Source: Oscillospiraceae bacterium (lineage in GTDB: Bacteria; Bacteroidota; Bacteroidia; Bacteroidales; Bacteroidaceae). From it: 64,000 nt of DNA. The stretch spans positions 66,704 to 130,703 of the forward strand of contig CAVAHD010000003.1 of the NCBI GenBank assembly GCA_963588475.1, given 5' to 3'. Below are positions 1-64,000 of the stretch, piece by piece. How positions within the stretch are numbered: position 1 is the stretch's first letter; each line of letters opens with the position of its first letter. The notes beneath the pieces were generated by a model. It saw nothing but the letters and a program-made list of their open reading frames with translations. It made no database searches and had not been told where the DNA came from. A program made the translations under genes and the position numbers.

Positions 1-23
1 GGTTTAGTTCTTCGTATTGTTTG

Positions 24-893
24 TTATCTACCTTGCTTCCCATGCGCTTGTTGTAGTAAGAGATTAATACCCTTTCGGGCTTGTTTGGCTTCCGCTATCT
101 CCCGGATGGTTGCGTCCGTGACCTCTTTAGGCAGCTCGAAGTCAGCAGCCCGAGCTTCCGCCTTCTGTTTGTTAAGCTTGTTCGCTCCCATCGATGCCAG
201 CAGAGCCTCGTAGGCTCGCTTAGAGGACTCCGGTATCGGCACGGCAGTACGCGCCCATTCCTCACGTTCGCGCACCTCACGTTCATTCCTCATCTGCTGG
301 TGTACTTCTATCCGTCTTTGGTATAGCTCATCCAAGAAGTTCGAGAATGATGCCGTGACCACCTGCGGATTGGCGTGCTCGTAACCCATGAAGCGTTGGT
401 ACCGCCCTTGTCTGAACCGCGTGAAGAATACCATCAGTTCCGCCATCGTGACGTGCATGTTCATGTCCACGCACATACTGCGTAGTGTCTGTGCAAGTGC
501 CGTCTTTTGGCCCTCACTCACCTTGTCACGCAGCCCCACAAAGGAGAACACTTCTGTCAGTTGTATCTTAAGCCACACAACAGAAAGAGTCTGCCCATCG
601 TCCGACCAAACCCTATCCACTTCTTGCAATGACGGAGCGTTGGAGCGGATAGCCTTTTCCAAGGTAGGGTACAGGCGCTCCCGATTCCGCGTTGGGAAAT
701 GCTTGCATACATCCGGATAGAACCTGTCCCCGTACCTCTTGATTAGGCAGTCCACGCGTTGGCGGTCAGTCAACGCCAGCGAACAGATTGCGTCCCGACG
801 CTTCAAGATACTTGCGCTCTTGCTCATCTGTCTCAACTGCACGTCCGTTGTTTGTGGTGCAGCCGCTTGTAATTGCTTGTTGTCTTCTATCAT
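24..893 (-). CDS. hypothetical phage protein
   Basis: 289-aa ORF in line with the phage operon. No family recognised by eye. Start uncertain because it overlaps 766..1257 by 128 nt. Confidence 0.55.
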   Translation of the reverse strand: MIEDNKQLQAAAPQTTDVQLRQMSKSASILKRRDAICSLALTDRQRVDCLIKRYGDRFYPDVCKHFPTRNRERLYPTLEKAIRSNAPSLQEVDRVWSDDGQTLSVVWLKIQLTEVFSFVGLRDKVSEGQKTALAQTLRSMCVDMNMHVTMAELMVFFTRFRQGRYQRFMGYEHANPQVVTASFSNFLDELYQRRIEVHQQMRNEREVREREEWARTAVPIPESSKRAYEALLASMGANKLNKQKAEARAADFELPKEVTDATIREIAEAKQARKGINLLLQQAHGKQGR

Positions 894-1257
894 TGCTGTA
901 TATTAATTCATCGTTCCAACTCTGGTTTCGTAGAAAGGTCTCGGGGTTCTTGCGGTACTTCTTGTCGGGTTGCGCCGCCTTGTACTTCGGGATGTACGCA
1001 AGGCATTCCGCCTTGTCGTGTCCGCTCAGCTTCGCCCACAGCTTCATTGCCTTGGGCTTGCCCACCTTCTTGTCGTAGGCATCCCAAAACTCTTCAAACT
1101 GCGGTGGTATCACCTCTGCCGGGCAGTCCGTGACGAATGAGCCTGGCTCTATCCCGGTAAAGCTCGCATAGGCTATCGCACCTTTGCAGAACGCCTCTCT
1201 GAGGTTTGCGTCCTGAATCTCTGAGGCTTGTTGCCGTATCTCTAAGGGTAGCATCAT
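766..1257 (-). CDS. phage protein with conserved FW-x2-Y-x-KK-x-GK motif (function unknown)
   Basis: 163-aa ORF containing FEEFWDAYDKKVGKPKAMKLW...FLRNQSWNDE. I recall this motif from proteins in phage replication regions. Confidence 0.6.
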   Translation of the reverse strand: MMLPLEIRQQASEIQDANLREAFCKGAIAYASFTGIEPGSFVTDCPAEVIPPQFEEFWDAYDKKVGKPKAMKLWAKLSGHDKAECLAYIPKYKAAQPDKKYRKNPETFLRNQSWNDELIYSNDRRQQAITSGCTTNNGRAVETDEQERKYLEASGRNLFAGVD

Positions 1258-1271
1258 ATTACTTATAGGTG

Positions 1272-1466
1272 TTATTGGTTAATCACTCTCGGCTTTAGGT
1301 TTGCCGAATAGTCGGGACAACGGAAGGGTGTCACTGCGACACGCCTTCCGCCATCCTTCTTGCACAGCGAGATAATAGGCTCGTCAGTACGGTACCGCTC
1401 CAAACAAGCGTGCGAACAGTCGTAGCATCTTATCACGCCTTGATTGTCTGGCTTCTTCATCATCAA
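1272..1466 (-). CDS. small Cys-rich phage protein
   Basis: 64-aa ORF with an ATGA overlap onto the upstream gene. Five Cys residues (CYDCSHAC..C..C) suggest a zinc-binding module. Confidence 0.55.
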   Translation of the reverse strand: MMMKKPDNQGVIRCYDCSHACLERYRTDEPIISLCKKDGGRRVAVTPFRCPDYSANLKPRVINQ

Positions 1467-1870
1467 AAGGGCAAGTTTTCACTCTGCGCGGTTGCCGCAA
1501 CAGGTGGTTGCTGAGGGTACACTGGTTGCTGCGGAGTAACCACTGGCGCACTTTGAGGTGCTGCTTGCTGAGGTGGCGCAGCATAGGTCTGCTGAGGCTG
1601 TGCAGCCGTTGCAGGCTCTACTCTGTAAGCCGAGAGGTCGTTGTACCACTTACCATTGTACTCGCGTGACTTCACGTCGAAGCAGACACGCACCCGTGTT
1701 CCCACTGGGATGTTGTCAACCAGTCCAATGTTGCGTCCGTAGAGGTCAAACGCTACGTCCTTGGGATATGCACCGTCCTCATGTACGATAATAAATCTCT
1801 TCTGAGCACCGTTGTTGCCGATGTTCTGCGCAGGAGTAATCTGCGTCAATGTTCCTGTAAATTCCAACAT
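1463..1870 (-). CDS. OB-fold-like protein (resembles DUF3127) with SSB-type C-terminal tip
   Basis: 135-aa ORF with a globular N-terminal domain, a Q/P/A-rich linker and a C-terminus SENLPF. The tip resembles the SSB interaction tail. Confidence 0.7.
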   Translation of the reverse strand: MLEFTGTLTQITPAQNIGNNGAQKRFIIVHEDGAYPKDVAFDLYGRNIGLVDNIPVGTRVRVCFDVKSREYNGKWYNDLSAYRVEPATAAQPQQTYAAPPQQAAPQSAPVVTPQQPVYPQQPPVAATAQSENLPF

Positions 1871-1883
1871 GATTTTGCTTGAT

Positions 1884-2279
1884 TTAGTATTCGGGTCTTA
1901 TTAGTTTGCCTTGCTTCAGCTTGTCGCAGTAAATTTGGGACTTTGCCCACCATCCGTCGTTGTCGAATGGGAAGATGTAACCTCTATTCCGCCATGCACG
2001 CAGTAAGTCCTTATAGTTACCTCTGAGATTGGCGGCTTCATAAGCTCTTTTCATCTCCTCCTCCGAGAAATGGGCAGGAAGCTCCTCCAGTATGGACTTG
2101 CTTCCTCTCTTCCTTAGAGGGTGGGTTGGTTTGCCGTTTCTATCCAGCAGCTTAATCTCTTTCTGCGGCGGCTCATACTCCGCAAGCCGCTTCTCGAGGA
2201 AGGCAATGCGGTTCTTCAGTGCCGTCAGCTCGTCAAGGCTGATAGTAACCTTAATTCTTCTGACTGATGTGGTACTCAT
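1884..2279 (-). CDS. hypothetical phage protein
   Basis: ORF 1884..2360 trimmed to the Met at 2279 (MSTTSVRR...). It overlaps the upstream stop by 29 nt. Confidence 0.5.
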   Translation of the reverse strand: MSTTSVRRIKVTISLDELTALKNRIAFLEKRLAEYEPPQKEIKLLDRNGKPTHPLRKRGSKSILEELPAHFSEEEMKRAYEAANLRGNYKDLLRAWRNRGYIFPFDNDGWWAKSQIYCDKLKQGKLIRPEY

Positions 2280-2721
2280 TTGCGCCCTTCTTCTTAGGTG
2301 CTGTAACTCGAAGACCGATGCCGTCCTTCTCTTCTTTGATTTCCACTCGGATGCCGTCAAGGTCGATGCCTTCTACCTTGCCCAGATAGGCACGGGCAAT
2401 ACGCTTCGCCATACGGTGCAGCTTCCCGGCGTTAATCTTGCGTTCCTCCGCTTTGGCGAGGTCTATCTCTATGCGGATAAACCGATAGAGCGCATCGTCC
2501 AGTCTCTTCCATGCCTCGTCGTACGCAGCTCGGTCTACCTCGTCCGCTGGGCGTTTCGCTGCATTATTGCCCATACGACAAATTTTGTGCAGCTCGTCTA
2601 CCACTGGGAGAACGTCTTCGACAGTGGCGGTGTTGTACTTCTTGGTGAGCAAGTCGGCGATGTCTTTGAAAATCGCGATTGTCGTTTCACTCAGTTCCTT
2701 TGGGTTGTTGTTCTTGTTCAT
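2251..2721 (-). CDS. hypothetical phage protein
   Basis: 156-aa ORF with ordinary composition. No family recognised. Confidence 0.6.
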   Translation of the reverse strand: MNKNNNPKELSETTIAIFKDIADLLTKKYNTATVEDVLPVVDELHKICRMGNNAAKRPADEVDRAAYDEAWKRLDDALYRFIRIEIDLAKAEERKINAGKLHRMAKRIARAYLGKVEGIDLDGIRVEIKEEKDGIGLRVTAPKKKGANEYHISQKN

Positions 2722-2753
2722 TTTGATTTGTTGTTTGTTGATTAATTAATTGA

Positions 2754-3449
2754 TTATTCACCTTCCATGACAATCAGTCCGTGCCGTCTTGCCGTTGCTT
2801 CCCTTTGCTCAGAGCGTCGTGTCCGCGCGTCGTAGCATACCCAGTCGGGATGGCCTGGGTCAGCAAAATAGCCGTTTTGTTTAATCATCACGTGCTTCTG
2901 CGAGGATGCTCTGTGTGACAGAGGGACGAACGGCAGATGCAACTTGGTTTTCTGTTCCATGCCGTACTTTATGCGCAGACGGTCTTTACGGATTGATTCG
3001 TTTCGCTTTTCTGTCCTTTTCATCACACCACGCTTGTATTTGCGTGGGTTGGTTTCCTTTAGACGTGCCCATGGGCGGAATCCCTCCGCAAACCGCTTGC
3101 GTGTAGCTTCGATGGCTGCCTCACTCGGTGCACGCCCTCGCAAGGAGTCGTAGTATCCGTTCTTCTCGCATATCTTCTTTACATCCTTGGCCAGCTGCTT
3201 ACGGATGGCGGTCATGTCCTTCTTCAGCCCCAGCTCGCGCTTGAGGCGTTCGCAGGTGGAATGGGAGAGACCAAACCATTGCATCAGCCGTCGGTTGGAG
3301 TTCTTCGGAAATAGCTTGATAAACTTGTCCTTCAGCTCACCTTCAAGGTAGTATTCCATTTTCCCGTTTTTGGCGTTAAGGCGCATTGGTATCTGCCACT
3401 TCGCCTTGCCAGTAGGCTTGCTCGGTGTCTTAGTGTCGCGAAAACTCAT
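2754..3449 (-). CDS. hypothetical basic phage protein
   Basis: ORF 2754..3680 trimmed to MSFRDTK.... Its ATG (3447-3449) overlaps the upstream stop (3449-3451). The product is Lys/Arg-rich. Confidence 0.6.
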   Translation of the reverse strand: MSFRDTKTPSKPTGKAKWQIPMRLNAKNGKMEYYLEGELKDKFIKLFPKNSNRRLMQWFGLSHSTCERLKRELGLKKDMTAIRKQLAKDVKKICEKNGYYDSLRGRAPSEAAIEATRKRFAEGFRPWARLKETNPRKYKRGVMKRTEKRNESIRKDRLRIKYGMEQKTKLHLPFVPLSHRASSQKHVMIKQNGYFADPGHPDWVCYDARTRRSEQREATARRHGLIVMEGE

Positions 3450-3778
3450 TACTCCTCCTTTGTCTTGTCCGCCAGCATGGTGTGTCGGCACTCCATGAGC
3501 CATGAACGGAGGTTGATAGTACCTTCGGTGTCGCGGTGTTCTATGTTGGCATCGCGCCACTCTGCGTATTGCTCGTACGTCATGCCATTCTCGAGGATGC
3601 GCACCATGTCCTCGGGAACGAGAAAGTCCGTGTCGTTGAAGTCGCAAAGACCGCCTACGTCGTTCCCTACCCAGTACCATCGGCGTGAGCCCTCAAAGAG
3701 ATACTGGTTAATCTCTTCTGCAAGGGCATTGCACGCTGCGTGGTAGGCTTCTACTACTTTTGTTTGTCTCTTATTCAT
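3449..3778 (-). CDS. hypothetical phage protein
   Basis: 109-aa ORF, overlapped at both ends by neighbouring genes as expected for translational coupling. Confidence 0.6.
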   Translation of the reverse strand: MNKRQTKVVEAYHAACNALAEEINQYLFEGSRRWYWVGNDVGGLCDFNDTDFLVPEDMVRILENGMTYEQYAEWRDANIEHRDTEGTINLRSWLMECRHTMLADKTKEE

Positions 3779-4196
3779 GCTCTATAACGTCAATAATCTT
3801 TGTCTCGGTCAGTCCAGCAACGGTGTAGTCCGTCATTCCTCTGCCCAGAGTTTCGGTGATGACGTGCAGCGCCGTGTTGATGTCCTTAGCCTGCACGATG
3901 TACGTGGCGGAAGAAAACTTCTCCTTGCCGCTCTTCTCGTCCAGTGTGATGTACTTCACTTTTGCGCTCCACCACTTGTCGTCGCCCGGATGGAACAGAA
4001 TATCGGATGCGCTGCACTTCTTTGTTGCGCTGACTTCGAGGTCTGTCGCCCCGTAGTCCATCATCGCTTCCGTGACGCGCTCTTCGGCCTCGGTGCATGA
4101 CATTGCGTCTACGAGGTACTGTTCTGTTACTTCCTTCTGTGCGCCATCCTCTGTTATTCGGGAATAACGCACCTTACATTCATAATAAGTTGCCAT
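3771..4196 (-). CDS. DUF4494-like protein
   Basis: 141 aa. YECKVRY...TEQYLVDAMSCTEAEERV...DKWWSAKVKYITLDEKSGKEK matches my memory of the Bacteroidetes DUF4494 pattern. Confidence 0.6.
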   Translation of the reverse strand: MATYYECKVRYSRITEDGAQKEVTEQYLVDAMSCTEAEERVTEAMMDYGATDLEVSATKKCSASDILFHPGDDKWWSAKVKYITLDEKSGKEKFSSATYIVQAKDINTALHVITETLGRGMTDYTVAGLTETKIIDVIEHE

Positions 4197-4216
4197 TGTC
4201 TTTTGTTTTTATTTGG

Positions 4217-4867
4217 TTAGGGTTGTATCTGTTTGCTGAATTCACCCAAGTCTATTGTCCGCGACATCAAGTCCCCTGTTACCAGTGAGTCATCGAACTC
4301 TGCTCCTTCTGCATAGCAACGAAGCACCATGTCGTAAACTGACTTTATCTCGTCGCGGTCGTACTTCTCGTAAGGGACAAAACTTATTGTGCCACTTTGT
4401 ATGTTCTCGGGCTGGGCAACAGTAACTATCTCTATACCGCACGGATGGAACACCATGGCATACTCACCGAAACCCACAACATTGTCACGACAACACACAT
4501 AAGCCTCGGCAATGTCTTTTGCCATCTGGGCTTCCGTTGCCTTGTTGCAGTGTCCATATATTGATGCGAAATAGGGCTTAACAAAAGTAGGCATGAAGCG
4601 ATACTGCGTATAGACCAAGTTCCATCCTCCTGCCTTATCTCTCAGCAACACGTCGCCGAATGTCCCCTTCTCTTTGTCTTCGGGGGTATGCACTGCCATT
4701 ATGTACGCTGAGCCAAGAGGGGTGTTGCACGAGAAAGCTACGTCCACCTCTCTCTCGGTAACTTCTCGCGGTTGCTTCATTCGCTCGAGCTGACTGGTAA
4801 TTCTGCCTAAAGGGTCACCTTCAACGAAGTTGAATACGCCCTTTGCCTTTTTGAGCAATATATTCAT
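4217..4867 (-). CDS. hypothetical phage protein, paralog of 4869..5735
   Basis: 216 aa. Shares EVDVAF...GDVLLRDKAGGW...YRFMPTFVKPYFASIYG...ISFVPYEKYDR..VYDMVLRCYA with the upstream gene. Confidence 0.65.
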   Translation of the reverse strand: MNILLKKAKGVFNFVEGDPLGRITSQLERMKQPREVTEREVDVAFSCNTPLGSAYIMAVHTPEDKEKGTFGDVLLRDKAGGWNLVYTQYRFMPTFVKPYFASIYGHCNKATEAQMAKDIAEAYVCCRDNVVGFGEYAMVFHPCGIEIVTVAQPENIQSGTISFVPYEKYDRDEIKSVYDMVLRCYAEGAEFDDSLVTGDLMSRTIDLGEFSKQIQP

Positions 4868-4868
4868 T

Positions 4869-5735
4869 TTAATTCCTGTTTATATTACGCGATAATCCGT
4901 TATTCTTCGCTATGTTGCAAATCTTGGTGATACTCGTCCCCAGTTCATTAGCAATCTGGCGGTAGGACTTGTTGGGACTCATCCTTAGTTCTTTGATTAT
5001 TTCCGCCTCGAGTTGCGCCCTTTTGCGACTTGTCAGTGTCCCATGTTCCGCAACGTGCCGTTTGAGGCTGGCAATCTGCCGCTTTAGCTCGATTACGTCA
5101 TCTTTTTTACTGGCTTCTTCTACTTCCGACGAAACCAAAGCCAATGCCGATTCCACAAACGATGGCGGAATCTTACCAGTGTCGAAGGCTTCGCCTGTCG
5201 CGTATCTGCGTAGTACCATTGCGTAGACCTCTTTAGCTGTATTGCGGTCAAACTTCTCGTACGGGACGAAAGCCGTAGATTCTCTTTGTATGTTCAATTC
5301 CACACGTGTTATCTCGACTCCGCCAGCAAGAAAATTAATCGCTGACGAACCTAAACCACCAGTCTCCTTGGGCATCCACAGGAGACACGCAAGTTCGTAG
5401 GCTATTTGTAGCCCTGCCGCCAATTCAAAACGTCCGTAAATGGATGCAATGTAGGCTTCGACGAAATGCGGAGAGAAACGATACTTACACCCCGTCATCT
5501 CCCATACGCCAGTCTTATTCCTCACCAATACATCCCCACTCGCATCTATACCCGGAAGGTGCGCTACCACCAGGTATACAGACCCCGAAGCGTTGCGGTA
5601 ACCGAACTCCACGTCCACTTCCGCCTTTGTCGTCTTTCGCTCCAACATTCGGTCAAACTGCTTTATTGCCTTTTGACCTTGGTGTGACATTACGTCAATA
5701 GTCTCCATTAGTTGTCTAGATGATTGGCTTATCAT
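4869..5735 (-). CDS. hypothetical phage protein with C-terminal HTH, paralog of 4217..4867
   Basis: 288 aa. The N-terminal 200 aa align to 4217..4867. It adds a coiled coil and an HTH-like tail (SYRQIANELGTSITKICNIAKNNG). Confidence 0.65.
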   Translation of the reverse strand: MISQSSRQLMETIDVMSHQGQKAIKQFDRMLERKTTKAEVDVEFGYRNASGSVYLVVAHLPGIDASGDVLVRNKTGVWEMTGCKYRFSPHFVEAYIASIYGRFELAAGLQIAYELACLLWMPKETGGLGSSAINFLAGGVEITRVELNIQRESTAFVPYEKFDRNTAKEVYAMVLRRYATGEAFDTGKIPPSFVESALALVSSEVEEASKKDDVIELKRQIASLKRHVAEHGTLTSRKRAQLEAEIIKELRMSPNKSYRQIANELGTSITKICNIAKNNGLSRNINRN

Positions 5736-5741
5736 ACGCGC

Positions 5742-6728
5742 TTATTGGTTATGTTCCACAATCAGACCGTATCTGTTCAGCACTGGCTCCAGTCCTTTAA
5801 GTACTCCGTTACCCAGCAGCGGAACTGCCATCAGAATGCTTCGAGGTATCACCCTCTTGCGCGGCAGTTGCTCCTTTTGCGCCTCCTCGTCGAGGAGTCT
5901 CTTGCACGCTTCGAGCTCCCGGTCGGCAGCATCACGCTCGTCCAGTGCCTTCTTGTACTTGGCGTTAAGGATGTCGTATTCCTTCTGAGCCTCCTCGCTC
6001 TTCGTTCTCAGCTCGGAGATGTAGTTGTTCTGCTTCTGCAAGGTGGCGGTGGTGTTCTCGGCTCGCGCTTCCATGTCCTTAATGCGCTTCGCCTGCTCTT
6101 GTATCTTGGCGCGCAAGGAGTCGGAGTCCGCAGCGGAATAGATGAAGTCTGTCAGCTTTTCCATGTTCTTGGTGAGGTTGGCATACATGGCCTTGGTCGC
6201 GTCCATTAGCTTCATTGCTTCGTCGGCATCCATCAGTACGTCCGGCGTTGGCTGCTCTTTCTCTGCTTCCGGCTTCGCTTCCTCTTGATGCTTGTCCTTG
6301 GCTTGGTCCTCCTCTATCTTCCCGATTGCGGAAGGCATATCTTCGAGCATATCGTAGTAGTTGCTCTCGTGCGCATCCAGTGCCAGTCTTCCCTCGTACA
6401 CGTTCCATAGGCCATTGTCCATGAGGTAATAGATAGCTTGCAGCACCGTGCGCTCGCCATGCACGAGGGAGTAGGCGTTGAGCTTAGTCACCCACCTGTT
6501 ATCTACTACATCCTTCAGCCATTCCTTGTAGACGATAGTCATTAATTGCTTCTTCTTCTCCTCCTCGGCGTAACAGGATGCAATACGCGGGATAACGTAA
6601 AGCGGCTCCGTCTTAGTAAGGAAATTGTCGAAGTTGATGCCCAGCACTTGACGGACAACATTGCTGACGTTCTTGTACTCGTACTTCTTCAGTAGTCCCC
6701 GAAGGATATTCTGTTGTTTATTGTTCAT
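5742..6728 (-). CDS. coiled-coil phage protein
   Basis: ORF 5742..6782 trimmed to MNNKQQ.... That ATG is overlapped by the stop of a coupled 52-codon ORF. The central segment is a long E/K-rich coiled coil. Confidence 0.6.
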   Translation of the reverse strand: MNNKQQNILRGLLKKYEYKNVSNVVRQVLGINFDNFLTKTEPLYVIPRIASCYAEEEKKKQLMTIVYKEWLKDVVDNRWVTKLNAYSLVHGERTVLQAIYYLMDNGLWNVYEGRLALDAHESNYYDMLEDMPSAIGKIEEDQAKDKHQEEAKPEAEKEQPTPDVLMDADEAMKLMDATKAMYANLTKNMEKLTDFIYSAADSDSLRAKIQEQAKRIKDMEARAENTTATLQKQNNYISELRTKSEEAQKEYDILNAKYKKALDERDAADRELEACKRLLDEEAQKEQLPRKRVIPRSILMAVPLLGNGVLKGLEPVLNRYGLIVEHNQ

Positions 6729-6876
6729 AGGTTTTTGGTTTTTGTTTGGTTTTAAGTTTTTCGTGCAGTTTAATCGCTTCATCTATGCGTCTGTCCTTGC
6801 CCAGTTTCTTCAGCCAGTAGGAAGGGAGCTTGTCTAACGGACGGCTTGCTATCTTCTTAGCTAATCTTGCTTTCAT
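6718..6876 (-). CDS. small basic phage protein (52 aa)
   Basis: Below the ORF-track cutoff. Its ATG forms an ATGA overlap with the stop of 6873..7103, and its stop overlaps the start of the next gene. Confidence 0.4.
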   Translation of the reverse strand: MKARLAKKIASRPLDKLPSYWLKKLGKDRRIDEAIKLHEKLKTKQKPKTYEQ

Positions 6877-7103
6877 TGTTTTGTCAGTTCCTGTTTGATT
6901 TCTTCACTTGTAAAATTCGCCTCCAGCTGGGCGAGTGCGGCGCAAGCGTTAATCTCGCAGTCCACCTCGTCACGCACCCGACGGAGCAGCTCCAGCTCGT
7001 AGTTCCGCGCCTTGCGACGGGCGATGCTCTGGATAGCCGCACGCAGTACCTTGACTGCCTGCGCTATCTCTGCGTCTTCTTGCTTACGTTCTTTGGCAGT
7101 CAT
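6873..7103 (-). CDS. hypothetical small phage protein
   Basis: 76-aa helical ORF that overlaps the stop of the upstream gene by 4 nt. Confidence 0.5.
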   Translation of the reverse strand: MTAKERKQEDAEIAQAVKVLRAAIQSIARRKARNYELELLRRVRDEVDCEINACAALAQLEANFTSEEIKQELTKQ

Positions 7104-7465
7104 TGTGCACCTCCTTCTTGCGGAATGAGGTCGTCAATATAGCACCAGCGGCGGATTATCCTTAGTGGGTTGATAGGCTTGTAGCCGTTTTTCTTCCATT
7201 GAAGTCTTTCGGCTGCGTTGCTCGTGCAGAAATGAACTGGAGGATTTCTTACCGCGTTTGGAACGCACACATACAGGATTTCTCTGTCGAGGTCGGGTTC
7301 CTCGCTTGCATCATGCCACAAGTCCTTTAAGAACTCTTTTATTGCCCAGTCGACACCTGCCTCGAAGCCGTCCATACAAGCGAGCTGCTCCCACCTATCC
7401 TGACTCTTCCATGTTGCCTTGGCGTGCGCTACGGATGCCTTGCCTATCTTTTTCTTGTCTATCAT
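7100..7465 (-). CDS. hypothetical phage protein
   Basis: 121-aa ORF in the operon. No family recognised. Confidence 0.6.
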   Translation of the reverse strand: MIDKKKIGKASVAHAKATWKSQDRWEQLACMDGFEAGVDWAIKEFLKDLWHDASEEPDLDREILYVCVPNAVRNPPVHFCTSNAAERLQWKKNGYKPINPLRIIRRWCYIDDLIPQEGGAQ

Positions 7466-7468
7466 AGC

Positions 7469-7660
7469 TCATACCTTCTGTTTGGTTATGCGCCCATTAG
7501 GGTGCAGATAATACACATATCCGTTGCCAGGGTACATAAGTTCCCAAGCACTGCCTTTTTGCAACGCCTCCAAGCACCTACCTATGCCATAGCGTGCATA
7601 AGCTCGCTTAGGACTGCGATTCCATTGGCGCAATATCTTCTTCGCGATACGTCTGTTCAT
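7469..7660 (-). CDS. hypothetical small phage protein
   Basis: 63-aa ORF tightly packed between its neighbours. Confidence 0.5.
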   Translation of the reverse strand: MNRRIAKKILRQWNRSPKRAYARYGIGRCLEALQKGSAWELMYPGNGYVYYLHPNGRITKQKV

Positions 7661-7663
7661 TGC

Positions 7664-8047
7664 TTATTCCTCCTTCACTCCTAATACTGAACCATCGGCA
7701 AAGGTGTAGTACTGTAATAAGTCTTTCATTAGAAAAGGCATCGATGAAATGTTCACATGGTCCACTTCTCCGCCCAAAAACGTAATCATTTCATGCTCCA
7801 TCGTTGACTTGTGCGTAAGCCACCCGAATGGCTGGTGCTTCAGCATCTCCTGCCAACACTCCTCAGCATTGCAGAATGGGCGGTACTTTGGCTCGGGCTT
7901 GACGCGGTAGTCAAAGCTGTCCCAGTTAAACAGAGGCTCTACTGAAGGATTGTAGTCTGTTTCATCCGGGGCCTTGAATTCAATCTCTTTTCCTTCTGCA
8001 TAGGCTAGCATCACTTCTGCCGCCTTGCGTGCTTCATCACGATTCAT
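7664..8047 (-). CDS. hypothetical phage protein
   Basis: ORF 7664..8143 trimmed to MNRDEARKAA.... This start lies 5 nt downstream of the HNH gene stop. Confidence 0.55.
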   Translation of the reverse strand: MNRDEARKAAEVMLAYAEGKEIEFKAPDETDYNPSVEPLFNWDSFDYRVKPEPKYRPFCNAEECWQEMLKHQPFGWLTHKSTMEHEMITFLGGEVDHVNISSMPFLMKDLLQYYTFADGSVLGVKEE

Positions 8048-8051
8048 CTTT

Positions 8052-8639
8052 TTATTTTTCGTCAATTGGTTTATAACTCCATTTATACCCGTAAGCAGTA
8101 TGTCTATACTTCCCGCCTCGGCAACATTTTGATATGTTTGCATACGAAACGTGTTGTTTTCTCGTTACGCTCATTAGTGAAGGCCATACCTTTATCAAAT
8201 TGCCTTCCAAATCATATTGATATACTTCCTTTTCACAACCATGAGAATTATTTTTATTTCGAGTATCTATTTTTGTTCTCATTGAATTGTTATAGGTTGT
8301 ATTATATGAATAAGTACACCACTCCAAATTGCCAACGTTGTTGTTCAATTTGTTTTCATCCTTGTGATTAACAACTGGATATTCATGAGGATTTGCAATA
8401 AATGTTTCAGCCACTAGTCTATGAATCCTTACCAATTTGATAAGTTCCCTGTTGCGCAGACAAACGAAAGCATATCCGTTAGGGTTCACACCTGCCTTTA
8501 ATGTCCTGCCTTTCAAGAAATAGGGGGCACTATTGCATCTCGGAATCATTCTATCAAGCGAGCGAACTTTTCCAAAATTACTTACTTGGTAAACCCCTTC
8601 AAATCCAGTAATATCTTGCCAGATTTCTTCTCTTGTCAT
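8052..8639 (-). CDS. HNH homing endonuclease (NUMOD4 + HNH_3 type)
   Basis: EIWQDITGFEGVYQVSNFGKVRSL (NUMOD4-like) followed by HRLVAETFIANP...VNHKDENKLNNNVGNLEW (HNH). The gene is visibly AT-rich relative to its neighbours. Confidence 0.85.
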   Translation of the reverse strand: MTREEIWQDITGFEGVYQVSNFGKVRSLDRMIPRCNSAPYFLKGRTLKAGVNPNGYAFVCLRNRELIKLVRIHRLVAETFIANPHEYPVVNHKDENKLNNNVGNLEWCTYSYNTTYNNSMRTKIDTRNKNNSHGCEKEVYQYDLEGNLIKVWPSLMSVTRKQHVSYANISKCCRGGKYRHTAYGYKWSYKPIDEK

Positions 8640-8699
8640 AGTCTTCTTGTTTTGTTTGGTTTTTGTTGTTTCTTTGCCCCACCTGTGGTGGGGGATTAG

Positions 8700-8903
8700 T
8701 TAAATCAAACCCATATCTACCAAGCGTTCTTCCAATGCCACAAAGTACGCTTCCATACCATACAATTGCTTATCCATCAACTTGTACTGACGGTATCCTA
8801 CTTTCTCACTGATTTCATCATCATTCAAAACATCGGCCAACTTAGACATACGCTCTTTTAGCTCATTGTACTCATCGAGCAATCTTTTCTGATAATCTTC
8901 CAT
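8700..8903 (-). CDS. hypothetical small helical phage protein
   Basis: 67-aa ORF, predicted to be all-helical. Confidence 0.55.
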   Translation of the reverse strand: MEDYQKRLLDEYNELKERMSKLADVLNDDEISEKVGYRQYKLMDKQLYGMEAYFVALEERLVDMGLI

Positions 8904-8922
8904 ACTATTACTATTTTGTTTG

Positions 8923-9075
8923 TTAATCGGTTACTTCTATTGAGTCCCAATCTGGGCAACCTAAGAGAGTTTTGTCTTCTCCCGTATTCAATTCCAACCA
9001 ACCTTCGAGTTGGTCTTTAACGCACCCCCTATCTTCATCATCAGCCTCAATAAAAACCGTAAATTTATGCTTCAT
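8923..9075 (-). CDS. possible 50-aa acidic ORF
   Basis: Hand translation gives MKHKFTVFIEADDEDRGCVKDQLEGWLELNTGEDKTLLGCPDWDSIEVTD. It fills the gap between two genes. Confidence 0.3.
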   Translation of the reverse strand: MKHKFTVFIEADDEDRGCVKDQLEGWLELNTGEDKTLLGCPDWDSIEVTD

Positions 9076-9093
9076 ACTGTTGCTATTATATAG

Positions 9094-9378
9094 TTATTGT
9101 TGTTTCTCCAGCTTCTTAATGAGCTGCTTTATCTCGTTGTATACTATCTTGTCGTTGACCGCCATTGCGGCAATGTCGCTTAGCTCCTGGATGAGGTCTT
9201 TTGTGGTCATCATGCCGTGCACGCACTGGATAAACCAAGCTATTGTCGACGGCTTTAAATTACCCAATTCGCGAGCTTGTTGCCGCCCATTGTACACTAT
9301 TAGATGGTATCTCTTGTATGTGAGCAACCACCACAAGGCTTGCGCTTTGCCTCTAATGTTTCTTAGTTTCTGTTTCAT
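9094..9378 (-). CDS. hypothetical phage protein
   Basis: ORF 9094..9597 trimmed to MKQKLRNIRG.... The longer version would read through a tRNA-like element. Confidence 0.5.
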   Translation of the reverse strand: MKQKLRNIRGKAQALWWLLTYKRYHLIVYNGRQQARELGNLKPSTIAWFIQCVHGMMTTKDLIQELSDIAAMAVNDKIVYNEIKQLIKKLEKQQ

Positions 9379-9380
9379 TG

Positions 9381-9470
9381 TTAGTTGTTTTTTGCGTCCC
9401 GATACCCGCAGTAAGCCACGACGATGCAGACCACTACGCAGGACATTGTTAGTATTTCTATTCCAGTCAT
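9381..9470 (-). CDS. possible 29-aa hydrophobic peptide
   Basis: Hand translation gives MTGIEILTMSCVVVCIVVAYCGYRDAKNN. Its stop lies 2 nt upstream of the next start codon. Confidence 0.3.
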   Translation of the reverse strand: MTGIEILTMSCVVVCIVVAYCGYRDAKNN

Positions 9471-9490
9471 TTTTGTTTGGGTTTAAATAG

Positions 9491-9595
9491 TGGAGGCGGC
9501 AGGAGTCGAACCTGCTCAACAGAAGTAACACTAAATCTATCTCATAAACAATAATGGCTTGCTGACCTTTCCGAGAGCCAGCGAACTCCGCCTCC
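9491..9595 (-). ncRNA. tRNA-like element E1 (acceptor, D-like and T arms present, no canonical anticodon arm)
   Basis: Perfect 7-bp acceptor helix GGAGGCG/CGCCTCC. Perfect T arm GCAGG-TTCGACT-CCTGC. A 3-bp D stem has a GG-containing loop. It is 105 nt long, with a 6-bp helix TCAGCA/TGTTGA enclosing an AU-rich insert. Confidence 0.4.
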
Positions 9596-9667
9596 ATGTG
9601 ACCGCCCTATCTTCGCAGACCAGACGGCTAAATCATATGAGAAAAAGTAAATTTAAAAGACCCTAGG

Positions 9668-9785
9668 TGGGAATGCCGGGAGTCGAACCCACAGCGAAAT
9701 AGCGATTCACTGTATCATTTCACAATTTGAACTATTATTGCCGCACTTTGTATCCGGGCGTGCAGCGATTAAGCCTCGCATTCCC
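9668..9785 (-). ncRNA. tRNA-like element E2 (acceptor and T arm present, long non-canonical interior)
   Basis: 7-8 bp acceptor helix GGGAATG(C)/(G)CATTCCC. T loop GGGTTCGACTCCC with an imperfect stem. It is 118 nt long and contains an internal hairpin ATCGCTGCAC/GTGCGGCAAT. Confidence 0.3.
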
Positions 9786-9863
9786 AATTGTAAAACCCCA
9801 CTATACTCGCGTACCATGAGGTGCTTACTTTGTCTATGTAACTAAAACAACATTAGTATCTTC

Positions 9864-10151
9864 TTAGTAGCAAGCAGCCCTCGGCCGCCCTGTGTCGTTG
9901 CAGTGCTCGTCTACGTACTTCTTGCGCATCCGCGCCACGAAGTCCTTGGCTTGTTGCAGCGTCAGAACGTCGTTGCTCTGGTCTGCCTTATCCTCGACCG
10001 CGAAGGCTGGAATGCCGTGCAGCCAAACGTAGAGCTTGCCATCTTTGTCGTCTTGAATGTAGCAGAACTGGCGGCTCATCCACTCCGCTTCCTTGATGCG
10101 CTTAGTGCGGTTGTTCTCACTGATGCGCTTGATTATTCTCTTTATTCCCAT
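9864..10151 (-). CDS. hypothetical phage protein
   Basis: ORF 9864..10193 trimmed to MGIKRIIKR.... This start lies just downstream of the upstream stop at 10157. Confidence 0.55.
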   Translation of the reverse strand: MGIKRIIKRISENNRTKRIKEAEWMSRQFCYIQDDKDGKLYVWLHGIPAFAVEDKADQSNDVLTLQQAKDFVARMRKKYVDEHCNDTGRPRAACY

Positions 10152-10156
10152 AGTCG

Positions 10157-10399
10157 TTATGATTTTGCTTTGATTTCTTTGTTGATGTACCATACGGCCT
10201 TGTTGAGGTCTTGTATCTCCTTCTCCTTTGCCGTCAATCCCTCTTCGGTCTTGTGCCCGGCACGGAACAGGTATTTGAGTGCATTGCCGATATTGAAATT
10301 GAAGTGCTCGCAGATGTCGATGGCTTCAATGCCGCACTTCTCCTTTAGCCAAGTATAATGGCTCGGGTGGTTTACTGCATCGCTCTTTGTTTCGTTCAT
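10157..10399 (-). CDS. DUF3310-like phage protein
   Basis: HPSHYTW...IEAIDICEHFNFNIGNALKYLFRAGHK...DLNKAVWYI matches the DUF3310 pattern as I recall it. Trimmed to MNETKSD, next to the dUTPase stop. Confidence 0.65.
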   Translation of the reverse strand: MNETKSDAVNHPSHYTWLKEKCGIEAIDICEHFNFNIGNALKYLFRAGHKTEEGLTAKEKEIQDLNKAVWYINKEIKAKS

Positions 10400-10400
10400 G

Positions 10401-10862
10401 TCACTTGCCGCTTGAACCATAACCGTTGTTTGCCCTCTCGGTTGCCTCGAACTCTTCTGCCTCTTCGAAGTCTATCTCGTAGGTGTGTCCGATGCAGAGT
10501 TGGAATATCCTGTCGCCGACCTCGTATTTCGGCATGTTGGGAAGAACGTGGTAGAAAATGGCGGAAAGCTCGCCAGTGTAGCCTGCGTCTATGGTGCCGA
10601 TGCAGTTGCTCAGAACCATGCCTGTCTTCCATACAGAGGAACGTGGGCGTGCATCGATGCCTAATGTGGCGTTTCGTCTCTTGCTCATATTGCGGTTAAC
10701 GCTCGCAATCTGTAAAGCGATGCCTGTGCCGTATCGGTACACGTTTGGAGCTATCTCTTCGCATGATGTAGCCACTACGTCGTAGCAGAAATCATCGTCG
10801 TGTGCTCTGGTCGGAATTACTGCGTCTTTGCTTAGTAGTTTAATTTTTACCTTCATTGTCAT
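10401..10862 (-). CDS. dut: dUTP diphosphatase
   Basis: Trimeric dUTPase motifs are present: ARPRSS, GTIDAGYTGE and C-terminal GYGSSG. Confidence 0.85.
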   Translation of the reverse strand: MTMKVKIKLLSKDAVIPTRAHDDDFCYDVVATSCEEIAPNVYRYGTGIALQIASVNRNMSKRRNATLGIDARPRSSVWKTGMVLSNCIGTIDAGYTGELSAIFYHVLPNMPKYEVGDRIFQLCIGHTYEIDFEEAEEFEATERANNGYGSSGK

Positions 10863-11151
10863 TGTTTTTTTTGAATCGTCGTTGTTTTAATTCGTTTTCT
10901 ATTTCTGCCTGCGTTTTGCAAATCTCATCGGACTGCACCTTGTCGGACTTCGTGAGTAAGGCTATCTCTATCTTTTCCTTCAATTCGTCGAAGGGAACGC
11001 TGGTGCGGTACTTTCTGCCGTTGTAGAGCTTTATCCAAGTGTGATGGCCGCTCTCTTCTGCGTAATACTCTTTGATGTCCTCGGGACTAATCGCCACAGT
11101 TGCCTTAATCGGGAACTCGGCAAGGTCTGTTTTTACTTTTATCTTTATCAT
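10840..11151 (-). CDS. hypothetical phage protein
   Basis: 103-aa ORF that overlaps the genes on both sides. Confidence 0.5.
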   Translation of the reverse strand: MIKIKVKTDLAEFPIKATVAISPEDIKEYYAEESGHHTWIKLYNGRKYRTSVPFDELKEKIEIALLTKSDKVQSDEICKTQAEIENELKQRRFKKNNDNEGKN

Positions 11152-11467
11152 GCTTTGTAGATTTGGTTTCTTCCTTCTTCGCTTGGCGCATCAATACTGA
11201 CTGTCGCCGTGTCATGGACTTTATAATCGTTGATTGTACCTTCTCCAGTACAAATTCGGCGGTCTCCTCGTCACGGACAAACACCGGGAACGTCCTGTGT
11301 TTCCTGAAGAACTCCACGTCGTCCTCTCCAGCTATCTTGATGTAAACGTTGTACCTTGGAAGGAACACGTCGCTCTTGCCTGGCTGGTGCTTCTTTCGGT
11401 ACACGTAGCCAATGTGCTGCGAACCGAGCCACTTTGCGATATAGTTTAGCTTTTCTCTATTTGTCAT
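11105..11467 (-). CDS. hypothetical phage protein
   Basis: ORF 11105..11491 begins with GTG, so it is trimmed to the first ATG (MTNREKLNY...). It is the first gene downstream of the structured noncoding region. Confidence 0.55.
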   Translation of the reverse strand: MTNREKLNYIAKWLGSQHIGYVYRKKHQPGKSDVFLPRYNVYIKIAGEDDVEFFRKHRTFPVFVRDEETAEFVLEKVQSTIIKSMTRRQSVLMRQAKKEETKSTKHDKDKSKNRPCRVPD

Positions 11468-11499
11468 TTCGTTTAACTTTTGTATGGGCACTTCCCGCC

Positions 11500-11925
11500 C
11501 CTTTGCCGCATATAGAGAGTTTAAGAAATCTCACCTATAAGAGACATGGGTTAGAAGAAAAGAGAGTCTTTATGATACCTACTGGAGAACCAGTCCTTTC
11601 TTTGTCTTCAAGAGCACTAATCATGGAGGTTGCCAACCTTTCTGTGTTCCTTCCTTTTCTCTTACCTTTCGGTATGCTGGCGCCTGTTGACGGGCGGTGG
11701 GTCAGAGCAGGACTTGGGGAAGTACCATTTTCGTACTGGAGCAGTTTTATATATCGGCAGGTAAACCGAAGAGGACTGCACGGATTTAACCTCTATGAGA
11801 AGCCCCCACCTCTGTGTGGTTTCTTTTAGGAACGAGAAATCTACAGGCACAGGTGGGGGCTTAGATATATATTATCATGTCTCTTATACTGCTCTCGATG
11901 TACCTCTAGAATCCTCGTTCCTTTG
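11500..11925 (-). ncRNA. candidate structured RNA or long structured leader (about 400 nt)
   Basis: No credible ORF. A 13-bp long-range pairing joins 11536-11548 to 11876-11888. A 10+3 bp hairpin joins 11802-11816 to 11848-11860. A 9-bp crossing helix joins 11828-11836 to 11914-11922, and several local hairpins are present. A TACCTTTG box lies just upstream on the minus strand. Confidence 0.35.
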
Positions 11926-11931
11926 TGGTTG

Positions 11932-11939
11932 CAAAGGTA
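11932..11939 (-). promoter_or_regulatory. Bacteroidetes -7 promoter box (TACCTTTG)
   Basis: Matches TAnnTTTG on the minus strand. It sits between a terminator at 12101-12133 and the structured region. Confidence 0.45.
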
Positions 11940-12100
11940 GTAAGAAAAACTTACCAAACAAATAAAAAGTTGCCTTTTCTTGCCATTATACTTGTAAATA
12001 CCGTAAAAGGGAACAAAAAAGCGAAATAAAGAACACTAAACAAAGTAATAAAAACTTACTTTAAACTTAACTTTGCGTATCTTGATGGAATCCCAGATAC

Positions 12101-12133
12101 AAAAAAAGGACACGCCATGTTGTCTGCGTGTCC
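12101..12133 (-). terminator. rho-independent terminator
   Basis: On the minus strand, GGACACGC-N10-GCGTGTCC is followed by T7. It lies 40 nt after the stop of 12175..12519. Confidence 0.65.
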
Positions 12134-12174
12134 CTTCGGGAATGCCGGAACGTCCGGCTTTATGGAGAACGGAT

Positions 12175-12519
12175 CTATTCTTTGCTAAGTGCCTCGAGAA
12201 CGCCGCCTATGACGTTTATCTCGTGGTGTGAGGCCTCGATGTGGTCAAGGAGGGAGAATATGCCATTGTTGCCTATTAGCGTGCGTACAACATCTCTTTT
12301 GTCCTTATCTTGGGAATCCATAGCATAGAAGGTCAGAACGCGCCTCAGTGCCGCCTGTGAGGCGTTGAGGCTGACAAGTCGGTTCAGTATGTCGGCGGTG
12401 CTTTGCAGGTGGCTCTCCATCCGGGCGATGTCGCTCATGTTACCCTTGGTGCTCTCGGTTTCAGACTCGGTGAATAATGCTGCCATCTCGGCGATTGTTG
12501 TTGATGATATTTCTTTCAT
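12175..12519 (-). CDS. hypothetical phage protein
   Basis: 114-aa helical ORF lying 1 nt after the Bro-N gene stop. Confidence 0.55.
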   Translation of the reverse strand: MKEISSTTIAEMAALFTESETESTKGNMSDIARMESHLQSTADILNRLVSLNASQAALRRVLTFYAMDSQDKDKRDVVRTLIGNNGIFSLLDHIEASHHEINVIGGVLEALSKE

Positions 12520-12520
12520 G

Positions 12521-13279
12521 TTAATTTGCGTATCCTATTTGGGTTAGTAATGTTGGGAATGTGTTGTCGTACCACTGTACCTGTGTCTGCGATAGGTTCT
12601 GTGGGTTGACTACGTTCTGACCGTAGTCGGAATAGTCGGCGTTGAGCGTTATCCATGTGTGCTCTTTGCCATTCGCCCCCTTGCGGTGCTGACGGGTGCA
12701 GATGCCCTTCTCTACCAGCTTCTTGTTGAACGCCAAGGCAGAGAGGTTAACGCCGTGCTGCTTTAAGAGGAACGTAGCGCAGTGGATAGTAGGCTCGGCT
12801 TTCTCTGCCGGAGCGTAGTCGGGGAGCGGAACGCCTATCGGGCTAAGTATTGCCTGCGCCATCAGCAGCTTGCTCGCTTGCGTGAGGTGCAGGAAGTCTG
12901 CCGCCCACGATGCCGCCTGTAGTTTCTCTTGAATGGCGGACGCTGGTGTGTTGGCGGTGTAACTGCCGCGCTTGCGGATGGAGGGAAGCACCTCTGACGT
13001 TATCCATTTGCGGAACTTCTTGGCTGACGGCTTGCGCGAGTCGAGGATTACGTCGTACAGGCCGTCCTCGTTGATGAAGTTGGCTTGCTGCTCTCTGCCT
13101 AAGGTGTCGAGGATGATGTGTTTTGTAAACACCCCATCTTCCAAACGCCGTGCAACCTGATTGGCTGTAAGGTCTAACGCCCTGCATACGTCTGCGAGGC
13201 AGAAAAGCGGTTCTTCACTTGTACCAGTGGTACGTATCTCCCCAAATACGGGGCTTTGGAATAATTGAATGTCGTTCAT
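12521..13279 (-). CDS. Bro-N domain antirepressor-like protein
   Basis: The N-terminus FGEIRTTG..EPLFCLADVCRALDL...FINEDGLYDVILDSRKPSAKKFRKWITSEVLPSIRKRG is a typical Bro-N/ANT domain. Confidence 0.8.
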   Translation of the reverse strand: MNDIQLFQSPVFGEIRTTGTSEEPLFCLADVCRALDLTANQVARRLEDGVFTKHIILDTLGREQQANFINEDGLYDVILDSRKPSAKKFRKWITSEVLPSIRKRGSYTANTPASAIQEKLQAASWAADFLHLTQASKLLMAQAILSPIGVPLPDYAPAEKAEPTIHCATFLLKQHGVNLSALAFNKKLVEKGICTRQHRKGANGKEHTWITLNADYSDYGQNVVNPQNLSQTQVQWYDNTFPTLLTQIGYAN

Positions 13280-13501
13280 TTTCTTGAATTATCTGAACGT
13301 TGACACTAAGGTACACATAAAGGGCGTACCGTTACCCTTTGCTAATGTCAACCAAGGAGGACACGCATACACCATTACGATGTATGCAAGGGACGGTACG
13401 CCAGTATGTGGCATAGTCAATAAAAAGTCTAAGATGGACAAACGTCCCTCCTTTGTTATGTCTTGGAGAAACGCCGTCTCTCCTTGGTTTTTTTAGCACT
13501 G

Positions 13502-13509
13502 CAAAGTTA
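13502..13509 (-). promoter_or_regulatory. Bacteroidetes -7 promoter box (TAACTTTG)
   Basis: TAnnTTTG on the minus strand, about 220 nt upstream of the Bro-N start codon. Confidence 0.4.
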
Positions 13510-13624
13510 GGAAGAATCCATCAAAAACACCGAATATCGAAGGTAGAAAAATTAAGAAATAAGAAAGATGTACCACTTTTGTGGAAAGATATACCCGTAT
13601 GTCCAGGGGCACACGGGTATATTT

Positions 13625-13774
13625 TTAGTCTGCTTGCGCCATATACCGGATGGTCGCCCGAACGTCCACAAAGCTCGTCCATCCCAGTCGGCAGAACTCT
13701 CTTGCCGCTTCTTCGAGGGTTATCTTGCCAGCCTCGAAGTCCCGGCGGATAGTGTAATTTGCGGTTCTTCTCAT
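13625..13774 (-). CDS. possible 49-aa ORF
   Basis: Hand translation gives MRRTANYTIRRDFEAGKITLEEAAREFCRLGWTSFVDVRATIRYMAQAD. It is followed by a 10-bp hairpin at 13589-13622. Confidence 0.35.
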   Translation of the reverse strand: MRRTANYTIRRDFEAGKITLEEAAREFCRLGWTSFVDVRATIRYMAQAD

Positions 13775-13775
13775 T

Positions 13776-13883
13776 TTACTCGTCCTCCATCTGCTTGTTA
13801 ACCCATCTGCGGTATGCAGGGCAGGCTCTGTAAAGTACGTACGATGTAAGAGCTATCATGCTCCAAGCTATTATTTCGCCCAT
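13776..13883 (-). CDS. possible 35-aa membrane peptide
   Basis: Hand translation gives MGEIIAWSMIALTSYVLYRACPAYRRWVNKQMEDE. Its stop lies 1 nt before the next ATG. Confidence 0.3.
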   Translation of the reverse strand: MGEIIAWSMIALTSYVLYRACPAYRRWVNKQMEDE

Positions 13884-13917
13884 AGTCGTTGATTTTTAGT
13901 TTAGTTGGTTACTTAAG

Positions 13918-14028
13918 TTATCGCCCCAAGTTGTAAAGGGCGTTTTTGGCAAATGCAGGGCAGCGCATACAGTCGCAGCCGCAGTCGGGGTTGTTGGCGC
14001 AAAATGCCTCCAGTTCAAGGTCTCCCAT
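13918..14028 (-). CDS. possible 36-aa Cys-rich peptide
   Basis: Hand translation gives MGDLELEAFCANNPDCGCDCMRCPAFAKNALYNLGR. Confidence 0.3.
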   Translation of the reverse strand: MGDLELEAFCANNPDCGCDCMRCPAFAKNALYNLGR

Positions 14029-14051
14029 TGTCTTGTGTTGTTTTGTGTTAA

Positions 14052-14306
14052 TTACTCAAATATGCGCAGTGTAGGTAGTAAGTAGCCGTCGTGTCTGTCC
14101 ATACCGACGTACGCATTTAAGCCGTAATAGGACACTACTTGCATTACTGCCTCGATATCGTAGATTTTGCCGTCATTCGGCTTGCCGTACACTTCTACGT
14201 CAACTTCTTTGCCGTCGCAGTCATACTGTACCTCTACAAAATTCAAGGCGGTATTGATACGCTTCGTAATTTCATCTTTGATTATTTGGTAGTTAATTTT
14301 CTCCAT
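14052..14306 (-). CDS. hypothetical phage protein
   Basis: 84-aa ORF with no recognised family. Confidence 0.55.
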   Translation of the reverse strand: MEKINYQIIKDEITKRINTALNFVEVQYDCDGKEVDVEVYGKPNDGKIYDIEAVMQVVSYYGLNAYVGMDRHDGYLLPTLRIFE

Positions 14307-14355
14307 TTTGTAGTATTTTGAGGGTTAATATTTAGTTTTTTGCGAAGGGTGGGGG

Positions 14356-14670
14356 TTAACCAGCCCACCCGAACTGCTCCAAGTCTGACACTTCATGGCT
14401 CGCTTCGTACTCGTACTCGCGTATAGTGTCTACACACCAGTCTGAGAGGGCTTCATCGCAGGCTTCTACGTTGCCCCCATTTTCGGGGTAGTAGCAGATG
14501 CGCGCCTCGCCCTTGGCGTACGTGATAGTGAGTCCCTCTTCGTACTCGTCATCATCGTAGTACTCAAACTCGGTGTCCCAGACGTTCTCCCAAGGCTTGC
14601 GGCTTTCTAATTTCGCCTCAAACTCTACCTTAAAGGTCTCTACTGCTGCTTCGATTACATTCTGTGTCAT
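14356..14670 (-). CDS. highly acidic early phage protein
   Basis: ORF 14356..14736 trimmed to MTQNVIEAAV.... About one third of the residues are D or E (EFEYYDDDEYEE). It is the first gene after a TACCTTTG box. Confidence 0.55.
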   Translation of the reverse strand: MTQNVIEAAVETFKVEFEAKLESRKPWENVWDTEFEYYDDDEYEEGLTITYAKGEARICYYPENGGNVEACDEALSDWCVDTIREYEYEASHEVSDLEQFGWAG

Positions 14671-14709
14671 ATCCGTTGAATTTAGTAGGTTTGTTTTTGA
14701 TTTCTGATG

Positions 14710-14717
14710 CAAAGGTA
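14710..14717 (-). promoter_or_regulatory. Bacteroidetes -7 promoter box (TACCTTTG)
   Basis: TAnnTTTG on the minus strand, 40 nt upstream of the 14670 start. It is divergent from the box at 14886. Confidence 0.45.
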
Positions 14718-14885
14718 GTAGATTATAGTCATACACGCAAGACTTTTGAGGTAAAAATGTATGAATTTAACAATACTTTAACAAACAATCCACTTTGTTG
14801 TGGTTTGCGTTAACACTTGTTAAGCCATGTATGCATATAATCATTTTTTTTGCTCACTTTGTTTCGTCGGATGCGCTTTTTTGTT

Positions 14886-14893
14886 TAACTTTG
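14886..14893 (+). promoter_or_regulatory. Bacteroidetes -7 promoter box (TAACTTTG)
   Basis: TAnnTTTG, 29 nt upstream of the ATG at 14922. Confidence 0.45.
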
Positions 14894-14921
14894 CAGCAGT
14901 TTTTAATCATACCTAATTTAT

Positions 14922-15218
14922 ATGGACGTAAAAAAAGTAATTAAAGCTAAAGGCTTCAGAATTGAGGATGTCGCAAACGAGATGGGCATCACTCGCGTAT
15001 CTCTGTCCCAGTGTCTCGCGCGTAACCCGACCGTGGGCACGCTGCAACGCATAGCGGACGTTATAGGGTGCAAGGTGGGTGACTTCTTTAGCGAGGACGT
15101 TACCCACAGCGTTCCGTCGTTCTTTGCTGTTGTCAAGTCCGGCGAAGCTGTGCATTATGCTTCCGACTTACAGGAGCTGGAGAATATCGTCGTCAGCCTA
15201 AAGGACGTGCAGAATTAA
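14922..15218 (+). CDS. XRE/Cro-CI type HTH regulator
   Basis: IEDVANEMGITRVSLSQCLARNPTVGTLQRIADVIGCKVGDFF is an XRE-type HTH. It is a plus-strand gene within a minus-strand operon and is paralogous to 20447..20761. Confidence 0.7.
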   Translation: MDVKKVIKAKGFRIEDVANEMGITRVSLSQCLARNPTVGTLQRIADVIGCKVGDFFSEDVTHSVPSFFAVVKSGEAVHYASDLQELENIVVSLKDVQN

Positions 15219-15230
15219 ATTCGCGCGCCC

Positions 15231-15383
15231 CTATTCATAGCAGACGAATGCAAGATAGTCCTTGGAGACCGAGGAGACGGCATTACTTGCCGTTCCCCCG
15301 ATCTCCAGAAGTTGTGCGTGCTGGGACGTGTACCAGTTTCCTTCAGCCCTGCCTCTGACGGCACAGGTGTTTACTCGTAGCAT
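15231..15383 (-). CDS. small phage protein, module 3 of a ...VCYE family
   Basis: ORF 15231..15431 trimmed to MLRVNTC..., which starts 13 nt inside the preceding ORF. Its C-terminus SKDYLAFVCYE is homologous to that of the preceding ORF. Confidence 0.4.
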   Translation of the reverse strand: MLRVNTCAVRGRAEGNWYTSQHAQLLEIGGTASNAVSSVSKDYLAFVCYE

Positions 15384-15556
15384 ACGCAAAGAAGGTTGTC
15401 TTTGGTTACTGTGCTGATGGTGTTCGTCCACGGCTCACGGCTCATGCGGTGGTGCTTGTCTTGGTAGCGGCACCCCCCTTTGTCGCCGTGCAGTCGGCGG
15501 TAGGCTTTCGCCTCCTCCGTGCGGTAGTGGGTGAGGATGGCTCTGCGCTCACTCAT
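15371..15556 (-). CDS. small phage protein, module 2 of a ...VCYE family
   Basis: 61-aa ORF. Its ATG overlaps the end of the reading frame that carries the methylase C-terminal remnant. It ends TKDNLLCVCYE. Confidence 0.45.
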   Translation of the reverse strand: MSERRAILTHYRTEEAKAYRRLHGDKGGCRYQDKHHRMSREPWTNTISTVTKDNLLCVCYE

Positions 15557-15785
15557 AGGCTACAAGCACCATAGTATGCTGGCCGTGGTTGCAGCCGAAG
15601 AGACCTGCCCATCCGTCGTAGCGTGAGGAGAGTGCCGTGGAATACCCCCCCCAGCGCGTCCGAGAACTCTGATTTCGGATTTTTCAACTTTCAATTTGTA
15701 AGCATCCATGCCCGTAGAAGAGTTTTGAAGCCCCTCAAGAGGACCTTTTTTACCTTGGGAAAGGCATGAAACTTCGGCTACACTT
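15549..15785 (-). pseudogene. disrupted 3' part of the Dam-like methylase gene
   Basis: It is in the same frame as 15786..16475 but is interrupted by four stops between 15680 and 15788. The frame then reopens through a G8 tract to ...GGYSTALSSRYDGWAGLFGCNHGQHTMVLVAYE. Confidence 0.35.
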
Positions 15786-16475
15786 TCAAATTGTAAGTTT
15801 TCGAAATTGTGGTTGGGAGTTCTCGGACAGCCTCCCCCAGTTCTGAAGGTTGGTGTTGAGTCGCTCCATGGCTTCGGCTGACTGCATTCGCATGGTCTGC
15901 CCCCCCCGTAGGTGGCTGAGCCGTTCCGTCCGAGCAAAGTGCTCGACTTGCATCTGCCCCCCCTCGAACGATTGTTGCTGGAAGTGGCCGTACTGCGAGA
16001 AGTATCGCTTCACGGCGAGGTAACGCTGCTGAATGTCCTTGATGGGGTCGATGAATGAGAGGTCGTGGCCCAGTTCGCGGCCCAGCGAATAGTCGGAGAA
16101 GAACATGGCATAGTGTATCGCCTTCTTCAGCGGCTCTATCTCCTGCGAATAGAGATAGTCGCGCAAGTTATTGCCGAACGACCACACTACGACCACGTAG
16201 GGGTCGGTGTCGCGCAGACGGAAAAAGTCCTCACGGCTAATCCATCTGGTCTCGTTGTTGTACTTACCGCTCAGCGCGTCGATGAAGAGGGTAGGGCACA
16301 TCCAGTTGAGGTCGTTGATGTGAATGTGATCATACTTCTTCATCACCATAGCGGCATGGCTCACTGCACACCCGCCGCAGAAAAGGTCTACGAGGTGTGT
16401 GCGCTTGGGCAGAAGGCGCACGATGCGCTCCGCCAGTTTGTTCTTGCTTCCCTTATAGGGTAGTCCGTATTTCAT
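15786..16475 (-). CDS. T4 Dam-like (D12 class) DNA adenine methyltransferase, apparently truncated
   Basis: The N-terminus YKGSKNKLA...LVDLFCGGCAV (motif I) and FRLRDTDPYVVVVWSFGNNLR resemble T4 Dam. No DPPY motif occurs before the stop. The 3' part contains G7 and G8 tracts. Confidence 0.65.
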   Translation of the reverse strand: MKYGLPYKGSKNKLAERIVRLLPKRTHLVDLFCGGCAVSHAAMVMKKYDHIHINDLNWMCPTLFIDALSGKYNNETRWISREDFFRLRDTDPYVVVVWSFGNNLRDYLYSQEIEPLKKAIHYAMFFSDYSLGRELGHDLSFIDPIKDIQQRYLAVKRYFSQYGHFQQQSFEGGQMQVEHFARTERLSHLRGGQTMRMQSAEAMERLNTNLQNWGRLSENSQPQFRKLTI

Positions 16476-16478
16476 TGC

Positions 16479-16895
16479 TTATAACCCTTTGCTTTTCCTT
16501 AGTTTAGCGACGAGGATGCTGTAATAATTTACCATCTCGTCAAGTTCAAACTCTGACCATTTGCGGACGGAATGCGCCTGTACTTCTATCATATTCACCT
16601 CGTTCTCGCCATACATCTTGACCAAGTTCCGTCTGTACGCAAGGAGATTGCCGTGCTGCATGATGTTGCACGCCACGCACTGGGGATGGCAGTTCTTCTC
16701 GCTCCACCTCGTAGCCATGTTGCCGCGCGACTCGTAGTGTCCGCATTGTATCTTCGTCCAGTGATGCACGGCTCCGCAACTGATGCAACGCACATACCCT
16801 GTTCCGGGCTGCGCGTCTTTAAGTCTGATGTACTGCGAAAAGACCGCATCAAGCTTCTCTACAAGTCTCCTCTTGTCCGTTTTCTTTCTCTTCAT
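16479..16895 (-). CDS. NinG/Rap-like recombination endonuclease
   Basis: DAVFSQYIRLKD...CISCG...QCGHYESRGNMATRWSEKNCHPQCVACNIMQHGN matches the lambda NinG family pattern. Confidence 0.8.
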   Translation of the reverse strand: MKRKKTDKRRLVEKLDAVFSQYIRLKDAQPGTGYVRCISCGAVHHWTKIQCGHYESRGNMATRWSEKNCHPQCVACNIMQHGNLLAYRRNLVKMYGENEVNMIEVQAHSVRKWSEFELDEMVNYYSILVAKLRKSKGL

Positions 16896-17325
16896 TTCCG
16901 AATCTGATTATATATGGTTGTGCATTGATACCCCTCAGCAGGAGCAGTTCCTTTGCGCGCTCTATGGTTTCGTCCACCAACATACGAAGGTCAACGTAGT
17001 GCTGGTAGTGGAACAGGAGATTTCTACTGTCGTAGGATATAAGAGACTGCGAGCACTTCGTGAGCGCGCACATCTTCGCCATCACGTCTGGGCGGCAACG
17101 TTCCATCGACAACAGCTTCTTGGGCGAGTAGAAGAATAACACCGCAAAGATGAAAGCCCGGCGTTCCTCCACTGGGTCGGCATACCCGAACTGCGATGCC
17201 TTATATATGTCCTCGATGAAGTCAACGCAATGTAGCAACGGCTCGCAAAACCGCGACACTGCGGAAGCATACTCCACGCGCTTGGCATCCAGTTCGTTTA
17301 TAAGAGCAAAATTCTCGAGCATCAA
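16849..17325 (-). CDS. hypothetical phage protein
   Basis: 158-aa ORF whose 3' end overlaps the NinG start by 47 nt. Confidence 0.5.
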   Translation of the reverse strand: MMLENFALINELDAKRVEYASAVSRFCEPLLHCVDFIEDIYKASQFGYADPVEERRAFIFAVLFFYSPKKLLSMERCRPDVMAKMCALTKCSQSLISYDSRNLLFHYQHYVDLRMLVDETIERAKELLLLRGINAQPYIIRFGNEEKENGQEETCREA

Positions 17326-17561
17326 ATAACTTTGTGTTTTAGAATAAATTTATCTAAGTCGGTGCGCTTGTACCAAATGAGCCTTCCGTCCCTGTAAAAG
17401 TGAACGAGGGCATTGTCGCGCAGCTTCTTCATGTATTTATCGCTCACTCCCATGTATTTCTGAGCCTCAGCGCAGGTAAGGAACGGCTTCCGGAACTCAT
17501 CCTTCTCCCATTTTTCCTGTAGCTCGTATAGGGCTGTGAGTAGTTTTTCCGTTTCGCTCAT
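17322..17561 (-). CDS. helix-turn-helix (excisionase/MerR-like) DNA-binding protein
   Basis: ORF trimmed to MSETEKLL... with an ATGA overlap onto the upstream gene. FLTCAEAQKYMGVSDKYMKKLRDNALVHFYRDGRLIWYKRTDLDKF is a typical Bacteroidetes HTH_17-like pattern. Confidence 0.6.
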   Translation of the reverse strand: MSETEKLLTALYELQEKWEKDEFRKPFLTCAEAQKYMGVSDKYMKKLRDNALVHFYRDGRLIWYKRTDLDKFILKHKVI

Positions 17562-17758
17562 ACAAGCACCTCCTCTGTTGTCAGTAACGCCCCGTGGTCC
17601 AACGCATCGGCTCTCGTCTTGCGCGCCGTTGGCGAATTGTTGACGAACGAGAGGATAGCATAAAGTGTCTGCCTGCTTATTTTGTGCTCGTCCGTCAACC
17701 TCTGCACCTCCTCGGGAATACACCTTATAACTGGTCTCTTGACTGTTTTCTTTGCCAT
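17558..17758 (-). CDS. hypothetical small phage protein
   Basis: 66-aa ORF, coupled to its neighbours on both sides. Confidence 0.5.
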   Translation of the reverse strand: MAKKTVKRPVIRCIPEEVQRLTDEHKISRQTLYAILSFVNNSPTARKTRADALDHGALLTTEEVLV

Positions 17759-17759
17759 C

Positions 17760-18191
17760 TTAATAGTCTACTAAGTTACTCATAAATTCCTCCTCGCTGA
17801 CGTTTGTTAGAACGTGTGAGAACAACACGCGCTTCACGCTTTCGTATAGCTCTCCGAACTCCACCTCGTCCATCTTGTCAAAGGCAATGGAAGAGGGGGT
17901 CTTGATGAAACGCTCCTCGATAAAGTCGAATACTGGCTCGTAGAACCCGGCTGCGACTTGGAGAGTCTTGCGGAATCCCTCTTTGCTGCCGTATAACTTC
18001 TCCTGTCGCTCTGTCAGATAGTCCCACGCAGTGTTTATCAGCGAGAAATACTTGCGGTGGAAAGCCGCATTTCGTGGCTTCTTGAAGGTGATTGTTATCA
18101 CCTCACCCTCATGCACCTTCTTCATGCGGCTCTCCGTGTCTTCGTCATAAGGGTGGAATGCACCCTCATGCTTGATAAAAATACCTCTCAT
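17760..18191 (-). CDS. phage protein (possibly DUF1367 family)
   Basis: 143 aa. KKPRNAAFHRKYFSLINTAWDYL resembles the DUF1367 pattern as I recall it. Confidence 0.55.
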   Translation of the reverse strand: MRGIFIKHEGAFHPYDEDTESRMKKVHEGEVITITFKKPRNAAFHRKYFSLINTAWDYLTERQEKLYGSKEGFRKTLQVAAGFYEPVFDFIEERFIKTPSSIAFDKMDEVEFGELYESVKRVLFSHVLTNVSEEEFMSNLVDY

Positions 18192-18589
18192 CAGAAGGGG
18201 ATGTTTTCGCCGTTTGGAGCCGGAGCTGCCGTGGTGGGCGCAGCGGCAGGCTGATTATCCTTCAGTGGAAAGCCAAGCGGCTCAATCGTATTGGCGTACA
18301 GGCGAAGCGATGCGCGTGCCTGTCCGTCATTGCCGATGAACGCCGTGACCGCCACTTTGCCGTCCACAAGCACAAGGGACTTGGCAACAAGACGGTCTAC
18401 CATCCATCCTTGCGTCTGTATGTTAATGTCCTTTGACACTTCAAACCATGTGGTAGGGCGCTGATTACCCTGCGCATCCTTGCCGTTTGTCACACCAACA
18501 GAAAAGACAATAAAGTCCTTGCCGTTGAAATTCTTTACCTCTGCGGTCTTGCCTACTACACCGCATATTGTTGTTTTTTGATAGCTCAT
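18191..18589 (-). CDS. ssb: single-stranded DNA-binding protein
   Basis: OB-fold N-terminal domain, a P/A-rich linker and the C-terminal tip NGENIPF. Confidence 0.85.
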   Translation of the reverse strand: MSYQKTTICGVVGKTAEVKNFNGKDFIVFSVGVTNGKDAQGNQRPTTWFEVSKDINIQTQGWMVDRLVAKSLVLVDGKVAVTAFIGNDGQARASLRLYANTIEPLGFPLKDNQPAAAPTTAAPAPNGENIPF

Positions 18590-18591
18590 AG

Positions 18592-19512
18592 TTACTCGTT
18601 TTTAAGCGTTATTCTAACTGTGCCAGCAACCTTGGAAGTCTTCTGATACTGCTCATATAGGTCTGCGTGGTCTTTTCTGAACTTGGCTGAGTCGAAGGAT
18701 GTCTTGGATGTCGGAAGCACTCTCGAGACGGAGAAGTCGTCACACTCCCACTTCTTAATGTCGTTTGCCTCCATTATCGTATAGAGCGCATCCATGATGC
18801 TCTTCTTTTTCTTTTCTGTCTCTTTCAACTCGCGGAACACAGACGTAATCGTCTGCTGCATCGCCACAATGTCGGTGGTTATCTTCGTGCCTACGATAGG
18901 GGAATACTTCTCGCCCTTCGCGTCACATTCCAGCAGTTTCTTTACCTCTGCTATCGGCACCTCCGCGACTTTGATTATCTTCGGCTTGCCGTACCTTTCT
19001 TGCGGAAGCCAGATGCCGTACAATCCCTTAACGTCCAAATCGGGATTTTGCAGCTTGAACAAGTACTTGTAGATGGATAGCTGCCACGACAGATACTCGT
19101 CATTGAGTCGGCTTGTAGTCTTAATATCCATGAGAACAATATCGCCATCTTTCTCCGCTACTACGTCAATGTTAGAAGCTACGTACTTCTCGTCTGACAC
19201 CGTGTACTCATGCGCGAAAGCCTGGAAGTTACCCTCTGACATCATCTTGGCGTAATGTACAGCCTCATCACTGGCTTCAACGCCTAACAAGTCGTATGCG
19301 CGGCAGTTTTCATGTATCACCGTACCTCGGGCAGCAGCCTTCACCAGCACGTCGTCGGAAATCGAATAGTACATGTCGGGGAACAGGTGCTCATGCAGGA
19401 TGCCCGTAATACCTTTCAACTCTATGGAGCCACCCTCAACCGGAAGGTGGTAACCGTGGGGATTGTCCGTGAAGACAACCCCCGACTTAACAAGTGAATT
19501 CTCTGTGTACAT
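18592..19512 (-). CDS. PD-(D/E)XK family exonuclease (recombination partner of the SSAP)
   Basis: GTVIHE...IDVVAEKDGDIVLMDIKTTS...QLSIYKYL fits the D..D/E-x-K plus QxxxY nuclease motifs. It is adjacent to the annealing protein and SSB genes. Confidence 0.7.
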   Translation of the reverse strand: MYTENSLVKSGVVFTDNPHGYHLPVEGGSIELKGITGILHEHLFPDMYYSISDDVLVKAAARGTVIHENCRAYDLLGVEASDEAVHYAKMMSEGNFQAFAHEYTVSDEKYVASNIDVVAEKDGDIVLMDIKTTSRLNDEYLSWQLSIYKYLFKLQNPDLDVKGLYGIWLPQERYGKPKIIKVAEVPIAEVKKLLECDAKGEKYSPIVGTKITTDIVAMQQTITSVFRELKETEKKKKSIMDALYTIMEANDIKKWECDDFSVSRVLPTSKTSFDSAKFRKDHADLYEQYQKTSKVAGTVRITLKNE

Positions 19513-19513
19513 T

Positions 19514-20251
19514 TTATGCTGTTATCTGAAGTTCATCCTTGCGTTCTTTGCACCAGTCAACAACCTGTTGGTTTTTCTGTGCCCACTCTGACTTCTTGTA
19601 GATTGCGTTCAAGTCATTTAAATTGGACGTTGTCTTGATTATCGCGTGCAGTTGGTCGAACATCGCGTTTATCACATCTTGATTCTCGGCAAAATTGCCG
19701 CGTTGCGCGTACATATCCACAAGCCCGTCAACGTTCTGCTGCGCGCAGTACTCTATCCACAAGGCAATATTCTTCTTGTCTTGCTCAGCAGCTTGCGCAA
19801 GAGCTTCTTTCTTCGCCTCCTCGGGAAGGTCTTCGCCAGCATAGATGTACAGCCCCAAACCGAACACCGCGAGGTTCTTGACAAGGCAGCGCATGATGGT
19901 CTTGTTGACATCGAACATCGTTGCCGCAGGGACAATCTCGGTGCCATACTTCGCCTTGACCTCGTAAGGAACGAGCTTCATCGCGCGGTTCTGGTAGTCC
20001 ATCACAGGAAGCCACATCTCGCGCGTCATACCATTAATAGTTACGCGCGTGTACACCATTACGCCGAGCTCGCTCGCTACGTAAGGCAGACCGCTCTCTG
20101 TCTTGACAATCTCGTAGGTTGCATCCGGGCAACGCTTCATTACCTCTGCCCATGCCCACGCCCAGCTAAGGTACGTGAGGTTATTCTTCTTCTGCACATG
20201 CTCTTTGAAGTCTACACTGTTGAGAGTTTCAAACATTTTTCCGTTGTCCAT
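19514..20251 (-). CDS. Rad52-like single-strand annealing protein (Sak/DUF1071 type)
   Basis: NLTYLSWAWAWAEVMKRCPDATYEI...LPVMDYQNRAM...MRCLVKNLAVFGLGLYIYAGEDLPEE is the characteristic pattern of this family. Confidence 0.75.
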   Translation of the reverse strand: MDNGKMFETLNSVDFKEHVQKKNNLTYLSWAWAWAEVMKRCPDATYEIVKTESGLPYVASELGVMVYTRVTINGMTREMWLPVMDYQNRAMKLVPYEVKAKYGTEIVPAATMFDVNKTIMRCLVKNLAVFGLGLYIYAGEDLPEEAKKEALAQAAEQDKKNIALWIEYCAQQNVDGLVDMYAQRGNFAENQDVINAMFDQLHAIIKTTSNLNDLNAIYKKSEWAQKNQQVVDWCKERKDELQITA

Positions 20252-20317
20252 AGTCGAATAAAATTAGTTTAACTTGAATTTTTCTTAACTTTTATACCGC
20301 ATTTTAGTTTTTTTTCT

Positions 20318-20325
20318 TACCTTTG
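20318..20325 (+). promoter_or_regulatory. Bacteroidetes -7 promoter box (TACCTTTG)
   Basis: TAnnTTTG pointing rightward toward the HTH genes at 20447-21117. Confidence 0.4.
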
Positions 20326-20360
20326 CATCATGCAAGCAGTAAGTTATCTGTAACTGACTG

Positions 20361-20368
20361 CAAAGTTA
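20361..20368 (-). promoter_or_regulatory. Bacteroidetes -7 promoter box (TAACTTTG)
   Basis: TAnnTTTG on the minus strand, pointing leftward toward the SSAP operon. It faces the plus-strand box 36 nt away. Confidence 0.4.
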
Positions 20369-20446
20369 CTAATAAATTATTACTACCACAAATAAATAGT
20401 TAGCAAAACACCAATTTTAACTCACTTTAACTAACTCTTTACGACT

Positions 20447-20761
20447 ATGACGGGTGCAATTTACAAAGAAAAGGTGTTCAACGCCACAGGGCTACGCTTT
20501 AATGACGTTGCCCGAAAGTTCGGTATCACAACAGGTGCTTTTGATGCTATATGCAAGTCGCCCGACGTAAAGTCCGGGTACATCGAAAAGGCGATAGAAT
20601 TGCTCGGAATGAAAATTACCGACTTCTTTGAGTGTGAAGCCGTTCCTCAGCCGACAGTAGAGCCGTGCGAGAATAACAATGAGCTGGTGCGTTACCTCAT
20701 GGAGCAGAACAGGAGTCTCATGGAAACGAACCTTGCGCTCGCCAAAGGACTCGCAAAATGA
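20447..20761 (+). CDS. HTH regulator, paralog of 14922..15218
   Basis: FNDVARKFGITTGAFDAICKSPDVKSGYIEKAIELLGMKITDFFE aligns with the HTH of 14922..15218. Confidence 0.6.
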   Translation: MTGAIYKEKVFNATGLRFNDVARKFGITTGAFDAICKSPDVKSGYIEKAIELLGMKITDFFECEAVPQPTVEPCENNNELVRYLMEQNRSLMETNLALAKGLAK

Positions 20762-21117
20762 TTATCCCCTGTGTCTACAAGACAATAAAGGGCTACTTCA
20801 AGGAGAATTGTATTACTAATAAGGAATGCGCGCGCGATACGGGTTTCAGTGCCGCGCATATCGGTCGGGTGCTCAACGGCAAAGCTGCAATCGGGACTAC
20901 CCTTGCGCGTTCCCTTTCTGAAAGATACAACTTCTCTTTCGGATGGCTAATGTCGGGGGAAGGCGGCATCTTCATCGATGACCCGGTGTGCGAGATGTCA
21001 CTCGGCGAAGAATGTATAGAGCTGCACCAACGCCTCTTGACACAGGGGAAAAAATATCAAAAATCTAAGTTTTCGTCAAACATAAGTCAAACAACAAGAA
21101 AGCTTTTGTCTAAGTAG
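20758..21117 (+). CDS. HTH repressor-like protein
   Basis: ATGA overlap with the upstream gene. ECARDTGFSAAHIGRVLNGKAAIGTTLARSLSERYNFSFGWLMSGEG resembles Bacteroidetes phage repressor N-termini. Confidence 0.6.
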   Translation: MIIPCVYKTIKGYFKENCITNKECARDTGFSAAHIGRVLNGKAAIGTTLARSLSERYNFSFGWLMSGEGGIFIDDPVCEMSLGEECIELHQRLLTQGKKYQKSKFSSNISQTTRKLLSK

Positions 21118-21148
21118 CTAACAATAAATGCGTTGCAAAATGTGGTTT

Positions 21149-21208
21149 GCGCCTGGAAAGCGTGTATACGTCAAAAGCGTATCGGGGGTTCGAATCCCCC
21201 TCTCTCCG
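21149..21208 (+). tRNA. 3' fragment of tRNA-Ser(GGA) (anticodon arm to 3' end), attR copy
   Basis: Present are the anticodon loop CTGGAAA, a long variable arm TATACG-TCAAAA-GCGTAT, the T arm GGGGG-TTCGAAT-CCCCC and the acceptor 3' strand TCTCTCC. No GGAGAGA 5' strand or D arm occurs upstream. Confidence 0.75.
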
Positions 21209-21220
21209 CTTTACTAGCAA

Positions 21221-21259
21221 GGATTTGGAAGATGTACACACGCTTCCAAATCCTTTTTT
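21221..21259 (+). terminator. rho-independent terminator of the tRNA gene
   Basis: GGATTTGGAAG-N11-CTTCCAAATCC followed by T6. Confidence 0.75.
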
Positions 21260-21304
21260 AGTGTAAAAAAACAACCAAATGGTGATAGCTCCGTTTTGCC
21301 AGAC

Positions 21305-21333
21305 TAAATCGCCCGCCATTGGCGGACGATTTA
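21305..21333. repeat. palindromic repeat copy 1 (TAAATCG-CCGCC..GGCGG-CGATTTA)
   Basis: Shares the core GCCAT(T/C)GGCGGACGATTT with the copies at 21377 and 23007. Confidence 0.7.
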
Positions 21334-21376
21334 CGAGCAAGGGGGAGTTGTAGCGTAAAAACCTCTCATTGGCAGT

Positions 21377-21417
21377 TGTTTGTAAATCGTCAGCCATCGG
21401 CGGACGATTTACAAACA
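21377..21417. repeat. palindromic repeat copy 2 (perfect 15-bp arms, 11-nt spacer)
   Basis: TGTTTGTAAATCGTC-agccatcggcg-GACGATTTACAAACA. Confidence 0.75.
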
Positions 21418-21557
21418 TTAGACCATTGTTCAAAAAAGATGCGCACCATCTTTATATTGGTAACCACAAATCCGCGCAGTCCCGGCAACTCCCTACGCAG
21501 TTGTCCGCTGATAGACTCGATGGCCCCGGTGCCCCACGTTCCTTGGCGTGTGTTTTC
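21391..21557 (-). pseudogene. remnant of a DUF1016 (YhcG-like) gene
   Basis: Translation gives ENTRQGTWGTGAIESISGQLRRELPGLRGFVVTNIKMVRIFFEQW. It resembles the N-terminal region of DUF1016 proteins but has no start and no nuclease domain. Confidence 0.4.
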
Positions 21558-21562
21558 TGAGA

Positions 21563-23023
21563 CTATGTTTCCTTCGGGTTGAGGTCGAAAGGAAGCAGAG
21601 GGGCTTCGTCATCCCCCTTGTTGAAGCGGTCGAAATCGGATATGTATGAGCGGTCTTGTATGAGTTTGTACTTTTCATACTCGCCATACGCCTTTGCCCT
21701 TGCTTCTTCTTGCGATACGGTTCCTGCTGAAGCGTTTGCCTCGTAGTCCATTGCTGCAAGGAATTGGGCAAGTCGCTTGCGCCAGTCTTCCATCGTGGTG
21801 ATGATATGCCGTTGGGCACGGGTCTCGGCAAAGTCGAGGAACGAACTTGTGATGCCGTTGAGTTGGTCAAGTTCTGTATCCGACAGGTAGTTTTTGGCAA
21901 CAATAGTGTCCGACTTCTGGACTCGTCCGTCAGGTGCTTTCTTCCATGTGGTAAGCCCCATGTGTGGCTGCTCTGCATCGGCTCTGCTATAGACAATCTC
22001 GGCAGCCGTATGGTGAGTCACAGCCAAGTGCATCATGTTCTGCACCATCTTGAAGAACAGCTTTGTGCTTTTCGACTTGGCGTCATAGTCGGCACTGCAC
22101 TCTGCGTAGATGTCCGTTATCTTCTGGTAGTATCGGCGTTCGGAGGTCCGTATCTCGCGAATGCGCTCCAGCAAGTCGTCGAAGTAGTCCTTGCCGAAAT
22201 GCTTGCCTTGCTTCAGCCGTTCGTCGTCAAGCACATATCCCTTGATGATGAACTCCTTTAATACTGATGTCGCCCATATACGAAACTGCGTGGCTTGGTA
22301 GCTGTTCACGCGGTAGCCAACGGCAATTATGGCGTCGAGGTTATAGAACAAAGGAGTGCGTTCTACGTCACGCTCGCCCTCAATTTGAACTTGTTGAATT
22401 TTTCTACAAGTTGCCTCTTTTTGTAATTCCTCACTTTCATAAATTTGTGAAAGGTGATATGCAATCGTTGCACGATCCACCCCAAACAATGCAGCCATAC
22501 GCTTTTGCGACATCCAAAAGGTTTCGCTATTGAATATAACCTCAATGCGAGTGTCCCCTTGCGCTGTCTTATATAGCAAGATGTTGGATTCCATAGAGTT
22601 TTGTATGAGCTCTGTTGTCGGTACAGACTGTGAGAAATACTCCCTTGCCAGCTGTACCAACGCTTTCTTCCTATCCGCATTCTCTGCTATAATCATACAA
22701 GCCATACGAGACAGATGAAAGACATTCAACTTTCTATAAGCCCCACTACCGAGCTTGACCATATCAACCGCTTGGTTGAAATGGTCGTCTATTTCCATTC
22801 CCTTTTGGTTGGCTACGGCAATAGCCTTGTCGATGACTCTTTGGAATTTCCAATTTGCAGAATATCCCATGGCACTGCATAGGTCACGCGAACTCCAGTA
22901 CTCCTTGTCGCTCTCGTTCGTCCTGCGTATCTCTTCGAACGTAGGGCGCATATCCTGTATGTTGTCTTTGTCTGTCATATTATGTATCTTCTTAAATGAT
23001 ATTTCAACCAAATCACCAGCCAT
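21563..23023 (-). CDS. DinD-like N-terminal domain fused to a RhuM family domain
   Basis: Residues about 25-140 resemble DNA-damage-inducible protein D (EYWSSRDL..GY..W..F..VIDKA...HF..V..MV..GSG..R....LSR.AC..IAEN). Residues about 150-470 show the RhuM pattern (YNLDAIIAVGYRVNSYQATQFRIWATSVLKEFIIKGYVLDDERLK...SERRYYQKITDIYA). Confidence 0.8.
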   Translation of the reverse strand: MAGDLVEISFKKIHNMTDKDNIQDMRPTFEEIRRTNESDKEYWSSRDLCSAMGYSANWKFQRVIDKAIAVANQKGMEIDDHFNQAVDMVKLGSGAYRKLNVFHLSRMACMIIAENADRKKALVQLAREYFSQSVPTTELIQNSMESNILLYKTAQGDTRIEVIFNSETFWMSQKRMAALFGVDRATIAYHLSQIYESEELQKEATCRKIQQVQIEGERDVERTPLFYNLDAIIAVGYRVNSYQATQFRIWATSVLKEFIIKGYVLDDERLKQGKHFGKDYFDDLLERIREIRTSERRYYQKITDIYAECSADYDAKSKSTKLFFKMVQNMMHLAVTHHTAAEIVYSRADAEQPHMGLTTWKKAPDGRVQKSDTIVAKNYLSDTELDQLNGITSSFLDFAETRAQRHIITTMEDWRKRLAQFLAAMDYEANASAGTVSQEEARAKAYGEYEKYKLIQDRSYISDFDRFNKGDDEAPLLPFDLNPKET

Positions 23024-23039
23024 TAGCTGACGATTTGGT
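23007..23039. repeat. palindromic repeat copy 3, overlapping the DinD-RhuM start codon
   Basis: ACCAAATC-accagccattagctgac-GATTTGGT, with the same GCCAT..G.TGACGATTT core as copies 1 and 2. Confidence 0.65.
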
Positions 23040-23061
23040 GTCTTTTGGCTTTAATTCTTTG

Positions 23062-23069
23062 CAAAGATA
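23062..23069 (-). promoter_or_regulatory. Bacteroidetes -7 promoter box (TATCTTTG)
   Basis: TAnnTTTG on the minus strand, 39 nt upstream of the 23023 start. Confidence 0.4.
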
Positions 23070-23115
23070 CAACAAATATATTGGAAGCACTACTTGCTGA
23101 ATAGAATTTTATTTG

Positions 23116-23123
23116 TAACTTTG
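23116..23123 (+). promoter_or_regulatory. Bacteroidetes -7 promoter box (TAACTTTG)
   Basis: TAnnTTTG, 30 nt upstream of the lepB ATG. Confidence 0.45.
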
Positions 23124-23152
23124 CACGCGGTATTTAAATCACAATAGAATCA

Positions 23153-24595
23153 ATGAGAATTAAAGACAAACGGAATATGAAGCTGCAATGGACTAAGTTC
23201 GTTGTAGTTATTGTGTTGTACCTGCTTTTCCTCCTTTGGCTCAAGAGCTGGCTCGGACTCGTCGTCGTACCTTTTATATATGACGTGTATATCTCACGAA
23301 AGATACGCTGGGACTGGTGGAAGGACTGCGAGAACCCCTGGCGCATGATAATGTCGTGGGTGGATGCCCTCGTCTTCGCCCTCGTGGCCGTTTACTTCAT
23401 CAACCTCTTCTTCTTCCAGAACTACGTCATCCCGTCGTCGTCGCTGGAGAAGTCCCTGCTCACTGGCGACTACCTCTTCGTCTCCAAGGCTACGTATGGT
23501 CCGCGCATACCGCAGACCCCTCTGACGCTGCCCCTCACGCAGCATACCATCCCCGTTATCGGCACCAAGTCGTACATAGAATGGCCCCAGTGGGACTACC
23601 GCCGCGCCCCCGGCTACGGCGAGCTGAAGCTCAACGACATAGTCGTGTTCAACTACCCGGCCGGCGACACCGTGGTTTCCGAACCACGCTACCAAGCTGC
23701 CGACTACTACGCCATGTGCTATTCCTTTGGCGCGCAGATACTCCAGCAGCAGGGCATCCGTGGCAACCTCGACAGCCTCTCTCAGCTGCAACTGCGCAAG
23801 TACTACAGCATGGCCTACCAGGCCGGACGCTCGTATATCATGCAGAATCCCAACGACTTCGGCACGCTCATAGCACGCCCCGTAGACCGCCGAGAGAACT
23901 ACGTGAAGCGCTGCGTCGGTCTGCCCGGCCAGACGCTGCAGATAAAGAACCGCATCATCTACCTCGACGGCAAGGCCAACAAGGAGCCGGACAACGTGCA
24001 GTACACGTACCACGTGAAGCTGAAGCAGCCCATACCAGAGGACATGATTGATGAGTACAACATCTCGCAGGAAGACCTCACGCAGCTCAACCAGTCGGGC
24101 GTGATGCCGCTCACCTCATACGCTGCCAAGGCCCTCGCCGCACGCAAGGACATCGTCAGCTCCATCTCGCTCAACCAGGAGCAGTATGTCGGCGAGACCT
24201 ATCCGCTCAATGCACGCTACGGTTGGACGCGCGACAACTACGGTCCCATCTGGATACCGAAGAAGGGCGAGAGCGTGAAGCTGACGCTGGAGAACCTCCC
24301 CATCTACGAGCGTCCTATCCGCGTCTACGAAGGCAACGACCTGGAGGTTACTGCCGACGGCAAGATACTCATCAACGGCAAGCCCGCCACGTCCTACACG
24401 TTCAAGATGGACTACTACTGGATGATGGGCGACAACCGCCACAACAGTGCCGACTCCCGCTACTGGGGCTTCGTGCCCGAGGACCACATCGTCGGCAAGC
24501 CAATCTTCATCTGGTGGTCTACCAACGCCGACAAGAAGGGCTTCTCAGCCATCCGCTGGAGCCGCCTCTTCCGTTTTGTGGACGACATAAAGTAA
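23153..24595 (+). CDS. lepB: signal peptidase I
   Basis: S26 motifs are present: SSSLEKSLLTGDYLFVSK, VKRCVGLPGQTL and GDNRHNSADSRYWGFVPEDHIVGKP. Confidence 0.9.
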   Translation: MRIKDKRNMKLQWTKFVVVIVLYLLFLLWLKSWLGLVVVPFIYDVYISRKIRWDWWKDCENPWRMIMSWVDALVFALVAVYFINLFFFQNYVIPSSSLEKSLLTGDYLFVSKATYGPRIPQTPLTLPLTQHTIPVIGTKSYIEWPQWDYRRAPGYGELKLNDIVVFNYPAGDTVVSEPRYQAADYYAMCYSFGAQILQQQGIRGNLDSLSQLQLRKYYSMAYQAGRSYIMQNPNDFGTLIARPVDRRENYVKRCVGLPGQTLQIKNRIIYLDGKANKEPDNVQYTYHVKLKQPIPEDMIDEYNISQEDLTQLNQSGVMPLTSYAAKALAARKDIVSSISLNQEQYVGETYPLNARYGWTRDNYGPIWIPKKGESVKLTLENLPIYERPIRVYEGNDLEVTADGKILINGKPATSYTFKMDYYWMMGDNRHNSADSRYWGFVPEDHIVGKPIFIWWSTNADKKGFSAIRWSRLFRFVDDIK

Positions 24596-24606
24596 ATATT
24601 TAGCGT

Positions 24607-24805
24607 GGGCTGAAAGCCCTATACTACATAGCCCAGGGCAACGCCCTGGGTTTTTGTTTGTGTGTAAGAGCGCGCCCTGTAAGGGCAAAAGTCCATAGAA
24701 TAGCGTATGACAGTTTATGTACTTTTGCCCTTACAGGGCGGTGGTTGACTGTCCGTGTATACCCAGGGCGTTGCCCTGGGCTATGTAGTGATGGGCTTTC
24801 AGCCC
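24607..24805. repeat. nested GC-rich palindromic element (about 200 bp)
   Basis: Outer arms 24607-24651 and 24761-24805 contain CCCAGGGC..GCCCTGGG. Inner arms are 24673-24692 and 24721-24740 (CGCCCTGTAAGGGCAAAAGT). The left outer hairpin plus T5 (24632-24655) can terminate lepB. Confidence 0.7.
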
Positions 24806-24871
24806 GGTGGGGCATATGTGTCGTCGGTCCTGCTTTTTGCCCTCAATGATGGGGTGGTAAATAAACGCCGA

Positions 24872-24965
24872 GATGCCCACCTTTTGGGCATCTTGTTCTC
24901 GCGGCTCGGGCATCGTGTTCTCACGGCTTGGGCATCGAGTGCCCGGGCTTTGGGCATACCCCATC
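24872..24965. repeat. hairpin plus 3-4 tandem 22-23-nt units (TGGGCATCNTGTTCTCRCGGC)
   Basis: Read directly from the sequence: tgggcatcttgttctcgcggc / tcgggcatcgtgttctcacggct / tgggcatcgagtgcccgggcttt / gggcatacc. Confidence 0.5.
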
Positions 24966-25163
24966 TTTTTAAGAGTCTACAACGGCGTGGAAATGAGGCG
25001 TTAGCGGCGTTGCCCGCAGTTTGAGGGATTGTAACAACATTTTAATGTACGTTAGAGGAAAAAATGAGTGGCAAAATGGTAAATTTGCTCCCGTTTAACA
25101 TAGTTTAACTGTCACTAAACGTAATTTTATAGGGGGGGGTAGAAATGAATAAAGATTTTTTTG

Positions 25164-25171
25164 TACCTTTG
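25164..25171 (+). promoter_or_regulatory. Bacteroidetes -7 promoter box (TACCTTTG)
   Basis: TAnnTTTG, 41 nt upstream of the kinase ATG. A G8 tract lies at 25132-25139. Confidence 0.45.
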
Positions 25172-25211
25172 CAAGCATCTATTTACGTTTTAGACCTGTC
25201 AACTTAACGTC

Positions 25212-26051
25212 ATGGAACTTCATGTAATTTGTATCGCTGTCATCGTGCTACTAGTTGCAATGACAGTATGGTTATATCTTACTAACAATTCTCTGCGCCG
25301 CGGCATCAACCAGCGTGACGAAGATATCGTCAATTTTAAGGCAAGATGCGACAAGGCAGAAAGAGCCAATAAGATGAAGGATTTTTACGTTCAGAATATG
25401 AGCCACGAAATCCGCACCCCCTTGAACGCAGTAATGGGATTCTCGCAGTTGTTGAGCATCCCTGGGCTACCCGTCTCCGACGAAGACAAGGAGAAGTACG
25501 GCCAACACATCCAGAACAATGGCCGGATGCTGATGATGCTCGTCGACGACATCCTTAACATCTCGGACATAGAGTCCGGCGCGTTCTCATGCACCAAGCA
25601 CGAGGAGCGTGTCAACGAGGTATGCCGTGCCGCCCTGGCTTCCGTGGAGTACCGCGTGCAGCCGGGAGTGGAGCTGAAGATAGAGACCGCTTTCGACGAT
25701 GACTTCACCATCTACTCAGACTCCCGTCGTGTTCAGCAGGTTCTCACCAACTACCTCACCAACGCCTGCAAGCACACGAAGAAGGGCTCTATAACCCTGA
25801 GTGCCGCCAAGGGCAAGCGTGAAGGCTGGATAGAGTTTGCCGTAACGGATACGGGCGTGGGCATCAAGCCCGAGCTGGCCAACAACCTCTTCGAGCGTTT
25901 CGTAAAGCTCAACAACAACGTTGCCGGCACTGGCATCGGCTTGAACATCTGCATGCGTATAGCCCAGGTGATGCACGGCGAGGTAAGCCTCGACACCACC
26001 TACACCAATGGTGCCCGCTTCGTCTTCGCTATGCCTATCGAGAAGGCCTAG
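25212..26051 (+). CDS. sensor histidine kinase
   Basis: One N-terminal transmembrane helix, the H box MSHEIRTPLNAVMGFSQLL, an N box, G1 DTGVGI and G2 GTGIGLNIC. Confidence 0.85.
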   Translation: MELHVICIAVIVLLVAMTVWLYLTNNSLRRGINQRDEDIVNFKARCDKAERANKMKDFYVQNMSHEIRTPLNAVMGFSQLLSIPGLPVSDEDKEKYGQHIQNNGRMLMMLVDDILNISDIESGAFSCTKHEERVNEVCRAALASVEYRVQPGVELKIETAFDDDFTIYSDSRRVQQVLTNYLTNACKHTKKGSITLSAAKGKREGWIEFAVTDTGVGIKPELANNLFERFVKLNNNVAGTGIGLNICMRIAQVMHGEVSLDTTYTNGARFVFAMPIEKA

Positions 26052-26089
26052 CCCCTGCTGCCACGCTAATGACATTTTAGGACTCCAAT

Positions 26090-26310
26090 TGCCGTGGAAT
26101 GCATTTTACGCCAATGAAATCTTTTAACGTTAATTGCCGTTAATTGACCGTTAATTGACCATTAATTTTAAGTTTCTCCCATCCGGATGGAAAAGAAAAA
26201 TATTAATGGATAATTAACGGTCAATTAACGGCAATTAACGTTAAAAATAACAATTAGCGTAAAAATAACAATTGGCGTAAAAATACCCATTGGCGTAAAA
26301 TAAGGATTAG
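26090..26310. repeat. composite AT-rich palindromic element built from TTAATTG units, plus an 18-nt tandem array
   Basis: Arms of about 41 nt at 26126-26166 and 26202-26242 match with one 2-nt mismatch. The loop contains the palindrome TCCATCCGGATGGA. The outer flanks are symmetric (TTTTACGCCAATG / CATTGGCGTAAAA). Four copies of GTAAAAATAACAATTRGC lie at 26240-26310. Confidence 0.7.
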
Positions 26311-27182
26311 CGTCGGAGTATTAGCACCCAGATGGCTACGAGGATGAGTATTCCGCCGATTATCGTGAAGGCGTCGAAGGGCTCGTTGAGGACGAGGATG
26401 CCTATGAGCATGGCGGTTAGCGGCTCGAAGGCTCCTAGGATGGCTACTATGTTGGTGTCTATGGCGCGCAGGGCTATGGTGAGGCAGATGTTGCTGAACG
26501 CCGTGGGGATGAGGCCGAGCAGGATGAGGTTTATCCAGTCGGCCGAGCACGTGCCCATGGCCAGTCCGTCGCCGAGGGTGAAGGCGTAGAGGATGGCTAT
26601 CACCATGGCGTTGAAGAAGACGTAGAAGGTCAGCTTCAAGGCTGGCATCTTGCTTATTCTCATCAAGGGCAGGATGAAGAGGTACAGTCCGTAGGTGATG
26701 CCGGCACCGATGCCGAAGGTGAGTCCCATGAGGCTCACGTCGGCTAGGCTTTTGAAAGCTCCCGAGAGCATTGCCACGCCTACTATTGCCAGTAGCATTG
26801 CCGCCAGCAGTTGCCACGTGGGACGCTGGTGCAGGAATACTATGCCGGCGATGGCGCACCAGATGGGATCGGTGTAGAGCAGCGAGGTGCCCACGCCGGA
26901 GGCTATGTATTTGTAGCTGGCGAAGAGGCACAGCGCGCTGACGATGTACATGGCGGACAGGACGCTGATGCAGAGGAAGTCGCGCAGGGAGATGCGCAGG
27001 CTGACCTGACGGCAGAGCAGCATCGCCAGCATGCCGAGACATCCGAAGAAGAAACGGTAGATGATGATGCTCAGGTAGTCCATGCCGTTGGCAACGACAG
27101 GTATGGTGAACATGGGTATCATGCCGAACGTGGCACCGGCGATTATCGCCATGATGTAACCCTTGGCTAATTCATAATTCAT
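26307..27182 (-). CDS. EamA/DMT family transporter
   Basis: 291 aa with about 10 hydrophobic helices and the typical duplicated EamA architecture. It begins MNYEL. Confidence 0.8.
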   Translation of the reverse strand: MNYELAKGYIMAIIAGATFGMIPMFTIPVVANGMDYLSIIIYRFFFGCLGMLAMLLCRQVSLRISLRDFLCISVLSAMYIVSALCLFASYKYIASGVGTSLLYTDPIWCAIAGIVFLHQRPTWQLLAAMLLAIVGVAMLSGAFKSLADVSLMGLTFGIGAGITYGLYLFILPLMRISKMPALKLTFYVFFNAMVIAILYAFTLGDGLAMGTCSADWINLILLGLIPTAFSNICLTIALRAIDTNIVAILGAFEPLTAMLIGILVLNEPFDAFTIIGGILILVAIWVLILRR

Positions 27183-27232
27183 AATTCTTAATTCTTAATT
27201 GGCAATTCCTAATTCCTAACTCCTAATCTTTT
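27168..27232. repeat. heptamer-periodic AT-rich array (GAATTNN units)
   Basis: Nine consecutive 7-nt units, with TT dinucleotides exactly 7 nt apart, span the UbiA stop to the EamA start codon. Confidence 0.7.
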
Positions 27233-28115
27233 ATGCTAAGTAGATTATGAATAGGAAGGTTATTAGCCATGCGGCTACTACGAGCTGGATGGAGCGGTCG
27301 CGTAGGATGACTTTTGTCGGGTCGCCAGTTTTTTCGTCTACTACGGCGATTTGTATGTAGCGCAGAAGGCCGATGATGACGTAGGCGCTGGTGAGGTAGA
27401 TGTACGGCGTGCCGAAGTTGGCCACTACCTCTGGGGATACCGTGTACATTATATAACATACGAGCATCACGCTGCCGGAGATGGTGATGGCCTGGTTGAT
27501 GAAGGTGAGGTTGTAGCGCGACGTGTTGTGGCGCGGTGCTTCGCCCGTCTTGTTCATGCGGAGCACGTCGTCGCGGCGCTTGGCGAAGGAGAGAAAGAGA
27601 GTCAAGAGGAACGTCATCATCACCAGCCACTGCGAGGGCATTATGTCCGTTGCCATGCCACCGGCCAGTATGCGTAGTACGAAGCCGAAGGATATGATGC
27701 ATACGTCGATGATGGCCAGTCGCTTCAGTCGCCAACAGTAGGAGAGGTTGAGGCACCAGTAACCCACTATGACGGCGGCCGTATACATGAAGTCGTCGCT
27801 GTCTAGCAGTGTGAGTACGCCGATGGCCGCCGCCAGCATCACTACCATCATGGCGTATGCCAGCGTCTCGCTGACGGCACCGGAGGCCACGGGGCGGTGG
27901 CACTTGACGGGGTGTCGGCGGTCGGCCTCCACGTCGATGACGTCGTTGAAGCAGTAGATGCTGGACGCTGCAAAGGAGAAGCCGAAGAAGGCTATGATGC
28001 TGTTCATTAGCTGGTGGACATCGGTGAGGTGCCCTCCGAAGAACAGCGGCAGGAAGACGAAGGTGTTCTTTATCCACTGGTGCGGACGGAGAACCTTTAT
28101 TAATTCATAATTCAT
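27231..28115 (-). CDS. UbiA family prenyltransferase (decaprenyl-phosphate phosphoribosyltransferase-like)
   Basis: LRPHQWIKNTFVFLPLFFGG and NDVIDVEADRRHPVKCHRPVASG are typical of this UbiA subfamily. It begins MNYEL. Confidence 0.85.
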   Translation of the reverse strand: MNYELIKVLRPHQWIKNTFVFLPLFFGGHLTDVHQLMNSIIAFFGFSFAASSIYCFNDVIDVEADRRHPVKCHRPVASGAVSETLAYAMMVVMLAAAIGVLTLLDSDDFMYTAAVIVGYWCLNLSYCWRLKRLAIIDVCIISFGFVLRILAGGMATDIMPSQWLVMMTFLLTLFLSFAKRRDDVLRMNKTGEAPRHNTSRYNLTFINQAITISGSVMLVCYIMYTVSPEVVANFGTPYIYLTSAYVIIGLLRYIQIAVVDEKTGDPTKVILRDRSIQLVVAAWLITFLFIIYLA

Positions 28116-28194
28116 AATGCAGAATTCATAATGGGTAATTCATAATGCAGAATTCATAATGGGTAATTCATAATGCAGAATTCCTAATTCCTAA
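28095..28194. repeat. heptamer-periodic array containing 2.5 copies of a 28-nt unit
   Basis: Fourteen consecutive TTNNNNA heptamers on the coding strand. The 28-mer is CTGCATTATGAATTACCCATTATGAATT. Confidence 0.75.
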
Positions 28195-29244
28195 TTAGTT
28201 CCTTATGCTCTTTATCAGTTTTTGGAAGATTAGGGCCAGTACTATTGTTGTGACTATGTAGAGGACCAGGCCGTCGAGGATAGCGCCGCCACGGCTGATG
28301 GGGATGAATATCTTTCTCGTTATGGGGTGGCAGACGAAGATGGCGGACGAGAGGATGCCGAGCCAGTTGAGCGGGCTGAGCCAACGCTCGGGGATGGTCT
28401 TGATGAGCGCCACGTTGAAGACGACGACGAGGGCTGGGGCCCAAAGCCACAGGTGGAAGTTCTGCGAGAAGAGCACTACGCCGACGGCGGAGAGGACGGT
28501 GAGGACGGGCCAGCGCAAGGGGAGAGTAGTCAGGTTACCTCCGATGATCCTTGTGCTGCGCGCTGCAAGGAGTCCCATACCGAAGGGCAGCATGCCGCCG
28601 ATGCAGTTGTAGCGTATCTGGTTGATAGCATCGCCGTTGGGGTCGCCGTAGCAGAGGGCTTGTATGGCCCAACAGACGAGTATGGCGGTGATGGTCCACA
28701 TCCACGGGCGGCGGTAGAGCACCAGGCGGTATATGATGTACAGCTGCATCATCAGTCCGAAGAACCAGTACGGGCCGGGCCAGATGCTGTGGTCGGGGTC
28801 GGGGAATAAGTTGATTGTCATGGTGAGCTGGGTCACTATGTCCGTCCACGTCCAGTGGTGGCGGCCCGGTGTTATCCAGTCTACCGTAGCGAAGCTGGTG
28901 AAGCCCAGCAACAGCATGGGGAAGAGCTTCATGAAGTGCTTCTTGATGAACTCCCATGCCGACTCGTCGATGGTTAGGTCCTGTTCGTATTTCTGCACCA
29001 GTCCGTAGCCGCTGAGGAAGAGGAAGACGGGCACGCCGTAGTGGCCGAAGAAGGAGAAGAGCTGCAGCAGTATGTCGTCTGAGGGCGAGAGGAGCATCTT
29101 CATCATGCGGTCCAGGCGGTCCTGCCCGAACTGGTACTCGTTCTCCTTTACCATCGGACCGAGCCAATGGAGGAAGTTATGCAGGAAAATGCCCAGTATG
29201 GCGAAGCCGCGCATGGCGGAGCATTGTATCTTTGTGAGTGTCAT
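28195..29244 (-). CDS. acyltransferase family 3 membrane protein
   Basis: 349 aa and polytopic. The N-terminal RGFAILGIFLHNFLHW and overall hydrophobic pattern are typical of the OafA-like acyltransferase_3 family. Confidence 0.75.
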   Translation of the reverse strand: MTLTKIQCSAMRGFAILGIFLHNFLHWLGPMVKENEYQFGQDRLDRMMKMLLSPSDDILLQLFSFFGHYGVPVFLFLSGYGLVQKYEQDLTIDESAWEFIKKHFMKLFPMLLLGFTSFATVDWITPGRHHWTWTDIVTQLTMTINLFPDPDHSIWPGPYWFFGLMMQLYIIYRLVLYRRPWMWTITAILVCWAIQALCYGDPNGDAINQIRYNCIGGMLPFGMGLLAARSTRIIGGNLTTLPLRWPVLTVLSAVGVVLFSQNFHLWLWAPALVVVFNVALIKTIPERWLSPLNWLGILSSAIFVCHPITRKIFIPISRGGAILDGLVLYIVTTIVLALIFQKLIKSIRN

Positions 29245-29247
29245 TTT

Positions 29248-31050
29248 CTAGAATTTGTCGTAGTCTGTGGTGTTCTTTAGTATGCGTGGCCGCTTGGCGT
29301 TGTACTGCGGCGAGAGGAGGTCGTACTCCGGTCGGTAGGCGGGGGTGTGTATGCCGGCCAGTCCGAGCAGCAGGTGCGACAAGGCGTCGGTCATGTACGG
29401 CTTGTTCTTGGCCTGCTTTATGGCGCGTGCGATGTCGGGGTGGGAGCGTCTGTATTTGCGTGTGCAGTATATCCACATCGGTATGCGGAACTCCTCGTCG
29501 GCCAGGCGTTTGCTGATGACGGCGTCGTGCATTCTGCCGCAGAAGTGGCGCACGCCGGGACCGAAGACTTCTTCGCCGTGGTCGGAGAGGTAGACGATGA
29601 TGGCGTCGTCGTTCTTGAAGCGCTCCACTATCTGGTTCACGACGGAGTCGTTGTACCATACGGCATTGTCGTAGTCGGCAAGGGCTTTGCGGCGTTTCTC
29701 CGTGAGGTCCATGTCGTTGGGGTAGTCGTCCTTGCCGAATTTCTTCTTGGAGTTGGGGCAGCGCACGCGGTAGTTGACGTGCTGGCCCATGAGGTGGAAG
29801 ATGGTGAGGTTGGCCCCCTTACGCTGTTCGGCTGGTATGTCGTCGAAGTCAGAGAGCAGTCCCTCGTCGAAGACGTGCAGCTTGTCGTTGCGCAGGTCGA
29901 ACTGTGCCGCGCTCGTCTTGGGGTTGTTGAGGAAGAATCCGCCGCTGAAGTCGTAGACCGCCTCCTTGGCTTGCGGCAGGAACTGGTTGGTGAGGAACGT
30001 GACGCGGTAGCCGGCCTGGCGGAAGAGTTGGCAGAAGAGCGGATAGTCGCACCAGTCGGCGGTGTCGCCCACGCAGTATGTTGTCATCAAGTGCTTGAAT
30101 ACGAAGCTGGTGAGGTTCCACGGCGACACGACGTCCTCCAGTGGCGTGAGCAGTCCCTGGTGCTTCATGCGCACTTGGTTTGGCATGTTTGGCTTGTCGT
30201 AACCGTAGAGTTGCGCGTGGCGTTTGTTGAAGCTCTCGCCGATGATGAGCACGATGTTGGGTGACGTGGTGGAGCAGGAGTCTACGCGCGCCCGATTGAG
30301 TTGGTTGATAAGTCTATCCAACTGGCGTGCTATCAGTTCGTTGCTGCGAATGGAGAATGCCAGTCGCATGGGCGGTTGGTACATCTCCGTATGTGGGCGG
30401 TAGGCGAGCGAATGCTCCACTTCGCCGATGGTCTCGCGGGTCATCGTGTGGACGTAGAGTCGCTTGTTCTCCAGTCCGAGGTAGCCCAGCGTCACTATGG
30501 CTACTAGCATCACGACGTTGTCGGCCCATGTGCCCCAGCGTGGCAGGTGCAGACGGCTGAAGAAACTTAGGGACAGTACTTTGTTCTTATAGCGTTTCCA
30601 GAGAATAGCGGTGATGACGTGGCAAAGCGGAACGAGTGCGATGAGTCCCACTTCGCTCAGCAGAATGTCGGGGGAGAGATAGTTGGAGAAGAACTCGCTG
30701 GCCTCGTTGCTGTTCGTCTCGCCGATGAGTAGGAGCATGGATGGGTTCAGCGTGCTGCCGAACTTTACGAAGCAGAAGGTGTCCACGATGTACAGTGCAT
30801 AAAGAAAGACATACACCACGGCTTTGATGGGGAGGCGTAGCGGTATGGTGCGCTTACGTATGTGCAGCGTCTTGGGAATAAGAAGCAAGATGGCGCTGAG
30901 GACGTAAACGTCAAAAAGAAGTTCCGGGTAGGTGTTGTCGTAGATGTGTGCCGTTTTGTACGGCGGAAGGGTGGCGTATGCGCTGACCAACCCCAGTATG
31001 AAAAGGAAGAGGAAGGCGCGCGAGAAGAGAGGTTTTAACAGTGTTGGCAT
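29248..31050 (-). CDS. phosphoethanolamine transferase / sulfatase-family membrane protein
   Basis: N-terminal transmembrane helices followed by a sulfatase domain (PNIVLIIGESFNKRHAQLYGY, YLSDHGEEVF). Trimmed to MPTLLKP, downstream of a TACTTTTG box at 31113-31120. Confidence 0.8.
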   Translation of the reverse strand: MPTLLKPLFSRAFLFLFILGLVSAYATLPPYKTAHIYDNTYPELLFDVYVLSAILLLIPKTLHIRKRTIPLRLPIKAVVYVFLYALYIVDTFCFVKFGSTLNPSMLLLIGETNSNEASEFFSNYLSPDILLSEVGLIALVPLCHVITAILWKRYKNKVLSLSFFSRLHLPRWGTWADNVVMLVAIVTLGYLGLENKRLYVHTMTRETIGEVEHSLAYRPHTEMYQPPMRLAFSIRSNELIARQLDRLINQLNRARVDSCSTTSPNIVLIIGESFNKRHAQLYGYDKPNMPNQVRMKHQGLLTPLEDVVSPWNLTSFVFKHLMTTYCVGDTADWCDYPLFCQLFRQAGYRVTFLTNQFLPQAKEAVYDFSGGFFLNNPKTSAAQFDLRNDKLHVFDEGLLSDFDDIPAEQRKGANLTIFHLMGQHVNYRVRCPNSKKKFGKDDYPNDMDLTEKRRKALADYDNAVWYNDSVVNQIVERFKNDDAIIVYLSDHGEEVFGPGVRHFCGRMHDAVISKRLADEEFRIPMWIYCTRKYRRSHPDIARAIKQAKNKPYMTDALSHLLLGLAGIHTPAYRPEYDLLSPQYNAKRPRILKNTTDYDKF

Positions 31051-31185
31051 GTTGCTCAGTGTTGTACGAAATATGGCAGTAAGGGCGCGTTTGCCCAATG
31101 TATAAGTGCATGCAAAAGTAATTAAAAGCTGACGAACGAACAAATATAATATGTTAAAACTTTTGGCTCGCCAAATTAGTTTTAG

Positions 31186-31193
31186 TATCTTTG
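31186..31193 (+). promoter_or_regulatory. Bacteroidetes -7 promoter box (TATCTTTG)
   Basis: TAnnTTTG, 25 nt upstream of the xseB ATG. It is divergent from the minus-strand box at 31113-31120. Confidence 0.45.
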
Positions 31194-31217
31194 CACGGAA
31201 AAGTGTAAATTTATCTT

Positions 31218-31418
31218 ATGCAGGAAAAGGAAATAAACTACGGCGCTGCCATGAAGCAGCTCGAAGAGATAGTAAGGAGGATGGAAAGCGACCAGCTCGA
31301 CATCGACTCGCTGGGCAAGGAACTCTTGGCAGCCAAGGGGCTGCTGAATGTATGCCGCGACAAACTCACCAAGACGGAAGCAGAAATACAGAAGATACAA
31401 AACCAAACCCAACAATGA
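31218..31418 (+). CDS. xseB: exodeoxyribonuclease VII small subunit
   Basis: 66 aa. YGAAMKQLEEIVRRMESDQLDIDSLGKELLAAKGLLNVCRDKL is the XseB pattern. Confidence 0.8.
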   Translation: MQEKEINYGAAMKQLEEIVRRMESDQLDIDSLGKELLAAKGLLNVCRDKLTKTEAEIQKIQNQTQQ

Positions 31419-32515
31419 CTTTATATCCAAAACTCATAACCGACGCGCTGGCCACTGTCACGTACGCCGGAACGAAGAAGAACATCATAGAGAGCGAGAT
31501 GCTCGCAGACCAGCCGAAGATAGACGGCATGAAGGTGGAGATAGTGCTCCTCTTCCCGAAGGAGACAGACCCCTTCCTGAAGTCGACGCTGAAGGCCTGC
31601 GAGGCAGCCATACACTACCACGTGTCCAAGGAAGTGGAAGTGACGATAAAGACAGAGTTCAAGTCGGCCCCACGTCCCGAGGACGACAAGCTCCTCCCCG
31701 AGGTGAAGAACATCATCGCCGTCAGCTCCGGCAAGGGCGGTGTGGGCAAGAGCACCGTCAGTGCCAACCTCGCCATCTCGCTCGCCCGTCTGGGTTATAG
31801 CGTAGGTCTGCTCGACACGGATATCTTCGGACCTTCCATGCCGAAGATGTTCCAGTGTGAGGACGCACGCCCGTATGCCGTGGAGAAGGACGGCCGTCAG
31901 CTCATAGAGCCTATCGAGCAGTATGGCGTGAAGATACTCTCCATCGGTTTCTTCGTAAACAAGGACACCGCTACGTTGTGGCGCGGCGGCATGGCATGTA
32001 GCGCACTGAAGCAGCTCATCGCCGACGCCGACTGGGGCGCGCTCGACTACCTCATCCTCGACACCCCGCCGGGAACGTCCGACATTCACCTCTCGCTCCT
32101 ACAGACACTCTCCATCACGGGTGCCGTCATCGTCAGCACGCCGCAGCAGGTGGCACTCGCCGATGCGCGCAAGGGCATAGACATGTACACCAACGACAAG
32201 GTCAACGTGCCCATCCTCGGTCTGGTGGAGAACATGGCATGGTTTACCCCTGCCGAGCTCCCCGAGAACAAGTACTACATCTTCGGCAAGGAGGGATGCA
32301 AGAACCTCGCAGCCGAGATGAACGTCCCCCTGCTCGCCCAGATTCCGCTAGTACAGAGCATCTGCGAGAATGGTGATGCAGGCACGCCAGTAGCCCTCGA
32401 CGTAGCGTCCATGACCGGTCAAGCCTTCATCGCCCTGGCCCAAAGCGTAGTCACCGTAGTGAACCGCCGCAACGCCGAAAGAGCCAAGACCCAGCGCGTG
32501 CAGGTGAAGGACTGA
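31415..32515 (+). CDS. Mrp/ApbC-type iron-sulfur cluster carrier ATPase
   Basis: ATGA overlap with xseB. Motifs IIAVSSGKGGVGKSTVSANLA, LDTDIFGPS and LILDTPPGTSD are present. Confidence 0.9.
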   Translation: MTLYPKLITDALATVTYAGTKKNIIESEMLADQPKIDGMKVEIVLLFPKETDPFLKSTLKACEAAIHYHVSKEVEVTIKTEFKSAPRPEDDKLLPEVKNIIAVSSGKGGVGKSTVSANLAISLARLGYSVGLLDTDIFGPSMPKMFQCEDARPYAVEKDGRQLIEPIEQYGVKILSIGFFVNKDTATLWRGGMACSALKQLIADADWGALDYLILDTPPGTSDIHLSLLQTLSITGAVIVSTPQQVALADARKGIDMYTNDKVNVPILGLVENMAWFTPAELPENKYYIFGKEGCKNLAAEMNVPLLAQIPLVQSICENGDAGTPVALDVASMTGQAFIALAQSVVTVVNRRNAERAKTQRVQVKD

Positions 32516-32573
32516 TAGCTGTGGATAACTATAGTTAGGATATTGATTGCGAGTTAAAAAGAAAGAGAACAGG

Positions 32574-35500
32574 ATGAAGAGATACGCAATGATTGTTGGC
32601 GCAATGGCGATGGCTCTGTCTGTACAGGCGGAGTCGTACAGCTCGTTGTGGAACCAGTATAAGGCGGCTGAGGACAAGGACCAGCCCAAGACCGCCATTG
32701 CCGTGCTGAGGAAGATACAGAAGAAGGCGCAGAAGGACCGGAGCTACGGCAACCTTTTGGCTGCCCTGACACGCGAACTGCGCCAGCACGCTGAGGTGTC
32801 CGCAGACTCCCTCAACGCGCGCCGATCTATGCTGAAGGCACAGAGCAAGGCGTGGCACGCACAGGGCGAAGGCGTACTGGCAACCCTCTGCGACGTGGCG
32901 GCGTGCCAGTTTGGCGAAGGCAAGGAAGTGGCCGACATCGACTCGCTCCTCGCCTCCCGCGATGCCGCCGTATACACCAAGGCGAACGCCACGGCGGCTT
33001 ACGTGCCCTTCCTCGAAGAGGGCAAGAGCAGTCAGTATTGCAACAACGACCTGCTGCACGTCATCGGACTGCATACCGCGCAGTACGATGCCCTCATGCG
33101 CTACTACGGCGCACAGGGCAACGGCAAGGCAGTCTGCTTCATCGCTCCTATGAGCATAGAACTGAGCAACAAGGAGAAGGACATTCAAAAACTCGACTCG
33201 CTAATCTCCCTCTACGGCGACCTGCCCGAATGCGGCGCACTGGCACTGCCAAAGCTCGAACTGATAGAGTTTGATGCCACCAATTCCTACGGATACGATA
33301 AGGAGAGGGCAAAGAAAGCCCTCGAATGGATAGACGAGGCACTGCGCCGCTGGCCCGCGTACAAAGGCATCAACGTGCTGAAAAACAGTAGGGCGGAGCG
33401 GACACTGCCGCAGTTTGCCGTTAGCACCAGTAAGAGTGTGGTGAACACCACCACGCCCGTTGTGTTCCAATTTGAAAATGTGCACAACGTAGACGCGCTG
33501 ACGTTGACGCTGAAGAGCGACAAGGGGGCGGTGCGCACGTTTAAGCATTCCTTCGCAAAGCACGAGGAATACGAAGAGTACTCCGACACGCTGAACATAG
33601 GTCGACTGCCGCTGGGCGAGTGGACTGTAAGAGCCGAGGACGGCAAGGGCAAGATGTGGGAGACGTCAGCGACGCCGCTCTGCGTCACGAACTTGCGCGT
33701 GGTCAGCCAGGCGTTGCCGGGCGACAGTACACGCTACGTGGTGGTCAACGACGCGACGGGTCAGCCTGTGCCGGGTGCGACTCTCCGCTTTACTACCATT
33801 GATAATAAGAAGACCACTACCACCGCCACGACAGATGCAAACGGCGAGTACGTGAGGAAGGTAAGCGCCCCTTACGATGTCTCAGCGACGAAGGGGGACG
33901 ACACGGCAGCTCCGACAGCACGCAACTACAGCTGGCGGATGGGCGTGTACACCCCAAGGGACACCGTAGGGTACGGCAATTCGTACACCGACCGCAGCAT
34001 CTACCGTCCCGGTCAGACCGTGCATGCCGTACTCGTACGCTCGCTGCTCATTAAAGGCACAGAGACAAAGGCAAAGGGCGGCGAGACGTTCAAGGCTGTG
34101 CTGTACAACGCGGACAACGAGCAAGTAGAGCAGAAGTCCGTCATCACAGACGAATACGGCACGGCAGCGGTAGACTTCGTCCTGCCGAAAGAGGGCAAGA
34201 ACGGTCAGTATCGCATAGCATTCATCGGCGCGTCCACCAATGCATACTTCAGCGTGGAGGAGTACAAGCGTCCGGCGTTCGAGGTGAGCATCGATGAACC
34301 GAAGCAAGACTACAAAGACGGCGACACGCTGCACGTGAAGGGCTACGCCACGACCTACAGCGGAGTGGCTGTGGCCAATGCTCGCGTAGCATACAAGATA
34401 TCGCAGGGCTACTCATGGTGGTGGCGCAAGGGCGGCAACGACGTGGTGCTCACCGATACGGTGTACACTCAGTCGGACGGCTCGTTCACGATGACCATGC
34501 CAATGACGCTGCCCAAGCAGGACGAGGACGGCAGTCCGTTACGCTGCTGCTTCTACAACATACAGGCGGAAGCCACCGTCACGGACGTTGCAGGTGAGAG
34601 TCATACCGCAACCCTCTCGCTCCCGCTGAGCAACCGCAACACCTACCTCAGTTGCGACCTGACGGGTACGCTGCTTGCCGACTCCCTCGTCGCCTTCACC
34701 CCAAAGAGAGTGAACGCGCGCGGCACGGCGATAGACGGCACGGTAAAGGTAAGCCTCGATGGCAAACCGTTGGCCTCAGCGCAGGCAAACAAGAAATACA
34801 CGCTGCCAAAAACGGTAGCGTCCGGCAAGCACACAGTACAACTCGTATGTGAGGGAGATACGGTCAACTGCGACTTCGTGGCGTTCCGCAAGAGCGACAC
34901 CGTACCGATGACCTACACCCACGACTGGTTCTACGCCTCCTCGGGGAAGTTCGACGAGAAGACCGGCGAGGCATGGATACAGTACGGTTCGTCGGACAAG
35001 GACGTGCACGTGGTCTATACCATTGTGGCTAACAATAATGTACTGGAGCGCGGCACGACGAGTCTCAGCAACTCCGTCCGTACGCGTACCTTTATATATA
35101 AGGAGGAGTACGGCAACGGCATCTCCATCAGTATGGCGTGGGTGAAAGACGGCAAACTCTATCAGCATACCGCCACCATTACCCGTCCGCTGCCGTCAAA
35201 GAAACTGACGATGGAGTGGAGGACCTTCCGCAACAAGCTACAGCCCGGTCAGAAGGAGGAGTGGACCTTGAAGATAAAGAACCCCGATGGTACGCCGGCC
35301 AAGGCACAGACCATGGCCGTACTGTACGACAAGTCGCTCGATGCCATACGCCCACATTCGTGGATCATCAGCGACCCACGTAGCATCAGCGTCCCCGTGG
35401 CACGCTGGAACTCACGTTCGGCTTACTCGCTTACCTTCGGGGCAAGGGAAGACTATACACGGCTTGACTCTCCGGTGGAGCAGTACACTGTCATTGCCGA

Positions 35501-37718
35501 CGACTGCCGCTGGGGCGACCTGCAGGCACGTGGCCTTTACTCCCTGACACGCAGCAACTTCGCAATGGCAAGACACGCTGCCGTGGGTTCCGTGATGCGG
35601 ATGGAAGCAGAACCAATGGCATTGATGGACGCTGAGGACCGTTCGGAGGGAAAGAAGTATAAGAATGCGACAAACGGGTCTGAGGAGGAGCAAAAGCCCA
35701 ACGAGCAGCCATACCGCGAGAACTTCAACGAGACGGCGTTCTTCATGCCTGCACTCGTCACCGACGCAAAAGGCTGCACGTCACTGCGCTTCACCCTCCC
35801 CGAGAGCGTCACCACGTGGAGCTTCATGGCCGTGGCACACGACAAGGAGATGCGCCAGGCACTGATGACCGACGAGGCTGTGGCCCAGAAGCAACTCATG
35901 ATACAGCCGCGCATGCCACGGTTCCTGCGCCAAGGAGACAAGGCAACGGTAAGTGCCTCAGTGGCAAACCTCTCCGGCAAGCCGATGAGCGTAAAGACCA
36001 CCATGACAATACTCGACCCATGGACCGAGCGCGTCGTAACCAAGCAGGAGAAGACCGTAGCGGTGAAGGCTGGCGAGACGGGAAACGCCACGTTCGACAT
36101 CAACCCGGCGGACACCCTGTCGTCTTACATCTGCCGCTTCTCGGCCGAGGCACCGGGATATACCGATGGCGAGCAGCACCTCTTGCCTGTGCTCTCTGAC
36201 GAAGAGGAAGTGACCGAGACACGCTCATACATCCTCACGCAACCGACAGACACCGTCCTTAACTTGCGCGATATGTCTAACGGAACGGGAGCGACAAAGG
36301 TGAAGGTGCAGTACACGGACAATCCCGCGTGGCTCATGATGGAGACGCTGCCCGCCGTGGCAAAGGGATGCAGCAGCAATGCCATAAGCCTCTCTACGGC
36401 AGTATATGCCAACGTAGCAGCCGCTGCGCTGAAGGACACCGCCGTCGTAGCGGAGAACGAGGCACTGCTGAAGCAACTCGCTGACTTACAGCGTACCGAC
36501 GGATCATTCTCATGGTGGAAGGGCATGGAAGGCAGTGTCTATATGACTACCGCTGTGGCAAAGACTCTCTCGCGACTCAATGCCATAGCCGGGCAGCAGA
36601 GCACGACGAAGCAGATGCTCGACCGTGCCTTCGCCTATCTCAAAATAGAGATGACGAAGCGCGTGGACGAGATGAAGAAGGATGCCAAGAAGAAAGGCTA
36701 CGAACCGTACATCTCGACGACGGCACTCGACTGGCTCTACGCCCTCACCATTGAAGGTAGAAACGGCGGCGAGGCGGCGGACTACCTTCGTAAGCTAATC
36801 GTAAAGGACATGGCCAAGGCGGATATGGAGACCAAGGCAGTGGCCGCCATAGTACTCTACCACAACGGTGAGAAGGCTAAGGCGCGTGAGTTTGCCGAGG
36901 CTATAAAGCAGCACACCGTATACCGCGAGGACGTAGGACGCTACTTCGACTCCTACCGCGCCGAGTACCACTGGTGCGACTACCGCATACCGACACAGAC
37001 CATGGCGATAGAGGCACTGCGCAGTGTGACGCCGGACGACCGGGAGACCATCACGCAGATGCAGCGTTGGCTGCTGAGCTGTAAGCACACCCAGCAGTGG
37101 GACACGCCGTACAACACGGTAAATGCAGTGCATGCCTTCTTCTGCGGAGACAAGTCGGTGTTGGCGACTGCCAAGGGCGACACCGTGCTGGTAGACAAGA
37201 CTGTAGCACCTGTTGAGGCTAAGAACGCGGAAGCCTTCGCCGTGCCAGTCCACAAGACAAGCATTTGCGAGTCGTGGGCTGCGGCGTACGTGACGTACAG
37301 GCAGAAGTCCGTCGACATCAAGAGCAGCAGCAACGGCATCAGCGTGAGCCGCGAGGTGGTTGGCGCAAAGAACGCCAAGGTGGGTGACCGCATCAAGGTG
37401 CGCCTTACCATTACGGCCGACCGCGACTACGACTTCGTCACCGTCACCGACAACCGTGCCGCTTGTCTCGAACCAGTAGACCAAACATCAGGCTACCGTG
37501 GCACGTGGGGCAACGGTTACTATGCCGAGATGCGCGACCAGAAGTCCTGCTTCCACTTCAACCAGCTCAGCAAGGGCGTGCACACCATAGAGACGGAGTA
37601 CTACCTCGACCGCCAAGGCACATACGCCTCGGGCAGCACCACGGCGGTATGCACCTACGCTCCAGAGTATAGGGCAACAATTCCTGGCACGAAGATGAAG
37701 GGCGGAAGCCTAAAGTAA
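32574..37718 (+). CDS. alpha-2-macroglobulin family protein (no thioester motif)
   Basis: 1714 aa with a signal peptide MKRYAMIVGAMAMALSVQA and repeated MG-like beta domains. At the expected GCxEQ position the sequence reads AKGCSSNAIS. Confidence 0.85.
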   Translation: MKRYAMIVGAMAMALSVQAESYSSLWNQYKAAEDKDQPKTAIAVLRKIQKKAQKDRSYGNLLAALTRELRQHAEVSADSLNARRSMLKAQSKAWHAQGEGVLATLCDVAACQFGEGKEVADIDSLLASRDAAVYTKANATAAYVPFLEEGKSSQYCNNDLLHVIGLHTAQYDALMRYYGAQGNGKAVCFIAPMSIELSNKEKDIQKLDSLISLYGDLPECGALALPKLELIEFDATNSYGYDKERAKKALEWIDEALRRWPAYKGINVLKNSRAERTLPQFAVSTSKSVVNTTTPVVFQFENVHNVDALTLTLKSDKGAVRTFKHSFAKHEEYEEYSDTLNIGRLPLGEWTVRAEDGKGKMWETSATPLCVTNLRVVSQALPGDSTRYVVVNDATGQPVPGATLRFTTIDNKKTTTTATTDANGEYVRKVSAPYDVSATKGDDTAAPTARNYSWRMGVYTPRDTVGYGNSYTDRSIYRPGQTVHAVLVRSLLIKGTETKAKGGETFKAVLYNADNEQVEQKSVITDEYGTAAVDFVLPKEGKNGQYRIAFIGASTNAYFSVEEYKRPAFEVSIDEPKQDYKDGDTLHVKGYATTYSGVAVANARVAYKISQGYSWWWRKGGNDVVLTDTVYTQSDGSFTMTMPMTLPKQDEDGSPLRCCFYNIQAEATVTDVAGESHTATLSLPLSNRNTYLSCDLTGTLLADSLVAFTPKRVNARGTAIDGTVKVSLDGKPLASAQANKKYTLPKTVASGKHTVQLVCEGDTVNCDFVAFRKSDTVPMTYTHDWFYASSGKFDEKTGEAWIQYGSSDKDVHVVYTIVANNNVLERGTTSLSNSVRTRTFIYKEEYGNGISISMAWVKDGKLYQHTATITRPLPSKKLTMEWRTFRNKLQPGQKEEWTLKIKNPDGTPAKAQTMAVLYDKSLDAIRPHSWIISDPRSISVPVARWNSRSAYSLTFGAREDYTRLDSPVEQYTVIADDCRWGDLQARGLYSLTRSNFAMARHAAVGSVMRMEAEPMALMDAEDRSEGKKYKNATNGSEEEQKPNEQPYRENFNETAFFMPALVTDAKGCTSLRFTLPESVTTWSFMAVAHDKEMRQALMTDEAVAQKQLMIQPRMPRFLRQGDKATVSASVANLSGKPMSVKTTMTILDPWTERVVTKQEKTVAVKAGETGNATFDINPADTLSSYICRFSAEAPGYTDGEQHLLPVLSDEEEVTETRSYILTQPTDTVLNLRDMSNGTGATKVKVQYTDNPAWLMMETLPAVAKGCSSNAISLSTAVYANVAAAALKDTAVVAENEALLKQLADLQRTDGSFSWWKGMEGSVYMTTAVAKTLSRLNAIAGQQSTTKQMLDRAFAYLKIEMTKRVDEMKKDAKKKGYEPYISTTALDWLYALTIEGRNGGEAADYLRKLIVKDMAKADMETKAVAAIVLYHNGEKAKAREFAEAIKQHTVYREDVGRYFDSYRAEYHWCDYRIPTQTMAIEALRSVTPDDRETITQMQRWLLSCKHTQQWDTPYNTVNAVHAFFCGDKSVLATAKGDTVLVDKTVAPVEAKNAEAFAVPVHKTSICESWAAAYVTYRQKSVDIKSSSNGISVSREVVGAKNAKVGDRIKVRLTITADRDYDFVTVTDNRAACLEPVDQTSGYRGTWGNGYYAEMRDQKSCFHFNQLSKGVHTIETEYYLDRQGTYASGSTTAVCTYAPEYRATIPGTKMKGGSLK

Positions 37719-37743
37719 ACGACAAAACAGTAACATCATTAGA

Positions 37744-38823
37744 ATGAGACTAAAACAACAGATATACACCATAGCACTATTGCTGGCAGCACAGACGGGC
37801 ATGGCGCAGAGTCTGGCTACCGTGTTCAAGGACGTGGAGTGCGGACAGATGCTATTCCGGCAGCCCACAACCGTCACCGTCGACGTGCGCAACACGTCGG
37901 CCGTGCCAGTGCAGATAAAGGACGTGGACACAGGGTGCGGCTGTACCGTGTCGAAATTTGAACGTACAGACATACAGCCGGGACATTTGGGACACATCAG
38001 CTTGACATTCGACTGCAAGCAGTTGGGACACTTCACACGTTTCGTACGTGTGTACGACACGTCGTCTGAGACTCCCGTGGAGTTCAATGTGAGCGGTCAG
38101 GTGGTGGCGAAGATAGAGTCATACTCGGGCGAATACCCATACAAGATGGGATCGCTGCTCGCCGATACCAACAGTGTGGAGTTTGACGATGTGCACCGCG
38201 GACAGCGCTTCTCCAAGGAGATACACATACTCAACCCGACGGGCAAGAATGCTACGCCGGTGCTGCTTCGTCTGCCGTCGTACCTGCAGGCCGACATGCG
38301 CCCGGCTACGCTCGGTCCGAAGCAGAAGGGCGTGATGACGGTGACGCTGAAGTCAAAGGAACTGCGCGACGACGACTACGGTCTGATGCAGTCCACCGTA
38401 TACCTTGGCAGCAACAATGCCGACCGCGTCAATCAGGATAAGGAAATTGCCATCTCGCTAGTGCTGCTGCCGCCGGCAGTGGCCAAGGACGACCCAAGCC
38501 GACAGTATGCACCATGCATGGAGATGTCCAAGAGCTCCATAGACTTGTCTATGTTGCAACAGAAGTCTAAGGCGCATGACGAGATAACGATAACCAACAC
38601 CGGCAAGTCCGTGTTGGAGATACAAAAGCTACAGATGTTCACGACGGGACTGGAGGTGTCCCTCAGCGACTCCAAGATAGAGCCAGGCAAGAGCGCCGCG
38701 CTGCACGTCAGTGCAAAGGCAAAGCAACTGAAGAAGGTGCGACACCGCCCACGTGTCATCATGATTACCAACGACCCCAACCAGCAGAAGGTTGTGCTGC
38801 ACGTAGACGGGGTTAAGAAGTAA
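37744..38823 (+). CDS. DUF1573 domain protein
   Basis: Signal peptide, then VECGQMLFRQPTTVTVDVRNTSAVPVQIKDVDTGCGCTV, which is the DUF1573 signature. Further Ig-like repeats follow. Confidence 0.75.
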   Translation: MRLKQQIYTIALLLAAQTGMAQSLATVFKDVECGQMLFRQPTTVTVDVRNTSAVPVQIKDVDTGCGCTVSKFERTDIQPGHLGHISLTFDCKQLGHFTRFVRVYDTSSETPVEFNVSGQVVAKIESYSGEYPYKMGSLLADTNSVEFDDVHRGQRFSKEIHILNPTGKNATPVLLRLPSYLQADMRPATLGPKQKGVMTVTLKSKELRDDDYGLMQSTVYLGSNNADRVNQDKEIAISLVLLPPAVAKDDPSRQYAPCMEMSKSSIDLSMLQQKSKAHDEITITNTGKSVLEIQKLQMFTTGLEVSLSDSKIEPGKSAALHVSAKAKQLKKVRHRPRVIMITNDPNQQKVVLHVDGVKK

Positions 38824-38870
38824 AAGGAAGTATAAAGGACGGTAATTTATAGAACCATCGGAGGAAGAAT

Positions 38871-39968
38871 ATGGACCATCCAGAGAACAGCGAAGAATAT
38901 AAGGGCTTGACCGTCAACAAAGGTGTGGAGTCGAAGCCTACTGTGAATCCTTACCTCAACCGTAAGAAGTTTGCACGCAGGGAGTTCACCGTCGACGAGA
39001 TGGTGGAGGGTATACTGCGTGGAGATGTCACTATGCTCTCGCGTGCCGTGACACTGGTGGAGAGCACCAATCCTGCGCACCAGGTGAAGGCGCAGCAGGT
39101 GGTGGAGCGCTGTCTGCCCCATAGCGGCAAGTCGATGCGCATAGGCATCAGCGGTGTGCCGGGAGCAGGAAAGTCCACGTCGATAGACCAGTTTGGTCTG
39201 CACGTCCTGGAGCGCAGCGGCGGCAAGCTGGCCGTCCTCGCCATCGACCCCTCTTCGGAGCGTTCAAAGGGAAGCATCCTCGGCGACAAAACACGTATGG
39301 AGAAACTCGCCATACACCCCAACACGTTCATACGCCCTAGTCCGTCGGCAGGCAGTCTGGGCGGCGTGGCACGCAAGACGCGCGAGACAGTGATACTATG
39401 CGAGGCGGCCGGATTCGACAAGATATTCATAGAGACAGTAGGGGTGGGGCAGAGCGAGACGGCGTGCCACTCTATGGTAGACTTCTTCCTCCTCATACAG
39501 GTGGCCGGAACCGGTGACGAGTTGCAGGGCATAAAGCGCGGCATCATGGAGATAAGCGACGGCATCGTCATCAACAAGTGCGACGGCGACAACGTGAAAC
39601 GCTGCCAAATGGCCGCCCAGGGATTCCGCAACGCTCTCCACTTCTTCCCCACGCCGGAGAGCGGATGGCTGCCAAAGGTGATGACGTACTCCGGCTTCTA
39701 CGGCTACGGCATCAAGGAGGTATGGGACATGATATACGAGTACTTCGACTTCGTCAAGGACAACGGATACTTCACCCTACGCCGCCAGCAGCAGAACAAA
39801 TACTGGATGTACGAGACCATCGACAACACCCTGCGCAACCGTTTCTACAACAATCCCGACATAAAGAAGGCATTGGCAGAGATGGAACAGCGTGTGGAGG
39901 CAGGAGAAAAGACCTCCTTCATGGCGGCGTACGACCTGTTGGATTATTACAAGACAATATCAAAATGA
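38871..39968 (+). CDS. meaB: MeaB/ArgK-type G3E GTPase
   Basis: GISGVPGAGKSTSIDQFG, IETVGVGQSE and INKCDGDN. Confidence 0.85.
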   Translation: MDHPENSEEYKGLTVNKGVESKPTVNPYLNRKKFARREFTVDEMVEGILRGDVTMLSRAVTLVESTNPAHQVKAQQVVERCLPHSGKSMRIGISGVPGAGKSTSIDQFGLHVLERSGGKLAVLAIDPSSERSKGSILGDKTRMEKLAIHPNTFIRPSPSAGSLGGVARKTRETVILCEAAGFDKIFIETVGVGQSETACHSMVDFFLLIQVAGTGDELQGIKRGIMEISDGIVINKCDGDNVKRCQMAAQGFRNALHFFPTPESGWLPKVMTYSGFYGYGIKEVWDMIYEYFDFVKDNGYFTLRRQQQNKYWMYETIDNTLRNRFYNNPDIKKALAEMEQRVEAGEKTSFMAAYDLLDYYKTISK

Positions 39969-40831
39969 TAGTAGAAATAGACAGCGGCTCCGGCTTCTGC
40001 TTTGGCGTGACTACCGCCATAGAGAAAGCCGAGGAAACACTGCGCGAGGGAAAACAACTCTATTGCCTCGGCGACATAGTACACAACGGTATGGAGTGCG
40101 AGCGACTGCGCAACGTGGGACTGGAGACCATCGACCACGATGAGTTTGCCCAGTTGCGCAATGTCACCGTACTGCTGCGTGCCCACGGTGAGCCACCGGC
40201 TACGTACGAGAAGGCACAGCAGAACGACATCAATATCATAGATGCCACCTGCCCCGTGGTGCTCGCCCTACAGAAGCGCATCAAAAGACGCTACGAGGAG
40301 ATAAAGAAAAACGCGGACCGCAAGGCGGACATCGTCATCTTCGGAAAGAAAGGACACGCCGAAGTGCTCGGACTGGTAGGACAGACAGAGGGCACGGCAA
40401 TAGTCATAGAGCACGCCGAGGATGCCGAGAGGCTCGACTTCTCCCACGACATATACCTGTACTCCCAGACTACAAAGTCGCTCGAGGAGTTTCACCGGGT
40501 GATAGACTACTGCCAGGCGCACATGAAGGAAGGGGCGACGTTCCAGTCGTTCGATACCATATGCAGACAGGTGGCAAACCGTATGCCCAACATCTGTCAG
40601 TTCGCCACGCGCCACGACCTGGTGCTCTTCGTCTGTGGAAGAAAGAGCAGCAACGGAAAGGTGCTCTACAACGCCTGCAAGGAGCAGAATCCCAACACTT
40701 ACCTCATAGAAGGTCCCGAGGAGATACTGCCCCAGTGGCTGAAGGACATCAACAGCGTAGGCATCTGCGGTGCTACGAGTACCCCAAAGTGGTTGATGGA
40801 ACAATGTAAGACTAAGATATACGAATTATGA
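39965..40831 (+). CDS. ispH: 4-hydroxy-3-methylbut-2-enyl diphosphate reductase
   Basis: ATGA overlap with meaB. Motifs GFCFGV, IVHN, ATCPVV and ICGATSTP are present. Confidence 0.9.
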
Positions 40832-41526
40832 CTAAGAAGATTACAATAGCAATAGACGGCCACTCTTCATGCGGAAAGAGCACCATGGCCAAAGACCTCG
40901 CTAAGGAGGTAGGATATGTATACGTAGACACGGGCGCCATGTACCGTGCGGTTACACTCTACTCGATGCGCAACAACCTTTTTAAGGCAGACGGAGAGGT
41001 GGACCTTGCGGCCCTGGAGCAAAAGATGGGCGACATCGTCGTGTCCTTCAAGTTCAACGCAGAGGCAGGAAAGCCAGACACGTATCTCAACGGCGAGCTC
41101 GTAGAGAAGGAGATACGCTCGCTGGACGTGTCGCAGCGTGTCAGCAAGATAGCCGCCGTGCCTTTCGTGCGTGAAGCCATGGTGGCGCAGCAGCGTGAGA
41201 TGGGCAAGGAGAAGGGCGTTGTCATGGACGGCAGAGACATCGGCACCACCGTATTCCCAGATGCAGAACTGAAGGTGTTCGTCACCGCCAGCGCAGAGGT
41301 GCGCGCCCAGCGTCGCTACGACGAACTGCAGGCAAAGGGAATGCCGGCTGACTACGAGGACATACTGAAGAATGTTCAGGAGCGCGACTATATCGACTCA
41401 CACAGAGAGACATCGCCACTGCGACAGGCAGAGGATGCTCTGCTCCTTGACAATAGCAATATGACTATACCGGAGCAGAAGGAATGGCTGATGGACAAGT
41501 TCCGCAAAGCTTCATCTGAGGCGTAA
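40828..41526 (+). CDS. cmk: cytidylate kinase
   Basis: ATGA overlap with ispH. Motifs [30 protein letters not shown] and [13 protein letters not shown] are present. Confidence 0.9.
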
Positions 41527-41579
41527 CAGAACTTGTAAAGCAGCTGAGGCTATAACTGACAATAGAAAGCCCTTGAGGC

Positions 41580-42179
41580 ATGACTGATATGAAGGATAAC
41601 GACACTATAATATATAATGTAGAGGAAGAGCGTCCGCAACAGACGCTTGCCGAGCGTCACCTCGTGCTGCAGGACTCCGGCGAGGAACTCCTGCCGGAGA
41701 TAAACGAAAAGGGCGACGTGCTGCGTGCCATTACGCGTGCTGAGGCTCAGGACGGCAAGCAGATGCTGCTGCACCCCGTAGTACATTTGCACGTGTACAA
41801 CAGCAAGGGCGAGTTGTACCTACAGCACCGCGCCGCATGGAAAGCCGTGCAGCCGGACAAGTGGGACACCGCTATGGGGGGACACGTGGACTACGGCGAG
41901 ACGGTGCGACAGACGTTGGCGCGCGAGGTCTTCGAGGAGATAGGTATGCGCCCCGAGGACTACGAGCCGAAGTTCCTGAAGAAGTACGTCTACCAAAACG
42001 AGCTATACCGTGAGATGGTTTACGTCTTCTCCACTGTCTACGACGGACCACTGTCGCCCAGCGAGACGGAGACAAGTGGCGGACGCTTCTGGACGCTCGA
42101 CGAGATAAGGCAGAACATAGGCAAGGGAGTGTTCACGCCCATGTTCGACCAGGAGTTCCCTACGCTGCCGCTACCTTGA
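41580..42179 (+). CDS. NUDIX hydrolase
   Basis: Nudix box GGHVDYGETVRQTLAREVFEEIG. Confidence 0.8.
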   Translation: MTDMKDNDTIIYNVEEERPQQTLAERHLVLQDSGEELLPEINEKGDVLRAITRAEAQDGKQMLLHPVVHLHVYNSKGELYLQHRAAWKAVQPDKWDTAMGGHVDYGETVRQTLAREVFEEIGMRPEDYEPKFLKKYVYQNELYREMVYVFSTVYDGPLSPSETETSGGRFWTLDEIRQNIGKGVFTPMFDQEFPTLPLP

Positions 42180-42201
42180 CGGTGTTTATATACTAAAGAT
42201 A

Positions 42202-43605
42202 ATGAAGATGGCAAAGATACTGATTGTAGAGGATGACTTGACCTTCGGAACCATGATAAAGACGTGGTTGGGGAAGAAGGGATTTCAGACGGAGAAGGTG
42301 ACTACTGTGCGCGCCGCACTCAACTTCCTCGTGGAGAACGGCGACACCGACCTCGTGCTGTCTGACCTCAGACTGCCCGACCACGACGGACTGCGCATTT
42401 TGCAGTGGACAAAAGCCCACGGCATGGACGTGCCGTTTATCGTGATGACGAGTTACGCCGAAGTGCAGAACGCAGTGCTTGCCATGAAGTCCGGTGCTTC
42501 CGACTACATCTCCAAGCCTTTTCCGCCTGACATGCTGCTGGATAAAATCAAAGAGGCACTGAAGGGGAAAACTGTTGCCAACGATGGGGGCAGACCTTCC
42601 AAACCACTGCGCACAGGAGAGACGAAGTCTGCTGTACAGAAGCAATCTAAACAAGCTGAAGGTAGGCAGACGGAGGGTGCGGGTACACCAAGGTATCTAG
42701 AAGGTAACAGCGAGACATCGCGCCAACTGTACAGTTACGTATCGCTCGTTGCACCTACACCAATGTCGGTGCTTATTCTCGGTGCAAGCGGCACGGGAAA
42801 AGAGTATGTGGCACGTCGCATACACCAGCAAAGTCCACGTGCAGACAAGCCTTTCTTTGCTTTGGACTGTGGTGCAATACCAAAAGACGTGGCGGCTTCG
42901 GAGTTCTTCGGTTATAAGAAGGGTGCCTTCACCGGGGCCGACCAGGACAAGAAGGGCGCGTTTGAGACGGCAAACGGCGGCACGCTGTTTCTCGATGAAG
43001 TGGGAAACCTAAGTTACGAGGTGCAGGTGCAACTGCTGCGTGCCTTGCAGGAACGCAAGGTAAGGCCGTTGGGCAGCACGGAGGAAATAGCCATCGATAT
43101 AAGGCTCGTCTGTGCTACCAACGAAAACCTTGTGCAGGGTGTCGCTGACGGCAAGTTCCGCGAGGACCTTTACCACCGCATCAATGAGTTCACCGTCTAC
43201 ATGCCCGAACTGAAAGACCGTGGGACAGACCTCTTCCTCTTTGCAGACCTCTTCATACGACAGGCAAACGAGGAACTGGGCAGACAGGTGAGCGGACTCG
43301 ACGACAAGGCATCTGAACGCATCGCCACCTACGACTGGCCCGGCAATCTGCGCGAACTGAACAACGTGATGAAGCGTGCCACGCTGTTGGCAAAAGGCAG
43401 CTATATAACCGTAGAAGAACTGCAGCAGAGCATGAACCAGCTCCGCCCAGCGACTACCACCGTGCCACTGCGCGACGAACAGAGCGAACGACAACGCATA
43501 GAAGCGGCGATACAGGCCGCCGACGGCAACAAGAGCAAGGCAGCACAACTGTTGGGAGTAGACCGAAAGACGCTCTACAACAAGCTAAAGAAGTACGACA
43601 TGTAG
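42202..43605 (+). CDS. sigma-54-dependent response regulator (NtrC family)
   Basis: REC domain (ILIVEDD..SDLRLPD), AAA+ sigma-54 interaction domain (GASGTGKE, GAFTGA, FLDEVG) and a C-terminal Fis-type HTH. Confidence 0.9.
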   Translation: MKMAKILIVEDDLTFGTMIKTWLGKKGFQTEKVTTVRAALNFLVENGDTDLVLSDLRLPDHDGLRILQWTKAHGMDVPFIVMTSYAEVQNAVLAMKSGASDYISKPFPPDMLLDKIKEALKGKTVANDGGRPSKPLRTGETKSAVQKQSKQAEGRQTEGAGTPRYLEGNSETSRQLYSYVSLVAPTPMSVLILGASGTGKEYVARRIHQQSPRADKPFFALDCGAIPKDVAASEFFGYKKGAFTGADQDKKGAFETANGGTLFLDEVGNLSYEVQVQLLRALQERKVRPLGSTEEIAIDIRLVCATNENLVQGVADGKFREDLYHRINEFTVYMPELKDRGTDLFLFADLFIRQANEELGRQVSGLDDKASERIATYDWPGNLRELNNVMKRATLLAKGSYITVEELQQSMNQLRPATTTVPLRDEQSERQRIEAAIQAADGNKSKAAQLLGVDRKTLYNKLKKYDM

Positions 43606-43665
43606 CAACTCAAGAAGTGCGATATCAGCTGTGCCATGCCAAACGGCAATGTCTATAAAGTGGGG

Positions 43666-43703
43666 AATCCCCAAGGCGTTCCACAATGTCTTGGGGATTT
43701 TTT
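43666..43703 (+). terminator. rho-independent terminator
   Basis: AATCCCCAAG-N14-CTTGGGGATT followed by a T run, 60 nt after the regulator stop. Confidence 0.65.
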
Positions 43704-43735
43704 CCACACTTTCCACACATGCCGTAAAGTGTGGA
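43703..43735 (+). promoter_or_regulatory. candidate enhancer (UAS) for the sigma-54 activator
   Basis: TCCACAC occurs twice in direct orientation. It also forms the inverted repeat TCCACAC-N10-GTGTGGA, 50-85 nt upstream of the -24/-12 element. Confidence 0.35.
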
Positions 43736-43785
43736 GTCATAAGCTTTGCTTGATTATCAGTGATATAGCGAACATGTACCATTGT

Positions 43786-43800
43786 TGGCACGCCCGTTGC
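43786..43800 (+). promoter_or_regulatory. sigma-54 (-24/-12) promoter
   Basis: TGGCAC-GCCCG-TTGC matches the TGGCAC-N5-TTGC consensus exactly. It lies 70 nt upstream of the ATG at 43870. Confidence 0.7.
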
Positions 43801-43869
43801 GATTTAATATGGCGAATAACAGCAATAACATTCACAACATTATATCACCAACTAAAAACTTACAGAATT

Positions 43870-44058
43870 ATGAAAAAGTTCGCAATCGTAGCAATCGCAG
43901 CAATCGCAATGGTATCAGCTAACACAGTATTCGCAGCAGACGACGCACAGTGCCCTTCTAAGGCTACAGAGACCGCAGCTCCTGCAGACACAACAGTTGC
44001 AGCTCCAGCAGCTCCAGCAACACCAGCTCCTGCTGACACAGCAGCTGTAGCAAAGTAA
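43870..44058 (+). CDS. small secreted Ala/Pro/Thr-rich protein (62 aa)
   Basis: Signal peptide MKKFAIVAIAAIAMVSANTVFA followed by a low-complexity region AAPADTTVAAPAAPATPAPADTAAVAK. It is bracketed by a sigma-54 promoter and a terminator. Confidence 0.6.
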   Translation: MKKFAIVAIAAIAMVSANTVFAADDAQCPSKATETAAPADTTVAAPAAPATPAPADTAAVAK

Positions 44059-44093
44059 AATACAAACAACGTCAAAGTGTGCAAAAATGATAA

Positions 44094-44127
44094 AGGTATG
44101 CCCCCAGAAAGGAGGCATACCTTTTTT
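44094..44127 (+). terminator. rho-independent terminator
   Basis: AGGTATGCC-N11-GGCATACCT followed by T6. Confidence 0.7.
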
Positions 44128-44210
44128 CTGCCTTATAATGGGCAGTAGTACACGACTTATTTTGTAACTTTGCACAGAAAATTTGAACGTAAGAAAAGCA
44201 GTACCAAAGG

Positions 44211-46559
44211 ATGCAGAAGAACAATGTCACACTGAAAGTAGCGGTAGGATATACCATTGTTGCCCTCGTAATGGCGGTGGCAATGGCACTCGTGTATGTC
44301 AACACCACCTCGTTGTTGGAGGTGAACAGAACTACACAAGAGTACGTCCGCAAGCGTGACGCGGCTGACAGCACCATGTCTGCACTGCTGAAGGAGGAAC
44401 AGACCACCCTCCGACAACTGGCGGAGGCTCTTAAGAAGGGTAACACCAAGAACTATCTGCACGAGAAGGTGCGCGACCTTAACGCCGGGCGCGACTCCGT
44501 CGTGGTACAACGCATGACACCGCAGGTGCGTCAAGCCGAGAACACCACCGTTGAAGTGGTGAAGACAAAGAAGGGCTTCTTCAACAGACTGGCGGATGCC
44601 TTTCGCAAGGAGCACGCCGAGACAATCAGCGTGAAGCGCGACCGCAACGCCGTGGAGGTGGACTCCGTGGCGGCTCCCGTCAACGTGGCGGAGGATGTTG
44701 CTGACATTTTGGAGGAGATAGACCGTCAGGAGAAGTCGGCAGCACGCAGTCGGCGCGATGCCGTCTCCAAAGAAATGCAGGACCTACAGCTGGTCAACGC
44801 CCAACTCGCCATACGCTCCGCCAAGCAACTGGGCGACGTGTACCGCCAGGAGCGCGACTCCATGCAGCAGACCATCGACAAGGCGATGGAGACAAGTCGC
44901 AATCTGCTCTGGCAGATAGCCCTACTTGCAGCCGTTGCCATAGCCACCGCCATCGTCCTTTCCTATTATATATGGAGAGACACGCAGCGCGAACGGATAT
45001 ACCGAGAGGACCTTGAGGAGGCTAACGAGAAGATACAGCGCGCCATGGACCAGCGAGAACGTTTGTTGCTCACCATCACGCACGATATAAAGGCACCGGC
45101 GGCATCCATTTCGGGATACATTGACCTGATGACGGACTATGTGGATAACGAGTACGGACGCTCTTGTCTTCAGAACATTAAGCACTCCGCGACGCACCTC
45201 TCGCAGTTGGTTGCTTCGCTACTTGACTACCAACGCTTGGAGAACGGCATGATGGAGGTGCATCCAGTCACATTCCGCCCTTCTGACCTCGTCCAGGAGT
45301 GTGTTGACGGAATACGTCCGCGCGCTGCACAGAAGTCATTGGAGGTAATTTGCACTGCCGACATTCCAGACGCGATGTATTCTGGGGATGCCTTCCGCAT
45401 ACGTCAGATACTGGACAACCTTTTGGGCAACGCCGTGAAGTATACTGACGAGGGGGTGATAGATGTGTCTGTGTCTGTCAGCGCCGCCAATGTGCTTACC
45501 GTTGCGGTAAAGGATACGGGTAGGGGCATGACGTATGAGGAGACTCAAAAGGCATTCCGAGCCTTCACTCGTCTCGACAGCTCGTATGGCGTAGACGGCA
45601 CGGGGCTGGGACTGTCCATAACGCAGGAACTGGCGAAACTGCTTGGAGGAAGGATTCTGCTGCAGTCGGCTGTGGGCAAAGGTTCTACTTTTACCGTGAC
45701 TATACCGCTGACCAAGACAAGCGTAGCAGCTCAAACTGCTGATGATACAGAAGTAGCCCCAACTGCCGATGCTGTTTCTACAGTATCTGTAATCAGTGAA
45801 GAACAGTCGGAACAGGATGTCTCAGGCAACAAGAAGATTCTCATTCTCGATGATGATGAGCTACAGTTAAAGTTGCTGCAGGAGATGCTCAGTCGCATAG
45901 TGGACGAAGAGTGGACCGTATTCCCGTGCAGCCATGTGAGCGAAGCCCTTACGGTGCTGCACGACGAGCGTCCCTCGTTTATGCTTACCGACATAGAGAT
46001 GCCCGAGATGAACGGTGTGGAGATGATAAAGCACATCAACCATGCCCACATGAAGGTGGTTGCAATGACGGCACACGACGAGAGTGTGCTACCCAGCTTA
46101 AAGGAAGCTGGCTTTGACGATTGCCTTTTCAAACCTTTTACAACTGAAAAACTCGAGGCGATACTCGGCATAAAGGGCTTCAGGGAGGATGGCTTGACTG
46201 CTGGCCAAGCCGTCAACCAAACCGCTGGTCAAGCAGACAGTCCAATAGCCAGTCTGCTTGCTTTTGCCGACGGAGACGCTGAGGCCGAGCGCCAGTTGCT
46301 TGACAACCTAAGGCAGGAAATGAAAAAGCACCTGACGATATGGGAGAACATATCGTCAGGTGCTACACAGAATCGGGATGAGATAGCCCGTGCCGCCCAT
46401 AAACTGTTGCCTACTGCCGCTATGCTGCAGTGGAAGACGGTGGAACAACTTCAGACACTCTCGCCTGAGCATATCGCCACGGTAGGCGACGAGTCGCAAC
46501 TGCGAACGTACGCCGCTGCCGTGGTGGAGGAGATTACTTCAGTGTTGTCAGCCATTTAA
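44211..46559 (+). CDS. hybrid sensor histidine kinase (HisKA-HATPase-REC-HPt)
   Basis: H box ITHDIKAPAASISGYIDLM, G boxes DTGRGM and GTGLGLSI, REC (ILILDDDE...LTDIEMPEMNG) and a C-terminal HPt-like AAHKLLPTAAML. A TAACTTTG box lies at 44165-44172. Confidence 0.9.
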   Translation: MQKNNVTLKVAVGYTIVALVMAVAMALVYVNTTSLLEVNRTTQEYVRKRDAADSTMSALLKEEQTTLRQLAEALKKGNTKNYLHEKVRDLNAGRDSVVVQRMTPQVRQAENTTVEVVKTKKGFFNRLADAFRKEHAETISVKRDRNAVEVDSVAAPVNVAEDVADILEEIDRQEKSAARSRRDAVSKEMQDLQLVNAQLAIRSAKQLGDVYRQERDSMQQTIDKAMETSRNLLWQIALLAAVAIATAIVLSYYIWRDTQRERIYREDLEEANEKIQRAMDQRERLLLTITHDIKAPAASISGYIDLMTDYVDNEYGRSCLQNIKHSATHLSQLVASLLDYQRLENGMMEVHPVTFRPSDLVQECVDGIRPRAAQKSLEVICTADIPDAMYSGDAFRIRQILDNLLGNAVKYTDEGVIDVSVSVSAANVLTVAVKDTGRGMTYEETQKAFRAFTRLDSSYGVDGTGLGLSITQELAKLLGGRILLQSAVGKGSTFTVTIPLTKTSVAAQTADDTEVAPTADAVSTVSVISEEQSEQDVSGNKKILILDDDELQLKLLQEMLSRIVDEEWTVFPCSHVSEALTVLHDERPSFMLTDIEMPEMNGVEMIKHINHAHMKVVAMTAHDESVLPSLKEAGFDDCLFKPFTTEKLEAILGIKGFREDGLTAGQAVNQTAGQADSPIASLLAFADGDAEAERQLLDNLRQEMKKHLTIWENISSGATQNRDEIARAAHKLLPTAAMLQWKTVEQLQTLSPEHIATVGDESQLRTYAAAVVEEITSVLSAI

Positions 46560-48021
46560 AGAAACGTCCAGCGGCAATCACTGCTGCCGCAAAGCCGATG
46601 GCATATCCCCATAAGAGCGGCATACCTAAGGCAATGTGGCTGACGCAGAGGAACGATACGCAGACGAACGTCATGAACATGGCAGGTATCATCGTTATGA
46701 TGTATGCCTTCTTCTTGAGTGCAAGGTATACCGTTATAGACCACAGGGTAAAGATAGCCAGTGCCTGGTTTGCCCAACCGAAGTACTTCCAGATGACGTT
46801 GAAGCTGTCGGGGTTGCCAAGTTGCCATACGAGCAATGCGATGGAAATAACGAACAGAGGAATGGAGACAATCAGACGCTTCATGATAGGACGCTGGTCG
46901 ATGCGTAGGGCATCGGCAACGATGAGGCGTGCTGAGCGGAACGCTGTGTCGCCACTGGTGATAGGTGCTGCGACAACGCCAAGCACTGCCAGAATAGCAC
47001 CGAATGCGCCGAGCCATCCCTGACAAACTTCCATCACCACTTGTGGGGCGGAGAAGAACTGCGTTATGGTCTTCTCGTTTTGGGCAAGGAACTCTGTTGG
47101 GCATATCTCCCGCCATCCCTCGGCATAGAAGAACCAGCTGCTCACGGTACACCAGATGAGGGCTACGACGCCCTCCGTTATCATTGAGCCGTAGAATACT
47201 GGGCGACCGAGGTGCTCGTTCTTGATGCAACGTGCCATGAGCGGACTCTGTGTGGCGTGGAAGCCACTGATTGCGCCGCAGGCTATCGTGATGAACAGTG
47301 CCGGCAGTATCGGATCAGCACCCTTTATGCCAAGACGGGTGGCACCCATATCACCGATGCCGTCCCACAGTTCAGGCAAGGTAGGCCATTTGTAGAGCAG
47401 TACTGCCATGAGTGCTACAGCCATAAACAGCAGAGCCATAGCGAAGAGAGGGTAGATGCGACCGATAATCTTGTCTACCGGCATGAACGTGGCTATGAGG
47501 TAGTAGATGAAGATTACGATTATCCACAGCAGCATATTGTGCAGGGCGCTGTCTGCTGGCATCAGGTCGTTGAGCAGTGTTGCAGGGCTGAGCACGAACA
47601 CAGCGCCGACGAGTATCAGCAGGCACACCGTGAAGACGAGCATTATCTTGCGTATGGTGGAGCCAAGATACTGACCAACGATGTCGGGAAGTCCGATTCC
47701 GCCCTTGCGTACGCTTATCATACCAGACAGATAGTCATGCGTGGCACCGGCGAAGATGCAGCCGAACACTATCCATAGGTATGCCGACGGGCCGTACCAC
47801 ATGCCCATGATGGCACCGAAGATAGGGCCAGTGCCGGCAATGTTAAGAAACTGAATCATGAAGACTTTCCACGTGGGGAGCTTCACGAAGTCCACACCGT
47901 CAGTCTTGCGTATAGAAGGTGCTATACGTTTGTCGTTAGGTTCAAAGACATTCTCAATGAATTTTCCGTAAAGGAAGTAGCCCAGTACAAGAGCCACTAA
48001 GCTAATAATAAAGGTTATCAT
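46534..48021 (-). CDS. cstA: carbon starvation protein A
   Basis: Polytopic protein with FMIQFLNIAGTGPIFGAIMG and ACGAISGFHATQSP. Trimmed to MITFIISL, downstream of a TAACTTTG box at 48084-48091. Confidence 0.9.
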   Translation of the reverse strand: MITFIISLVALVLGYFLYGKFIENVFEPNDKRIAPSIRKTDGVDFVKLPTWKVFMIQFLNIAGTGPIFGAIMGMWYGPSAYLWIVFGCIFAGATHDYLSGMISVRKGGIGLPDIVGQYLGSTIRKIMLVFTVCLLILVGAVFVLSPATLLNDLMPADSALHNMLLWIIVIFIYYLIATFMPVDKIIGRIYPLFAMALLFMAVALMAVLLYKWPTLPELWDGIGDMGATRLGIKGADPILPALFITIACGAISGFHATQSPLMARCIKNEHLGRPVFYGSMITEGVVALIWCTVSSWFFYAEGWREICPTEFLAQNEKTITQFFSAPQVVMEVCQGWLGAFGAILAVLGVVAAPITSGDTAFRSARLIVADALRIDQRPIMKRLIVSIPLFVISIALLVWQLGNPDSFNVIWKYFGWANQALAIFTLWSITVYLALKKKAYIITMIPAMFMTFVCVSFLCVSHIALGMPLLWGYAIGFAAAVIAAGRFFKWLTTLK

Positions 48022-48157
48022 TTGGTTTGTTAGTGATGGTTTAGTCTGCCGTGTTAGGTTGTTGGTAGCTTGCAATTGCTGTGCAAAGTTACGCAAAATC
48101 TTTGTTCTATGAGCAAACTAAGTACAGGTATTTTTCTCTTTTTTTAGTCGATATTAC

Positions 48158-49405
48158 TTATAAGTTGCGAATTTTCCATTCCTGCGGATAGAGGTTGTTG
48201 GCGCGGTTGCCTATGTTCTTTACGAATCCTAATGGAAGACCTTCGTAGCATACGATGACGAAGCCTCTTGGGGTGTCGGCTGGTAGCGTTATTGCCTCGT
48301 GGTGCAGGTAGCGCAGGGCATCGTCCTTAGTGAGTTCTACTTTGGGGTATTTGTCGGCCGGCAGGTTGCAGAGCAGTGCTTCGGCGTGGTCGGGGATGAC
48401 GGTCTTGCCTTTTGTAGTGCCCTCGTAGTGGCCGTTGCTGAGTATGTGCAGGGCTGAGGATTTCTTTGCGTTGCGCTTGTCCTTTTTATTGAAAGGTAGA
48501 GCGTTAGGGTCGCCGTGCTTTCTCATGGCGGCAATGAATAGTCCCTCGCCTGCTGTGGTGCCTGGTATGAAACGGTACACGGGCTTGTCCCAGCCTTCAA
48601 GCAGTGAACCGGTGATGTTCCACTCTGGCTTGACGGCTACGGGCAGAATGTCCGCTCCCATCTCTTCTGCTATCCAACGGACGTTCTCTTCGTCCTCGCG
48701 GAGGTTGAAGGTGCAGGTGCTGTAGACGAGCAGTCCGCCAGGCTTGAGGCAGTCCCAAATATCTTCGATGATGCTGCGTTGCAGTTGCTGACACTTCATG
48801 ACGTTTGCAAGAGTCCATTCGCCTATCGCTCCTTCGTCCTTGCGGAACATTCCCTCGCCGGAGCAGGGCACGTCGGTCAGTATTACGTCAAATAGCAGTG
48901 CCTCCTTGCGGTAGTCGCGTGGGTAGTTGTTGGTGACGATGACGTCGGGATGCCCCTGCTTCTGCATGTTCTCCATAAGGATGTTGGCGCGTCGGCGGTC
49001 AGGCTCGTTGGAGTAGAGTAGTGAGCCTTCGGGCAGTGCCGCTCTCAGTAGAGTAGATTTGCCACCGGGGGCGGCGCAGAGGTCGATGGCCTTTAGCGGT
49101 CGGTCTGTGGGCATGTGCTGGCGCAGCACTTCGTCAAGGAACATGGAGCCAGCCTCCTGTACGTAGTAAGCTCCGGCGTGCAGCAGTGGGTCGTGGGTGA
49201 AGTTGGGACGCTGCTTCAGGTAGTAGCCTCCGCGACACCAGTCTACGGGACGCAGTGTGTCGGGGTGAACGAATTGTGGTGCCTTGAAGGGATTGACGCG
49301 TATGCTGACGGGTGCTTCGCCGTCGAAGGCATCGAGGTAGCGTTGCCAGCGGTCTGCACCGAACAGGTCTTTGGTGTATGAGATGAAGTCCTCGGGTAGG
49401 AGCAT
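48158..49405 (-). CDS. rRNA cytosine-C5 methyltransferase (RsmB/RsmF, NOL1/NOP2/Sun family)
   Basis: DLCAAPGGKST, DVPCSGEGMFRK and LVYSTCTF. Confidence 0.85.
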   Translation of the reverse strand: MLLPEDFISYTKDLFGADRWQRYLDAFDGEAPVSIRVNPFKAPQFVHPDTLRPVDWCRGGYYLKQRPNFTHDPLLHAGAYYVQEAGSMFLDEVLRQHMPTDRPLKAIDLCAAPGGKSTLLRAALPEGSLLYSNEPDRRRANILMENMQKQGHPDVIVTNNYPRDYRKEALLFDVILTDVPCSGEGMFRKDEGAIGEWTLANVMKCQQLQRSIIEDIWDCLKPGGLLVYSTCTFNLREDEENVRWIAEEMGADILPVAVKPEWNITGSLLEGWDKPVYRFIPGTTAGEGLFIAAMRKHGDPNALPFNKKDKRNAKKSSALHILSNGHYEGTTKGKTVIPDHAEALLCNLPADKYPKVELTKDDALRYLHHEAITLPADTPRGFVIVCYEGLPLGFVKNIGNRANNLYPQEWKIRNL

Positions 49406-49419
49406 TGGGGTGATGGGGA

Positions 49420-51477
49420 TTAAAATTCAAAGAATTCGTCACTGCCTTCTGATGGGGGCTGCTTGCGTGGCGTTGGCGGGTTCTTCAGGTTGCCTTGTGC
49501 GTCGAACATATTATATGTAGTGCGCAGCACCTTGAACTCTGTGCGGCGGTTGAGGGCGTTTGCCGTTTCCTGTTCGGCAGGCTTCAGCTTCTTTATGAAG
49601 TCCTCCGTCAGTACGTCGCCTTCCTTCAGCCATGAGTAGTGGGCAGCCACTTTGCGGCGTATCTTCTTGGGGGCGGACTTGCCGTAGCCTACAGCGGTGA
49701 GTCGGTCGGCGGCGATGCCCTTGTATTTGAGATAGCGTACCACCTCCTCGGCGCGGCGTTGCGAGAGTTGCTTGTTGTACTCGTCGCTGCCCTTGTAGTC
49801 GGTGTGTGCTCCCACTTCTATGGTGACGTTGGGGTTCTCGTTAAGCAGCATGACGAGTGAGTCGAGGGCGTGTGCGCTGGATGGCAGCAGCTTTGCCTTG
49901 TCAAACTCGTAGAAGATGTTGTCGATGAGCACGGGGGCACTGATGTTGGCAAGTGGGAACTGTAGGGTGTCCGTGTGCGACTCGTCTAGCTTCGGTATGC
50001 TTATCTCTTCCTTGTGGTTGAGGAATCCCTTGCATGTGGCAAGTATGATGTAGTCTACACCGGGCTGCACTGTCTGTTCGAACGAACCGTCGCCGCGCAC
50101 GCTGAGGCGTAGGTTGGTGCCGTCGCTGCCCACCATGCGCACGTCTGCTGCTTGTAGCTCGTAGCCCTCCATCTCGTAGACCCATCCCTTGATGGTCTGC
50201 ACTACTTCGGGGTTCTCAAAACTGTATATGTGGTCGTAGCCTCGTCCATCATTGCGGCTGGAGGAGAAGAATCCTCGGTTGTGTGCTCCCTCGAAGGTCA
50301 TGCCGAAGTCATCGCCATGCGAGTTGAGCGGGTAGCCTGGGTGCTCCAGGTAGTAGTGGTGGTCTGCCCCTACCTTGGCGATGTATATGTCCAGTCCGCC
50401 CATGCCGGGGTGTCCGTCAGAGGAGAAGTAGAGGTCGCCGTTGGGCCGGAACGTTGGGAACATCTCGTTGCCCGGCGTGTTGATAGGCTCGCCGAGGTTT
50501 TCCACACCCATCAGTCCGTTGGCGGTGATGCGTGAGCGCCAGATGTCCAGTCCGCCCTTGCCGCCTGGCATGTCGCTGACGAAGTACAGCCACTGTCCGT
50601 CGGGCGATATTGCGGGGTGGGCGAATGCCGATAGGGTGTCGCGCGATATCTCCAGTTCCGATGCCTTGCCCCACAGAGCATCAGAGCGTTTGGACACTAC
50701 GATGCGTGCGAAGCGTGGGTATGTCTCATCTGTGGTGCACTGCGTGAGGTACATCTCGCTGCCGTCTGGCGTGAGGCAGCATGCTCCCTCGTCTGCATCG
50801 GTGTTGAGGCCAGTGCCTATGCCTTCAGGCTTGCCCCATTTGCCCTTGTCGTCCTTGGTGGAGAAGAAGATGTCTGCGCTCTTTGCACCCGTCACGCCGT
50901 TCAGCTCGCTGCCCATGGCATCGTTGCGAGTGGACGTGAAGTAGAGGTACTGGTAGTCATCGCCGCCGAGCACGGGGGAGTAGTCGTCGTAGCGCGAATT
51001 GAAGATGTCCATCTTCTTCACCGTATACCGTGAGCCTTCCTTTTTCCACAGTGGCGCTTTCGTGGCAGACTCCAGTCCGCTGATAACGAGCGGGTCGTTG
51101 GGGAGGGAGTCCTTTAGAGCCTCAAACTCCTTGAGGGCCGCCTTGTAGTCGCCGTTCTTGAGTAGCAGTCGGGCGTAGTGCAGTTGGTCTTCGGGGGTGG
51201 TAACCTTATATCGTATGGCGTTGCGGTAGCCACCCAACGCCTTTGCGGTATGGTTGATGCGCTCGTAGCACTGTGCCATTTTTAGTGCCCGTTCGCCTCG
51301 CAGTTTGTGGTTCTTGGCCTCCGTCTTGCTATATGCCTTGCGATAGTTTATTGCCGCCACGTAGTATTCGCCAATGGCCAGCGCCTTGTCGCCTTTCTTG
51401 ACAAACGAAGCCGCATCGCACCCCACAAGTGTGAGTGCGATGATGAGAATGGTGAGTATATCAAGTAAGCGCTTCAA
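49420..51477 (-). CDS. PorE-like lipoprotein (TPR, beta-propeller, CRD-like, OmpA_C)
   Basis: TTG start and a lipobox LTLVGC. It has TPR-like helices, TolB-like repeats (PDGQWLYFVSD, GDLYFSSDG) and a C-terminal OmpA domain (TDYKGSDEYNKQLSQRRAEEV). This domain order matches PorE as I recall it. Confidence 0.7.
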   Translation of the reverse strand: MKRLLDILTILIIALTLVGCDAASFVKKGDKALAIGEYYVAAINYRKAYSKTEAKNHKLRGERALKMAQCYERINHTAKALGGYRNAIRYKVTTPEDQLHYARLLLKNGDYKAALKEFEALKDSLPNDPLVISGLESATKAPLWKKEGSRYTVKKMDIFNSRYDDYSPVLGGDDYQYLYFTSTRNDAMGSELNGVTGAKSADIFFSTKDDKGKWGKPEGIGTGLNTDADEGACCLTPDGSEMYLTQCTTDETYPRFARIVVSKRSDALWGKASELEISRDTLSAFAHPAISPDGQWLYFVSDMPGGKGGLDIWRSRITANGLMGVENLGEPINTPGNEMFPTFRPNGDLYFSSDGHPGMGGLDIYIAKVGADHHYYLEHPGYPLNSHGDDFGMTFEGAHNRGFFSSSRNDGRGYDHIYSFENPEVVQTIKGWVYEMEGYELQAADVRMVGSDGTNLRLSVRGDGSFEQTVQPGVDYIILATCKGFLNHKEEISIPKLDESHTDTLQFPLANISAPVLIDNIFYEFDKAKLLPSSAHALDSLVMLLNENPNVTIEVGAHTDYKGSDEYNKQLSQRRAEEVVRYLKYKGIAADRLTAVGYGKSAPKKIRRKVAAHYSWLKEGDVLTEDFIKKLKPAEQETANALNRRTEFKVLRTTYNMFDAQGNLKNPPTPRKQPPSEGSDEFFEF

Positions 51478-51552
51478 GCTAATTATGGAATAAGGAATTA
51501 GGAATGATGAATTCAGTAAGCCAATTATGAATTATGCATTCTGCATTATGAA
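51478..51552. repeat. heptamer-periodic AT-rich array (third locus)
   Basis: AATTATG/AATTAGG/CATTCTG-type units, mostly 7 nt apart, between the TatD stop and the PorE-like start. Orientation is opposite to the arrays at 27168 and 28095 relative to the genes. Confidence 0.6.
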
Positions 51553-52352
51553 TTAAAGAGAATGCTTTCCGCTGTTTCCGTCGTGATGCGCCCAACTTCC
51601 TCGGCCGTAGTTCCGTAGACTTCTGCGAGCTTGTCTATGACGTGCACGATGTATGCGCTTTCGTTGCGCGAACCTCGGTGGGGAACTGGCGCCATGTAGG
51701 GTGCATCGGTCTCGAGGACGATGCGGTTGAGGGGTACTGCTGTTGCCAGTGTCTCAGGCAGGTTGCTCTTCTTAAATGTCAGCACACCACCGATGCCAAG
51801 GGCGAAGCCGTCGAATGCCAGTAGCTCTTCAGCTTCATGGGCGTTGCCCGTGAAGCAGTGGAAGACGCCTCCTGACAAGCGGCCCTCGTACTTTCTCAGT
51901 ATCTTCACCATCTCGTTCTGCGCCTTGCGGCAGTGAATCATTAGTGGCAGACGGGTCTCTATAGCCCACTGCACCTGCATCTCGAAGGCTGCCAGCTGCT
52001 CAGCTTCGAACTCGCGCGACCAGTAGAAGTCCAGACCTATCTCGCCGATGGCTATCCACGGTCTGCCGTTGCCGGAGTGGTTCGCCTCGTCGGCCTGCAG
52101 CGTACTTTGCATGGCAGCGATGACCTCGGCGTAGTCCGCCCGCACGTCTTCTGGGTGCAAGCCTATCATGCCGTAGCAGTAGTCGGTGAACTGTCTGCAC
52201 ACCGTCTTTATCGTCTCTACGGAAGAGGCGTTGATGCCAGGGACGAAGAGTTTTACTGCTCCGGCATCCTTGGCACGCTGCACTACCTCGGCGAGGTCTT
52301 CTGTGAATTCCTCCCCGTCGATGTGCGTATGAGTATCTATAAACTGTACCAC
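51546..52352 (-). CDS. TatD family hydrolase
   Basis: FIDTHTHID, GEIGLDFYW, HCR and ETDAPYM. Confidence 0.9.
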   Translation of the reverse strand: MVQFIDTHTHIDGEEFTEDLAEVVQRAKDAGAVKLFVPGINASSVETIKTVCRQFTDYCYGMIGLHPEDVRADYAEVIAAMQSTLQADEANHSGNGRPWIAIGEIGLDFYWSREFEAEQLAAFEMQVQWAIETRLPLMIHCRKAQNEMVKILRKYEGRLSGGVFHCFTGNAHEAEELLAFDGFALGIGGVLTFKKSNLPETLATAVPLNRIVLETDAPYMAPVPHRGSRNESAYIVHVIDKLAEVYGTTAEEVGRITTETAESILFNS

Positions 52353-52361
52353 GATAGTGTC

Positions 52362-53330
52362 TTACTTGTTGCGTTTCATCATCTTGGCGGCATACTCACG
52401 GAGGGCAGTCTTGTGCTCCTCCTTCACGTTGACAGCGTCGAGGCAATGTATGGCGGAGGTGTAGTACTCCTCCATCTTTGCTTTTGCCAACTTGTCTATG
52501 CCTACCTTATTATATATAGCAGTGACGGCAGCCACCTTCTCTGCGCGGTCGAACTCCTTAGCGTCAATCCATCGCTGCAGCTCCGCCTTGTCGTCGCCTT
52601 CAGCCTTCAGCAGGGCGTTGATGAGCATATAGGTCTTTTTGTTGTTGCAGATGTCACCGCCGATAGCCTTGCCGAATACTGCCGGGTCACCGTATACGTC
52701 CAGGTAGTCGTCCTGCAGTTGGAACGCCAGTCCCATTGCCTCGCCGAAGCGGTAGAGCAGTTCCACGTCCTTTGCGTCAGCGCCGGCCATGAGTGCGCCT
52801 ATCTTCATTGCGCAGGCGAGCAAGACGCTGGTCTTTAGGCGTATCATCTCAATGTACTCCGCCTCGGTGACGTCGTTGCGGCTTTCGAAGTCCACGTCAT
52901 ACTGCTGACCGTGGTTTATCTCCAGTGCAGTCTGCGTGAACGTGGCGAGCACCTTGGGCATCACCTTCTCCCAACCTTCCACGTCCGACTTCTGCATCCA
53001 CTGGAATGCCAGCACCAGCATGTTGTCGCCGGAGAGGATAGCCGTGTTCTCGTCCCACTTCTTGTGGACGGTGGGCATGCCGCGTCGCACGTCCGCCTTG
53101 TCCATCACGTCGTCGTGGAGGAGTGTGAAGTTGTGGTACGTCTCCAGCGCCACAGCCTGCGGCAGGATGCGCTCTGCGTCGTTGCGCCAGAGGCTGTATG
53201 CCATAGTCATGAGCATGGGGCGTATGCGCTTGCCGCCCAGTGAGAGAACGTAACGGATTGGTTCATAGAGACCGCGCGGCTCAACCTCAAGCGGGAGCTG
53301 TGCAATGTAGGAGTTTATCTTGTCTAACAT
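52362..53330 (-). CDS. polyprenyl diphosphate synthase
   Basis: First and second aspartate-rich motifs are present: LLHDDVMD and QLQDDYLD. Confidence 0.9.
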   Translation of the reverse strand: MLDKINSYIAQLPLEVEPRGLYEPIRYVLSLGGKRIRPMLMTMAYSLWRNDAERILPQAVALETYHNFTLLHDDVMDKADVRRGMPTVHKKWDENTAILSGDNMLVLAFQWMQKSDVEGWEKVMPKVLATFTQTALEINHGQQYDVDFESRNDVTEAEYIEMIRLKTSVLLACAMKIGALMAGADAKDVELLYRFGEAMGLAFQLQDDYLDVYGDPAVFGKAIGGDICNNKKTYMLINALLKAEGDDKAELQRWIDAKEFDRAEKVAAVTAIYNKVGIDKLAKAKMEEYYTSAIHCLDAVNVKEEHKTALREYAAKMMKRNK

Positions 53331-53337
53331 AGTGGAA

Positions 53338-54288
53338 CTATAATGTAAACGATGCGTTGAACATCAGGTTGCTTGTCGTTACGTGTTGTTTGGCGTAGGA
53401 GATGTTTACTGAGAAGCGGTCGAGCAGCAGTCCTGCTCCTACGGTGAATCCGGCTCCGCCCGATGTGGTGCCGTCTTCGCCGTCGCTCACCGTCATAGCC
53501 GAGGCGCGCCGGAAGTTGTAGCCGCCGGCCACGTAGAAGTTCTGCGAGAAGTAGATGTCGGCACCCAGTCGTAGGTGCTGCCAGAAGGAGTAGTCCCAGT
53601 GGGTGAAGTCGTCAATGGTCAGCGATACCCTCACCGGCAGTGACCCCAGTCCCTTTGTTATGCCCACAAGGACGTCTATCGGCATATCCTCAAACTCGTC
53701 GTTGTACGCCGACAGCTGACCGCCGAGGTTCTTTGCTGCGGCAGAGACGGAGAGGTCGTTGTCCTCGTCATAGTAGTTGAGGCCCAAGTCGATGGCGGCT
53801 GCCGTGCTGGAGTAGTTGCCTATCTTTGAATAGACGAACTTCGCGCCGATACCGCCTACCAGTCGCTTTGCCAGCGTGTACGACATGACGGCCTCTATGG
53901 CGAGGTCCGATGGGGAGAAAGTTCCCAGTTCGTTGCCGTATGCATCCATCTCCTTGAGCGTGCCGTAGTTCATGAAGAACATCTGTCCGCCCAGGGTCAT
54001 TTTGTCGTTGATGGCGTGCGTGTATCCAGCGTTGTAGAGGCTTGTTCCGTTGAAGTTGTTCATGTAACCGAGAGAGAGGGTCTTGCTGCTAACGGATGAG
54101 AGCAACGCCGGATTGGACAGCGCCAGCGTGGCGTCGTCCTCTATGATGGAGATGTTCTCGCCGCCCAGTGCCGTGGCGTGTGCGCTGATGGGTATTCTCA
54201 GGAAGTTGAAAACGTTTTGACTTTCCTGGGCCATTGCCGCTATGCACGTTGTGACGGTGAGGAGAAAGGTGAAAATGACTTTATTCAT
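53338..54288 (-). CDS. PorQ-like outer-membrane beta-barrel protein
   Basis: Signal peptide, then FNFLRIPISAHATALGGENISII.DDATLALSNPALL and alternating beta-strand patterns ending in ...MFNASFTL. It resembles the T9SS PorQ family as I recall it. Confidence 0.55.
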   Translation of the reverse strand: MNKVIFTFLLTVTTCIAAMAQESQNVFNFLRIPISAHATALGGENISIIEDDATLALSNPALLSSVSSKTLSLGYMNNFNGTSLYNAGYTHAINDKMTLGGQMFFMNYGTLKEMDAYGNELGTFSPSDLAIEAVMSYTLAKRLVGGIGAKFVYSKIGNYSSTAAAIDLGLNYYDEDNDLSVSAAAKNLGGQLSAYNDEFEDMPIDVLVGITKGLGSLPVRVSLTIDDFTHWDYSFWQHLRLGADIYFSQNFYVAGGYNFRRASAMTVSDGEDGTTSGGAGFTVGAGLLLDRFSVNISYAKQHVTTSNLMFNASFTL

Positions 54289-54417
54289 CGTCGAAATAAC
54301 GTGTACGAAGCGTTTTTATTATCTTGCAACACATCTTTTATCGCGTATAATGGGCGGCAGACGCATTTTTGCCGTTTCAAACTTGTCGTTTTGGGATTAA
54401 AGCACTAACTTTGCAGT

Positions 54418-55122
54418 GTGGAAATCAAGAAGTCATATAAGGCAGACCTTGAGCGCCGTCGTCCGTACGTCTTCGCTGCGTCGCTCGTAGCGGTGACGCT
54501 GTTGTTCGTAGGAGCTCTCTTTGTGCCTTACCGTGACCTTGGCACATGGATACAGGAAATCGTGGAAGACTACGATGCTGACCTCGATATTAAGCCCAAG
54601 CAAAACGACATGATTGCCGCCGACGTGCCGCAGGAGGAAGCCAAGAAGATGCATGAAGGCCAGTCCGAAAAGGTTAACAAGGTGGAAACCGCAACCGACC
54701 TGCTACCGGAGAAGACAGGCGAGGATGCCGAGGAAAAGGCGGGCACCGACGAGGGTACCGACGAGAAGAAGGACGACGATACACCGGCACCGATAAACCT
54801 CAACAACGAGGAGGAGATAAAGATAGCCGAGCAGTTGCCGCAGTATCCAGGCGGCGCGGTGGAGTTCATGAAGTGGCTCACCGCCACGCTGAAATATCCC
54901 GACGAGGCGCTGCAGCGTAAGATAGAAGGCCGCGTCATGGTCAGTTTCATAGTGGAAAAAGACGGTTCGCTCTCCGCGATAAAGGTGGAGAAGGGCATCA
55001 ATAAGCTACTCGACAACGAGGCGTTGCGCGTGATGAGGCTCATGCCGAAATGGACTCCCGGGTCGGAGAAGGGCAAGCCCTGCCGCTCCAAGGTCGCAAT
55101 ACCTATCGTGTTTGAAATATAA
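54418..55122 (+). CDS. energy transducer TonB
   Basis: GTG start, N-terminal transmembrane helix, an acidic E/K/P-rich linker and a C-terminal TonB domain (PQYPGGAVEFMKWL...YPDEALQRKIEGRVMVSFIVEKDGS). Confidence 0.8.
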   Translation: MEIKKSYKADLERRRPYVFAASLVAVTLLFVGALFVPYRDLGTWIQEIVEDYDADLDIKPKQNDMIAADVPQEEAKKMHEGQSEKVNKVETATDLLPEKTGEDAEEKAGTDEGTDEKKDDDTPAPINLNNEEEIKIAEQLPQYPGGAVEFMKWLTATLKYPDEALQRKIEGRVMVSFIVEKDGSLSAIKVEKGINKLLDNEALRVMRLMPKWTPGSEKGKPCRSKVAIPIVFEI

Positions 55123-55146
55123 CTAAACAACTAAAATACAAAAACA

Positions 55147-56163
55147 ATGGAAAACTTAGACTGGGGTAACCTTGGCTTTGGCTACCGTAAAACCAACTAC
55201 AACGTACGTTGCTACTACCGCGACGGTAAATGGGGAGAAATAGAAGTTTCTTCTGACGAACACATCAAGATGCACATGGCTGCTACCTGCCTCCACTACG
55301 GTCAGGAAGCATTTGAAGGCTTGAAGGCTTACCGCTGCCCGGACGGCAAGGTGCGCGTGTTCCGTACAGACGAGAACGCTGCACGTCTGCAGTCAACCTG
55401 CCGCGGCATCCTCATGCCCGAACTGCCTACAGAACTCTTCAATGAGATGGTAGACAAGGTGGTGCGCCTCAATCAGGAGTTCATCCCACCATACGAGAGC
55501 GGCGCTACGCTCTACATCCGTCCGCTGCTGGTAGGCATGTCAGCCCAGGTAGGCGTACACCCTGCCACGGAGTATATGTTCCTCATCTTCGTCACACCGG
55601 TAGGTCCATACTTCAAGGGCGGCTTCTTCGCCAACCCATACGTCATCATCCGCGACCACGATCGTTCCGCTCCGCTCGGCACAGGTATATATAAGGTAGG
55701 CGGCAACTACGCTGCTTCCCTCCTTGCCAACCAGAAGGCACACGAACTGGGCTACGCCTGCGAGTTCTACCTCGACGCCAAGGAGAAGAAGTACATCGAC
55801 GAGGCTGGCGCTGCCAACTTCTTCGGTATCAAGAACAATACGTACATCACTCCTAAGTCTACGTCCATCCTTCCTTCCATCACGAACAAGTCGCTCATGC
55901 AGCTGGCTGAGGACATGGGGCTGAAGGTGGAGCGTCGCCAGATACCGGAAGAGGAGCTGGAGACCTTCGAGGAGGCCGGTGCTTGCGGCACGGCAGCCGT
56001 CATCTCTCCTATCTCTTACATCGACGACGTAGAGACAGGCAAGCGTTATGACTTCGGCGAGAAGCCGGGTCCTATCAGCGAGAAGCTCTTCACTAAGCTG
56101 CGCAACATTCAGTACGGCATCGAAGAGGACGTACACGGCTGGACCCGCGTCGTAGTAGAATAA
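55147..56163 (+). CDS. ilvE: branched-chain amino acid aminotransferase
   Basis: Class IV aminotransferase pattern: HYGQEAFEGLKAYR, LYIRP, KVGGNYAASL and GACGTAAVISPI. Confidence 0.9.
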   Translation: MENLDWGNLGFGYRKTNYNVRCYYRDGKWGEIEVSSDEHIKMHMAATCLHYGQEAFEGLKAYRCPDGKVRVFRTDENAARLQSTCRGILMPELPTELFNEMVDKVVRLNQEFIPPYESGATLYIRPLLVGMSAQVGVHPATEYMFLIFVTPVGPYFKGGFFANPYVIIRDHDRSAPLGTGIYKVGGNYAASLLANQKAHELGYACEFYLDAKEKKYIDEAGAANFFGIKNNTYITPKSTSILPSITNKSLMQLAEDMGLKVERRQIPEEELETFEEAGACGTAAVISPISYIDDVETGKRYDFGEKPGPISEKLFTKLRNIQYGIEEDVHGWTRVVVE

Positions 56164-56199
56164 CTTGTACACACCAATAAATAGATTCAGAATAAAGCT

Positions 56200-56462
56200 C
56201 CGGCTTAACGTGAATAGACATTGAGCCAATGAGCACTTTAACGCTGATTGCACGTTTAACGTTAATTGCCGTTAATTGCCCGTTAATTCATCATTAATTT
56301 TATGTTAGTAAAACATCAACCACTCATTAAAAATTAATGAACAATTAACGGTCAATTAATGGCAATTAATGTTTAAAAATATCTTCACGTCAATTAATGT
56401 TTAAAAGTCTCTTCATGTCAATTACCGTTAAAAGTCTCTTCACGTCAATTACCGTTTATAAA
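56200..56462. repeat. second copy of the TTAATTG composite palindromic element, plus a 28-nt tandem array
   Basis: Arms at 56258-56299 and 56332-56383 begin with the same AACGTTAATTGCCGTTAATTG as the element at 26126. About three tandem units GTTTAAAAGTCTCTTCACGTCAATTAC lie at 56380-56462. Confidence 0.7.
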
Positions 56463-56467
56463 GAAGC

Positions 56468-57238
56468 ATGAGTAAAGGAAAACTGGCGAAATTCGCAGAC
56501 ATGGAACGCTACGAAAACGTGTTCCAGTATCCCTTTAGTGTAGTCGACAATGTGCCCTTCGACATGAAAGGCCATTGGCGCGAACAGTATTTTCATAATG
56601 ACAACCCCATAGTGCTCGAGCTCGGTTGCGGCAAGGGCGAATATACCGTGGAACTGGCGCAGCTCTTCCCCGACGTCAACTTCATCGGTGTCGACATCAA
56701 GGGTGCCCGCATGTGGACCGGTGCTACGCTGGCACTCGAGAAGGGGCTGAAGAACGTGGCCTTCCTGCGCACGGGCATAGAGATAATAGACCGCTTCTTC
56801 TCCGAGGACGAAGTGCAGGAGATATGGCTCACCTTCTCTGACCCGCAGATGAAGAACCCGCGCAAGCGTCTCACGTCCACATACTTCATGGAGCGTTACC
56901 GCAAGTTCCTCGTGGACGGCGGCATAGTGCACCTGAAGACCGACTCCAACTTCCTGTTCACCTACACCTCATACATGGTGGATGTGAACAAGCTGCCGCT
57001 GCTCTTCCGCACCACAGACCTGTACCACCAGGCGGACATCGACGCAGAGACGCAGCGCATCCTCTCCATCCAGACCTACTACGAGAAGATGTGGATAGAG
57101 CGCGGTCTGAACATCAAATACCAGAAGTTCCAGTTGCCCCGCACTGCGCCCCTCGTGGAGCCCGACGTGGAGATAGAACTCGACGACTACCGCTCGTACC
57201 ACCGCGACAAGCGTTCCTCGCTTGACAAAGCAAAATAG
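56468..57238 (+). CDS. trmB: tRNA (guanine-N7)-methyltransferase
   Basis: [34 protein letters not shown] and FSDPQMK. Confidence 0.9.
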
Positions 57239-57308
57239 AATTCAATAGAGTTCATCGCTCGAAAAAACAGTAAAGTTCATCGCTCGACAAAGCCAAATAG
57301 CAGAAGAC

Positions 57309-58142
57309 ATGAATACACCAAAATCGTTACAGGCACTGCCTGTCCACCAGGCTGCCTACCAGGCCCAGCTGGCGCGCCTACCTTATTATAATATGGTGCG
57401 CCCGGTAGTGGAAACCTTCCTGAAGAAGATAATAGACTGCGGAGCGTTCTACCTGCGTGTGCACGTGCAGAACCTCGACGGCATCCTGGAGTCGCGCCGC
57501 CTCAAGAGTGTCATGGAGACAGGACAGGGAGCCACCAACGGCGGCAAGGAGACGCGCCGTGAGGTGACGGAGGCTCTCTTCGGCTGCAAGGTCAACAAGC
57601 TTCTACCGAGCGAGTTCCCCAAATACGGTTTCCTCTCCCAGCCGGATGCCGTGAAGGACCTCTACGTCAACGGCGGCATGTGGTGCCAGTACGGCGACGT
57701 CTCCATACAGTTGAAGAAGGAACGCCTCCTGCACCGCACTACGCTCACCGTGGGCGACTCCGTCAACTTCGGCCGCTGCTACCAGATGATTCCCACCCGT
57801 GTGGACGACGTGAAGGCAACCTGCATCTGCGGTCTCAAGCACCACGGCGAACCGTTCATGCAGATGCCGGACCCCGTGGTGGCATACGCCATCTTCGCCC
57901 AGTGGATACTGGAGCGCAAGCTGACCGTGAACAACTTCCCCCTACTGGAGGAGGTTGCAAGGGACGTGCCGCCCATCTTCGAGTTCTTCGAGCTGCAGTA
58001 CCACGGCGACATCGATATCACGCAGGACGTGGAGCGCATCGACATCTCGCCGTCCTCGCCAGAGGAAAAGGAAAAACTGGAGGAGTACAAGAAGAAGTTC
58101 GAAGCCATAGGCGTGAAGTTCTTCATCAACGAAGGGCTGTAG
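57309..58142 (+). CDS. conserved hypothetical protein (possibly DUF3626)
   Basis: 277-aa ORF with ordinary composition. The family assignment is from memory only. Confidence 0.6.
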   Translation: MNTPKSLQALPVHQAAYQAQLARLPYYNMVRPVVETFLKKIIDCGAFYLRVHVQNLDGILESRRLKSVMETGQGATNGGKETRREVTEALFGCKVNKLLPSEFPKYGFLSQPDAVKDLYVNGGMWCQYGDVSIQLKKERLLHRTTLTVGDSVNFGRCYQMIPTRVDDVKATCICGLKHHGEPFMQMPDPVVAYAIFAQWILERKLTVNNFPLLEEVARDVPPIFEFFELQYHGDIDITQDVERIDISPSSPEEKEKLEEYKKKFEAIGVKFFINEGL

Positions 58143-58199
58143 ACGTGTATGCAAACTAACTAACTAACCTAAGTATAACTACAAACCAAACAAAAATCA

Positions 58200-59336
58200 A
58201 TGAAAATCAGATTTGGAAAGGCAGTGCTGCTGGCCTCTACGCTTTTGTTCTCCGTCGTGGGAATAAGTTGCGGCAGCGACGATAATGACGTAGTAAAACC
58301 AACCATTCCTTCTGAAAAGGAGCCGGATAAGGATACTGATAAGGACTCTGATAAGACCTACGACATGACGGGCTTTGCCAAAGGTGCTGACGTAAGCTGG
58401 TTGACCGAGATGGAGAAGGACGGTGTCAAGTTCTACACAAAGGACGGCAAAGAGCAGGAGTGCATGTCGTTGCTCCGCGACCTCGGCACCAACTCCATCC
58501 GCCTTCGCGTATGGGTGAACCCCGACGGGGGCTGGTGCGGAAAGGACGATGTCGTGGCCAAGGCATTGCGCGCCCAGCAACTAGGATTCCGCATCATGAT
58601 AGACTTCCACTACTCCGACACATGGGCTGACCCCAGTAACCAAACTGTGCCGGCGGATTGGAAGGATTGTGATGCCGACCAGCTGAAGAAGGCCGTGGCC
58701 GACCACACCACGGAGGTGCTCTCCGCCTTAAAGGCCAAGGGCGTGACCAACGTGGAGTGGGTGCAGGTAGGCAACGAGACTCCCGACGGAATGCTTTGGA
58801 ACGATGACAATACTACGGTGACAGGCAAGGCCTCCAAGAATGCCAAGAATTATGCCGCATATGAGTTGGCTGGCTATAATGCCGTAAAGGCTGTCTATCC
58901 AGATGCTAAGGTCGTAGTGCATATCGACCAAGGCAACAAGCTCGACCGATTCACTTGGATTTTCGACCTGCTCAAGAACAATGGCGGCAAGTGGGATGTC
59001 ATCGGCATGTCGCTCTATCCAGAGGATAGCGATTGGCAGACACTTACCGACAACTGCCTGTTGAACATCAAGACCTTGTCCAGCAAGTACAACTGTAATG
59101 TTGTTGTCTCTGAGGTGGGAATGTGGTGGCAGTCTACCAATGCAGCTTCTATGATGAAGAAGATGGTGGATGGCTGCAAGACAATTACCGTTTGCGAGGG
59201 CATATTCTATTGGGAGCCGGAGGTCTACAACAACTGGAAGCCGGCCAACTATACAACCCTTGGCTGGAATGCCTATACCAAGGGAGCCTTCGACAACAGT
59301 GGCAAGCCAACGGCAGTATTTGATGCATACAAGTGA
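58200..59336 (+). CDS. arabinogalactan endo-beta-1,4-galactanase (GH53) lipoprotein
   Basis: Lipobox VVGISC, then GADVSWLTEME, IRLRVWVNP, VQVGNE and VSEVG. Confidence 0.85.
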   Translation: MKIRFGKAVLLASTLLFSVVGISCGSDDNDVVKPTIPSEKEPDKDTDKDSDKTYDMTGFAKGADVSWLTEMEKDGVKFYTKDGKEQECMSLLRDLGTNSIRLRVWVNPDGGWCGKDDVVAKALRAQQLGFRIMIDFHYSDTWADPSNQTVPADWKDCDADQLKKAVADHTTEVLSALKAKGVTNVEWVQVGNETPDGMLWNDDNTTVTGKASKNAKNYAAYELAGYNAVKAVYPDAKVVVHIDQGNKLDRFTWIFDLLKNNGGKWDVIGMSLYPEDSDWQTLTDNCLLNIKTLSSKYNCNVVVSEVGMWWQSTNAASMMKKMVDGCKTITVCEGIFYWEPEVYNNWKPANYTTLGWNAYTKGAFDNSGKPTAVFDAYK

Positions 59337-59380
59337 TGCCACAGTCATTTACTAACTGAAACATACTATACAACCAAGAT

Positions 59381-61849
59381 ATGATACATACAGGGAAAAT
59401 ATTGACAACGGCAACCCTCGCCATGGCACTCTCAGCAATGTGCCAGGCGCAGAGCCGTAAGATAGTTAACTTGCCGTCGTGGGACTTCTCCCGCGACGGC
59501 AAGTCGTGGTCGCAAGTGGCCGTGCCGCACGACTGGGCCATCGCCGGGCCCTTCGACAAGAAATGGGACCTCCAGATGGTAGCCATCGAGCAGAACGGCG
59601 AGAAGGAAAAGACGGAGAAGTCCGGCCGCTCCGGAGCCCTGCCTTGGATAGGCGAGGGCATGTACCGTATGAACTGGACAGCCCCGAAGGGCTACAAGCG
59701 TGCCGTCCTCGTCTTCGACGGTGCCATGAGCCAACCCGTGGTGAGCGTCAACGGCAAGGAAGCTGGCAGATGGGCTTACGGCTACAACGCCTTCCGCATA
59801 GACATCACGCCATACATACAGTTTGGTAAGAGCAACCTCATCGAGGTGCACCTCCAAAACGTGGAGGAGAGCAGCCGATGGTACCCCGGCGGCGGACTGT
59901 ACCGCCCCGTCACCGTAGAGCTTTATGGCAACGAGAACTTCTCCACTTGGGACACCTTCGTGCGCACCCTCTCTGCATCTAAGGCTGAGGCCGAGCTGGA
60001 GGTGAGCGCACGTCTGGAGGGCAAGACGGGGAAGAGCGGCAAGACCGTCATCTCGCTGACCGATGCCCATGGCAATGCCGTGGCACAACAGACCCTTGAC
60101 GGTGCTACACCCGAGATAAAGACAACGCTGAAGGTGCAGAACCCACAACTGTGGTCGCCGGAGTCTCCTTATATATATAAGGTAAAGCTCACCCGTTACG
60201 ATGGCAAGAAGATTGTCGACGAGCAGACCGTGAAGACTGGCATCCGCACCATCGCCGTCTCTAAGCACGGCGGATTTCAGCTCAACGGCGTTACTCGCAA
60301 GATAAAGGGTGTCTGCCTGCATCACGACCTCGGCCCTCTTGGCGCTGCCGAGAACAAGGCCGCCCTCATCCGTCAGATAAAGATGATGAAGGCGATGGGC
60401 TGCGATGCCATACGTACCGCGCACAATATGCCTAGCACCATGCAGATGGAGATATGCGACTCCCTCGGCATGATGGTGATGGCCGAGAGCTTCGACATGT
60501 GGATATACCCCAAGTGCAAGAACGGCTACGCCAAATTCTTCAAGGACTGGAGCGACAAGGACATCACCAACCTCGTCATGCACCACCGCAACCACCCGAG
60601 CATCATAATGTGGAGTATCGGCAACGAGATTCCCGAGCAGTGGAGCAAGGAGGGTCAGCAGATAGCCCAGCACCTGCAGAACCTCTGCCACCAGTTGGAC
60701 CCCTCGCGCCCCGTGACGCAAGGAATGGACAAGGCTGAGGCTGCGCTGAAGAGCGGTTTCGCACAGACTATGGACGTGCCTGGCTTCAACTACCGCGTAC
60801 ACAAGTACACAAAGAGTATCGAGCAGTTGCCGCAGGGCTTCCTTCTAGGTTCGGAGACGGCATCTACGGTCAGCTCGCGCGGTGTGTACAAGTTCCCCGT
60901 GGAGGTACGCTATAAGGACAATGTGCCGTACTCTGACGGTCAGTGCAGCAGCTACGACACGGAGTACTGCTCGTGGAGCAACGTGCCCGACGACGACTGG
61001 CGGATGCAGGACGACTACAGCTGGGTAATCGGCGAGTTCGTCTGGACTGGCTACGACTACCTCGGCGAGCCGTCACCCTACGACACCTATTGGCCGTCGC
61101 GCAGCAGCTACTTCGGCATTTGCGACCTAGCCGGACTGCCCAAGGACCGCTACTACCTCTATCGTGCACGCTGGAACGAGCAAGAGCATACCACCCATCT
61201 GCTGCCGCACTGGAACTGGCAGGGACGCGAAGGACAGGTGACCCCCGTCTACTGCTATACCGACGGCGTGGAGGGTGAGCTCTTCGTCAACGGCAAGAGT
61301 CAGGGACGTGTCCGCAAGGACAAATCCAGCCGTATGGACCGCTACCGCCTACGTTGGAACGACGTAAAGTATGAGCCGGGCGAGATTCGCGTTGTCACCT
61401 ACAACCAGTATGGCGACAAGGTAGGCGAGGACGTGCGCCGCACCGCCGGAGAACCAACCCAGATGCTGCTGACCGCCGAGTGCCCCGACAATGTAGACTC
61501 ACAGATAGCCTGCATGGTGGAAGGATGCGACGAAGTGCATGGCACGAGCCTCAAGGCCGACGGCAACGACTTAGCCTTCATTACGGTAAGCCTCCTCGAC
61601 AAGGATGGCAACGAATGTCCCCTTGCCGACGACGAGCTGACCTTCGAGGTGACCGGAGCCGGCACGTTCAAGGCTGCCTGCAATGGCGATGCCACCTCAC
61701 TCGAACCCTTCACGGAGCCGCGTATGAAGCTCTTCTCCGGCAAGCTCGTAGTAATCATTCAGAGCAAGACGCAGAAGGGCGACATCACTCTGAAGGTGAA
61801 GGATGCCAAGCGAAGCCTCGAAAAGACGCTTACGCTCAAGGCTATATAA
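59381..61849 (+). CDS. glycoside hydrolase family 2 (beta-galactosidase-like)
   Basis: Signal peptide followed by GH2 sugar-binding, Ig-like and TIM-barrel regions (CDAIRTAHN, WSIGNEI, SETAST). Confidence 0.85.
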   Translation: MIHTGKILTTATLAMALSAMCQAQSRKIVNLPSWDFSRDGKSWSQVAVPHDWAIAGPFDKKWDLQMVAIEQNGEKEKTEKSGRSGALPWIGEGMYRMNWTAPKGYKRAVLVFDGAMSQPVVSVNGKEAGRWAYGYNAFRIDITPYIQFGKSNLIEVHLQNVEESSRWYPGGGLYRPVTVELYGNENFSTWDTFVRTLSASKAEAELEVSARLEGKTGKSGKTVISLTDAHGNAVAQQTLDGATPEIKTTLKVQNPQLWSPESPYIYKVKLTRYDGKKIVDEQTVKTGIRTIAVSKHGGFQLNGVTRKIKGVCLHHDLGPLGAAENKAALIRQIKMMKAMGCDAIRTAHNMPSTMQMEICDSLGMMVMAESFDMWIYPKCKNGYAKFFKDWSDKDITNLVMHHRNHPSIIMWSIGNEIPEQWSKEGQQIAQHLQNLCHQLDPSRPVTQGMDKAEAALKSGFAQTMDVPGFNYRVHKYTKSIEQLPQGFLLGSETASTVSSRGVYKFPVEVRYKDNVPYSDGQCSSYDTEYCSWSNVPDDDWRMQDDYSWVIGEFVWTGYDYLGEPSPYDTYWPSRSSYFGICDLAGLPKDRYYLYRARWNEQEHTTHLLPHWNWQGREGQVTPVYCYTDGVEGELFVNGKSQGRVRKDKSSRMDRYRLRWNDVKYEPGEIRVVTYNQYGDKVGEDVRRTAGEPTQMLLTAECPDNVDSQIACMVEGCDEVHGTSLKADGNDLAFITVSLLDKDGNECPLADDELTFEVTGAGTFKAACNGDATSLEPFTEPRMKLFSGKLVVIIQSKTQKGDITLKVKDAKRSLEKTLTLKAI

Positions 61850-61870
61850 TCATAAAATTAGGAAAAAGCT

Positions 61871-61930
61871 AAGCGCTTTCATGCATGCATGGATAATATC
61901 TATCTGATGCACGCGTGAAAGCGCTTTTTT
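61871..61930. terminator. bidirectional rho-independent terminator
   Basis: AAGCGCTTTCA-N34-TGAAAGCGCTT has T runs on both strands. It lies between the convergent GH2 and topB stops. Confidence 0.65.
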
Positions 61931-63805
61931 TTATGTCAACTCCAGCTTGCGGTTGGAGTTGTCGGCTAGCACCTGGTTGACGATGGCGGTTATCTGGGCC
62001 TTCAGCTCGTTGATGAACTGGGCGGCGTCGTACTTGCAGTGCTCTATGTCGCGCAGCTTCTTCTCCCAAATGCCCGTTAGCTCGGGCGACTTGAGGAGTT
62101 CGTCGTTGATGATGTCAATAAGCTCGATGCCCATGTTTGTGGCAACGATGCGCTTGCGTTCGCGACGTATGTAGTTGCGCTTGAAGAGCGTCTCGATGAT
62201 GTTGGCGCGCGAGGACGGACGGCCAATGCCATTCTCCTTCATGGCGGCGCGCAGTTCCTCATTGTCCACGAACTTGCCTGCCGTTTCCATGGCACGCAGC
62301 AGCGTCGCCTCGGTGTAGTAGGCTGGGGGAGTTGTCTGCTTCTCGGTGAGCGTAGGCTTGTGCGGACCGCTCTCGCCCTTGTCGAAGTGGGGGAGAGTCT
62401 TCTCTTCCGCATCGTCCTTTTTCTTTTCGTCCTCCTCTTGCGGCTGAGCATTAGCATCCAAAGGTGTTGCCTCCTTCTTTTCAAACACTACGCGGTAACC
62501 CGGGTCGAGAATCTCCTTGCCCGTTGCCTTGAACGGCACGTCGCCGGCCTTGCCCTCCACCGTCGTTGTGGAGAATTTGCAGTCGGGGTAGAACACGGCG
62601 ATGAAGCGGCGCGCCACTAGGTCGTACACCTTGCGCTCGTTGTCGGTCAGACCGATGGGGACAACGCCCGTGGGGATGATGGCGTGGTGGTCCGTCACTT
62701 TCGAGTTGTCGAACACCTTCTTGCTCTTCACCAGTTTCTTGCCGCCGATGGCGCGAATGAGGTCGGCGTACGGGGCGACGCCGTCGAACTTCGTTTGGAA
62801 GACGCCGTTCAGCGTTTGCGGACACTTCTCGTAGATGTCGTCCGTAAGGTACTGCGTGTCCACACGCGGGTAGGTTGTCACCTTCTTCTCGTATAGACTC
62901 TGTATGGTTGCCAGCGTCTGCTCCGCCGTGAAGCTGAACTTCTTGTTGCACTCCACCTGCAGCGTCGTCAAGTCAAAGAGCTGCGGCGGGCGTTCCGTGC
63001 CGTTCTTCTTTGATACGGAAGTCACCTCGAAGGGCTTGTCCTGTATCTCGCCGAAGGCAGCCTCGCCTTCTTCCTTAGACGTGAATTTGCCCTTGGTAGC
63101 AGTAAACAGCGTGTCGCGGTATACTGTGGATAACACCCAGTAAGGCTCTGGTTTAAAGTTGATAATCTCTTTTTGACGATTTACAATGATGGCCAACGTC
63201 GGCGTCTGCACTCTGCCGATGGAGAGCACGCCGCTGCCGTTCTTGCCGCGCTGTGCATTGTTGCGGTATTTTATGGTGTATAGACGCGTTGCGTTCATGC
63301 CCAGGAGCCAGTCGCCGATGGCGCGAGAGAGACCTGCCATATAGAGCGGTTCGTACTCCTTCTGGTCCTTCAGCATGTTGAAGCCCTCCTTGATGGACTC
63401 TTCCGTCAGCGACGATATCCACAGACGCTTCACAGGGCACTTGGCCCCCGCCTTCTGCATCACCCACCGTTGAATCAGCTCACCCTCCTGGCCGGCATCA
63501 CCGCAGTTTACGATGCTGTCGGCGTTCTGCATGAGACGCTCTATGATGGCGAACTGCTTCGTGATGTGGGTGCTGTCGATGAGCTTGATGCCGAAGCGCT
63601 GCGGTATCATGGGCAATGCGCCGAGGCTCCAACGCTGCCACATCTCCGTGTAGTCGTTGGGCTCCTTCAGCGTACACAGGTGACCGTAGGTCCACGTCAC
63701 CTGGTAGCCGTTGCCTTCTATGTACCCTTCATGCGTCTTCGTGGCACCCAGCACATGGGCGATGTCGCGTGCCACACTCGGTTTCTCTGCGATGCAAACA
63801 ATCAT
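61931..63805 (-). CDS. topB: DNA topoisomerase III
   Basis: Trimmed to MIVCIAEKPSVARDIA (Toprim). WTYGHL, AMETAGK and the overall type IA pattern are present. A TAACTTTG box lies at 63871-63878. Confidence 0.9.
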   Translation of the reverse strand: MIVCIAEKPSVARDIAHVLGATKTHEGYIEGNGYQVTWTYGHLCTLKEPNDYTEMWQRWSLGALPMIPQRFGIKLIDSTHITKQFAIIERLMQNADSIVNCGDAGQEGELIQRWVMQKAGAKCPVKRLWISSLTEESIKEGFNMLKDQKEYEPLYMAGLSRAIGDWLLGMNATRLYTIKYRNNAQRGKNGSGVLSIGRVQTPTLAIIVNRQKEIINFKPEPYWVLSTVYRDTLFTATKGKFTSKEEGEAAFGEIQDKPFEVTSVSKKNGTERPPQLFDLTTLQVECNKKFSFTAEQTLATIQSLYEKKVTTYPRVDTQYLTDDIYEKCPQTLNGVFQTKFDGVAPYADLIRAIGGKKLVKSKKVFDNSKVTDHHAIIPTGVVPIGLTDNERKVYDLVARRFIAVFYPDCKFSTTTVEGKAGDVPFKATGKEILDPGYRVVFEKKEATPLDANAQPQEEDEKKKDDAEEKTLPHFDKGESGPHKPTLTEKQTTPPAYYTEATLLRAMETAGKFVDNEELRAAMKENGIGRPSSRANIIETLFKRNYIRRERKRIVATNMGIELIDIINDELLKSPELTGIWEKKLRDIEHCKYDAAQFINELKAQITAIVNQVLADNSNRKLELT

Positions 63806-63945
63806 AGTCCTTCTGAGGCGGGTTCTGTATAAACCGCGCGTTACATAATTTTTAAACTGGAAAATCCGTGCAAAGTTACTACTATTTTTCGGTTTTTGGG
63901 GTGTTTCTATAGTGTAATGTTGAAAAATAGTAGTATCTTTGCAGT

Positions 63946-64000
63946 ATGAACAAGACTTTCCCATCCCCCAAAGACAACTGTAAGCCCAGCGACATAGAGT
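63946..64000 (+). CDS. partial ORF start (MNKTFPSPKDNCKPSDIE...)
   Basis: The ATG lies 5 nt after a TATCTTTG box at 63934-63941. Only 18 codons fall within the window. Confidence 0.25.
   Translation, partial: MNKTFPSPKDNCKPSDIE

What the first reader, a model, noticed from the sequence alone, without database searches (positions are those of the whole stretch)
15645..15963. Dam-like methylase broken around three G7-G8 tracts, with GGGY where DPPY is expected
The coding strand carries G7 (15957-15963), G8 (15900-15907) and G8 (15645-15652) within 320 nt. The methylase frame closes at 15786, has four stops up to about 15680, and then reopens to 15549. The +1 frame is open across exactly this stretch (15560-15937). 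The last G8 tract sits where a one-G gain would return reading to the original frame. After that tract the sequence reads GGYSTALSSRYDGW. Its spacing resembles DPPY-x2-T-x3-Y-x3-W of T4 Dam as I recall it, so the catalytic motif position is occupied by the G tract. This could be phase variation, decay to a pseudogene, or homopolymer sequencing error.
Basis: partly seen in the sequence, partly recalled or inferred. Interest (0 to 1): 0.65.

Follow-up and report, generated by a model that had tools for sequence, protein, structure and literature searches.

The report
Phage methylase remnant with slippery G-runs
This is the dead front half of a phage DNA-methylase gene, cut off at one of several slippage-prone G-runs; the copy is debris, but its intact relatives in gut phages use up to six such runs as built-in on/off switches, an unusually elaborate case of a virus exploiting hypermutable repeats.

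Summary
The three G-runs and the reading-frame pattern are real. Three of the window's four G/C runs of 7 or more lie within 320 nt (P about 3e-4).

The region is not one methylase broken three times. It is a composite of three parts:
- 15834-16475(-) holds the N-terminal 214 residues of a phage D12-class adenine methylase, with two modules of its linker.
- 15653-15833 is a 181-nt palindromic, MITE-like repeat flanked by G-runs. It supplies all four stops.
- 15231-15652 holds orphan mini-ORFs homologous to the target-recognition domains (TRDs) of a cytosine-5 methylase. 'GGYSTALSSRYDGW' belongs to one of these, not to motif IV.

The catalytic half (…VIYCDIPY…) is absent from all 64 kb, so no tract change can restore this gene.

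The intact relatives are the notable part:
- Their linker carries 1-6 tracts (G6-G19, A8-A16).
- It is almost free of stop codons in all three frames: 4 stop trinucleotides against 68 expected.
- Two copies of the gene with zero substitutions differ at all five tracts.
- 93 of the 120 closest homologues are out of frame.

This points to a multi-tract contingency switch, through DNA slippage, transcriptional slippage or both, in phage DNA-modification genes. I found no description of it.

The parts
15786..16475 (-). Truncated ORF of 229 aa: methylase N-domain, linker modules M1 and M2, then 15 codons read into the repeat element before the stop.
   Evidence: ORF list. Pfam PF02086 matches aa 7-57 only, E=7e-11. 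PHROG phrog_56 'DNA methyltransferase'. 2801 homologues.
15964..16475 (-). N-terminal domain of a phage D12-class adenine methylase. It carries the Y-K-G-S-K and F-C-G-G-C AdoMet-binding motifs and ends ...QQQSFEGG.
   Evidence: 78% identical to aa 1-214 of full-length P0017. 96% DNA identity to L003.
15957..15963 (-). Linker tract 1 (G7), homologous to the first tract of intact relatives.
   Evidence: Alignment with L003 and L004. The length is G8 in X1, X5 and X9, and G7, G8 and G9 occur together in X27.
15908..15956 (-). Linker module M1 (49 nt), free of stops in all three frames.
   Evidence: It is deleted precisely from tract to tract in a contig of run X30.
15900..15907 (-). Linker tract 2 (G8).
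   Evidence: The length is G9 in X1 and G5 in X3.
15839..15899 (-). Linker module M2, always 61 nt. Its preferred frame reads QTMRMQSAEAMERLNTNLQN.
   Evidence: 75 synonymous against 99 non-synonymous codon differences in this frame, compared with 12/163 and 16/155 in the other two.
15834..15838 (-). G5 at the position of linker tract 3. This is the junction where homology to the methylase ends.
   Evidence: blastn and alignment with L003 end here. Contigs of other runs diverge exactly here.
15653..15833 (-). 181-nt imperfect palindrome, a MITE-like repeat. It has terminal inverted repeats (AGGCTGTCCGAGAACTC / AGCGCGTCCGAGAACTC) and an inner 17-nt inverted repeat, and it contains all four stops of the methylase frame.
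   Evidence: Inverted repeats. Predicted long hairpin. A 94% identical copy in L004 has a different upstream junction and a different downstream flank. At least six different flanks appear in Logan contigs of eight runs. No Rfam family matches.
15645..15652 (-). G8: the distal flank of the repeat element and, at the same time, the internal tract of TRD mini-ORF 'A'.
   Evidence: In runs X1, X3 and X5 the DNA upstream of this tract reads ...FVQRGAQFSAR-GG-YSTALSS... (loose ends). L050 has the same mini-ORF. P0210 shows it frame-shifted at this point.
15549..15644 (-). 3' part of mini-ORF A (…YSTALSSRYDGWAGLFGCNHGQHTMVLVAYE*). Its 5' part is missing.
15371..15556 (-). Mini-ORF B (61 aa, …NTISTVTKDNLLCVCYE*). 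Its start overlaps the stop of A, and it has its own G6 tract at 15473-15478.
   Evidence: 96.5% DNA identity to L003:12746-12945, where the ORF is frame-shifted at the tract. The tract length differs in X1, X5 and X27.
15231..15383 (-). Mini-ORF C (50 aa, …SNAVSSVSKDYLAFVCYE*). Its start overlaps the stop of B.

Best explanation
The finding spans a composite scar in the early region of a prophage in a Bacteroidota-type chromosome.

Piece 1 is the first 214 codons of a phage orphan D12-class (Dam-like) adenine methylase. Intact relatives are about 392 aa. They consist of an N-domain, a hypervariable linker and a C-domain that carries catalytic motif IV (C-D-I-P-Y). The linker is built of short modules separated by 1-6 long homopolymer tracts. 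The window's copy keeps tracts 1 and 2 in frame and is cut off exactly at tract 3.

Piece 2, joined at that tract, is a 181-nt MITE-like palindromic repeat flanked on both sides by G-runs.

Piece 3 starts at the element's distal G8. That tract is the internal tract of a small ORF homologous to a target-recognition domain (TRD). In related phages such ORFs form an array next to a circularly permuted C5-cytosine methylase core. Here only three of them remain (A' truncated, B and C), with no core.

The catalytic half of the adenine methylase is absent. The locus therefore cannot make an active enzyme whatever the tract lengths. It is a remnant, and every junction lies at a G-run.

How the intact family most likely works (inferred): polymerase slippage changes the tract lengths, during DNA replication and probably also during transcription on the A11-A16 and G8-G10 runs. 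Because the linker has been kept free of stops in all three frames, only the sum of the tract lengths modulo 3 decides whether the catalytic domain is translated. This gives fast, reversible ON/OFF heterogeneity of phage DNA methylation.

Shown here: the anatomy, the absence of the C-domain, the depletion of stops, the tract polymorphism between near-identical genomes, and the ON/OFF ratio. Inferred: slippage as the cause, reversibility within one population, and any benefit against host restriction.
For: Absence of the C-domain:
- tblastn of full-length P0017 and P0039 matches only aa 1-214/219 (16475-15834). Nothing in the window matches the C-domain.

The intact form:
- Close relative L003 (96% DNA identity) continues from the same tract into more modules and a CDIPY domain. 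It needs only one shift, at tract 1.

Linker anatomy in 12 loci:
- 19-421 nt long, with tracts G6-G19 and A8-A16.
- Stop trinucleotides on the coding strand number 4, against 68.1 +/- 6.0 in dinucleotide shuffles and 69 on the reverse strand.
- Relatives without tracts have normal stop counts and are always in frame.

Hypermutability:
- L001 and L049 have 0 substitutions in the 1179-nt gene, yet all five tracts differ.
- L050, L051 and L052 differ at both G tracts, with only 3 substituted sites in 3.2 kb.
- The window's own tracts have other lengths in other runs.
- 27 of the 120 best homologues are ON and 93 are OFF. 70 of the 93 end 12 or 23 aa after the last GG, meaning they crossed the whole linker and entered the C-domain in a wrong frame.
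- ON alleles of one and the same gene use different intermediate frames (P0017, P0060, P0062).

Tracts as junctions:
- Deletions run from tract to tract: M1 in X30, M2 in L004, and the whole linker in L010 and L039.

The repeat element:
-.

TRD identity of the mini-ORFs:
- The array lies directly downstream of a PF00145 core in L050-52.
- A profile of mini-ORF D hits 66 clusters, almost all 34-130 aa long. It also hits the N-terminus of P0249, a PF00145 enzyme, immediately before motif IX.

Prophage context:
-.
Against: - No raw reads of the source sample could be reached. Tract heterogeneity within one population, and the two junctions of this particular contig, are therefore unverified.
- None of the eight runs examined has a contig that crosses either junction as it stands in the window. 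Only L004 independently shows a methylase-to-element junction, and at tract 2 rather than tract 3.
- Because the element is a multi-copy repeat of 181 nt, the assembler could have joined two different copies. In that case the methylase remnant and the TRD remnant need not be neighbours, although each would still be truncated at the element.
- 77 kb of the 141.5-kb contig lie outside the window and could not be searched for the C-domain.
- Lengths of very long tracts (A13-A16, G19) in short-read assemblies are uncertain.
- The AlphaFold model was poor (mean pLDDT 45.9), so 'disordered linker' is only weakly supported.
Confidence: 0.8

Rival explanations
1. The window's gene is an intact but phase-OFF methylase. 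Gain or loss of a G at the tracts would restore one ORF, with the G-run sitting at the catalytic motif.
For: Tracts 1 and 2 are genuine variable tracts of the family. A +1 frame is open across the gap.
Against: There is no C-domain or CDIPY anywhere in 64 kb. The gap is a foreign repeat element. The sequence after the third tract is a TRD mini-ORF conserved elsewhere.
Confidence: 0.03
2. Homopolymer sequencing or assembly errors have broken a normal single-frame gene, both here and in the family.
For: Long G and A runs are error-prone. 78% of homologues look frame-shifted.
Against: Errors cannot remove 330 nt of coding sequence from the window. Errors would also not produce a linker purged of stops in all three frames on the coding strand only (4 against 68 expected). 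G6 against G8 differences lie within the reliable range of short reads. Relatives without tracts, taken from the same kinds of data, are always in frame.
Confidence: 0.03
3. The adjacency of the three pieces is an assembly artefact. The assembler walked through a multi-copy 181-nt repeat and joined two loci: a methylase-element junction and an element-TRD array junction.
For: The element occurs with many flanks and at higher depth than its surroundings. No examined contig supports the window's exact junction pair. L004 has the element followed by different DNA.
Against: Both sides look like one prophage early region. Words spanning each G-run junction must exist in the reads for a de Bruijn assembler to make the join. 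This rival changes only the neighbourhood, not the truncation of either gene.
Confidence: 0.2
4. In the intact family the tracts act mainly at the RNA level. RNA polymerase slips on the A11-A16 and G8-G10 runs, so every genotype yields a fixed small fraction of in-frame mRNA. The tracts would then be an expression attenuator rather than a heritable ON/OFF switch.
For: Runs of 9 or more A or T are known to cause transcriptional slippage in bacteria (PMC1088944, PMC5009743, PMC4256274). Nearly every long linker keeps an A-run. OFF genotypes are the majority. A linker open in all three frames is what this mechanism would also require.
Against: Tract lengths differ at the DNA level between otherwise identical genes, so heritable switching occurs whether or not RNA slippage adds to it. 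L010 and L039 have a single G8 and no A-run. There are no RNA data.
Confidence: 0.35
5. The gene is split by a DNA rearrangement that can revert, such as an inversion between oppositely oriented G-runs. The catalytic half would lie elsewhere on the same replicon.
For: In L003 the methylase and the TRD array lie about 5.7 kb apart in opposite orientation, whereas they are co-oriented and adjacent in the window. That is the geometry an inversion between a G-run and a C-run would give.
Against: The window holds no C-domain, and it shows no other synteny with the terminase-bearing loci L001 and L003. 8-nt homopolymers are poor substrates for site-specific inversion. No recombinase was seen beside the locus.
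Confidence: 0.05

Closest known systems
Phase-variable DNA methyltransferases of bacteria (phasevarions: Type III mod genes of Haemophilus, Neisseria and Helicobacter; PMC5149525, PMC3230613)
   Same: A simple-sequence repeat lies inside a methylase ORF, and its length sets the reading frame and so ON/OFF.
   Different: The family here is an orphan phage enzyme of the D12 class. It has up to six homopolymer tracts in one 190-420-nt linker rather than a single tract. The linker is purged of stops in all three frames, so only the summed length matters. The window's own copy cannot switch, because it has lost the catalytic half.
Hypermutable tracts in phage genes: polyG in receptor-binding genes of Campylobacter Fletchervirus phages (Sorensen 2021), polyG in a methylase gene of the Bordetella BPP-1 phage group (Liu 2004), and contingency loci of T-even phages. 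All are taken as cited or reported in PMC12633550.
   Same: Phage-encoded genes with slippage-prone runs that create heterogeneous virus populations. One precedent is also a methylase.
   Different: Those cases have single tracts per gene. Here the tracts are concentrated in DNA-modification genes: 2.8 per kb in the D12 gene against 0.17 per kb in the flanks. There are also modular tract-to-tract deletions and a linker open in all three frames. The lineage is an uncultured gut phage group with no close relative among 50,697 deposited phages.
T4 Dam / E. coli Dam (D12 class, alpha-type N6-adenine methylases, Pfam PF02086)
   Same: The N-terminal AdoMet-binding motifs are shared. Intact relatives have a (D)(I/P)PY motif IV in the C-terminal part.
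   Different: Only 51 of the 253 profile positions match. There is no sequence hit to any solved structure. The target sequence is unknown. In the window, motif IV is missing altogether.
Rescue of frameshifts by transcriptional slippage at poly(A) runs (PMC1088944, PMC5009743, PMC4256274)
   Same: Long A-runs inside ORFs with out-of-frame downstream domains.
   Different: Not shown here. In this family the DNA tract lengths themselves vary.
Multispecific C5-cytosine methylases of Bacillus phages (SPR, phi3T, rho11s), with tandem target-recognising domains in one polypeptide
   Same: Several short TRD modules occur in tandem next to one catalytic core. L017 in this dataset has such a fused enzyme.
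   Different: In L050-52 and L003 the TRD-like modules are separate ORFs of 45-60 aa. Their starts and stops overlap, many carry their own G tract, and they lie downstream of a circularly permuted core. The window keeps three modules and no core.
Miniature inverted-repeat transposable elements (MITEs)
   Same: About 180 nt, with terminal inverted repeats, no coding capacity, and many copies with different flanks.
   Different: No target-site duplication of defined length can be read, because G-runs of different lengths flank it. No cognate transposase is known. Exact-word scans found no copy in GTDB representative genomes, IMG/VR or JGI metagenomes.

Membership tests
D12-class N6-adenine DNA methyltransferase (PF02086) | N-terminal AdoMet-binding motifs (Y-x-G-S-K and F-x-G-x-G) | tested here: met
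   PF02086 matches aa 7-57, E=7e-11 and 42.7 bits, above the cut-off of 22. YKGSK and DLFCGGCA are read directly.
D12-class N6-adenine DNA methyltransferase (PF02086) | Catalytic motif IV, (D/N/S)-P-P-(Y/F/W) or a variant, in the same polypeptide | tested here: not met
   Relatives have VIYCDIPY. tblastn finds no C-domain in the window. The window ORF stops inside the repeat element.
D12-class N6-adenine DNA methyltransferase (PF02086) | Dam-like three-dimensional fold | tested here: inconclusive
   The AlphaFold2 model of P0017 has mean pLDDT 45.9. There is no PDB sequence hit. No fold search was run on so poor a model.
Contingency locus / phase-variable gene | Simple-sequence repeat inside the ORF | tested here: met
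   G7 and G8 lie inside the window ORF. Relatives have 1-6 tracts.
Contingency locus / phase-variable gene | Tract length varies between otherwise near-identical genomes | tested here: met
   L001 against L049: 0 substitutions, 5 of 5 tracts differ. The window's own tracts differ in X1, X3, X5, X9 and X27.
Contingency locus / phase-variable gene | A change of tract length switches between a functional and a non-functional product | tested here: not met
   Met for relatives: 27 ON and 93 OFF, and a single shift restores L003. Not met for the window's copy, which has no catalytic domain to switch on.
Contingency locus / phase-variable gene | Reversible heterogeneity within one clonal population | not testable with these tools
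   Only assembled Logan contigs were available. No run holds the window itself.
MITE | Terminal inverted repeats | tested here: met
   12-13 nt are perfect within 17-nt arms, in both the window and L004.
MITE | Multiple copies in different genomic contexts | tested here: met
   At least six different flanks on either side in eight runs, with higher depth than the neighbouring sequence. L004 is a second context.
MITE | Target-site duplication and a related autonomous element | tested here: inconclusive
   G-runs in direct orientation flank the element, but with unequal lengths (G5/G8; G5/G6 in L004). No transposase was found or searched for. Pattern scans of three collections were empty.
Target-recognition domain of C5-cytosine methyltransferase (PF00145 enzymes) | Homology to a TRD that sits immediately N-terminal to motif IX of a C5 methylase | tested here: met
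   This was tested for mini-ORF family D, whose profile matches aa 7-53 of P0249. The match is followed by IRRLTPRE (motif IX) and PF00145 (E=1.6e-50). The window's A, B and C are linked to D in two ways. They sit in the same arrays, and fused representatives exist: P0218 joins a D-like and a B-like module, and P0210 joins an A-like and a D-like module. A, B and C have no Pfam, PHROG or PDB hits of their own.
Target-recognition domain of C5-cytosine methyltransferase (PF00145 enzymes) | A catalytic C5 core present for the TRDs to work with | tested here: not met
   The core lies upstream of the array in L050-52. The window has none.

The most novel reading that the evidence does not exclude
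An uncultured group of gut phages (genomes of about 90-110 kb) and related prophages concentrates hypermutable G and A runs in its DNA-modification genes. These genes are a D12 adenine methylase with a multi-tract linker open in all three frames, and a TRD-less, circularly permuted C5 methylase followed by an array of stand-alone TRD mini-genes that carry their own tracts. G-runs also lie inside a PAPS-reductase-like gene and at a putative second methylase. Each burst would then release virions with a combinatorial mix of methylation states and specificities. That would be bet-hedging against both methylation-sensitive and methylation-dependent host restriction. The G-runs would also serve as recombination joints that shuffle modules. 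On this reading the window's scar is a by-product of that process.
Probability: 0.35. Interest if true: 0.8.

Novelty: new variant of a known kind. Interest (0 to 1): 0.55.

Why it matters
For this window the result is a correction. The locus is a dead composite of two methylase-gene fragments and a small repeat. It is not a switchable gene, and no methylation should be attributed to it in the lysogen.

The gene family it comes from matters more. Whether phages use contingency loci at all has only recently been argued (PMC12633550). Here a widespread gut-phage lineage offers a natural and extreme example. It has up to six tracts in one gene, and it carries an evolutionary signature (a linker free of stops in all three frames) that does not depend on sequencing accuracy. 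This makes three things directly testable:
- whether phage epigenetic heterogeneity is programmed;
- whether DNA slippage or RNA slippage dominates;
- whether C5-methylase specificity can be supplied by separate, individually switchable TRD mini-proteins.

It also warns annotators that about three quarters of these genes will be called as truncated or frame-shifted.

Tried and rejected
- Intron, ribozyme or small-RNA reading of the stop-filled gap. Rfam at E<=10 gave nothing there. The fold z-score was only -1.4. ARAGORN found no tRNA. Rejected in favour of a repeat element.
- DNA similarity to deposited phages: none. At the protein level only distant methylases below 60% identity appeared.
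- Exact-word scans for the element in IMG/VR, GTDB representatives and JGI metagenomes: 0 hits each. Its distribution is therefore known only from Logan contigs.
- A concatenated query (mini-ORFs A, B and C plus the element's open frame) against 5.8 billion proteins: no hit. This spent one search for nothing.
- PDB sequence searches for P0017 and for a mini-ORF: nothing significant.
- Structure prediction from 27 close ON homologues gave too poor a model for a fold search.
- Read-level tract heterogeneity could not be tested.
- Retrieval of the window's own contig failed.
- The hypothesis that the catalytic half lies inverted elsewhere in the window was rejected by tblastn.
- My initial recollection that the mini-ORFs resemble C5 TRDs was treated as a lead only. 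It was later supported by genomic context and a profile search.
Full report
**Observation.** On the minus strand the window carries G7 (15957-15963), G8 (15900-15907) and G8 (15645-15652), plus G6 at 15473-15478. The whole 64 kb holds only four G/C runs of 7 or more, where base shuffles give about 8. Three of the four fall within 320 nt (P about 3e-4). ORF 15786-16475(-) is 229 aa. Its frame has four stops down to 15684 and then stays open to 15549. The +1 ORF 15560-15937 exists.

**What the ORF is.** Pfam PF02086 (D12-class adenine methylase) matches residues 7-57 only, and PHROG phrog_56 agrees. There are 2801 homologues, 206 to 395 aa long.
- Full-length ones (P0017, P0039; 392-394 aa) end in a conserved C-domain: …ITSSVLDY…VIYCDIPYE…FDYERFYDW…PVFISSY.
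- tblastn of these against the window matches only residues 1-214/219 (16475-15834). The C-domain is found nowhere in the 64 kb.
- The catalytic motif is therefore missing. It has not been 'replaced by a G tract'.

**The intact family.** I compared 12 loci of the clade whose N-domain is at least 75% identical to P0017: L001, L003, L005-L012, L039 and L041. L049 was fetched afterwards and serves for the pair comparison and the tract density.
- The segment between …QQQSFEGG and ITSSVLDY… is 19 to 421 nt long. It consists of modules separated by 1-6 long tracts, G6 to G19 and A8 to A16.
- Tracts are concentrated in this gene: 42 in 15.0 kb, against 16 in 92.2 kb of flanks.
- The linker is almost free of stop trinucleotides on the coding strand. 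Nine loci plus the window's M1 and M2 hold 4 in about 2.7 kb. Dinucleotide shuffles give 68.1 +/- 6.0 (minimum 50), and the reverse strand holds 69.
- More distant relatives without tracts have ordinary counts of out-of-frame stops and are always in frame. At this place they carry in-frame QSLQSLERLQ… repeats.

The stop depletion does not depend on sequencing accuracy. It implies that all three frames are really translated across the linker.

**Hypermutability.**
- L001 and L049 are 98.1% identical in their flanks and have no substitution in the 1179-nt gene. All five tracts nevertheless differ: G6/8, G10/9, G8/7, A13/16 and G9/10.
- Of the 120 closest homologue clusters, 27 contain the C-domain and 93 do not. 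70 of the 93 terminate 12 or 23 residues after the last GG. They crossed the entire linker and entered the C-domain in one of the two wrong frames.
- ON alleles of one and the same gene use different intermediate frames (P0017, P0060, P0062).
- One frame is still preferred. Module M2 is always 61 nt. Its frame QTMRMQSAEAMERLNTNLQN shows 75 synonymous against 99 non-synonymous codon differences, compared with 12/163 and 16/155 in the other two frames.
- The tracts also act as deletion joints. M1 is precisely missing in a contig of run X30, M2 is missing in L004, and the whole linker is reduced to one G8 in L010 and L039.
- The window's own tracts 1 and 2 have other lengths in other runs. G7, G8 and G9 at tract 1 occur together in X27, though on contigs that also differ by substitutions.

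**The gap.** Homology to the methylase ends exactly at the G5 at 15834-15838, which is the position of linker tract 3.
- The next 181 nt (15653-15833) are an imperfect palindrome. It has 17-nt terminal arms, 12-13 nt of them perfect, and an inner 17-nt inverted repeat. It is predicted to fold into one long hairpin.
- A 94% identical copy stands in L004. There it is joined to the methylase at tract 2 and followed by unrelated DNA.
- In Logan contigs of eight runs it appears as its own unit. These contigs break at the two G-runs, show at least six different flanks on each side and have locally higher depth. In X3 and X25 the sequence that follows is another element-like end.
- It matches no Rfam family. 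Exact-word scans of three collections found no copy.

I read it as a MITE-like repeat that lies in, or recombines through, G-runs. Its function is unknown.

**The third tract.** In runs X1, X3 and X5 the DNA upstream of the G8 at 15645-15652 is not the element. It reads …MINQTAFVQRGAQFSAR-GG-YSTALSS… (loose ends). The tract is therefore internal to a small ORF, which I call 'A', and the window keeps only its 3' part.
- Two further small ORFs follow, with overlapping stops and starts: B (15371-15556, with its own variable G6) and C (15231-15383).
- In L003 the same array (A, B, C, D and further modules) lies 5.7 kb from the methylase in the opposite orientation. It has five G tracts within 660 nt.
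- In L050-52 an array of about eight such ORFs lies directly downstream of a 439-aa PF00145 C5 methylase. That enzyme's motifs IX and X precede motif I, so it is circularly permuted and lacks a TRD. The mini-ORFs are 45-60 aa long, end in …(I/V)xY(D/E)* and often join at GA(G/A)TATGATTGA.
- A profile of mini-ORF D finds 66 clusters among 1.84 billion representatives, almost all 34-130 aa long. It also finds the N-terminus of P0249, where the module is fused immediately before motif IX of a PF00145 enzyme. That is the TRD position.
- The G tracts in the array vary between near-identical genomes.
- The window has no C5 core.

'GGYSTALSSRYDGW' is thus part of a TRD homologue. Its likeness to DPPY spacing is fortuitous.

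**Context.** From about 23 kb onwards the window encodes ordinary Bacteroidota-type chromosomal genes. From about 12 to 23 kb it is a prophage early region: Ant, HTH regulators, NinG directly upstream of the methylase fragment, a RecE-like exonuclease, Sak and RhuM/Bro. L004 shares the NinG-methylase order. In the large phage contigs the gene sits just upstream of what I read, from the translation and without a family search, as the large terminase subunit.

**Mechanism and status.**
- Shown: the composite anatomy, the loss of the catalytic half, the depletion of stops, the tract polymorphism, the ON/OFF ratio and the tract-to-tract deletions.
- Inferred: slipped-strand mispairing during replication changes the tracts. 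RNA polymerase may also slip on the long A and G runs, as known for such runs (PMC1088944, PMC5009743, PMC4256274). The result would be reversible heterogeneity of phage methylation that hedges against host restriction.
- For the window's copy no switching is possible.

**Rivals.**
- A restorable phase-OFF gene, and sequencing error, are both excluded by the missing C-domain.
- An assembly path through the multi-copy element could have joined two loci. That would change the neighbourhood but not the truncations.
- An invertible split gene is unsupported within the window, but it cannot be excluded for the unseen 77 kb.

**Comparison with what is known.** Phase-variable methylases (phasevarions) and polyG tracts in phage genes are known. 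The latter include Fletchervirus receptor-binding genes, a BPP-1 methylase and T-even contingency loci, as reported or cited in PMC12633550. Five full-text searches found no description of a multi-tract linker open in all three frames, or of stand-alone TRD mini-ORF arrays. No deposited phage is close.

**Limits.** There was no read-level data and no RNA data. The window's contig could not be retrieved. The structural model was poor. Host assignment rests on gene content only.

Noticed in passing
L050:6900-8200; L003:11700-12954 (- strand); window 15231-15652 (- strand): Arrays of translationally coupled mini-ORFs of 45-60 aa that are homologous to C5-methylase target-recognition domains. Many carry an internal G tract. 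In L050-52 they lie downstream of a circularly permuted, TRD-less PF00145 core. The arrangement suggests trans-acting, individually switchable specificity modules.
   Followed up: partly
window 15653-15833; L004:4053-4233: A 181-nt palindromic MITE-like repeat flanked by G-runs. It is multi-copy, with many different flanks, in several metagenome runs. It is absent from GTDB representatives, IMG/VR and JGI metagenomes by exact-word scan.
   Followed up: partly
window 25132-25139 (+ strand): The only other G8 in the window lies in the intergenic DNA (…TTTTATAGGGGGGGGTAGAAATG…) about 70 nt upstream of a histidine-kinase gene (25212-26051). It might be a length-variable promoter or leader tract of the host.
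   Followed up: no
L049:864, 1512, 1572 and L005:873, 1522, 1580: Three G7-G10 tracts lie inside a 406-aa PAPS-reductase-like gene (PF01507) just upstream of the methylase in the large phages. This is another candidate DNA-modification gene that carries tracts.
   Followed up: no
L001:9387-9971 (G8 at 9515); L049:6519: A G8 lies in a small ORF pair or 194-aa ORF that contains an …ITNPPYKY… motif, and so may be a second adenine methylase. Gene callers split it into 60-aa and 132-aa genes at about this point. It has no Pfam hit.
   Followed up: no
L014, L042, L043, L045, L047 (methylase linker region): More distant relatives have long in-frame (Q/E)(S/R)L tripeptide repeats (QSLQSLERLQSL…) where the tract-bearing clade has its modules. 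The modules look like diverged copies of these repeats.
   Followed up: partly
L011:3511-3530: The first tract reaches G19 in one IMG/VR contig. Its close relatives L008 and L012 have G10 and G9 there.
   Followed up: no
L050:about 6955-6990: The C5 core ends …GAGAGAAAAAAGGATGGAGATAAATAA. The ATG of the first TRD mini-ORF lies inside this stretch, and an A6 run sits just before it. Loss of one A in the mRNA would fuse the core to the TRD. This was not examined further.
   Followed up: no
L017:1347-2944 and L018:1718-2944: A canonical C5 methylase with three tandem TRD-like motifs lies directly upstream of the D12 methylase. In L017 it is split into two ORFs, while in L018 it is one ORF of 409 aa with a shorter TRD region.
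   Followed up: no
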